Source: Pyrobaculum aerophilum str. IM2 (lineage in GTDB: Archaea > Thermoproteota > Thermoprotei > Thermoproteales > Thermoproteaceae). From it: a stretch of DNA of 32,000 nucleotides. The notes beneath the pieces were generated by a model. The model was not told where the DNA came from and did no database searches. It was given only the letters and a program-made list of their open reading frames with translations. The first letter of the stretch is position 1. Each line of letters begins with the position of its first letter. The position numbers and the translations under genes were made by a program. The DNA is taken from NCBI RefSeq assembly GCF_000007225.1, contig NC_003364.1, positions 660,001 to 692,000 of the forward strand, given 5' to 3'. Positions 1 to 32,000 of the stretch are shown here, one piece after another.

Positions 1-1295
1 TAGTTATAGACTTGAAGAAGATTTATAAAAGGGGGTTCTGGTCGGCGGTCGCTGAGAGGTTCGGCGACCAGTGGCTCCTCAAGGCGCTGAGGGGGGAGCC
101 AGACGACGTGTTAAACGCCCTCTACCTCCTCGCCGTGGAGGCCGCGCGCTTCCTTGAAGCTCTGGCCCTGGCGACCGGCGTGGGGGTGGACGCGGTGCTG
201 GACGTGTTTGAGAACAACTCAGTGGCGGCGCTGGCCGAGGCCGTGTTTCACCGCGAGGCTGAGAGGAGGGGCTATGTAATTGAGGACTCTAGGCGCCACT
301 TCGACATGCCTTATTTCGACATGGCGAGGGGCAGGGCGCCTGGGGTGTACAAACGCGTGGCCGAGCTGGACTTCAAATCGCTGTTCCCATCGCTAGTCGT
401 GAAACACGGGGTGGACCCCACGACTGCAAGGCCCTGTTCCAACGGGCTTAGGGCAGGGGGCCTCGGCAGGTATTGTTTCGACGGGGGCCCTGTTGCCGAC
501 GTTATCCACAAGTGGCTAGACCAGAGGCTTAGCACGGGGGATAAGGCCGTTTCAGACGCACTTAAGTGGCTTATGAACGCGGGGATAGGAGCGTGGGGGA
601 AGGCCGGCTGGGGGATGATATGCGAGCCGTGTTTACTGGCTGTGAGAACTGAGGCGGCCCGTCTGTTCGACGAGGCGTGGAGGCTGTTCTCTCCTATATA
701 CGGCGATACTGATTCTATATACGTTGAGGAGGACAAGGCAGGCGGCGTGTTGAGCTGGGGGGCCTCCCTCGGGGGGCTTAGGCTGGAGCTGAGGGGGGTT
801 TGGGACGTTTTTATACTGGCGCCTGCCAGGCGCGGGGGCGTCGCCGAGAAGAACTACGTCAAGGCGGGTGGCGGCGGGCTTGAGGTGAAGGGAGGCCTTC
901 TGAGACCTCACGACGTGCCTCTGGCAGTGCGGCTTAGATACGGCGACGTGATCCGTGTGGTGGCTGAGGGCGGGGATCCCGTCGAGGCGGCGGTGGGGAT
1001 TTTGCAAAACGCGCCGCCGGAGCAATTGTTCATTTACAGAGCTGTGTGGAGGGAGAGGCTGGCGGAGATAAACAAGCCGTCTCTGTTCCACACAGCGGCG
1101 CGTTACGTCGCGGAGAGGTGTAGTTGCGATCCCGTTGACGTTTTCTACCTGCCGGGCGACGGCGTTGTTTACACGCCCTGGGTTGCCGTGGACAAAAGGC
1201 TTAGGGCCAGGCCCGCCGACGTCGAGGAAGTGAGACGCGCCGCGGCGGAGTACGTAAGGAGGCTTTGGAAGTTACGCGCCTTAAGGCTTATATGA
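1..1295 (+). CDS. Family B DNA polymerase, palm/thumb portion (5' end runs off the left edge); divergent PolB2-like
   Basis: The frame is open from nt 3 to TGA 1293-1295. The translation carries PolB motif A (DFKSLFPS), a degenerate motif B (KWLMNAGIGAWG, with the usual Tyr replaced by Ile), motif C (YGDTDS) and a KKRY-like segment (AEKNYVKA). The TTG at 12 is only the first start-like codon in an ORF that has no upstream stop inside the window. Confidence 0.8.
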   Translation, partial: VIDLKKIYKRGFWSAVAERFGDQWLLKALRGEPDDVLNALYLLAVEAARFLEALALATGVGVDAVLDVFENNSVAALAEAVFHREAERRGYVIEDSRRHFDMPYFDMARGRAPGVYKRVAELDFKSLFPSLVVKHGVDPTTARPCSNGLRAGGLGRYCFDGGPVADVIHKWLDQRLSTGDKAVSDALKWLMNAGIGAWGKAGWGMICEPCLLAVRTEAARLFDEAWRLFSPIYGDTDSIYVEEDKAGGVLSWGASLGGLRLELRGVWDVFILAPARRGGVAEKNYVKAGGGGLEVKGGLLRPHDVPLAVRLRYGDVIRVVAEGGDPVEAAVGILQNAPPEQLFIYRAVWRERLAEINKPSLFHTAARYVAERCSCDPVDVFYLPGDGVVYTPWVAVDKRLRARPADVEEVRRAAAEYVRRLWKLRALRLI

Positions 1296-1771
1296 CTTCC
1301 CACGGTTTTGTAAACGCCGGGGATTTACTAAAAGTGGCAGAAATGGCGAGAGGGCACGGCGGCTGGGTTAGCTTTGAGCTCCTTTACAAAAAATGGGGGG
1401 ATTACGCCTTTGCGATTTTAGAGGCGGCGCAGTTGCTAGGGGTTTTAAAATGGGCGAGGGAAGACGGCGCTGGCAAGACCCGCGTGGCGTACGCCCTGGG
1501 CAAGAGGGGGGCTGTTTTACTAAACCTCTTGGTAGATCCCTGCCCAATTGACGCATATATCCACAGGGGCGTGTTGAGGCTAGACACGCCTCTAGGCCCC
1601 CTCTCCGTCGCGCCGGAGCCCGGTTACATGCTCTCCGTTGCGTACAAACTGGCCGAGATCTGCGGCGGAGATCCCCGCTCCTTATATCTCAAGCTAAAGC
1701 TGGCTGTTTACAAGGCAGTTAAGAGGGCTAACGGCCTCGAGAAGTGGCTAGTGCCCCAGCTCCGACGCTAG
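1292..1771 (+). CDS. Hypothetical protein with a probable winged-helix segment, translationally coupled to the polymerase gene
   Basis: ATG 1292-1294 overlaps the polymerase stop 1293-1295 (ATGA). The product is 159 aa. The segment LGVLKWAREDGAGKTRVAYALGKRGAVLLNLL looks like a recognition helix plus wing. I recognised no family. Confidence 0.55.
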   Translation: MTSHGFVNAGDLLKVAEMARGHGGWVSFELLYKKWGDYAFAILEAAQLLGVLKWAREDGAGKTRVAYALGKRGAVLLNLLVDPCPIDAYIHRGVLRLDTPLGPLSVAPEPGYMLSVAYKLAEICGGDPRSLYLKLKLAVYKAVKRANGLEKWLVPQLRR

Positions 1772-2175
1772 TTTCAACACGGCGTCGGCAAGCCTCTTCA
1801 TGTCGCTTTCCACAAACTCTAACGCGGGATATCTGCTGAACTCCACTTCTGTCAAGGCCATTGTACTGAAATTCGTTTATAGCCACGTTGGTCAAGTCGG
1901 CGAGTTTAACTCTTGCAACGTCTTATAACGCCTTGGCTACTGCCAGCATATAGCCTGTGGGCGTGAAGGCAATTATAAAAATCGGCTGGGCCAACCCTCT
2001 TGTCCTCTCTAGTCGCCTTAACTCCCTTAAAACTCTCGGCTATGACGTGGCCGTAATCCACGGCGATGGCCGCCAGCAAGGCTCTCCACGCCTGAAACGC
2101 CCTGCCGGCGGCGTTTCTGTAAAGCCCCTGTTCTAAAAACTTAAGCGCAAGCTCCGCCTCATACCTGGCCTCCAA
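1748..2175 (-). pseudogene. PaREP1-family gene, decayed (two frameshifts plus one in-frame stop)
   Basis: ORF 1906-2175 gives MEARYEAELALKFLEQGLYRNAAGRAFQAWRALLAA, the N-terminal signature I associate with PaREP1 proteins. The rest of the family-like sequence continues in other frames. IIAFTPTGYMLAVAKAL ends at TAA 1923-1925. The same frame then resumes with LADLTNVAINEFQYNGL. A third frame gives TEVEFSRYPALEFVESDMKRLADAVLKLASELGH, ending at TAG 1748-1750. Confidence 0.55.
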
Positions 2176-2247
2176 CAGCCTCCCCTCTTATAACCCGCCG
2201 GATCTCTCCAAGGCTTTAAAAGCTCTAACACCACAAGCCCCGTGCCT

Positions 2248-3546
2248 CTAAGTTTTGCAGAGAGACGTCTCGAAGATATCGCCTAAGTCGAGGAGCCATT
2301 TGGGCTTTTCCCCCAAGGCCCTCCGCGCCACTACGTAATAATTGCCCTCTCTGTACCCGCTCTTCTTTTTCAAAGTTCTCAACGCCCTCTCGGCGTCGTC
2401 TACAGTTAAGTCAGCCCACTTTATTTCAAACGCTGCGAATTCCCCGTCTCCGAGGCAGGCCAGGTCTATTTCCACATCTCCCTCCCAATATCTGCCGCAG
2501 ATTCCCGCGGCCCTTACGAGCCCCCGCTCCGAGAGCCTTGGGAGGGCTCTGCGCACGATCTCCTCATAGGCTCCCTGCATGTACCTGTCTATATCTATAT
2601 TAACAAAGCCGCCCAGCTCCACGAGCTCTCTGTTTCTGTACACTGCCCTTATCCAAAACCGTATATACAAGTCGGAAATTAAGTAAATCGGCCTTGCCCT
2701 CCCCCACAACGGCGCCTCCCTCCTGACTACCTCCAGCCGCTCTAAAACAGACAGATATTTGGCCAGAGTCTGCGCCGGTATGTGCGCCCTCTGGGCGATT
2801 TCGGAGTAAGTAGTTGCGCCCTCGTCAATTGCCCTAACGATATTTAAATAGACGTGGGGCTCCCGTACTTCAAAACGGAGTAGGTTCTCCGCCTCTTCAT
2901 AAAGGGGGCCCCATTTGGAAAACAGCCTCTCGAGATTACGCTTCAGCGGCGCCTTGGGGTCGAAGAGCGAAAGGTAGTGGGGTATGCCGTTTGTCACTGC
3001 GTACGCCACGGCGAGATCCTCGGCGCAGTAGGGGAGCAAGTCTTTTACTACGTACGGGGGGAACGGCCCCAGCCTTAACTGCGCAGTCCTCCTGCCGAAG
3101 AGCTCCCCGCCGTAAGAAAGGCTCTTCTCTACTAAAGAGGCTGTGGAGGAGAGAAGTATTAAAAACAGCGGACTTCTCGCAGACACAACATCCCACAGCT
3201 GTTGTAAACTGGCCAGTACTCCCGGCTCCTCCTCAACCCAGTAGGTGAACTCGTCAACGGCGAGTACGAATTTGCCGGCCTCCGCCAGAGCCTCAGCCAC
3301 CGAGTCCCAGTCAGCCTTCACATATTTACTCAACGCCTTTGATAGGGCCTCCGCCAGCCTCTCCAGCTCCACCTCAAGGGGCTGACGCAGGGCGTGAAAA
3401 TAAACGCCCCTCTTCCCCTCTAGAAACCGCCTCACAAGCCAAGTCTTGCCCACCCTCCTCCTCCCGTATATAACCACGAGATGGGCGCGCTCTTCTCTGT
3501 ACAACTCCTCTAGAAACCCCAGCTCTCTTTCCCTGTCAATAAACAT
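2248..3546 (-). CDS. Archaeal AAA-type ATPase (COG1672 / Arch_ATPase with DUF234-like C-terminal region)
   Basis: 432 aa with Walker A YGRRRVGKTWL and Walker B FVLAVDEF. The overall layout is typical of the large paralogous archaeal ATPase family. An AT-rich promoter-like stretch lies just upstream (3547-3600). Confidence 0.85.
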   Translation of the reverse strand: MFIDRERELGFLEELYREERAHLVVIYGRRRVGKTWLVRRFLEGKRGVYFHALRQPLEVELERLAEALSKALSKYVKADWDSVAEALAEAGKFVLAVDEFTYWVEEEPGVLASLQQLWDVVSARSPLFLILLSSTASLVEKSLSYGGELFGRRTAQLRLGPFPPYVVKDLLPYCAEDLAVAYAVTNGIPHYLSLFDPKAPLKRNLERLFSKWGPLYEEAENLLRFEVREPHVYLNIVRAIDEGATTYSEIAQRAHIPAQTLAKYLSVLERLEVVRREAPLWGRARPIYLISDLYIRFWIRAVYRNRELVELGGFVNIDIDRYMQGAYEEIVRRALPRLSERGLVRAAGICGRYWEGDVEIDLACLGDGEFAAFEIKWADLTVDDAERALRTLKKKSGYREGNYYVVARRALGEKPKWLLDLGDIFETSLCKT

Positions 3547-3650
3547 AGAAGAAAAAAATCAGAAAGATAAAAATCTTCAAGAAAAAAATCTTGCATAATT
3601 CGATGAGCAAAAGGCTCTTACGGGCGCCAAAAGCCAATGCGGGAGAAAAG

Positions 3651-3658
3651 TTAAAAAG
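3651..3658 (+). promoter_or_regulatory. TATA box of the tRNA gene
   Basis: TTAAAAAG is centred about 25 nt upstream of tRNA position 1 (3679), which is the expected distance for an archaeal TATA box. Confidence 0.6.
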
Positions 3659-3678
3659 CCGTGAAGTTCTAATAACCA

Positions 3679-3772
3679 GGGCCCGTAGCTTAGCCAGGTA
3701 GAGCGCCCTGGGGCCCAGCCCCGCGCAAGGCTCATAACCGGGCGGTCCCGGGTTCAAATCCCGGCGGGCCCA
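3679..3772 (+). tRNA. tRNA with anticodon CAT (elongator Met or Ile2), containing a 20-nt intron inside the anticodon stem
   Basis: Manual fold: acceptor GGGCCCG/CGGGCCC, U8, D stem GCTT/GAGC with a GG D-loop, T arm CCGGG-TTCAAAT-CCCGG, variable loop CGGTC, discriminator A. Removing 3709-3728 gives anticodon stem CCCGG/CCGGG and loop CTCATAA (CAT at 3733-3735). The mature length is 74 nt plus a 20-nt intron, which equals the 94-nt span. G1:C72 rules out an initiator tRNA. CCA is not encoded. Confidence 0.85.
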
Positions 3773-3773
3773 C

Positions 3774-3779
3774 TTTTTT
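3774..3779 (+). terminator. Oligo-T terminator after the tRNA
   Basis: A T6 run starts 2 nt after the discriminator base. Confidence 0.6.
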
Positions 3780-3794
3780 CGTGAAATTGTACGC

Positions 3795-4729
3795 GTGAGA
3801 GTAGCCCGGCCTCACCAGCGCTTCTTAGCAGCGTTGTGGAAATTTATTTATCGTGCCAGTCTGTTAACATTGCCCCCCAAGTGGGATGAGGAAGAGAAGA
3901 AGGGGAAATGGACTCACAGCTTTGAGGCAACGTGGCGGGAGTTGCAGGACACCTCTCCCAAGTCTACTCCATATGTGACGTATGGCTTAATTGCCGCAAA
4001 CGTCATTATGTTTATCGCCACTTGGGGGCTGTGTTTGATAATCCTTGGACTGTTGGGATTACGGCGTCGGAATTTGTGGAAAACCCGCTTAACCCCAAGG
4101 TAATTCTCTCCATGTTTGCCCACGCCGGGATATTTCATATATTGGGCAATATGCTTTTTCTGTATAAATACGGCGATAACGTCGAGGCGGCAATGGGGAG
4201 GCTGAGGTACCTCCTCTTTTACTTGGCTTATTGCTACGTGGCAGTGGCGGCGCAGATGTTGTTCGCCTCAGCTACGGGCTTGCCGAGACAAATGCTCGCT
4301 CCTATGGTAGGGGCGTCGGGGGCTATAAGCGGGGTATTAGGCGCATATATATACCTCTGGCCCGGATCATCCACTTACAGGTGTTTCTGTATCCGTTATG
4401 CGTGTTATTGTAGAAAAATGGCGGCTCGCTATGATATAGCAATATGGGCTGGCTTTCAATTCCTATTGCCGTTGCTAGAGCCTTCCGTCGCGGTGTTTGC
4501 CCACACGGGGGGTTTAATTGCTGGCGTTGCATTGGCGCCTTTATTTGCCAAGCGGGAAAACGTGGAAAGGCTGAGGGAGGACATAAGAGAGGGAAAGTTC
4601 CGGGGCCTCCAGCCTGAGGAGGACGAAGTAATAATAAAGGGCTGGGACGGCGTTGTCAAAGCCGTGCTTGCGGCGGTTGTGTTCGTAGTACTAATCATCG
4701 CAATTCTCGGCGTTAAGAGCCACACGTGA
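3795..4729 (+). pseudogene. Rhomboid-family intramembrane serine protease, interrupted by a 1-nt frameshift in a G5 run
   Basis: The catalytic core is in the frame of ORF 3932-4729: HAGIFHILGNMLFL, GASGAISG (Ser) and AHTGGLIAG (His). The expected TM1 (TPYVTYGLIAANVIMFIATWG) is in the frame of ORF 3795-4103. The frames switch at GGGGG 4024-4028, and one extra G restores a single ORF (935 nt + 1 = 936). The N-terminal start (GTG 3795) is uncertain. Confidence 0.75.
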
Positions 4730-4741
4730 CAAGTATACTCG

Positions 4742-5059
4742 GTGAAATTTAAGTCGAGTGGGTACGTGGAAGAGGCGGTTAAGCCAGGCCCGCCGCGACC
4801 CATGACTGTGGAGAAAGTTGTCGTTTACTCGGAGAGTTGCTACCCCATGACTCAACTGCCCACATGCACCTTTCAAAACGGCCAAGTGTACTGCTCCTCG
4901 ATTATAATCCCGGGCTGCCCCGTTGTGGACAGGTATATTTTAGTCAGACACGGCCCCGCCACTAATGCGGGCGTGGTCGCCTCCATTGCCGCGTTAGCCG
5001 CCATATCGCTTCAACTCGCCCGGGCGGTAAGGACGCAGAGGGAGTGGGAAATCCTCTAG
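4742..5059 (+). CDS. Hypothetical Cys-rich protein with a C-terminal hydrophobic anchor
   Basis: This ORF is supported only by its reading frame. The alternative start ATG 4802 gives MTVEKVVVY. The C-terminal segment AGVVASIAALAAISLQLA looks like a transmembrane helix. I recognised no family. Confidence 0.3.
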   Translation: MKFKSSGYVEEAVKPGPPRPMTVEKVVVYSESCYPMTQLPTCTFQNGQVYCSSIIIPGCPVVDRYILVRHGPATNAGVVASIAALAAISLQLARAVRTQREWEIL

Positions 5060-5191
5060 TGCCCGCGGCGCATCGCCTTGCCTAGCCTAGGCGTAAGGGC
5101 AACAGGAGGGGTAATGGAGCCATGCGTGAGGCGGGCGATCCCAGCACGCAAGTTGCAAGTCATTCTTAAATTTCGCAGTCGGGAATAGGCT

Positions 5192-6112
5192 ATGCGCTAC
5201 AGAGAGTCCATGGGGCTTAGGATCTCTGAAATAAGCTTCGGCGGTTGGGTCGTGGGGAGCGACTTGTACAAAGTCGACGACGACACGGCCAAGCGGTTAG
5301 TGAAAAGGGCAATAGACCTCGGGATTAATTTCTTCGACACGGCTGACGTATACGGAAGAGGGAGGAGCGAGAAGTTGCTGGGGGAGTGGCTGAAGGGACA
5401 CGATGTGGTCATCTCAACAAAGGTGGGCTACGATTTTTATAACGGGCCGCGGCCCGAGAGGAGATTCGACCCAGAGTATTTAGAATTTGCCGTCGCCAAG
5501 TCTTCAGAGAGGCTTGGGGTTAAGCCCCGCCTCTTGATGTTACACAACCCCCCTCTCGGGGCTATAAAAACATCGGCGCGATACGTCCTGGCTAAAAGAG
5601 GCCAGTGGGCGGATTACATAGGCGTCGCCCTAGGCCCCGAGACAAACGTCCTAGCCGAGGGCATAGCAGCGCTTGAGGAGGGGTACGACGCGTTAATGTT
5701 TGTATTTAATCTGCTGGAACAGGAGCCGGGGCTGGAGTTAATTAGGCGAGGCGCTGGCAGAATACTCCTCGCCAGAGTTCCCCATGCAAGCGACGTGTTG
5801 ACAGACCGCTTCCGGCCCGAGTTCCCGCCAGATGATCACCGCTCTTTGAGGAAAAGGGAGTGGTTGCTAAAGGCCAGGAGGCTCGTTGAGGCAGAAATTA
5901 TCCCCTTGGCTAAAGAGCTCGGCCTAACGCTGGGGCAGTACGCGCTTAAATTCGTCCTCTCCTTTCCGATCACCAGTGTCGTCATCACGGCCACCTCTGT
6001 CGAAGAACTTGAGGAATACGCCGAGGCTTCAGACGGCCGCCCGCTACCCAGACACCACCTCCAAAAAATCGCAGAGTTCTGGTCGGCGAATAAGACTGAG
6101 CTAACCGCCTAA
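5192..6112 (+). CDS. Aldo/keto reductase family oxidoreductase
   Basis: 306 aa. The N-terminus LRISEISFGGW..., then INFFDTADVYGRGRSEKLLGEW and a later KVGY segment, are typical AKR signatures. Confidence 0.85.
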   Translation: MRYRESMGLRISEISFGGWVVGSDLYKVDDDTAKRLVKRAIDLGINFFDTADVYGRGRSEKLLGEWLKGHDVVISTKVGYDFYNGPRPERRFDPEYLEFAVAKSSERLGVKPRLLMLHNPPLGAIKTSARYVLAKRGQWADYIGVALGPETNVLAEGIAALEEGYDALMFVFNLLEQEPGLELIRRGAGRILLARVPHASDVLTDRFRPEFPPDDHRSLRKREWLLKARRLVEAEIIPLAKELGLTLGQYALKFVLSFPITSVVITATSVEELEEYAEASDGRPLPRHHLQKIAEFWSANKTELTA

Positions 6113-6651
6113 CTCCCCTCCTTGGGCTTTAGCCCAAAGGCGGCTATTATGGCGAATATAAGCCCAATTACAATGATAATTAATCCGACCAGTATTACTG
6201 CGAGCAAGGCGCCAATCCACACAAAAGTCGCCGCCTTACCGAAGTCCCCCACGCCAGTGGCTTTATGTAGCGCTTCCAGCGCCCTCTTTTCAAAATAAGC
6301 GGATATAATGATTATCACCCATGTGAGAAACCACACCGCTACGAAGATGTATACCCAAGACCAGAAATCTCTGGGGAGGGCAAACGGGTTAAAAATAGCC
6401 GTATGCATTAACCAGCCGGCAAAAGCGACGACCAAGACAACCATCCCCACAAGCCCTGCAATAAAGGCGTAGAGGTAGTTATTGAAAATTTCCCTATTCC
6501 CGTAATAATCCGACAGCCCGTGCGCGCCTACTAACAACAACACCCAGCCGACTAGGGACACAACTCCTAAGTCTACAAAAACCGTAAATGTGCCGATCAG
6601 CTGGAGAATCAGCCCAACAGCGAACAGTATTTTTGAAGTCTCGAAGTCCAT
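6109..6651 (-). CDS. Multi-pass integral membrane protein (possibly DUF996-like)
   Basis: 180 aa with 5-6 strongly hydrophobic segments. ATG 6649-6651 is preceded by an AT-rich stretch. The gene is convergent with the AKR gene, with a 4-nt overlap. Confidence 0.7.
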   Translation of the reverse strand: MDFETSKILFAVGLILQLIGTFTVFVDLGVVSLVGWVLLLVGAHGLSDYYGNREIFNNYLYAFIAGLVGMVVLVVAFAGWLMHTAIFNPFALPRDFWSWVYIFVAVWFLTWVIIIISAYFEKRALEALHKATGVGDFGKAATFVWIGALLAVILVGLIIIVIGLIFAIIAAFGLKPKEGS

Positions 6652-6675
6652 ATTGAAAAGAAATACAGAATTTAT

Positions 6676-7077
6676 TTATTTTACGAGATCTAAGGCGAAT
6701 TTAGTAATCGCCCAGGGGTCCCACCTCCCCTGTGGGAGATACGCCTCGCCCCTCGGCATTTTCGCCGCCTCTACGGCATTTTTTGGGCCCAAGACGGCGC
6801 ATATCGCCTCCCTCTGCCCCGCCGCAGATAACGACAAGGCATCTCTAATCTGGCTAGTCTTCGCCAAGAAGACAAGCGCGGAGATGTTCAAGTCCCTGGC
6901 CGGACCCCTCCAGTGAAGGGCGTAATAAAGCGCTTGCAGAAGCTCCCTCCAGTCTGCTACGGCTTCTCGCTTTATGCACACCGCCACGGCGCCCTCGGCC
7001 TCTATTTTGATTTTTTCAGGCGGCGACTCAAAGGCCACGGACTCAGAGCGGAAGCATAGCTCTCCGCTACAGATCAC
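6676..7077 (-). CDS. Hypothetical protein
   Basis: 133 aa. GTG 7075-7077 lies about 24 nt downstream of the TATA-like TTTAAATA (7097-7104), as expected for a leaderless gene. I recognised no family. Confidence 0.5.
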   Translation of the reverse strand: MICSGELCFRSESVAFESPPEKIKIEAEGAVAVCIKREAVADWRELLQALYYALHWRGPARDLNISALVFLAKTSQIRDALSLSAAGQREAICAVLGPKNAVEAAKMPRGEAYLPQGRWDPWAITKFALDLVK

Positions 7078-7149
7078 GGGGCTGTGTTTACGCCGCTTTA
7101 AATACGTGGCGGCTGTATGTTTAATAAAGAAAAATCGAAAACGCCTCTT

Positions 7150-8316
7150 ATGAAAAGGGTGGTGATAGTGGGAGGGGGAGTGGCGGGGATAACGGTGGCT
7201 AAAACGCTATTGGAAGGGAAAATGCTGGCGGAAATCACAGTAGTTAACAACACGCCGCATTACTTCTCGGGGCCTAGCAGGCCGCTGATAATAACACAGG
7301 AGCAGTCCCTCGACCGCATTGTGAGGAGTTACGAAGAGGTCGCGAGGAGGGGGATCAAGGTGGTCGTTGGCACGGTTTACTCTATTGACCCAGCCAATAG
7401 AGTTGTGAAGCTGGTCGGCGGCTATACCTCAGACGGCGGCTTGAAGGAGTTGAAATACGACTACTTAGTGCTGGCCCCTGGGATAGTGCTTGACGGCTCT
7501 CAAATCACAGGATATGAGAAGTACAGGGGAAACGTCCTCAACGTCTACGACCCCGGCAGAGTACACGCCTTGAGAGAAAAGGTGTGGAAGGCCGAGAGGG
7601 GCACGGTAGTGGTGTACGCCCCAAAGGCCCCGTATAGGTGCGCCCCCGCGCCCACGGAGACCGCCCTTGCTATAGATGCCGTCCTTAGATATAGAAAAGT
7701 AAGAGACAAGTTCAGGATTATTCACATCGACGCCAACGACAAGACGCAACCCCCAGTCTTAGCAGACGTCGTGGCTGAGATTTACAAAAAACAAGGCGTT
7801 GAGCTCGTCACGGGCCAGGAAATTGTCGAAATAGGCGAGAACTACGTAGTGACTAAAAGCGGCGAGAAGTACCAATACGACATATTGGCAATGCTGGAGC
7901 CAAACAGAACGCCTAAGTTTATAACAGAGGCCGGCCTGGGAGGCAATTTTATTGACGTGAGATCTCCACAAGACCTCAGAAGTCCCAAATACGACGACGT
8001 ATTAGCCGCGGGCGACGCCGCAGGCTTGCCATTCCCCAAGAACCAAGAAATTGCCTTTGAAAGCGCTTTATTCGCCGCGAACAAGATATTAGAAATGGAA
8101 GGCCTCAGCTACAGAGCCTCTGTGCAATACGCCTTCCTCGGCTGGGCCTATGTGGGGAACCCAGAGGGCCGACTTGAAACTCTCTCTGTAATGTTCGGCC
8201 TAGACTTCACCTCCCAGCCGCCGAAGCCAACAAAGGATCCACAGCCCAAGAGGGAATACACCGAGAGAAAAGACGCTTGGGAGCAGAGCTACCTCAAAAA
8301 CCTATTCGGCTACTAA
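7150..8316 (+). CDS. FAD-dependent pyridine nucleotide-disulfide oxidoreductase, sulfide:quinone reductase / flavocytochrome c-like
   Basis: A Rossmann N-terminus ([18 protein letters not shown]) sits at the start. The Cys motif [12 protein letters not shown] resembles SQR/FCSD proteins, and AAGDAAG is a second FAD motif. ATG 7150 is preferred over ATG 7117 because the TATA-like TTTAATAAAG (7119-7128) lies about 25 nt upstream of 7150. Confidence 0.8.
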
Positions 8317-8368
8317 CTTTTTGCTTATACCCTAGACTCTGTCACCTAGTTTTTCATCGCACGTTATA

Positions 8369-8417
8369 TCAGCAAGGGAGACCTAAGTCACCGCTCCACA
8401 GGGTGTGTTTTCATCAC
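8369..8417 (-). ncRNA. Candidate C/D box sRNA (2'-O-methylation guide)
   Basis: The minus strand reads GTGATGA(C)-12 nt-TGGA(D')-GCG-GTGACTT(C')-12 nt-CTGA(D). This is the exact 7-12-4-3-7-12-4 archaeal C/D architecture, with perfect C and D boxes and degenerate internal boxes. Short AT-rich flanks could form a terminal stem. The element lies in an intergenic gap. Confidence 0.5.
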
Positions 8418-8659
8418 CATATATTTATCTACGAGCTGGCATATATCTGTAAAGGTTGCCGTGGGAGAGCGGCGAAATCCCCTTAAACCCATTCCGCACA
8501 GCGCCTCGCTTTATGCGCATAAAGAGGGCGCGGGTGGGGCGGCCGCGCGCAGTGGGCCTTATCCAGCCCCTTTGTTCCACGCCGTTAGAACAACTGTTCT
8601 TAACCTACACGGCGTAATTGCTCCGCATAGCTTGGGGAGGGGCTATTGTCAAAATGCCG

Positions 8660-9361
8660 TCACTGGCCGGGAGCGGCTTTCGGAGTCCAGCTAGACGCGT
8701 CTTTGTATGATAACATTTCAATTACGTAGGCAATAAGCCCCAAGACCCCTGCTAAAATGTTGAGGTAGGGGATGAGGAGGATAATGACAGTCACCAGATA
8801 CATTATCCACGACGTGCGAAACAGCGGGAGGCCTGTGTATTTATTCATGTAGTTGAGGAATAGTATTTTAAAGACGAATAAGACAATGCCAAAGGCCAGG
8901 AGGAGGTACTGCAAAATCACTAACGGGAGCGCTACCGCCATCGCGCCCGCCATCCCTGCCCAGGAGGGAATGCCGGTTGCGATCATGGCGAGCAGGGCGT
9001 TTGGAAATACTACAGCGGCGCCCAGATACGCCACTGCTAATATGGCGTAGATAATCGGCCCCCATGCCATCCACCATGCCCATTTAATGCCCAGTCTGTG
9101 AAGCGCCATATAGCCCTTGAAATGGAATTTGAAGAATATCACCAGGGCCGCCACCATAAGGGCCAGCCCTCCGCCTATGACAGCCGCCATCACAGTGAAA
9201 ATATTTACTGAGGGCCTGCCGGGGAAGGGCATCAGGAGTGAAGACAGAAGGGCAAATAATAGAACGAAGTAAGCTATCATCCCCGCGATCATTGTGATTA
9301 ACATGTAGAGATACCCCTTGTATAATACGTTATTTGCCTCTTGGAAATTCATATTATTCAA
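8660..9361 (-). CDS. Multi-pass integral membrane protein
   Basis: 233 aa, almost entirely hydrophobic helices. An AT-rich promoter-like stretch lies upstream (9362-9385). Confidence 0.7.
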   Translation of the reverse strand: MNNMNFQEANNVLYKGYLYMLITMIAGMIAYFVLLFALLSSLLMPFPGRPSVNIFTVMAAVIGGGLALMVAALVIFFKFHFKGYMALHRLGIKWAWWMAWGPIIYAILAVAYLGAAVVFPNALLAMIATGIPSWAGMAGAMAVALPLVILQYLLLAFGIVLFVFKILFLNYMNKYTGLPLFRTSWIMYLVTVIILLIPYLNILAGVLGLIAYVIEMLSYKDASSWTPKAAPGQ

Positions 9362-9741
9362 TTGGGAGGAATATTTATTCTTTACTCCAAAAGTATCTGT
9401 GTTGCTTTATTAGCGTTAAATTCGCCTAACAAAAGCCCTCTCAAGGCGTCGTGGGGCAATTAGCCAAGTCGGGCAACTTGTCCTCTTTCACGTCGGGGGA
9501 TCCAGTTTAGGGCCTCTGTATGACGCCTTTCGCAGGGCGGCGCTAAAGGCCGTAAGTACGCAGTTCCTCACATCCGGCGCGTGCAGTTAGCGTCTTTTAG
9601 AAACGGCCATAGATGCCGCCGTAATAAGGCGGCCTGCGGGCAACGGCGATAGAGGGAATATATAGGCCGGTAGGCAGGCGCCTCTTATAGGCTGGGATGC
9701 GTTGGGAGCGCGGCAGGCCGGGCCGTCAGCGCTTTTAATTC

Positions 9742-10506
9742 TCACCTTGTAGAGCTCCGCGCGCTGAGCCCCTCTAGGCATTCCTTTTCCACAGGGCCCA
9801 GCCTTGACGGGACTATGAACACCGCAGGCCCTTCTAAATCGCTACGTGCAATCTCGCCCAGAGTAGCGTATACGGCAGAGCCTCCCCAGCCCACTTTGTA
9901 CACTACCACTATGGGCAAGTCCTCTTTAAACAAGCCCCTCCCAACTCTCTCTTCTAGTTGTAACAAAACTTCGGCGCCCTCTCTAGGGGGCATAAATCTC
10001 CCGTCTTCTCTGACGTCCAGAAGTAACAGCGTGTGAAGACCTCTTTGCAAGTTCTGTTCCACGAGGTCGTATGGCCTGGTGGAGTAAACCCCCCCTCTTG
10101 GGTAGGTCACAGTGGCCACTCCCCCCAATTTATATATTGAGAGGCAACTTAATGAAAATGCGGCACATATAATTGAAACGCCGGGCACCACCTCCACTCT
10201 GTACCCCCGCCTCCTCGCCAGAGCCAGTATTGCGGCATGGGCCGTGGCCAACATGGGATCGCCCCCAGTTACTAACACGGCCCTTTTCCCCTCTTTTAGG
10301 CACTCAAATATCTTCCGCCCGGAGTGATCTTCTAAATCCGCCCTGGTGAGCCTGATGGGCTCCCCCCTGGCCAGTCTCCTCAGCGCCTCCACGTCGAGGG
10401 GGGCCGTGTAGTCTTCATAAAATACACAGTCGGCGTTTTTTATCGCCTCAGCCGCGGCCTCTGTCACATAGCCCCGCCCAGGGCCGAGCCCGACTAATGA
10501 AAGCAC
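9742..10506 (-). CDS. dphB: Diphthine synthase (tetrapyrrole-methylase fold)
   Basis: 254 aa. LSLVGLGPG...VFYEDYT, VLVTGGDPMLATAH and the overall length match archaeal Dph5/DphB. GTG 10504-10506 lies about 26 nt from an AT-rich TATA region (10517-10533). Confidence 0.9.
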   Translation of the reverse strand: MLSLVGLGPGRGYVTEAAAEAIKNADCVFYEDYTAPLDVEALRRLARGEPIRLTRADLEDHSGRKIFECLKEGKRAVLVTGGDPMLATAHAAILALARRRGYRVEVVPGVSIICAAFSLSCLSIYKLGGVATVTYPRGGVYSTRPYDLVEQNLQRGLHTLLLLDVREDGRFMPPREGAEVLLQLEERVGRGLFKEDLPIVVVYKVGWGGSAVYATLGEIARSDLEGPAVFIVPSRLGPVEKECLEGLSARSSTR

Positions 10507-10548
10507 ATCTTGACAAAGTTTTTATATTTTTAATATGTAAAGGTCGGA

Positions 10549-11028
10549 ATGTACGCCGTAGCTAGGCTACACGGCTATAGAGAAGAGGCGGGATTTAAGG
10601 CGTGGGTAGGGGCGGATCTGGCCAAGGCCTTGGGGATTAGAGTAGGCGACGGCGTGAGAGTTGAGAGTAAGAGTGGAGTCTCATCGGCGCGTGTGGCCGG
10701 GGTTAGCGAGGAAATTAGGGCTGGGGTCTTACTTACCCTTGACGTCTATATGGCTGTGAGCGGCTTTCGGACAGTTCTCCTGAAGAAGCTGAATAGAGTT
10801 TATGAGGCGGAGTCGGCGGCTATTGGCATTGAGTCCATGCGCGTGCTAGATGCGGAACAGCTCATGAGGCTTATAAATATCGTCGTCGCCTATAGAGTGC
10901 CCGTATTTACCAACTTCACCGGGTTTCTCCAGACTGACGACGGAGCTTGGGTTAAGCTGATAATTAAGGGGGTCTCCCCTAGAGAGCCCGCCTATCTCTC
11001 CAAGGAGACTAAAATATGGATTAGGTAG
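10549..11028 (+). CDS. Hypothetical protein, possibly a stand-alone CDC48/VAT N-domain-like fold
   Basis: 159 aa. The pattern LGIRVGDGVRVES ... AWVKLIIKGVSPREPAYLSKETKIWI resembles the double-psi barrel plus beta-clam layout of VAT-N. TATA TTTTTATATTTTT (10519-10531) lies about 26 nt upstream of the ATG. Confidence 0.55.
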   Translation: MYAVARLHGYREEAGFKAWVGADLAKALGIRVGDGVRVESKSGVSSARVAGVSEEIRAGVLLTLDVYMAVSGFRTVLLKKLNRVYEAESAAIGIESMRVLDAEQLMRLINIVVAYRVPVFTNFTGFLQTDDGAWVKLIIKGVSPREPAYLSKETKIWIR

Positions 11029-11679
11029 TCAGTACGACTGAATTCTCCCGAAGTCGAATTTCAACAAGAGGAGCGGATCTGTGAAGTTTTTCAGCGAGGA
11101 AATTCTTTCGAGAAGTCTCGAGGCAAGGGCACCGCTTTTGTACATCTCCGCGGCCTTCTGGGGGCCGTGTCTCTCCACAATGCTGTTTAATTCATCTCTT
11201 ATTAGGTATTCGGCTATTTGCTCAACGCCGGCCACTTCGCCGTTTCTAATTAAATTTGCAATGACAAAGAGACGTAGCTCTGTCAAGTTTATTTTCTTCA
11301 GCACCTCTTCCAAGGCGCTGTTCCATTTTACTGACTGAGTAGCTTTTTTAAACTCCTCCTCTGAAAAAACAAGCCTAACCCTCTGGTTCCACTTAAGTTT
11401 CCACAAATTAAACCACTCGTTGGCTATATCCCACAGCTTGTTCCACATTTTCTCAACATACATACACAGGCGTAGCCGCGCGTTGTTCTCTGAAAACCTC
11501 TTCCAGTTATATATACCCGCCCTCGTAGCTAAATAGTGCATGAAGTCTCTAAATACAAATTCCCTTATGGCATCTAACTCCCCCCTCGGCATGTCCCCAA
11601 AGTGTTCTCTCACCAACTCGCTCAGCATTGAATCTACGGCCGCTGCAGCGGCGTCGAAGTCGCAATAGTAATAACCCAT
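11029..11679 (-). CDS. Hypothetical Trp-rich protein with a possible C-terminal wHTH
   Basis: 216 aa. A TATA-like motif (TTTAAATATG on the minus strand, 11696-11705) lies about 25 nt upstream of ATG 11677-11679. GC content is lower than in the neighbouring genes. The segment LRLFVIANLIRNGEVAGVEQIAEYL is HTH-like. Confidence 0.6.
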   Translation of the reverse strand: MGYYYCDFDAAAAAVDSMLSELVREHFGDMPRGELDAIREFVFRDFMHYLATRAGIYNWKRFSENNARLRLCMYVEKMWNKLWDIANEWFNLWKLKWNQRVRLVFSEEEFKKATQSVKWNSALEEVLKKINLTELRLFVIANLIRNGEVAGVEQIAEYLIRDELNSIVERHGPQKAAEMYKSGALASRLLERISSLKNFTDPLLLLKFDFGRIQSY

Positions 11680-11708
11680 GGATAGAATCCAATTCCATAT
11701 TTAAAGAC

Positions 11709-12479
11709 TTAACTCTCCCACATGGCCAGGGCCTCGCCGGCGGCTCTCAAAGCCGCGGCGTGCGCGGAGAGGTGTCTGCTCTTTGAGAGAAAGTAAACAT
11801 ATGCCTTTCTCAAAGCCGAGAAATCCACTTCAAATTTTACGTCGTAAACTATGTCGAGAAGCACTAAGCCTTCAGCCGGGGCGCTGGGGACGGCGCCAGG
11901 CCTGGGCTTTTTTAACAAATCGGCTAAATCGTCGACGCTTAACACTCCCCTCCCAGCCGCCAACAAGGCCCAGGCCATTTTCCTAATCATTTTATTCCTA
12001 AACCCCCTCCCCGCGAAGTAAATGAATATCAAGTCTCCCCTCAACGTGACGTCAATGTCGTAAACCGTGGTCACAGTTGGCGTGTGTTTCTCGCCGCGGA
12101 GTTGAATAAACGAACTGTAGTCGTGAGTGCCCGTGAGCAATTTAGCGGCCTCACGCATAACATCAACGTCCTCTCCCCAATGGGGGGCGACGTATAAATA
12201 ACGCCTTAGTTTAGCCCTCCTCGGGTTAAATCCCTCTGGCACCTCGGCGATTCCCCACGCCCAAGCTCCTTTTGGCATTTTAGAATTGACATAGCCTAGC
12301 GCCATTTTCCTCCCGGTCATAACTACGTTGCCCACCGCCGAAACTCCAGGGTCAGTTCTGCTACCACGCCCAAGTATTTCGCCGAAGATGAGCCTTAGGC
12401 GTGGCTCTAAGGAATTGGGGTGTCCGGTAAAGCCGTAGAACATAGTGCCGTCGTAAGCAATGCGGTATAAGTAAGGCAT
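11709..12479 (-). CDS. truA: tRNA pseudouridine synthase A (positions 38-40)
   Basis: 256 aa. IAYDGTMFYGF and the catalytic-Asp motif GRGSRTDPGVSAVGNVV are TruA signatures. Confidence 0.9.
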   Translation of the reverse strand: MPYLYRIAYDGTMFYGFTGHPNSLEPRLRLIFGEILGRGSRTDPGVSAVGNVVMTGRKMALGYVNSKMPKGAWAWGIAEVPEGFNPRRAKLRRYLYVAPHWGEDVDVMREAAKLLTGTHDYSSFIQLRGEKHTPTVTTVYDIDVTLRGDLIFIYFAGRGFRNKMIRKMAWALLAAGRGVLSVDDLADLLKKPRPGAVPSAPAEGLVLLDIVYDVKFEVDFSALRKAYVYFLSKSRHLSAHAAALRAAGEALAMWES

Positions 12480-12505
12480 ATAACCATTGTAAAATTTCGC
12501 TTTTA

Positions 12506-13195
12506 ATGCTATACTTCCGGAGGGCGACGGAAGACGACGTGCCGGAAATAGTGTCTTTCACCATGGATACGTGGGAATGGGGGGACTACATCCCCCGAGT
12601 TATAGGCAGGTGGGTGGCCGAGCGCAGGGCCTATGTGGCGGTGTGGAGCGGGAGAATAGCTGCAGTCGCCGCGATGTTGCTAATTGGGAAGTCGGCTTAT
12701 TTACAAGGGCTTAGAGTGAGGCCGGAGTTAAGAGGGCGTGGAATAGGCGAAGCGATGACAAGGTTTCTACTAGACGAGGCCAAGAGGGGAGGGGCCTCAA
12801 TTGCAACTCTCCTAGTCGCCGAGTGGAACGCGCCAAGCCACAAGCTGGTGCAGAAGGTGGGGTTTAAACTGCGGATGTACATATACGGCGGCAGGCCGCT
12901 CGGAAACTCCGGGGGAAGGTGTCTTAGCGGAGTTGAAGCCTATGAGGCAGTGGCTGAGGCGCTTGGGAAGAGCAGGGGCTATGCCTGCCTTCCGGACGAG
13001 CCGTGGGTGTGCACTGCGCTGACGCCTTGGGATCTCCTATCCCGCGGAACTCCTTGCGTTGACGAGTCGTTATACATCGGCAGGTTTTCCTTTGGTAAAG
13101 CGCGGGGCGATCCCGGAGTAGACGTCACCTCTCTAACGCCTGACGGGTATAAAGAGCGCTACGCAGCCCACTTTTTATACGCCATAGAGCTTTAA
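12506..13195 (+). CDS. GNAT-family N-acetyltransferase with a C-terminal extension
   Basis: Acetyl-CoA binding motif A is present: LRVRPELRGRGIGEAMTRFLLDEA. Confidence 0.8.
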   Translation: MLYFRRATEDDVPEIVSFTMDTWEWGDYIPRVIGRWVAERRAYVAVWSGRIAAVAAMLLIGKSAYLQGLRVRPELRGRGIGEAMTRFLLDEAKRGGASIATLLVAEWNAPSHKLVQKVGFKLRMYIYGGRPLGNSGGRCLSGVEAYEAVAEALGKSRGYACLPDEPWVCTALTPWDLLSRGTPCVDESLYIGRFSFGKARGDPGVDVTSLTPDGYKERYAAHFLYAIEL

Positions 13196-13218
13196 AAACC
13201 CGTTGCCCAGTGGGATTT

Positions 13219-13488
13219 ATGGAGCCGCGGTCTTTTTACGACGTTACAGAGGCCGAGGACAGGCGAGAACTAGCCCAGTGGATAAAGGCAGGGGTGTTTA
13301 ACTACGCAGTGTTAATTCCAGAGGACTTGCCCAAGGTCGAGATAGTGGAGACCTTCAAAATGGCTGGGTTTAACCACGTTGAAATAGACGACTCATCTTG
13401 GCCGCGGCGTATTGTAGTTAAGACGGAGGGCGGAAGCTATATCTTTAGAAAAATAGAAGAGGGCGTTTATAAAATCGAGAGAAGTTAG
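13219..13488 (+). CDS. Hypothetical small protein
   Basis: ATG 13219 lies about 26 nt downstream of TATA-like CTTTAAAAAC (13188-13197). An in-frame GTG at 13210 is the alternative start. I recognised no family. Confidence 0.45.
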   Translation: MEPRSFYDVTEAEDRRELAQWIKAGVFNYAVLIPEDLPKVEIVETFKMAGFNHVEIDDSSWPRRIVVKTEGGSYIFRKIEEGVYKIERS

Positions 13489-13598
13489 CCGATTAACAGT
13501 TTTTCCGCCGGTTTCTGTTCAACCAGTTCACCTCTTCGCCCACGCCCTTTCCACATCGTGGCGCCTCTGGTAGCCAGCTCCGTACGTGCCCAATGGGG

Positions 13599-14453
13599 TT
13601 AGTATATTTCTCCTAAGGCGTGAATTCCCAGCTCTCCCAGCCCCTTCTCCACCATCTTTTTATACAGCTCAAGGGCCAGCGCTGTTGCTGGTAGCGAGAG
13701 GCTTGCCCTATTGGCCAATTCCATAACGTAGGACAAGTCCTTTTTTAAATGCGCCGCTTTGAAACCCGGCGTCAAGTCGCCTTTTAATAACTTAGGCAAG
13801 TAGAGCTCAATTGACCCGGATCTCGCCGCGCCGCCGGTTAACACCTGTACCACTTTATCCATATCGAGACCAAGCGCCTTGGCGAGCCGTAGCCCCTCGA
13901 CCATAGCCACTGTATTCAACGCCGCTACTACTTGATTTACCAGCTTCATTGCTTGGCCGTAGCCCACGGGGCCTACGTACACAATGTTCTTGCCAAAGGC
14001 TTGAAACACTGGCAAAAGCCGTTTAAACAACTCCTCCTTTCCCCCAACCATAACCGTCAAAGTCCCCTCCACAGCCCCCTTCTGGCCGCCCGTGACCGGC
14101 GCGTCTAGGAACTCCACGCCGTACTGGGCCAGCCTTTCGGCAAAGCGGCGGGCCCAATCGGGAGAATTAGTAGACATGTCGACGACTATTAAGCCCGGCC
14201 TCGCCCCCTCGACAATGCCGCCGGGGCCGAAGAGGACTTGCTCGACATCCGGGGCGTCAGATACCATTATAATCACGACGTCAACTCTTTTTGCCAAATC
14301 CCCCGGCGATTGAGCCACGTAGACCCCCAGCTTTTCGAAAGGCTCGGCCTTTGCCCGCGTCCTGTTGTAAACTGCGGCAAGCAGGCCGGCTCTGTGGAGG
14401 TGCATAGCCATAGGCCCCCCCATTATGCCCAATCCCACAACCCCAACTCTCAT
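13599..14453 (-). CDS. NAD(P)-dependent beta-hydroxyacid dehydrogenase (3-hydroxyisobutyrate / 6-phosphogluconate dehydrogenase-like)
   Basis: N-terminal dinucleotide fold [19 protein letters not shown], then VDMST, DAPVTGG and GxGQxxKLVNQ-type segments. ATG 14451-14453 is preferred over the upstream TTG at 14468. Confidence 0.85.
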
Positions 14454-14497
14454 GTGCGATAACGTCAATACATTTAAAACTGTTTTTTACTCCCCTT

Positions 14498-15901
14498 ATG
14501 CTTACCCCAGTAGTTTCCTACACCACCGTGAGAGAAGTCAAAGGGCCATTGATAGTGATTGAGAAGACGAGGGGAGTTTCATATGGCGAGGTGGGCGAGG
14601 TGATAGGACCCGACGGAGAGCCCAGACGGGTTCAAGTAATTGAGGTGGGGACTGACTACGCCGTGGCGCAAGTGCTGGGAGGCACTCTCGGCTTGCCGGC
14701 CAAGGGCTCTACTGTTAGGTTCTACGGGAAGACTTTGAAAATCCCCGTCTCTGAGCAACTAATCGGCAGAATACTCGACGGCAAAGGACAGCCGAGAGAT
14801 CACATGCCGTTGCCTCCTCCAGAGGACTTCCGCGACGTAAACGGAGAACCTCTTAATCCATACTCCAGGGAGTACCCAGAGGAGCCTATAGAAACTGGCA
14901 TTTCCGCAATAGACGGCTTATACACCTTAGTGAGGGGGCAGAAACTGCCCATTTTCTCCGGCACAGGCCTGCCTCACAACTTAATGGCGGCTCAAGTAGT
15001 GAGACAAGCGACAGTGAGGGGCAGCGAGGAGGAGTTCGCCGTTGTGTTCGTCGGCGTGGGCATAAAGACAGAGGAAGCCCTATTCTTCATGGACGAGTTT
15101 AGAAAGACCGGCGCTTTAAGGAGGGCCGTCGCCGTCCTAAACCTCGCCTCAGACCCTGTGGCTGAGCGCATCTTAGCCCCCCGCGTGGGGCTAACCATCG
15201 GGGAGTATCTAGCCTGGCAACTGGGCTATCACGTCCTCGTCGTAATTACAGACATGACTAATTACTGCGAGGGCTTGAGGGAGCTCTCCTCAGGCCGCGG
15301 CGAGTTGCCAGGACGGCGCGGCTACCCGGGCTATATGTACACAGACCTCGCCACGATATACGAGAGGGCTGGCAGAGCCCGCGGCAGGAGGGGCTCAGTC
15401 ACACAGTTCCCCATCCTCACTATGCCTCACGACGACATCACCCACCCCATCCCTGACTTAACTGGCTACATCACAGAGGGACAGCTGGTGTTAAGCCGCG
15501 CTATGTGGGGCAAGGGCATCTATCCTCCTTTTGACGTCATTATGTCCCTAAGCCGTCTCGCCAAAGACGCAATAGGCGAGGGCAAGACCCGCGAGGATCA
15601 CAAAGACGTGGCCAACACTCTCATAGCCGCCTATTCAAAGGCGCTTGAGATTAGGAACTTGGCCACGTTAGTGGGAGAGAGGAACTTAGGCTGGCGCGAA
15701 CGGCGCTACCTCAGATTCGCAGACGCCTTCGAGCAGAGGTTTATAAAACAGGGCTATTATGAGAGGCGCAGTTTTGAGGAGACGTTAGACATAGGCTGGG
15801 ACGTCCTATCAATACTCCCAGAGGACGAGCTCACCAACGCCCGGCCGCAGATAACGCAGAAATTCTACCGCAGACATATTTTCGAATCCGTCCAGTTGTA
15901 A
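14498..15901 (+). CDS. atpB: A/V-type ATP synthase subunit B
   Basis: 467 aa with long recognisable stretches, including [56 protein letters not shown] and LSRL. Confidence 0.95.
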
Positions 15902-15911
15902 CTCCCATCGA

Positions 15912-15916
15912 TTTTT
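15912..15916 (+). terminator. Oligo-T terminator after atpB
   Basis: A T5 run lies 10 nt after stop codon 15899-15901, followed by the palindrome TAGCGC-GACG-GCGCTA (15941-15956). Confidence 0.45.
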
Positions 15917-16072
15917 GAGGCTATTAGCCGCCGGAAGAGGTAGCGCGACGGCGCTAGGTAGTAATACGCGCCATCCGGTAAATGGGTTGTGGCTTTAAGT
16001 GAGGAGGTTTTGAGAACGGAGATTACGCTGGGCATGCGTTAATGATAGGGTAGGTAGCTCGCTACACGAGGA

Positions 16073-16624
16073 ATGGATATAAGTGGGGGAGAGGGGGTGT
16101 GCATGGAAGAGGAGATCATCCCAGTCTACGCCCAGGGATTTTACGTAGTGTCCCAGGGGGTTGTTAACATGATAATTATCTTCGACTATTTGGACAAGGG
16201 GCAGTATTACTACAAATTGCTTAAGAGAGGCGGAGAGGGGCTGTCCCGCGAAATAGCCACTGTGTGGGAGAATATGCAGAGGTTTATGGACGAGGAAATT
16301 GTTAGAGTCAACGGGGAGAGAGTTCGCCCTGTTCTCCACGAAGTGTACATAGCCTTGAGGGGATCTCCCACAAGGCCTTACATTACGTTTATAGGGTCTT
16401 TCCCCGCGCCGCTGAGGCCTGGGGAGAATCTTTATGAGAATTACTACGAGGAGGAAGTGGCCGAGTATGACTACGAGGCCGTGTGGATATTCCCCAAAGG
16501 CGCTGAGGTGTTGGAGTGGCACTTCGGCGGGGAGGTGGAGACGCCGGAGCCAAATATATTGCGAGTTGTCGTCGCCAAGGGTACTAACGTGGGCGGTAGA
16601 GAATATATAAAATTTAGGATGTAG
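16073..16624 (+). CDS. Hypothetical protein
   Basis: 183 aa with an acidic, Tyr-rich composition that reads like a real protein. The antisense ORF 15995-16522 is Pro/Arg/His-rich and looks spurious. TATA-like TTAATGATAGG lies about 28 nt upstream of ATG 16073. Confidence 0.5.
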   Translation: MDISGGEGVCMEEEIIPVYAQGFYVVSQGVVNMIIIFDYLDKGQYYYKLLKRGGEGLSREIATVWENMQRFMDEEIVRVNGERVRPVLHEVYIALRGSPTRPYITFIGSFPAPLRPGENLYENYYEEEVAEYDYEAVWIFPKGAEVLEWHFGGEVETPEPNILRVVVAKGTNVGGREYIKFRM

Positions 16625-16918
16625 CTCGCCCCCAATGGCGCACTTCCTCGCGAGTTTTACAGAAAAGCGGTGAATAGCGGGGAGATCTCGCCAGTCCCGC
16701 CCGGGCGTTTATATCGCCAACAGGGCGAGTGACGAGCTCCGCCGTCCTAAAGAGGCGCGAAAATACAATAAGGCGCTTTTATCACTTCCCCACAGCCTTG
16801 CCATCTGCCTAATGTGACAGTTCCGCCCACACGCTCGCCGCCAAGTCGAAGTTCCTCGCCGTCAAAGCCTTGCGATACGCGCCGCAAAGGGCTGTAATAC
16901 CCGGGCGTTTCGCGCAGA

Positions 16919-17299
16919 ATGTTATTAAAAATTGGCGTTTTATTTGACGTGGACGTGTGGTATAAATTGAGGTATCTTTGGGCCAGCCTCACCTACAGGG
17001 GGAGGCCTGTGGTTAGGCGAGTGCGTTATACAGAAGACATTGTGGAGGAGGTGGTGAGACACTGCCCAAGGCCGTACAGAATGATGTGTTTCGCCGCTGT
17101 GAGGGAGCTAAACCTCAGCCTCTCGGCCATAGCAGACGCCGGGAGAGACGTGCCAACCGCCGTGGCTCTGGCTCTGGAGGACGTCACCTCGGGGAGTCCG
17201 GACATGCCGCGGTTTTGGAAATACATAAGAACCGGCGACCCGGGCCCTGAGGCCGCGACCTTATTGCAAAAGTGGAGAAGTGCCTTTCGCCCCCGCTAA
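16919..17299 (+). CDS. Hypothetical protein (start uncertain)
   Basis: 126 aa. The stop overlaps the MNT gene stop (convergent). There is no clear promoter upstream of ATG 16919, and an internal TTATTAAAAATT suggests a later GTG start. Confidence 0.35.
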   Translation: MLLKIGVLFDVDVWYKLRYLWASLTYRGRPVVRRVRYTEDIVEEVVRHCPRPYRMMCFAAVRELNLSLSAIADAGRDVPTAVALALEDVTSGSPDMPRFWKYIRTGDPGPEAATLLQKWRSAFRPR

Positions 17300-17616
17300 A
17301 TAATCCTCTTCCAATAGCGCATGGCGTCTCTCAACACGGCGGACTTGATCTCTCCCAGCTCCTCCGGCGCGTAGGGCAAGACGTCAAAACTGTGTTTTAA
17401 GTCGAGGCGCGCCTCCACCTTAGCCACTAGCTCCAGCCGCCTCAGCCAAGGCATTCCTCTAAACGCAGGCGAGACGATTACTATATCAACATCGCTGTCA
17501 TAGAGCCAATCCCCCCTAGCCCAGGAGCCGAAGAGATAAACGGCATCAACCTCAACGCCCTCCCGCCTAAGTGCCTCTACTAGCTTTAAGATTTCGTCAA
17601 CAACTTCCTTCGCCAT
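17296..17616 (-). CDS. Minimal nucleotidyltransferase (MNT), antitoxin-type partner of HEPN
   Basis: 106 aa with the Pol-beta-superfamily motif YLFGSWARGDWLYDSDVDIVIVS. The start overlaps the HEPN 3' end by 20 nt. Confidence 0.85.
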   Translation of the reverse strand: MAKEVVDEILKLVEALRREGVEVDAVYLFGSWARGDWLYDSDVDIVIVSPAFRGMPWLRRLELVAKVEARLDLKHSFDVLPYAPEELGEIKSAVLRDAMRYWKRII

Positions 17617-18004
17617 ATATAAGCGAGGCGAGTCTAATTAACTCCTTGGCAATTTCCAAGGCGTATTCAGCCTCGCGTTTAGTGAAAAGCTCAGAGGGGG
17701 GACCGCCGGCGGCGTCTGGATATCTAGAAGTGGCGTAGTATTTAGTGAGAACTGCCAGCCCGTCGACCAGCTGGGGCGAGAGCTCTGCCCCGTGTTGTTT
17801 AAGCTCTCTGTACAGTTCTAACAAGTTGTGCCTTTTGGGAGGCTCTCTCCTCGCAAAGACATAGAAAAGGGATTTTAACACTTTCTCTGCCGCTTGATGG
17901 GAGTAAAAGGCAGAGGAGTGGTAAACCCCCGCGTTAAATAAAAGCTCGGCGGTTTTGCAGTCGCGGATCCCCTCTCTGAACCACATTAATGCCTCTTCCC
18001 TCAT
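17597..18004 (-). CDS. HEPN domain protein (toxin-type partner of MNT)
   Basis: 135 aa. YSHQAAEKVLKSL ... HNLLELY ... YYATSRYPD is the classical HEPN (kanamycin-NTase-associated type) pattern. Confidence 0.85.
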   Translation of the reverse strand: MREEALMWFREGIRDCKTAELLFNAGVYHSSAFYSHQAAEKVLKSLFYVFARREPPKRHNLLELYRELKQHGAELSPQLVDGLAVLTKYYATSRYPDAAGGPPSELFTKREAEYALEIAKELIRLASLIYGEGSC

Positions 18005-18882
18005 GTCACCTGCTCCAGTACTATCCCCCTGCCGGACTCAATTCTAACTCTAAACGCCTTAGACTCATGCGCCGTCATTCTCATCTTTTTAATAATAAGC
18101 CAGCGGCGCACCTCCTTTGCCGTCTCCACGTCGTCCATCCACATGTGAATCACGCCGTCGGCGATATGCTCTAAGCCGAAGCCGTAAGCCTGCCGCGTAG
18201 TTGGCGCATACTGGCTTGTGAGCATCGCCGTCACGTTATCCCTATGCGTGGCGATTTTCAACTGGTACGAGTACTTACGGGCCATGACCGGCTTATCAAC
18301 CCAGAAGGCTGACATGGAGTCTATCACCAGCCTCACGTGGCGCTCCGGCGTCCCCTTCTCCCCGGCCACCGCCAAGATGTGATAGGCCTCGTTTATTGCT
18401 TCAATTAACGTGTCAATTGACAAAGCGGCATAGCGCTTAACTTTCTCAGGGCTCTCCTCCTTTGACTTTTCCGTCAACTGTCTCGCCACTTTTAAAAGGC
18501 CGAAGATATCTATCACCACAATCTCCGGCAACTCCTCCGGCTCTTTCTTCCACGCGATGTTATACACTGAAAACCGGGAGAAGTCCATGCCCAGTTGCTT
18601 GGCCTGCTCCATAACGTCTCTAAACTCCTGCTCCGTTGTGACGTACACCACCGGATCCCCGGCCCTCAGCCCGGCGTAGGCGAAGTGAATACAGAGAATA
18701 GACTTCCCCACTCCCGGCTCACCAGTCACTACAACCCAGCTGCCTTGGGGGATGCCCCCCTCCAACGCCTTGTCCAACACATCAACGCCTGTAGATATCC
18801 TCTTCACGAAAAACTCCGGAGAGGGGGTTAAAAAAGCTGTGAGCCCCTCAAGCAGTAACATACAATGCATAGGCCAGGGCAA
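18001..18882 (-). CDS. KaiC-like / RecA-superfamily ATPase (single domain)
   Basis: ISTGVDVLDKALEGGIPQGSWVVVTGEPGVGKS (Walker A) and RLVIDSMSAF (Walker B) are present. Start candidates are TTG 18882, ATG 18870 and ATG 18861. TATA-like TTTTAATTC (minus strand, about 18911-18920) lies upstream. The stop shares ATGA with the HEPN start. Confidence 0.8.
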   Translation of the reverse strand: MPWPMHCMLLLEGLTAFLTPSPEFFVKRISTGVDVLDKALEGGIPQGSWVVVTGEPGVGKSILCIHFAYAGLRAGDPVVYVTTEQEFRDVMEQAKQLGMDFSRFSVYNIAWKKEPEELPEIVVIDIFGLLKVARQLTEKSKEESPEKVKRYAALSIDTLIEAINEAYHILAVAGEKGTPERHVRLVIDSMSAFWVDKPVMARKYSYQLKIATHRDNVTAMLTSQYAPTTRQAYGFGLEHIADGVIHMWMDDVETAKEVRRWLIIKKMRMTAHESKAFRVRIESGRGIVLEQVT

Positions 18883-19223
18883 CCTCTCAACACGTCGTGC
18901 ACCATCTCGCGAATTAAAACCGCCAAGCTTCAGGTACTAGCTTAAATAACCACACTCTAAACTCATCGCAACGACTAGAAAGCGGAGGGCAATTCCTTTA
19001 TATTGCGACTGCTCCCGCAGAGCTGGTTTTAAGGCTTGCGGCAATTACCGCATTATCGTAAAGAACCTGTCCGCCTCTCAGCTAGTTTTTAACCACATCT
19101 ACAGATTTGTCGCATTTACATGTGCGGTCAAAGCCGCGGGAGAGGGGGAATTACCAAAGGCCTTGTGCTCGCGCTGTGGGTAAAACACTGCATATCTATT
19201 TAAGGCTGGCCTATCCCCTCCAC

Positions 19224-19526
19224 ATGGCCAAAATGGTAGTAAGCCTCTCGGTGGTGCCCTTGGGCACGGGCTCGCCCAGCGTGTCGAAATACGTGGCTAG
19301 AGTGACGGAGATAATTAAGTCCTCGGGTTTGAAATACAAGACGGGGGCAGGGTTTACCGATATCGAGATGGACTCCTATCAGCAATTAGCCGACTTGCTG
19401 GGCAAAATCGAAGAGGCGCTGATAGGAATGGGAGTTCAACGCATTTCTATAACTATTAAAATCGACCGCAGGCTTGACAAGGAGTTACACATTGAGGAAA
19501 AAATCGCAAAGGCGGAAGGCTTATAA
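19224..19526 (+). CDS. MTH1187/YkoF-family (UPF0045, thiamine-binding-like) small protein
   Basis: The ~100-aa product MAKMVVSLSVVPLGTGSPSVSKYVARV... is typical of the family. TATA TATTTAAG (19197-19204) lies 24 nt upstream of ATG 19224, so the longer ORF from 19107 is rejected. Confidence 0.8.
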   Translation: MAKMVVSLSVVPLGTGSPSVSKYVARVTEIIKSSGLKYKTGAGFTDIEMDSYQQLADLLGKIEEALIGMGVQRISITIKIDRRLDKELHIEEKIAKAEGL

Positions 19527-19537
19527 ACCCATTGTCG

Positions 19538-19543
19538 TTTTTT
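19538..19543 (+). terminator. Oligo-T terminator
   Basis: A T6 run lies 12 nt after the stop at 19524-19526. Confidence 0.45.
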
Positions 19544-19600
19544 ATACGGCAGGATCAGCCCCAGAGCCGGCCGGACGGCCGCCTGTGATAGGGGCCCCGG

Positions 19601-19942
19601 TCAAAACCTCTGTTTGTTCTTCTCGAGCTTTTTAAAAAACTCCCGCTCCAAGTCCAGCTCCAGTAGGCCGGCCATGGTTATGACGTAGATAAACACGTCC
19701 GTCAGCTCCTCGGCCAGAGCCTCTTTCACATCGCCGAGCTTAACGTCGCCACGCCCGTAGACAACGCTCCTCACAACCTTCTTGACAATATTTGCCGCCT
19801 CGCCAACCTCTCCCGCTAGGGCGTTTGTAAAATACTCAAGTCTCAGCGCTAGATCTTTCTCATCTTTTATGTCCCAAAACTGGGGGACTTTCTCCTGGGA
19901 GAAGGCGGTCTGTATTTTCACAATCTCCCTTAACTCCACCAC
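19601..19942 (-). CDS. MazG-like all-alpha nucleoside triphosphate pyrophosphohydrolase
   Basis: 113 aa. The pattern LAGEVGEAANIVKK ... LAEELTDVFIYVITMA matches the MazG metal-binding EExxE/D helices. Confidence 0.8.
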   Translation of the reverse strand: MVELREIVKIQTAFSQEKVPQFWDIKDEKDLALRLEYFTNALAGEVGEAANIVKKVVRSVVYGRGDVKLGDVKEALAEELTDVFIYVITMAGLLELDLEREFFKKLEKNKQRF

Positions 19943-20017
19943 GTATACAGCCCCCAGGCTTTAATAACAACGCGTTAACATAAATATTGTGTAAAAAATC
20001 CCCGTGCCAATAACGCC

Positions 20018-20320
20018 ATGTTCACAGTTGAGCTGTACCCAGCCCTCTACCTAAGGGCGGAGGGCGCCAGGCGGTATAGAGTGAATTGGTACAGAGTATT
20101 CGGCAGATCCGACTTCCTCTGGCACCCGCGCCACCAGTTTATCTCCAGAAGGCACTTCGCTGTGGGTTACGAAGAGGGCGTTTATTTCGTAGAAGACTTG
20201 GGCAGCACTAACGGCACGTTTTTAAACGGAGTGGACATTAGAGGGAAGGGAAGGGCGAGGCTTCAGCCAGGAGATGTGATAAACGTGGCCGGGGTTTTGG
20301 AGCTGGCGGTGGAATTTTAA
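20018..20320 (+). CDS. Stand-alone FHA domain protein
   Basis: 100 aa with FGRSD ... ISRRHFAV ... YFVEDLGSTNGTFLNG ... LQPGDVI, which is the full FHA signature (GR, SxxH, NG). Confidence 0.85.
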   Translation: MFTVELYPALYLRAEGARRYRVNWYRVFGRSDFLWHPRHQFISRRHFAVGYEEGVYFVEDLGSTNGTFLNGVDIRGKGRARLQPGDVINVAGVLELAVEF

Positions 20321-20339
20321 TGTAGGATGCGAGTAGTGC

Positions 20340-20669
20340 GTGATAGAGGTAGTAGCCATAGTGCCCGTTGAGGTGGGCATTTGCAAAACTTGCGACCAAG
20401 TGGCCAATGTCTTTAAAATTAAAATGAGGGAGGAGCTCCCCTACGGCGCTGGGGACTTAGACGCGTTGCTACAGGCGTTATCTAAGGCCGAGCCTCACTC
20501 CGTTAGGTTTACAAGCCCCTTCACTCTCAGAGGCCTTTTCCTAATGATTAAATACAAGACTGGGAAGTTGCCCTTAGTAATAGCCAACGGCAAGCTCGTC
20601 CACTCGGGGCCTGTGAAATACCCCGATGAATTGTTAAAAAAGCTAAGGGCCGCATTAGAGATAGGATAA
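20340..20669 (+). CDS. Small thioredoxin-fold-like protein with a CxxC motif
   Basis: A beta strand followed by CKTC at a helix N-terminus, then LPLVIANGKLV (cis-Pro-like) and a C-terminal helix, fits a Trx/Grx-like fold. GTG start. The gene lies 20 nt downstream of the FHA gene. Confidence 0.45.
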   Translation: MIEVVAIVPVEVGICKTCDQVANVFKIKMREELPYGAGDLDALLQALSKAEPHSVRFTSPFTLRGLFLMIKYKTGKLPLVIANGKLVHSGPVKYPDELLKKLRAALEIG

Positions 20670-21734
20670 GATCCTGTGGAAGGTGTCCCTCAAGGCGGGC
20701 CTCCTCCCGGCCTCTCTCGCAATTGCGGCGAGCTCTTCGGCAGTGGCGTTGTGTTGCGCCCCCGCGGATGTGAGCACTGCCTCGTTGTACATAGTGCCCA
20801 CGAGGTCGTTTGCGCCGGAGAGGAGCAACGTCGACGCCAGTTTTTTCCCCACAGAGAGCCAGTAGGCGCCCACCTTCAGCCTGTCTTTTAAAATTAGCCT
20901 GGCAATGGCCACGACTTTTACGTCATATGTAGAGGGTGCAGGCCTGGCGACTACGCCGCGGGCGGCCAGCTCAGTGTTTAAAGGGTTGAACTTCACGGGT
21001 ATGAACAACATGAGCCCCCCGGTCCTTTCCTGTAGCTCTTTAATACGGAAGAGGTGGTCCACTACGTGTTCTACTCTCTCCACGTGGCCGTAGAGCATTG
21101 TGGCGTTGCTGGGGATGCCCATTTCGTGGGCCACTTCTGCGATTTTCACCCACTCCTCGCCGGAGATTTTATGCGGCGATATAATCCTCCTCACCTCTTC
21201 GGCGAAAATCTCAGCGCCTCCGCCCGATATGGCGTCTAGCCCGGCCTCTTTCCACCTGGACAGGACCTCCCTCCAGCTCGTTTTCCAAAGCCTTGCGTAA
21301 TAATCAACCTCGGCCATGGTGGGGCCCTTTATAGTTATGTGCGGCGCCCTCTTTTTCACAGCTCTAAACAACTCGTCGAAGTACTCGGGGGCGATGAAGG
21401 GGTTAAACCCGCCGTTTATGTGTAATTCAGTCACGCCGTATTGCCTGTGGAAAAACTCCACCATCGCCGCCACCTCCTCGGGGCTCCGCAGATAGCCCTC
21501 TTTGTGGCCGGGGAGTCTATAAAAGGCACAAATGGGGCATTTAGCCACGCAGATATTACTGTAGTTAATCACTACGTTGTTCACAAACGTTACCACGTCG
21601 CCGAAGTATTTCCTAGTGAGCTCGTCAGCGACTTTAGCCAAGGTAAAGACGTCGGCCTCTTTCATGAGAAAAACAGCATCAGATCTGTCAAGCCCCCTCT
21701 CGGCCATTTCTAAAACCTCCGGGACTGCGGGCAC
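20655..21734 (-). CDS. Radical SAM enzyme of the MqnC/MqnE (futalosine pathway) / CofH-like family
   Basis: CX3CX2C cluster motif NICVAKCPICAF, TIM-barrel length, GGAEIF and MLYGHVE motifs. GTG 21732-21734 lies about 25 nt from TATA TTTTTATAAG (21754-21763). ATG 21707 is the alternative start. Confidence 0.85.
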   Translation of the reverse strand: MPAVPEVLEMAERGLDRSDAVFLMKEADVFTLAKVADELTRKYFGDVVTFVNNVVINYSNICVAKCPICAFYRLPGHKEGYLRSPEEVAAMVEFFHRQYGVTELHINGGFNPFIAPEYFDELFRAVKKRAPHITIKGPTMAEVDYYARLWKTSWREVLSRWKEAGLDAISGGGAEIFAEEVRRIISPHKISGEEWVKIAEVAHEMGIPSNATMLYGHVERVEHVVDHLFRIKELQERTGGLMLFIPVKFNPLNTELAARGVVARPAPSTYDVKVVAIARLILKDRLKVGAYWLSVGKKLASTLLLSGANDLVGTMYNEAVLTSAGAQHNATAEELAAIAREAGRRPALRDTFHRILSYL

Positions 21735-21794
21735 GGTTGAGCTGTGTTTCCCATTTTTATAAGTTATGAAAATTTTAATGTAGTCAACGCATTG
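21735..21794. promoter_or_regulatory. Bidirectional promoter between the two radical SAM paralogues
   Basis: A 60-nt AT-rich spacer holds two TATA-like elements (21754-21763 and 21768-21779), each about 25 nt from the divergent start codons 21734 (-) and 21795 (+). Confidence 0.55.
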
Positions 21795-22859
21795 ATGGTG
21801 GTGCGGGCCGTATCCGCTGAGGCTCCGAAGAGAGAGGAGATAGAGGAGCTTTTAAAAACGGACTTGTGGGAGTTGGGAAGGAGGGCCTACGAGATCAGGC
21901 GGCGGCTATACGGAGATGTCGCCACTTTTATTCCAAACATGGTTCTCAATTATACAAACGTGTGTGTAGTGGGCTGTAGCTTCTGCGCCTTTTACAGGCC
22001 TCCGCGGCATCGCGAGGCGTATACTTACTCTGTGGAGGATGCGGTAAAGAGAGTCCTCGAGGTCGACGCGCGGTATGGCATTAGACAAGTGCTTATACAG
22101 GGAGGCGTCAATCCCGAAATTGGGATTGAGTACTTTGAGGGACTCTTCCGCGCTATTAAATCTAAGGCTCCTCACATTGCCATACATGCCCTCTCGCCCC
22201 TCGAGGTTGAGTATCTGGCCAGGAGGGAGAGGGCGTCTTACAGGGAGATTTTGGAGAGGTTGAAAGAGGCGGGGATGGAGTCAATGCCCGGGGGAGGGGG
22301 CGAGATTTTAGTAGACGAAGTGAGGAAAATTATTTCGCCTAAGAAAATCGACAGCGAGACTTGGCTCAGAATTATGGAGGAGGCCCATAAATTGGGCATC
22401 CCCTCGTCGGCCACTATGATGTACGGCCACGTCGAGTCTCTAAGGGATATTGCAGAGCACTTGTATAAAATAGCGCAGTTACAAGCCAAGACCGGGGGCT
22501 TTATGGCCTTTATTGCGTGGAACTTCGAGCCTGGAACTAGCGAGTTGGGGAGGAAGATACCCCATCCGAAGACCTCGGCCACTTTATTGAGAATGGTGGC
22601 AGTGGCGAGAATTGTCTTTAACGGCCTCATCCCCCACATACAAGCTGGATGGCTTACAGCGGGCCCAGAGACGGCGCAACTTGCTCTGTACTTCGGCGCG
22701 GACGACTTCGGAGGCACTTTATACGACGAGAAAGTGCTGGAGTGGAAAAGGGCAGAGGCGCCTATAGACAAAAAAGAAGACGTAATTGCCATCATAAGAG
22801 GGACGGGCTTCCGCCCTGCGGAGCGGGATAATTTATACAGAATTGTACGCTATTTCTAA
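21795..22859 (+). CDS. Radical SAM enzyme of the MqnC/MqnE family (paralogue of 20655-21734)
   Basis: NVCVVGCSFCAF, GGGEIL and MMYGHVE are colinear with the divergent neighbour. ATG 21795 is preferred over GTG 21744 because the latter would lie inside the shared promoter. Confidence 0.85.
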   Translation: MVVRAVSAEAPKREEIEELLKTDLWELGRRAYEIRRRLYGDVATFIPNMVLNYTNVCVVGCSFCAFYRPPRHREAYTYSVEDAVKRVLEVDARYGIRQVLIQGGVNPEIGIEYFEGLFRAIKSKAPHIAIHALSPLEVEYLARRERASYREILERLKEAGMESMPGGGGEILVDEVRKIISPKKIDSETWLRIMEEAHKLGIPSSATMMYGHVESLRDIAEHLYKIAQLQAKTGGFMAFIAWNFEPGTSELGRKIPHPKTSATLLRMVAVARIVFNGLIPHIQAGWLTAGPETAQLALYFGADDFGGTLYDEKVLEWKRAEAPIDKKEDVIAIIRGTGFRPAERDNLYRIVRYF

Positions 22860-23460
22860 TGACGCTGTTATTTCGGCAATTTTTTATACTCTTGGTTACT
22901 TTTTGCGCGTGGAGATAGAGATATTTAGCAGTCGGAGCGCTTGGTTTTATAACATTTTAGTGTCTCTCAAACTATTTCAATGGGCGTACGGCTTGGCGTA
23001 TAGGAGAATATCTAAATTAGCCCCGCCGGGGAGCCGGGTGTTAGAAATAGGACCCGGCGTCGGCGAGTTGTTGAAAATTCTCGACAAGGGCGGCTACGCG
23101 GCAGTGGGGTTGGACATATCTCCGCCGATGTTAAAATACGCCCAGCGCAGAGCCCCGGGCGTATCGGTGGCAGGGGCTAGTTTCAAGGCCCCGCTGAGAG
23201 ACGGGGCTTTTGACGCCGCCGTTGCGCTGTTTACGTTACACCACTGGGGCGACCACGAGCCCTCAGTGCACGAGATCTGGCGCCTACTTAAACCGGGAGG
23301 TTACTTCATCGCCGTGGAAGTGGATTTGCACAGAATGCCCCTGGTGGGGTCGCACGGCTGTACTGAGGAGTGTATGAAGAGGGTTTTGGGAATGAAATTC
23401 GCAGTCACTATTGAGCGGCCTTTTCCCCTATTAGTAGCTGTGGCGAGGAAGACCCAGTGA
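22843..23460 (+). CDS. Class I SAM-dependent methyltransferase (UbiE/MenG-like by context)
   Basis: Motif I VLEIGPGVGELL, plus post-I GLDISPPML and LKPGGYF. The TTG start overlaps the upstream gene by 17 nt, so the start is uncertain. Confidence 0.75.
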   Translation: MYAISNDAVISAIFYTLGYFLRVEIEIFSSRSAWFYNILVSLKLFQWAYGLAYRRISKLAPPGSRVLEIGPGVGELLKILDKGGYAAVGLDISPPMLKYAQRRAPGVSVAGASFKAPLRDGAFDAAVALFTLHHWGDHEPSVHEIWRLLKPGGYFIAVEVDLHRMPLVGSHGCTEECMKRVLGMKFAVTIERPFPLLVAVARKTQ

Positions 23461-23602
23461 AAAAAAAGGCTAGTTTGTGGATTTCTCGCCGCTTTTCTTC
23501 TTCTTACAAGGCATGTTGGAAAAAAGTGATGCGTCTTAAAAGCAGTATTTTTGTCAAAAGTATTTCACACATAATGTTATAAAGCGGTGGCATCCCCCTG
23601 TT

Positions 23603-24319
23603 GTGAAAGTGGTGAGGATTAAATACGCCCACAGCGAGCCGCTTTTCTGGAGGGCGAGGCTGAACGTGGTAGAGGCGGGTAACTTAGAGTCAGCCCGCCT
23701 AATTGCCGAGGGGGTAGCGGAGGTCGGCTATGTCCCAATAACTCTAGCCGCTGAGCTGGGCCTCCCAGTTGTGCCCCGACTTGCCATTTACAGCGCGGGG
23801 CCTATATACTCAGCCAGGCTGTTCGCGGGGAGGGGAGGCGGCGGCCCGTGCGCCGTGTCGGAGACTACCGTCAGCGCCCGCGTCCTTACTAAACTTATGG
23901 GAATTAGCTTTAGGAAAATTGACGACCCGTGGCGCGGGCTGGAGGAGTGCTCCCAGGTGTTAGCAGTCGGAGACGAGGCTTTAAAAATGGTGGACAAAGG
24001 GGTGGGGCACATAACCGACGTGGGAGAGCTCTGGTGGGAGAGAGTGGGAACGCCCCTCTTCTTCGCAGTGCTAGTGGCGAGGCGGTGGGACGCTGAGGTG
24101 AAAAGGGCCGTGGAGGAGATGGAGAACTCAGTGGCCGCGTTTTACGAAAACCCCCTGCCGCTAGTGGAACAAGTGGCCAGGAGGCTAGGCGTGAGGAGGG
24201 AGCTAGTCGAAGAGTACTATATGCGGTCCCGCTACTTTGTGCCGCGAGACGGAATTCGCCATATGGAGAGAGAGGCGGAGATACTCGGACTCCCCCGCCT
24301 CAAGTTTCTTGATGTTTAA
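23603..24319 (+). CDS. MqnA/MqnD-family (periplasmic-binding-fold) menaquinone biosynthesis protein, MqnA-like
   Basis: 238 aa. The N-terminus VRIKYAHSEPLFW ... AEGVAEVGYVPI resembles the MqnA pattern (ylN..Pl ... g.lD.a.is). The gene sits next to the two Mqn-type radical SAM genes. GTG start, with TATA GTTATAAAG about 25 nt upstream. Confidence 0.65.
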   Translation: MKVVRIKYAHSEPLFWRARLNVVEAGNLESARLIAEGVAEVGYVPITLAAELGLPVVPRLAIYSAGPIYSARLFAGRGGGGPCAVSETTVSARVLTKLMGISFRKIDDPWRGLEECSQVLAVGDEALKMVDKGVGHITDVGELWWERVGTPLFFAVLVARRWDAEVKRAVEEMENSVAAFYENPLPLVEQVARRLGVRRELVEEYYMRSRYFVPRDGIRHMEREAEILGLPRLKFLDV

Positions 24320-25021
24320 GCCCCCCAACGGCTTTTACAAAGGCCTCTTCTAAATTCCCCGCGGCGTACTTCTCTTTGAGTTTTTCGGGCGGTCCGCTGT
24401 CTATAACAACGCCTCTGTTTATAAAATAGACGTATTGACTCACTGACTCCACCTCGAGCATATTGTGGCTGGAGTACACCACAGAGGCCCCCCTAGTCTT
24501 TACGTACTCTCTTATCAGCCTCCTTATCTCCACGGCGTGTACGACGTCAATCCCAGCCGTCGGCTCGTCCAGCAACAACGCCCTTGCGCCGACGGTTAAC
24601 AACGCCGCCAGCACCAGCCTCCTCTTCATGCCCTTAGAATACGTCTTTATCTTGTCGTCCACCCTGGGGCCCAGGCCCGAAATCTCAATGGCCTCTTTTA
24701 AATCCCCCCGCCCGTAGAGGCCGTGGACAAATTCAATAAACGCCCTTCCCGTGAGGTTGTCATACGGAGAGACTTCCTCCGGCAGATAGGCAACCCACCT
24801 CTTCACTTCTCTGAACTTGGGGCTGTCCGTCCTGACGCCCAAAACCTCTGCGTATCCCCCATCAGGCTTTAAAAGGCCCGCGAGGATTCTCAAAGTAGTA
24901 GTCTTCCCAGCGCCGTTAGGCCCCACCAACCCCGCCACCACTCCCACTCCCACCTCCAATGAAACCCCCGCAGAGCCTCGACGCCGCCGAAGCGTTTATA
25001 AAGCCCCACTGCGCGTATCAT
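24300..25021 (-). pseudogene. ABC transporter ATP-binding protein, interrupted by a 1-nt frameshift in a C5 (minus-strand G5) run
   Basis: Walker A GPNGAGKTT, signature YSKGMKRRL and Walker B LLLDEP lie in ORF 24300-24959. The normal N-terminus MIRAVGLYKRFGGVEALRG is in another frame and starts at ATG 25019-25021, which shares ATGA with the permease stop. The frames meet at CCCCC 24965-24969. 722 nt + 1 = 723 restores a 240-aa protein. Confidence 0.8.
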
Positions 25022-26163
25022 TTCCTCAGCTTGCCTGTTATTAAGAACTCCGCAGTGACGATTTTAAACACGAGGATTAGGGCCGCAACCGCTAGGGCCC
25101 AGTCCGTCAGCAAATAGAGAAAGACTTTGTCCCACTGACCTAACAACGCCGCAAATGCAGAGGCCAAGGGGTGTATAAAGGGATAAGCCTCCAGCCCCTG
25201 AACCGTGCCGAATATGGCGACTATGGATGGGAGCAAGAGGGGGAGGATCACCAACGCCGCTATGTTCTGTGCGGATTTTATGTCCTCGGCCTTAGTGGCA
25301 ATTAGAAAGGCAATTGCCAGAAGGAATATAGACAAGGCAAGCGTTGATATTACCACAGACGCCGCCACAGATGGGGTTACTGAAGAAGAGACGATAATAG
25401 TCGCCTGCCCAGGCGCTGTCGTGTGAGGTACTGCCTTAGAGATATTTAACATATATATCGCCAAGCCGATAGACAGCACTGCGAATTGAATCAGGGCGAG
25501 TATCAACGTGCTCAAGAGCTTCGCCGCTATTAACCCAGGAGCCGTGGCAGGCGTGGAGAGAATAAGCTCAAAAGTCCGCTTCTCCTTCTCCATGCCGACT
25601 GTAATTGCAGCGGTAGAGGCCAATAACAATGGCACAATAAACATGAAAATCCACGAGAACATGAACATGCCCATTATAGAGCTCACGTCTGAGGCCGTCA
25701 GCCTCCGCCCGTCTATATAAGCTATTAATACGGCGTCTACTAGCCGCGGGGGCAGGCCCATTTCAGAGGCCAGCTTCGCCGACGCCGCGTCTAAAACAGG
25801 CGGCGGCGCGAGGGAGAAAAGCCCCCTGTACCGGGCGTATACTTCAACCGTTGCGGGCAGGGAGAAATTCCTAGGCACCACTACCACAAAACTGTAGGCG
25901 TCTAACAGACGCTCTGTGAAATTGCCATATACGTCGCCGCCGAGCCTCTTTAAAATCTCCACGTACTTCTCGCCAAGCTCCGTGGTTCCGTTCACAACCA
26001 CTGCGAACTTCTGCGTGCCGCCTTGCTCGAATTGTAGAGCTGTGCCGAACACCGCGCCCAGCGCAATAAGAGTCACTAACCCGCCTGCCAAGGAGGCTAT
26101 GAAAAACCGCGAAGTAAGCACTTCCCTCAGATCTTTGAGGACGATGGCCGTGAAGGCGGCCAT
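25018..26163 (-). CDS. ABC-2 type transporter permease
   Basis: 381 aa with an N-terminal TM helix, a large extracytoplasmic loop and then 5 TM helices, the typical ABC-2/NatB-like topology. The gene lies upstream of, and is coupled to, the ATPase gene. Confidence 0.8.
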   Translation of the reverse strand: MAAFTAIVLKDLREVLTSRFFIASLAGGLVTLIALGAVFGTALQFEQGGTQKFAVVVNGTTELGEKYVEILKRLGGDVYGNFTERLLDAYSFVVVVPRNFSLPATVEVYARYRGLFSLAPPPVLDAASAKLASEMGLPPRLVDAVLIAYIDGRRLTASDVSSIMGMFMFSWIFMFIVPLLLASTAAITVGMEKEKRTFELILSTPATAPGLIAAKLLSTLILALIQFAVLSIGLAIYMLNISKAVPHTTAPGQATIIVSSSVTPSVAASVVISTLALSIFLLAIAFLIATKAEDIKSAQNIAALVILPLLLPSIVAIFGTVQGLEAYPFIHPLASAFAALLGQWDKVFLYLLTDWALAVAALILVFKIVTAEFLITGKLRK

Positions 26164-26192
26164 AGCTTTTAAAGACGTCTTAAATAAAACTT

Positions 26193-27320
26193 GTGGCTTA
26201 CTTCATATATTCGCCCATTCACGGAGAGGATTTCGTCAATGACGTGAGAAGCTCGGTGGCCTCTGTAGTAGGGGAGTTGAAAGAGGCAGGGGAGTGCGGG
26301 CCCAGCTTCCCTCTGATTGTCCACGCCACTGGTGGGACTACTGCAATTGCCCTCGAGCTGGTGGAGAGGTGTAAGGCCAGAGGCGCCGTGTTAGTGGGCT
26401 TTGGGGAGCACAACAGTTTTGCAAGCGCCTTGCACACAAAGGCTGAGCTCGAGGCGCGCGGACTGCCGGCTGTGGCGTTTCACTGCCCCTCTTATAGAAA
26501 CTGCAGAGAGGAGCTAACCAAGGCGAGGAGAGTGGCAAATACGGCGTCGTCGTTAGTGGGGGCAAAGGCCGTGCTAATAGGAGTGGAGACAGCACAAGCC
26601 AGAACCCTAAGGGAGAGATTCGGCTGGTCTATTAAAGTCGTCCCCTTAGAGGAGTTCGAAAAACTAGTCGACTCCTCTCAGGGCGACCGGGAGGCCTTGG
26701 CGCTATTCGGCGACGAGAGAGTGGCGAAAATCGCCGCTGCCCTCTCTCAATACGCCGCGGGGGCGGATGTAGTGGCCATTCAGTGCTTCCCCTTTTTAAT
26801 GAAAAGGAGGTATACCCCCTGTCTGTCAATCGCAGTCCTCAACTCCAGGGGCGCGACAGTGGCGTGCGAGGGAGATCTAGCCTCGGGGTTCCTCATGCTA
26901 ATGGCGAGGGGGCTTGCTGGCAGCAGCGGGTGGATTGCCAATGTGGTTAAATACACAGGGGCAGAGGGGGTCTTTGCCCACTGCACAATCTCCCTTGACA
27001 TGGCAAAGAGCTGGAGAGTTACAACGCATTTCGAGTCGGGCTTCCCCTACGGGCTTGCCGCTGAGTTAAAAGAGCGGGTCTACACAGTAGTTTCTATAAG
27101 CCCGAGGCTTGACAGAGCGGCTTTGGGGAGGGTTGAAGTGATTAAAAGCGGCAATTACCTCCAAGACGCGTGCCGTACCCAGGCCTCTGTGAAGTTTAAC
27201 AGGCCTGTAAGGCTTGAGGCAGAGGCCCCCGCCAACCACCACGTGTTTATCCCGGGGGACGTGGTTGAGGAGGCTGGGGCTGTGTTTAAACTCCTCTCTA
27301 TTCCAGCGGTATTGTATTAA
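26193..27320 (+). CDS. Sugar isomerase-like protein (AraA/FucI superfamily, COG2407-like)
   Basis: 375 aa. VACEGDLASGFLMLM resembles the metal-binding xEGD segment of L-arabinose/L-fucose isomerases, and APANHHVFIPGD resembles their C-terminal HH motif. GTG start. The family call is tentative. Confidence 0.55.
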   Translation: MAYFIYSPIHGEDFVNDVRSSVASVVGELKEAGECGPSFPLIVHATGGTTAIALELVERCKARGAVLVGFGEHNSFASALHTKAELEARGLPAVAFHCPSYRNCREELTKARRVANTASSLVGAKAVLIGVETAQARTLRERFGWSIKVVPLEEFEKLVDSSQGDREALALFGDERVAKIAAALSQYAAGADVVAIQCFPFLMKRRYTPCLSIAVLNSRGATVACEGDLASGFLMLMARGLAGSSGWIANVVKYTGAEGVFAHCTISLDMAKSWRVTTHFESGFPYGLAAELKERVYTVVSISPRLDRAALGRVEVIKSGNYLQDACRTQASVKFNRPVRLEAEAPANHHVFIPGDVVEEAGAVFKLLSIPAVLY

Positions 27321-27341
27321 AAACTGTCCGTCTTACCGTAT

Positions 27342-28247
27342 ATGGAACTGTACGTAAATTTTGAACTCCCGCCAGAGGCAGAGGAGGAGTTGAGGAAGTA
27401 TTTCAAAATTGTCAGGGGAGGCGATTTGGGCAACGTAGAGGCGGCATTAGTGAGCAGAATTACGGCGGAGGAGTTGGCGAAAATGCCGAGGCTTAAGTTT
27501 ATACAAGTCGTCACGGCCGGGCTCGACCACCTCCCTTGGGAGAGCATTCCGCCCCACGTTACCGTGGCCGGAAACGCCGGCTCAAACGCAGACGCAGTGG
27601 CCGAGTTCGCCCTCGCGCTCTTACTAGCGCCTTACAAACGGATTATTCAATACGGCGAGAAAATGAAGAGAGGGGATTACGGGCGGGATGTCGAAATACC
27701 GCTTATCCAAGGGGAGAAAGTGGCCGTATTGGGCTTGGGAGAAATCGGCACGAGAGTGGGGAAAATCCTGGCGGCCCTCGGGGCTCAGGTCAGGGGCTTT
27801 TCCAGGACGCCCAAGGAGGGGCCGTGGCGGTTTACAAACAGCCTTGAGGAGGCCCTCCGGGAGGCCAGGGCGGCTGTATGCGCCCTCCCGCTCAATAAAC
27901 ACACCAGGGGGTTGGTAAAATACCAACACTTGGCCTTAATGGCGGAAGACGCCGTGTTTGTCAACGTGGGCAGGGCCGAGGTGTTAGACAGAGACGGGGT
28001 GTTGAGGATTTTGAAGGAAAGGCCGCAGTTTATCTTCGCCAGCGACGTCTGGTGGGGCAGAAACGACTTCGCAAAAGACGCCGAGTTCTTCTCATTGCCC
28101 AACGTAGTGGCAACGCCGTGGGTGGCGGGAGGGTATGGTAATGAGAGAGTGTGGCGTCAGATGGTCATGGAGGCTGTGAGGAATTTAATTACGTACGCCA
28201 CGGGCGGGCGGCCCCGCAATATAGCCAAGAGAGAAGATTATATATAA
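27342..28247 (+). CDS. D-isomer-specific 2-hydroxyacid dehydrogenase (glyoxylate/hydroxypyruvate reductase-like)
   Basis: NAD-binding motif VAVLGLGEIGTRVGKIL and the catalytic region FVNVGRAEVLD ... are present, with the overall length expected for the family. Confidence 0.85.
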   Translation: MELYVNFELPPEAEEELRKYFKIVRGGDLGNVEAALVSRITAEELAKMPRLKFIQVVTAGLDHLPWESIPPHVTVAGNAGSNADAVAEFALALLLAPYKRIIQYGEKMKRGDYGRDVEIPLIQGEKVAVLGLGEIGTRVGKILAALGAQVRGFSRTPKEGPWRFTNSLEEALREARAAVCALPLNKHTRGLVKYQHLALMAEDAVFVNVGRAEVLDRDGVLRILKERPQFIFASDVWWGRNDFAKDAEFFSLPNVVATPWVAGGYGNERVWRQMVMEAVRNLITYATGGRPRNIAKREDYI

Positions 28248-28262
28248 CAATTAGGTAGAGAC

Positions 28263-28592
28263 ATGAGCAAGGAAGTTATCTACTATATGCTACACTCACA
28301 GGTAATCCGAATACTTGAAAGCCTGGGCGCCCACAAGCTGGCGCTCGAGGTGGAAAGGGCAGGCATGGGGCATGAAATATACGACTATTTAGACAGGGCC
28401 TTCTCGCTCTACTATGCAGAATACGGCGGGGTCAACTGCCGGTGGCTAAAACAGGCAATTGAAAACAACTGGGACAAAGTAGTGGGCACTGTTCTCCCGG
28501 GCCTATTACGCCAGTATTTAGCGGCACACGGGGAGAGGGGCGACGCACGGCGCTACAAGACAAGCGAAGTTAAGGGCGTCGTCGTTAAGTAA
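28263..28592 (+). CDS. Hypothetical alpha-helical protein
   Basis: 109 aa starting at an ATG, followed by a T7 run (28598-28604). I recognised no family. Confidence 0.5.
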   Translation: MSKEVIYYMLHSQVIRILESLGAHKLALEVERAGMGHEIYDYLDRAFSLYYAEYGGVNCRWLKQAIENNWDKVVGTVLPGLLRQYLAAHGERGDARRYKTSEVKGVVVK

Positions 28593-28640
28593 CTTACTTT
28601 TTTTGGGAAAGAGTTATATGGTAGAGTTGTTCTGAGCCTC

Positions 28641-28883
28641 ATGGAGCCGGATGTGTCCAGCGCCATGTTGCGTAGAGTAGAGGAGTTACAACGCCTTGCC
28701 GATAGTATTGCAGAGCACCACCCCTACTGGCCAACGCTTCACTTCACGCTCCAGTTGCTCAGAACAATAGTGGAGAATTGGAACAGGGACTTCACAAAGG
28801 AGGAACACGAGGAGTTAATGTGGGTGGCGGAGAAGATTGTCGAGAGCGTGAAGAGAATTCAGCCCCGCGGAACTGAAAAGTAA
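28641..28883 (+). CDS. Hypothetical alpha-helical protein
   Basis: 80 aa starting at an ATG, with TATA-like GAGTTATATGG about 25 nt upstream. I recognised no family. Confidence 0.45.
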   Translation: MEPDVSSAMLRRVEELQRLADSIAEHHPYWPTLHFTLQLLRTIVENWNRDFTKEEHEELMWVAEKIVESVKRIQPRGTEK

Positions 28884-28943
28884 AGGGCGTGATAAGAGCG
28901 TCTCCGCATATTGAAATGCTGATAAAAAAGGTAAAAACTATCT

Positions 28944-29147
28944 CTAAGCGCCTTGACCTGTGTTCTGTGACCGCTCTCCCCGCGGCCTACTTTCCCTCCA
29001 CTTGTCAATGGCGTCTTTTAGGGCCTTAAAGCGACGTAAGGCGTCTAGCTGGTCGGCGAGGAGATACACTTGACCCCTCTTCGCCTTTCCTGTCAGCGTT
29101 CTCAACACGGCGGCCTCAACGTCGTCTTTAACCGTTGGCCATGCCAT
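28944..29147 (-). CDS. Small ORF in frame with, and directly downstream of, the PaREP2-like gene (possible severed C-terminus)
   Basis: It is in the same frame as ORF 29199-31913. The 17 codons between TGA 29199-29201 and ATG 29145-29147 contain no stop. Confidence 0.4.
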   Translation of the reverse strand: MAWPTVKDDVEAAVLRTLTGKAKRGQVYLLADQLDALRRFKALKDAIDKWRESRPRGERSQNTGQGA

Positions 29148-29198
29148 TTCGTAATAGTACGTGACAGTTGTCTCGCCCTTCTTGACTTGTTTCTTAAC

Positions 29199-32000
29199 TC
29201 AGTGCCACTCTATCTTTAGTTGCCTCCTCCCTCCCTCTACCTCGTACTCCACAATAATGCGCAGGCAGCAGTCCTCCCCAGCACACTGGCTTACTGGCTG
29301 GTCGCCCCTTACAAACTCGTACTTCAAGTCCACAACGCGGGCGATTAAGTTGCCCTTGTCGTCGCGCACTGCTAGTGGTAGCTCCGCCGTTCTCTCCACC
29401 TTTGCAGGCGTCAGAACCTCTATCAGCTTGTTGACAGCGTTTTGGCCGTATCTGCGCCTTAACACGTCCTCCAATTCCCTTATAAAGCGTTCTGCCTCCA
29501 AGTCGCCGCTCAGCGCCATGCGCTGAATCTCCCTAAGGCCGTCGTAAGTGATGCGAATTTCGTATTGTTCGCTACCCCTTACTGTGAAGTCCTTGCCCTC
29601 CTCCAGCCCTGCCCCCTTCAAGGCGTTTATGACGGCGTCTTTGTGATCTTTTTTGACGTGAATTACGCGCCTTTTGCCGTAAACAGCGTAGTGCTCGCCC
29701 TCCTTCAGCCCGACCTGCGCCAAAGCCTCAACGGCCTTGGCGTATGCCTCTTTTGTAATACGGATTTCGTAACGCCCAGCACCCACTGTATTAACAGTAT
29801 AGTGTACTCCCTCCTTCAGACCCCTCGCCTTTAAGGCGTTTACGGCGGCGTTTTTAGAATCTTCATTGCGCGGTTGATATCTTACCAACACTTTATTGTC
29901 ATAATTAACCGAGAACTTTATTCTGGCGAATTTGACGGCATTTGGACCGGCCTCTATGTCCCTAACCAGCTGTTTGTACCTCTCCTCGCCGATCAGCCCC
30001 TTGCTGTAGAGCTCGTCGACGAAGCTCTTCACTGCGTTCAGCCAGCCGTTGTTGCGGATGGCGATAATGCCGTCGGTGTAGAGCTGGACTTTCCATCCGG
30101 TCCCCTCTACGTATTTAACCTCCGCCTCGCCACCAAGGGCCCTAATGATAGAGGCTAACTGTTGGGCATTTTCGCGGGAGCCGCCGAATTGGGCATAAAG
30201 CTCATCGCCTCTCCAATACACGGTTATGTACGTCGCCTCCTTTCCACCAAGCTTAAAGCGAATTATGGCCTTTGGCCACTGACCGCTTGTGTCTAACGGC
30301 CCCCTCTCCACTGTGACGTTTCTATAGATGTAGTCTTCAACTATTGTGACAACTTCCTCTAGCTTTTTGAAAAACATTTCGTTCTTCATGTCATACGCCC
30401 AGTTAATGTCGAATTTCCTTTTGACCAACTCACGCGTAACAACTTCAAAAGCGTCGGCGAATTCTGCCAGGGCGTCCCTCAGCCCGTACAGCGTGGGTAA
30501 CGCTGGGACAAGCGCCTTCAGTAGCTCGTTCAGCCCGTTGCCTCCGAAGACAATATGGCGAGCATTTGTGCTTCTACGCACTGAGCTTGGCTTAAAGCCG
30601 AGCTCCCTCAGCGCCCAGAGCCAGAACACAGTGAAGTGATCGCGAGTCATAAGGGGCTTCTCCTCTTGCTCGGGACCGCCAACGATAAGTCGGATTTCGC
30701 CTCTATATACAGCCCCGTCGTACAGCATGGCGAAAATCACCGCAAGGGCCGCCTCCTCTCTCGGTAACTCACCCCTCTTGTACGCCTCCACGGCATATGC
30801 TAGCGGGAGGAGGACGCGTAGGTACTTGCCCAGCCTGTCCACGGCCTCTTTATCGCCGTTTTTCTCAGCCTCACTCCACCGCGTTAACAGCTCTTCAACG
30901 CGGCTCCAGAACTCGCCAGCGGCGGCCTCCAAGGCGACCTTTAATTCATTACTCATTTTAACATCAGCCAGGGCCGTCCTTAGATCAACGTTTATTTTAA
31001 CGTCAGCTGGCGTTGCCTTCAGATCAACGCCGCCTTCTGACTGCTGGTTAAGTGCTGTGTTCTTTAGCTTTTCAAGCGCGGCGCGGCCTACACTCAGCAC
31101 CTCGCGCACCGTCTCAGTGTACTTGCCATCAACGCGCCATGCTGGCTTCAGTCCCTCCTCGGAGGGGTATACTCTTTCGAGGCTTATCTTGCCCTTAGCC
31201 AGCGCCCGGTAGGTAAAAGCTTGTGACAGGTAAGTGGAAGAGCAACGAACGAACTTACGTCCATGTAATAGAGTGACGTCAGTAGGCAATGCGCTAATCA
31301 CAATTATCTTTTTTATTATACTTACTGTTTCTATCATTTTCTTCCACCTCTTCTCGTCCAATTCAGCTAGCAGTTGAGAGCCAGAAGAAACAGCCTCTAA
31401 CAAACTATACACTTCCTTTATCTGTTTTATTATCTCTCCCTCAACCCTAAGTGGCGTCAACCATTTGCCAGCTTTACAAGTTGTCTTAAGGAGATTGTGG
31501 CCTTCTTTGTCTACAAACGTGATATAGATGTACTTTTTATTGTTTTCTTCTTTCTTCTCCATATGCATTTCTACGTTTTGTCGTTTGGTTAGTTCTGTTT
31601 TGATAAATGGATCTGAGAACAAAGAGATGATGTGGAGAACTAATTTGCGGTTCTCAGACGGCTTCTCCCTACCGATTAACTTGAACATATTATAGAAGCT
31701 CCTCGGTGCGTTCCTGAGGGCTGAGACGATGCTTAGGATGCTGGTCGTCCGTCCGCCCCTCTCCGCCAGCGCCCTCTCCACAGTGACGCCGAATAGGCCG
31801 CCAGTTACAAGCGATAGCAGAGCGGCCACTGCCCTCTCTCCTCTAGTGGCGTCTATGTTGGAAAGGTCGTCATGTGTTGCTTCCAACAGTGCTGTTACAT
31901 TTTCCGTAGTCACTTTTAGCCTTTCGGCAATACCGCTGACTCCGGCATCCTCCAGCTTGTATGAAATTGTGTTGAACTCTTTGGCAATTTCTTCCGCTCT
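29199..32000 (-). CDS. Very large PaREP2-type (PaRep2b-like) repeat-family protein, 5' end off the right edge
   Basis: The frame stays open from 31914 to the window edge (29 further codons, no stop), so the GTG at 31913 is probably not the true start. The product is over 930 aa. The region ITVYWRGDELYAQFGGSRENAQQLASIIRALGG and the repeated ALKxxGLxEG modules match my recollection of Pyrobaculum PaREP2b proteins. Confidence 0.7.
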   Translation of the reverse strand, partial: RAEEIAKEFNTISYKLEDAGVSGIAERLKVTTENVTALLEATHDDLSNIDATRGERAVAALLSLVTGGLFGVTVERALAERGGRTTSILSIVSALRNAPRSFYNMFKLIGREKPSENRKLVLHIISLFSDPFIKTELTKRQNVEMHMEKKEENNKKYIYITFVDKEGHNLLKTTCKAGKWLTPLRVEGEIIKQIKEVYSLLEAVSSGSQLLAELDEKRWKKMIETVSIIKKIIVISALPTDVTLLHGRKFVRCSSTYLSQAFTYRALAKGKISLERVYPSEEGLKPAWRVDGKYTETVREVLSVGRAALEKLKNTALNQQSEGGVDLKATPADVKINVDLRTALADVKMSNELKVALEAAAGEFWSRVEELLTRWSEAEKNGDKEAVDRLGKYLRVLLPLAYAVEAYKRGELPREEAALAVIFAMLYDGAVYRGEIRLIVGGPEQEEKPLMTRDHFTVFWLWALRELGFKPSSVRRSTNARHIVFGGNGLNELLKALVPALPTLYGLRDALAEFADAFEVVTRELVKRKFDINWAYDMKNEMFFKKLEEVVTIVEDYIYRNVTVERGPLDTSGQWPKAIIRFKLGGKEATYITVYWRGDELYAQFGGSRENAQQLASIIRALGGEAEVKYVEGTGWKVQLYTDGIIAIRNNGWLNAVKSFVDELYSKGLIGEERYKQLVRDIEAGPNAVKFARIKFSVNYDNKVLVRYQPRNEDSKNAAVNALKARGLKEGVHYTVNTVGAGRYEIRITKEAYAKAVEALAQVGLKEGEHYAVYGKRRVIHVKKDHKDAVINALKGAGLEEGKDFTVRGSEQYEIRITYDGLREIQRMALSGDLEAERFIRELEDVLRRRYGQNAVNKLIEVLTPAKVERTAELPLAVRDDKGNLIARVVDLKYEFVRGDQPVSQCAGEDCCLRIIVEYEVEGGRRQLKIEWH
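29547..29849 (-). repeat. Three tandem 33-38 aa modules inside the PaREP2-like ORF
   Basis: AAVNALKARGLKEGVHYTV...YEIRIT / AVEALAQVGLKEGEHYAV...VIHVKK / AVINALKGAGLEEGKDFTV...YEIRIT. The period is about 105-115 nt and is also visible at the DNA level (CTCCTTCAG...GGCGTTTA). Confidence 0.75.

Follow-up and report, generated by a model that had tools for sequence, protein, structure and literature searches.

Gene organization of the locus

The window is a stretch of 32,000 nt from Pyrobaculum aerophilum str. IM2 (NC_003364.1, positions 660,001 to 692,000), and all coordinates given here refer to it. The locus contains three ORFs on the minus strand: an ATPase (18001..18882 in its longest form), a HEPN protein (17597..18004) and a minimal nucleotidyltransferase, MNT (17296..17616). 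The original prediction described them as an overlapping operon of a KaiC-like ATPase, HEPN and MNT. Direct reading of the sequence supported the three ORFs, their motifs and both overlaps. GEPGVGKS, RLVIDSM, QAAEKVLKS, TSRYPD and GSWARGD...DSDVDIVIV were each found in the translations. The TGA of KaiC and the ATG of HEPN share the tetranucleotide ATGA at 18001-18004, and the HEPN and MNT genes overlap by 20 nt at 17597-17616. The domain identities were confirmed by profile matches (KaiC PF06745, HEPN PF05168, MNT PF01909). The features of the locus are as follows.

18001..18807, minus strand: KaiC_arch_4 gene (PAE1156-family, single-domain ATPase; TIGR03881, PF06745), with the start corrected to GTG
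18828..18835, minus strand: predicted KaiC promoter element, TATA-like box TTTTTTAA some 25 nt ahead of GTG 18807
18845..18994, minus strand: decayed remains of an upstream gene (matched by tblastn with 48% identity over 52 aa, E = 2e-7)
17296..18004, minus strand: HEPN-MNT cassette as a unit, missing at the orthologous site of the nearest relatives
17597..18004, minus strand: HEPN, 135 aa, PF05168 'HEPN-T'/Class II type (E = 4.2e-30)
18001..18004, minus strand: ATGA stop/start overlap of KaiC and HEPN, read from the sequence
17296..17616, minus strand: minimal nucleotidyltransferase, 106 aa (PF01909, E = 1.8e-12; GSX10DXD intact)
16919..17299, plus strand: orf126, convergent conserved neighbour, no Pfam match
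20018..20320, plus strand: FHA-domain gene, outside the module (PF00498, E = 1.2e-16)

The ATPase matched the TIGR03881 model (KaiC_arch_4) over its full length with 351.8 bits (cutoff 247.8) and PF06745 with E = 2.8e-43. It has a single KaiC domain with Walker A GEPGVGKS and Walker B RLVIDSM, as in the KaiC_arch_4/PAE1156 family. It is only distantly related to ArlH, the best-studied archaeal relative (68.7 bits against a cutoff of 215), and likewise to cyanobacterial KaiC. The start had been placed at TTG 18882, which was wrong. The orthologues are about 267 aa long and 63-91% identical, and a TATA-like box precedes GTG 18807. Moreover, the 25 additional codons up to TTG 18882 fall within the decayed remnant (18845-18994), which is the C-terminus of an ORF of ~280 aa that precedes KaiC in L004, L088 and L091 (L numbers denote the compared loci). 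For these reasons the gene was assigned to 18001..18807, and the protein counted from GTG has 268 aa. From the position of the box, the 5' end of the transcript is probably near 18807 and not near 18885-18890 as had been suggested.

Class and active sites of the HEPN-MNT pair

HEPN scored 104.7 bits against PF05168 (cutoff 22), and MNT scored 47.9 bits against PF01909. The GSX10DXD motif of MNT is intact (G30-S31, ten residues, D42-V43-D44). In HEPN, H59, S93, R94 and Y95 were invariant in 15 aligned sequences, and H59, R94 and Y95 stayed invariant across homologues down to 27% identity. The Rx4-6H motif is absent from HEPN, which reads S-R94-Y-P-D-A-A-G-G with no His 4-6 residues from R94, and D97 occupies the position where the RX4H His would be. 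The nearest solved structure was TT1696/1UFB (E = 3.9e-13), and further ones were 1WOL and TM0613 (1O3U). The locus thus has a PF05168 HEPN with a conserved Tyr, an alternative N-terminal His and no RX4H, next to a PF01909 protein with GSX10DXD. By profile and motif, the pair belongs to the Class II PF05168/PF01909 modules and has a non-canonical HEPN site. An alternative conserved His on the N-terminal side of the R motif, together with a conserved Tyr and no RX4H, has been described (PMC3710099, PMC7641770), and H59/R94/Y95 of the window fit the alternative HEPN active site proposed by Anantharaman 2013 (PMC3710099). The known Class II modules (COG2250/COG1708 'HEPN-T'-MNT; PMC2701414, PMC3710099, PMC7641770) have the same Pfam pair, small protein sizes and patchy mobility. 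Nothing essential is different in the window copy, which has no recognisable promoter of its own and adjoins an unrelated gene.

The type VII HepT/MntA system (Class I) also consists of two genes for a HEPN protein and a minimal nucleotidyltransferase with GSX10DXD, and an analogous mechanism, in which a Tyr adjoining the catalytic Arg is nucleotidylylated, is plausible. However, the Class I toxin belongs to PF01934 (DUF86) or PF08780 and carries RX4HXY, whereas the window HEPN lacks RX4HXY and matched only PF05168 at E<=0.01. The window MNT reached 30.5 bits with the Class I MntA model NF047752 (cutoff 60), although GSX10DXD is present. The gene order of Class I is MNT before HEPN, and it is reversed in the window and in all cassette copies. 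Neutralisation of HEPN by MNT through AMPylation, which had been put forward for this pair, is established for Class I HepT/MntA (PF01934, RX4HXY). Because the window pair is Class II and lacks RX4H (PMC7641770), AMPylation is here a proposed rather than an established activity. No experimental toxicity, RNase activity or AMPylation was found in the literature for any PF05168-type pair, and a 2026 paper on fused MNT-HEPN proteins makes no mention of PF05168 or COG2250. Assignment to a named defence system with PADLOC was rejected, as only weak matches were obtained: mad8 with 33 bits in the KaiC P-loop region, AbiV with E = 0.006 for HEPN, and PDC-S09 for MNT.

We propose that the pair would act as a toxin-antitoxin-like module. 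The GSX10DXD site of MNT may nucleotidylylate HEPN, for which the invariant Tyr95, the neighbour of Arg94, is the most plausible acceptor, and this modification would restrain a putative RNase whose active site may consist of Arg94 and the alternative His59. We consider it unlikely, though worth weighing, that the pair is not a toxin-antitoxin module and that HEPN is an inactive substrate- or nucleotide-binding subunit, with the pair modifying another target. Such a subunit has a parallel in kanamycin nucleotidyltransferase, the canonical Rx4-6H is missing, and HEPN was originally viewed as the substrate-binding partner of MNT (PMC3710099, PMC2701414). In addition, for Class II, Yao 2020 (PMC7641770) reports nothing beyond motif analysis, and no toxicity. 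Against this, the invariance of H59, R94 and Y95 to 27% identity fits the alternative active site (PMC3710099), and a mobile, patchy two-gene distribution is typical of toxin-antitoxin modules (PMC2701414). Hyperthermophiles contain many Class II modules, and the conserved cassette, with H59/R94/Y95 and no RX4H, would be a reasonable test case for the putative activity.

Insertion of the cassette behind KaiC

The orthologous site is empty in the nearest Pyrobaculum genomes. The KaiC and orf126 flanks align and the ~700-bp cassette is missing in L002, L003, L005, L006 and L008, with the orf126 orthologue lying ~20 bp after KaiC in L002, L005, L006 and L008. The far boundary of the insertion is marked in the window by the stop codon of orf126, which overlaps that of MNT. 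In P. oguniense, the slot of the cassette is occupied by pdxS/pdxT. At the junctions of the cassette, neither target-site duplications nor terminal repeats were found beyond short chance matches.

Copies of the cassette, with its internal overlap unchanged, were found in four unrelated contexts in other Thermoproteaceae (L092-L095). HEPN homologues of 79, 74, 68 and 59% identity sit there with their MNT and with no KaiC nearby, so the cassette does not depend on KaiC. The MAGs that contain L093 and L095 also supplied the KaiC loci L003 and L010, which lack the cassette. The homology runs from the HEPN start codon to the MNT stop in five other loci, and the 20-nt overlap is kept in all cassette copies. 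The same cassette thus occurs in five different genomic contexts with a patchy distribution, as expected of a mobile Class II module. Thermophilic archaea carry many MNT-HEPN modules, and these are mobile (PMC2701414). The lysine-biosynthesis operon of Thermus thermophilus HB8 holds a HEPN-MNT insert that HB27 lacks (PMC2701414). The likeness to the present locus is a mobile pair in or behind an unrelated housekeeping unit that is absent from a close relative; the two cases differ in host, operon and insertion position.

The KaiC-HEPN-MNT arrangement is common only to L081-L090 (the window's population), L088 and L091, so that, besides the window's population, the carriers are a single recombinant and a single sister MAG. 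This restricted distribution fits a single insertion. Judged by the flanking genes, the closest genome is L091 (VatB 98%, orf183 97%). The dS between the window and L091 was 1.13 for HEPN and 0.80 for MNT, values that lie near the 1.11 for KaiC, and dN/dS was 0.07 for HEPN, 0.11 for MNT and 0.04 for KaiC. The ATGA overlap of KaiC and HEPN is also present in L091, which is consistent with inheritance from a single insertion. These comparisons demonstrate the insertion, the autonomy of the cassette in other genomes and purifying selection on both cassette genes.

Taken as a whole, the explanation that we consider probable is that a mobile Class II HEPN-MNT module was inserted once behind KaiC, with KaiC outside its chemistry. 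A self-contained, horizontally mobile module of a PF05168 HEPN and a PF01909 protein would have entered the gap of ~20 bp between the 3' ends of KaiC and orf126 in one event, presumably in the ancestor of a small Pyrobaculum sub-lineage. The neat three-gene 'operon' would then be an accident, because a common mobile module landed behind a conserved KaiC gene in one small lineage. The empty-site comparison and the recombinant allele make the locus a clean and dated case of a Class II HEPN-MNT module, and it illustrates how such modules spread between Pyrobaculum populations.

Transcription of the three genes

TATA-like boxes were compared directly, and a sigma-70/intrinsic-terminator scan was set aside as inapplicable to archaeal transcription. 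An A/T octamer (7-8/8) was present at -25..-28 of the conserved GTG in all 10 Pyrobaculum KaiC orthologues examined. In the window this box is TTTTTTAA at 18835-18828; its position points to a leaderless mRNA, and all three genes are probably transcribed from it. No TATA-like box was found at -22..-33 of HEPN in the KaiC-adjacent copies (window, L088, L091), whereas the independent cassette copies L092-L095 have one. The proposed co-transcription of the three genes is thus probable. The window sequence lacks an oligo-T terminator at the KaiC-HEPN junction. The pattern of boxes makes it likely that the cassette is passively co-transcribed from the KaiC promoter. In the sub-lineage, the cassette would have no promoter of its own and would be expressed as the tail of a leaderless KaiC mRNA starting near 18807, and the ATGA and the 20-nt overlap would carry translation on to HEPN and MNT. 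The shared transcript would be the sole link to KaiC, which would take no part in HEPN/MNT chemistry.

The same accidental insertion may also be combined with a cryptic promoter inside the 3' end of KaiC, and possibly a second one for MNT, so that KaiC, HEPN and MNT would not be co-transcribed at all. We give this version a rather small chance. The 3' codons of KaiC in the window are unusually A/T-rich, with TTTAGAGTTAGAATT at -50..-36 from the HEPN ATG where the cassette-free relatives carry TTCAAGGTGAAGATA, and TTAATTAG lies 25 nt before the MNT ATG. Toxin-antitoxin modules also normally autoregulate their own promoter. However, the A/T-rich stretch is too distal for the leaderless pattern of the independent cassette copies, and L091 has a weaker version of it (best 5/8 A/T). 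The MNT-proximal element is missing from L091-L094, and the lack of an oligo-T terminator at the KaiC-HEPN junction also speaks against a separate transcript.

Relation of KaiC to the HEPN-MNT pair

KaiC had been proposed as an integral third component of the module. The neighbourhood survey of KaiC orthologues, set beforehand as the test by which this proposal could be refuted, came out against it. The survey comprised 80 species-level KaiC orthologue loci, of which 74 had enough downstream sequence to be judged; several cultured Pyrobaculum genomes lie outside the 80 loci, so the survey of the genus is incomplete. A co-directional HEPN+MNT pair followed KaiC in 0 of the 74 informative loci. 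Because the Class I HepT-associated MNT of L092 had escaped the iterative HEPN/MNT HMMs, all co-directional downstream ORFs were re-checked with Pfam, and none of them was HEPN (PF05168/PF01934) or MNT. The most widespread neighbour of KaiC was kept in at most 16 of the 80 loci, and the immediate downstream gene was convergent in every synteny block. The KaiC_arch_4 gene is conserved and, as a rule, solitary and monocistronic.

HEPN/MNT modules occurred about once per 64 kb in the 80 loci. This density predicts roughly a 3% chance per genome that a module adjoins any given gene, and the adjacency of KaiC and HEPN-MNT is no more than the chance expectation. In three loci, a HEPN-MNT pair lies immediately upstream of KaiC. 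This was rejected as enrichment because the loci belong to one Desulfurococcaceae lineage, the orientation is divergent, the subfamilies are different and unrelated (HEPNs only 29-37% identical to that of the window), and the pairs vary among genomes whose KaiC is 97-100% identical. No other adjacency was found, and a conserved co-directional arrangement across lineages is absent from the 74 informative loci.

The arrangement and its ATGA have been kept over dS ~1 under purifying selection, which a functional link would also predict and which counts against an accidental insertion. Hence the cassette may have been co-opted, the dosage or activity of toxin and antitoxin following KaiC expression or state after the loss of their own promoter. 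We regard such co-option as improbable. If true, the pair would be no passive hitch-hiker but an effector that became newly coupled to KaiC in this lineage.

Least probable of all is a system in which KaiC controls the HEPN toxin or the MNT antitoxin by means of ATP or phosphorylation, with the FHA protein as a possible reader. The overlapping stop/start codons, the likely single promoter, the purifying selection on all three genes from the window to L091 and the three Desulfurococcaceae loci speak for such a system, but the operon recurs in none of the 74 loci, the site is empty in the nearest relatives, four other contexts, some of them in genomes with a cassette-free KaiC, show the cassette to be autonomous, KaiC shows no accelerated evolution, and FHA is not conserved at the locus. 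The proposed ATP- or phosphorylation-gated switch is thus left without support, and the three-component reading is already largely refuted by these comparisons. The FHA gene does lie 1.1-1.2 kb away, as had been pointed out, but its linkage is inconsistent; it was found only in the window lineage, L001, L003 and L088 and is absent from L005-L009.

In tripartite toxin-antitoxin-chaperone (TAC) systems, the third gene is co-transcribed with the toxin-antitoxin pair, as is probable at the KaiC locus. This third gene co-occurs with the pair in many genomes and acts on the antitoxin. KaiC, in contrast, is a conserved gene of the host that accompanies HEPN-MNT in a single lineage only. Under the preferred reading of a single accidental insertion, the locus serves mainly as a warning: where archaeal genomes are compact, shared stop/start codons and the lack of intergenic space are not in themselves a sign of a functional unit, and abundant mobile toxin-antitoxin-like modules can fit without a gap behind housekeeping genes.

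A PaREP1 ORF (HEPN-T clade) without MNT was also observed in the Caldivirga locus L058. We treated it as chance because the PaREP1 family has undergone a large expansion in Thermoproteales (PMC2701414).

Gene layout and families

The three consecutive minus-strand ORFs, both overlaps and all the motifs quoted in the original prediction were present when the sequence was read directly. Profile searches upheld the three families: a KaiC-like ATPase, a HEPN protein and a minimal nucleotidyltransferase (MNT).

18001..18882, minus strand: ATPase ORF as first described (sequence reading)
17597..18004, minus strand: HEPN (PF05168, E=4.2e-30, profile search)
17296..17616, minus strand: MNT (PF01909 NTP_transf_2, E=1.8e-12, profile search)

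The ATPase matched KaiC PF06745 (E=2.8e-43, profile search) and scored 351.8 bits with TIGR03881 KaiC_arch_4 (curated cutoff, 247.8). The ATGA at 18001-18004 is shared by the ATPase stop and the HEPN start, and the HEPN and MNT genes overlap by 20 nt.

KaiC orthologue loci

Eighty loci from species-representative genomes were retrieved with an alignment of KaiC orthologues; they span Pyrobaculum, Thermoproteus, Caldivirga, Ignisphaera, Desulfurococcaceae, Acidilobaceae and Sulfolobales. Six-frame ORFs were searched with the window proteins and then with iterated HEPN and MNT profiles, and a co-directional HEPN-MNT pair downstream of KaiC was found in 0 of the 80 loci. Because the iterated profiles missed one Class I MNT (in L092, a locus carrying a HEPN homologue), each co-directional ORF starting ≤200 nt past the KaiC stop was scanned with Pfam in those 74 loci whose downstream sequence was long enough. 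No HEPN (PF05168/PF01934) or MNT was among these ORFs. In this gene-neighbourhood survey, which the original prediction had proposed, no co-directional HEPN-MNT pair followed KaiC in any of the 74 informative loci; the integral, KaiC-gated toxin switch that it had suggested is not supported and, by the prediction's own criterion, is refuted. Clustering of all neighbours showed no broadly conserved KaiC neighbour, no family occurring in more than 16 of 80 loci. Every lineage-specific synteny block has a convergent gene directly after KaiC, with a 7-30 bp gap. As a rule, KaiC_arch_4 stands alone.

HEPN-MNT lay immediately upstream of KaiC, divergently, in L026, L030 and L034, which count as one lineage because their KaiC proteins are 97-100% identical. 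The pairs differ among the three loci, and HEPN identity to the window protein is only 29-37%. About 10 HEPN/MNT modules occurred in ~640 kb of flanks, that is ~1 per 64 kb or ~70 gene slots, and the chance of a module flanking any given gene was estimated at ~3% per genome. The window lineage and these three loci of 80, a single lineage, together match the chance expectation. HEPN/MNT modules are described as ranking with the commonest and most mobile genes of thermophilic archaea, and one is reported to be inserted in the Thermus lysine operon of one strain and not another (PMC2701414).

The sole related match was a co-directional PaREP1 ORF without MNT (PF05942, HEPN-T clade, 168 aa), 65 nt downstream of the KaiC homologue in Caldivirga sp. 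UBA161 (L058, 1954-2460). Given the PaREP1 expansion in Thermoproteales, this adjacency is probably chance. In ~19 Desulfurococcales, Ignisphaera and Sulfolobales MAGs (L062-L080, ~5600-6000 each), KaiC_arch_4 orthologues matched in two blocks split by ~330 bp after residue ~206; these are probably intein-bearing alleles. A 482-aa database homologue (P0101) carries the intein-splicing domain PF14890.

Insertion and inheritance of the HEPN-MNT cassette

The gene order thiamine-binding protein (ThiBP)-KaiC-orf126-orf183, where orf126 is the convergent neighbour past MNT, is kept in the nearest Pyrobaculum genomes. When KaiC-locus DNA was aligned, both flanks matched, and ~700 bp with HEPN and MNT were missing from these genomes. 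The KaiC and orf126 stops are 6-30 bp apart in L002, L005, L006 and L008, and the gap is ~170 bp in L003. The position is a variable insertion spot. In P. oguniense TE7 (L004, 6133-7751) it is filled by pdxT (PF01174) and pdxS (PF01680). The KaiC C-terminus reads LEQVT-stop in the window versus LESV-stop in relatives, so the ATGA overlap arose at the insertion junction.

The exact HEPN protein occurred on at least 22 metagenomic/MAG contigs, always in the context seen in the window (L081-L090), and these contigs represent one population. L091 carries an 86%-identity HEPN homologue in the same KaiC-HEPN-MNT-orf126 order. At 79, 74, 68 and 59% HEPN identity (L092-L095), the pair and its ~20-nt overlap were kept, but the four settings are unrelated: in a PIN/CcdA/HepT island, by a short-chain dehydrogenase, by Nre and PIN genes, and between EF-2 and carA. 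L093 and L095 share MAGs with L003 and L010, whose KaiC loci are cassette-free. Homology among aligned cassette copies runs from the HEPN start codon to the MNT stop. In L095 (3974-4414, Thermoproteus MAG) the HEPN homologue aligns where the start codon is ATT, not ATG; the copy either uses a non-canonical start or has recently been disabled.

Judged by its flanks, L091 is the nearest genome (VatB 98%, orf183 97%, KaiC 93%). Between it and the window, dS was 1.13 for HEPN, 0.80 for MNT and 1.11 for KaiC, and dN/dS was 0.07, 0.11 and 0.04, respectively. The cassette dS matches that of KaiC and dN/dS is low, which indicates that the cassette has diverged in step with the locus as a pair of functional genes. 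In L088, KaiC (4198-5004) is 97-99% identical to P. oguniense TE7 over nt 1-600; nt 600-807 match the window at 100% identity, as do HEPN, MNT and the genes downstream. L088 is a recombinant allele between Pyrobaculum populations with its breakpoint inside KaiC, and this mosaic shows that the cassette also spreads between populations via homologous recombination of its flanks. By sequence comparison, the arrangement is best read as one insertion, inherited and later recombined.

ATPase start and transcription

KaiC orthologues are ~267 aa long and cover ~90% of the window's 293-aa ORF. In every Pyrobaculum orthologue, an octamer with 7-8 of 8 A/T positions lies 25-28 nt before a conserved GTG; the window's copy is TTTTTTAA (18835-18828), ahead of GTG 18807. 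This spacing is the usual geometry for a leaderless crenarchaeal gene. The ThiBP-KaiC spacer is 420 bp in the window versus ~45 bp in relatives and holds a remnant:

18845-18994, minus strand: decayed remnant of the final ~52 aa of a ~280-aa ORF (E=2e-7, with 48% identity across 52 aa)

P. oguniense (L004), L088 and L091 have this ~280-aa ORF ahead of KaiC. The remnant accounts for both the unusually long spacer and the N-terminal extension of the KaiC ORF. Because of the orthologue length, the conserved octamer and GTG, and the remnant, we place the ATPase start at GTG 18807, not TTG 18882, and consider the extension spurious. On the same grounds, transcription more probably starts near 18807 than near the predicted 18885-18890.

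In independent cassettes, A/T-rich boxes lie 22-33 nt ahead of the HEPN start codon (GAGTATAT in L092, TTTATAAA in L093, TTAAATAC in L094, CTTAAAAA in L095); copies next to KaiC carry G/C-rich coding sequence of KaiC at that position. No oligo-T stretch was seen between KaiC and HEPN in the window. Because KaiC-adjacent copies lack the box and no oligo-T precedes HEPN, the cassette is most likely expressed in the window lineage by read-through from the KaiC promoter. At the RNA level, the tightly packed genes probably do behave as an operon. The predicted co-transcription is favoured, but a shared transcript implies no functional partnership. A cryptic promoter within KaiC or the cassette region is a candidate alternative: KaiC codons at -50..-36 are A/T-enriched, and TTAATTAG (17634-17641, minus strand) lies within the HEPN gene, 25 nt ahead of the MNT start codon, and could be an internal antitoxin-only promoter. 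However, this element is found in the window only and is absent from the L091-L094 copies.

Class of the HEPN-MNT pair

The MNT motif GSX10DXD is intact (G30-S31 ... D42-V43-D44). Across 15 aligned HEPN homologues, down to 27% identity, Q37, K44, P56, H59, S93, R94 and Y95 are invariant. No His occurs within 4-6 residues after R94, where HEPN reads R-Y-P-D. This is the 'HEPN-T' pattern of PF05168, with D in place of the canonical H and an upstream His proposed for an alternative active site (PMC3710099). The pair also fits the 'Class II' PF05168/PF01909 module of Yao et al., with GSX10DXD and a conserved Tyr but without RX4H (PMC7641770). AMPylation, which the original prediction had assigned to HEPN-MNT pairs, is experimentally established for Class I HepT/MntA (PF01934, RX4HXY, MNT upstream). 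The window pair differs in four defining features, Pfam family, motif, NF047752 score (MNT 30.5 bits, cutoff 60) and gene order, and classing it as a HepT/MntA is not supported. By analogy, it is reasonable to infer that it works like HepT/MntA, with Y95, beside R94, as a plausible AMPylation acceptor. The closest solved structures (TT1696/1UFB, 1WOL and TM0613 for HEPN; 2RFF and AF0614 for MNT) are uncharacterised structural-genomics proteins.

Other features of the window

20018..20320, plus strand: FHA gene (profile search)
19548-19612, plus strand: Pyrobaculum H/ACA-like sRNA 209 (Rfam RF02807, 86.4 bits)
3679-3773, plus strand: tRNA-Gly(CCC), 95 nt

The FHA gene and an adjoining 109-aa thioredoxin-like ORF form a variable segment (20018-20669, plus strand). 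FHA was found in L001, L003 and L088 and was absent from L005-L009, where a MazG-like gene directly follows the radical-SAM gene. The sRNA lies between the ThiBP and MazG-like genes and overlaps the MazG ORF 3' end on the opposite strand. Its Rfam match and the best protein matches both assign the window to Pyrobaculum. Going by its length, the tRNA-Gly(CCC) probably contains an intron.
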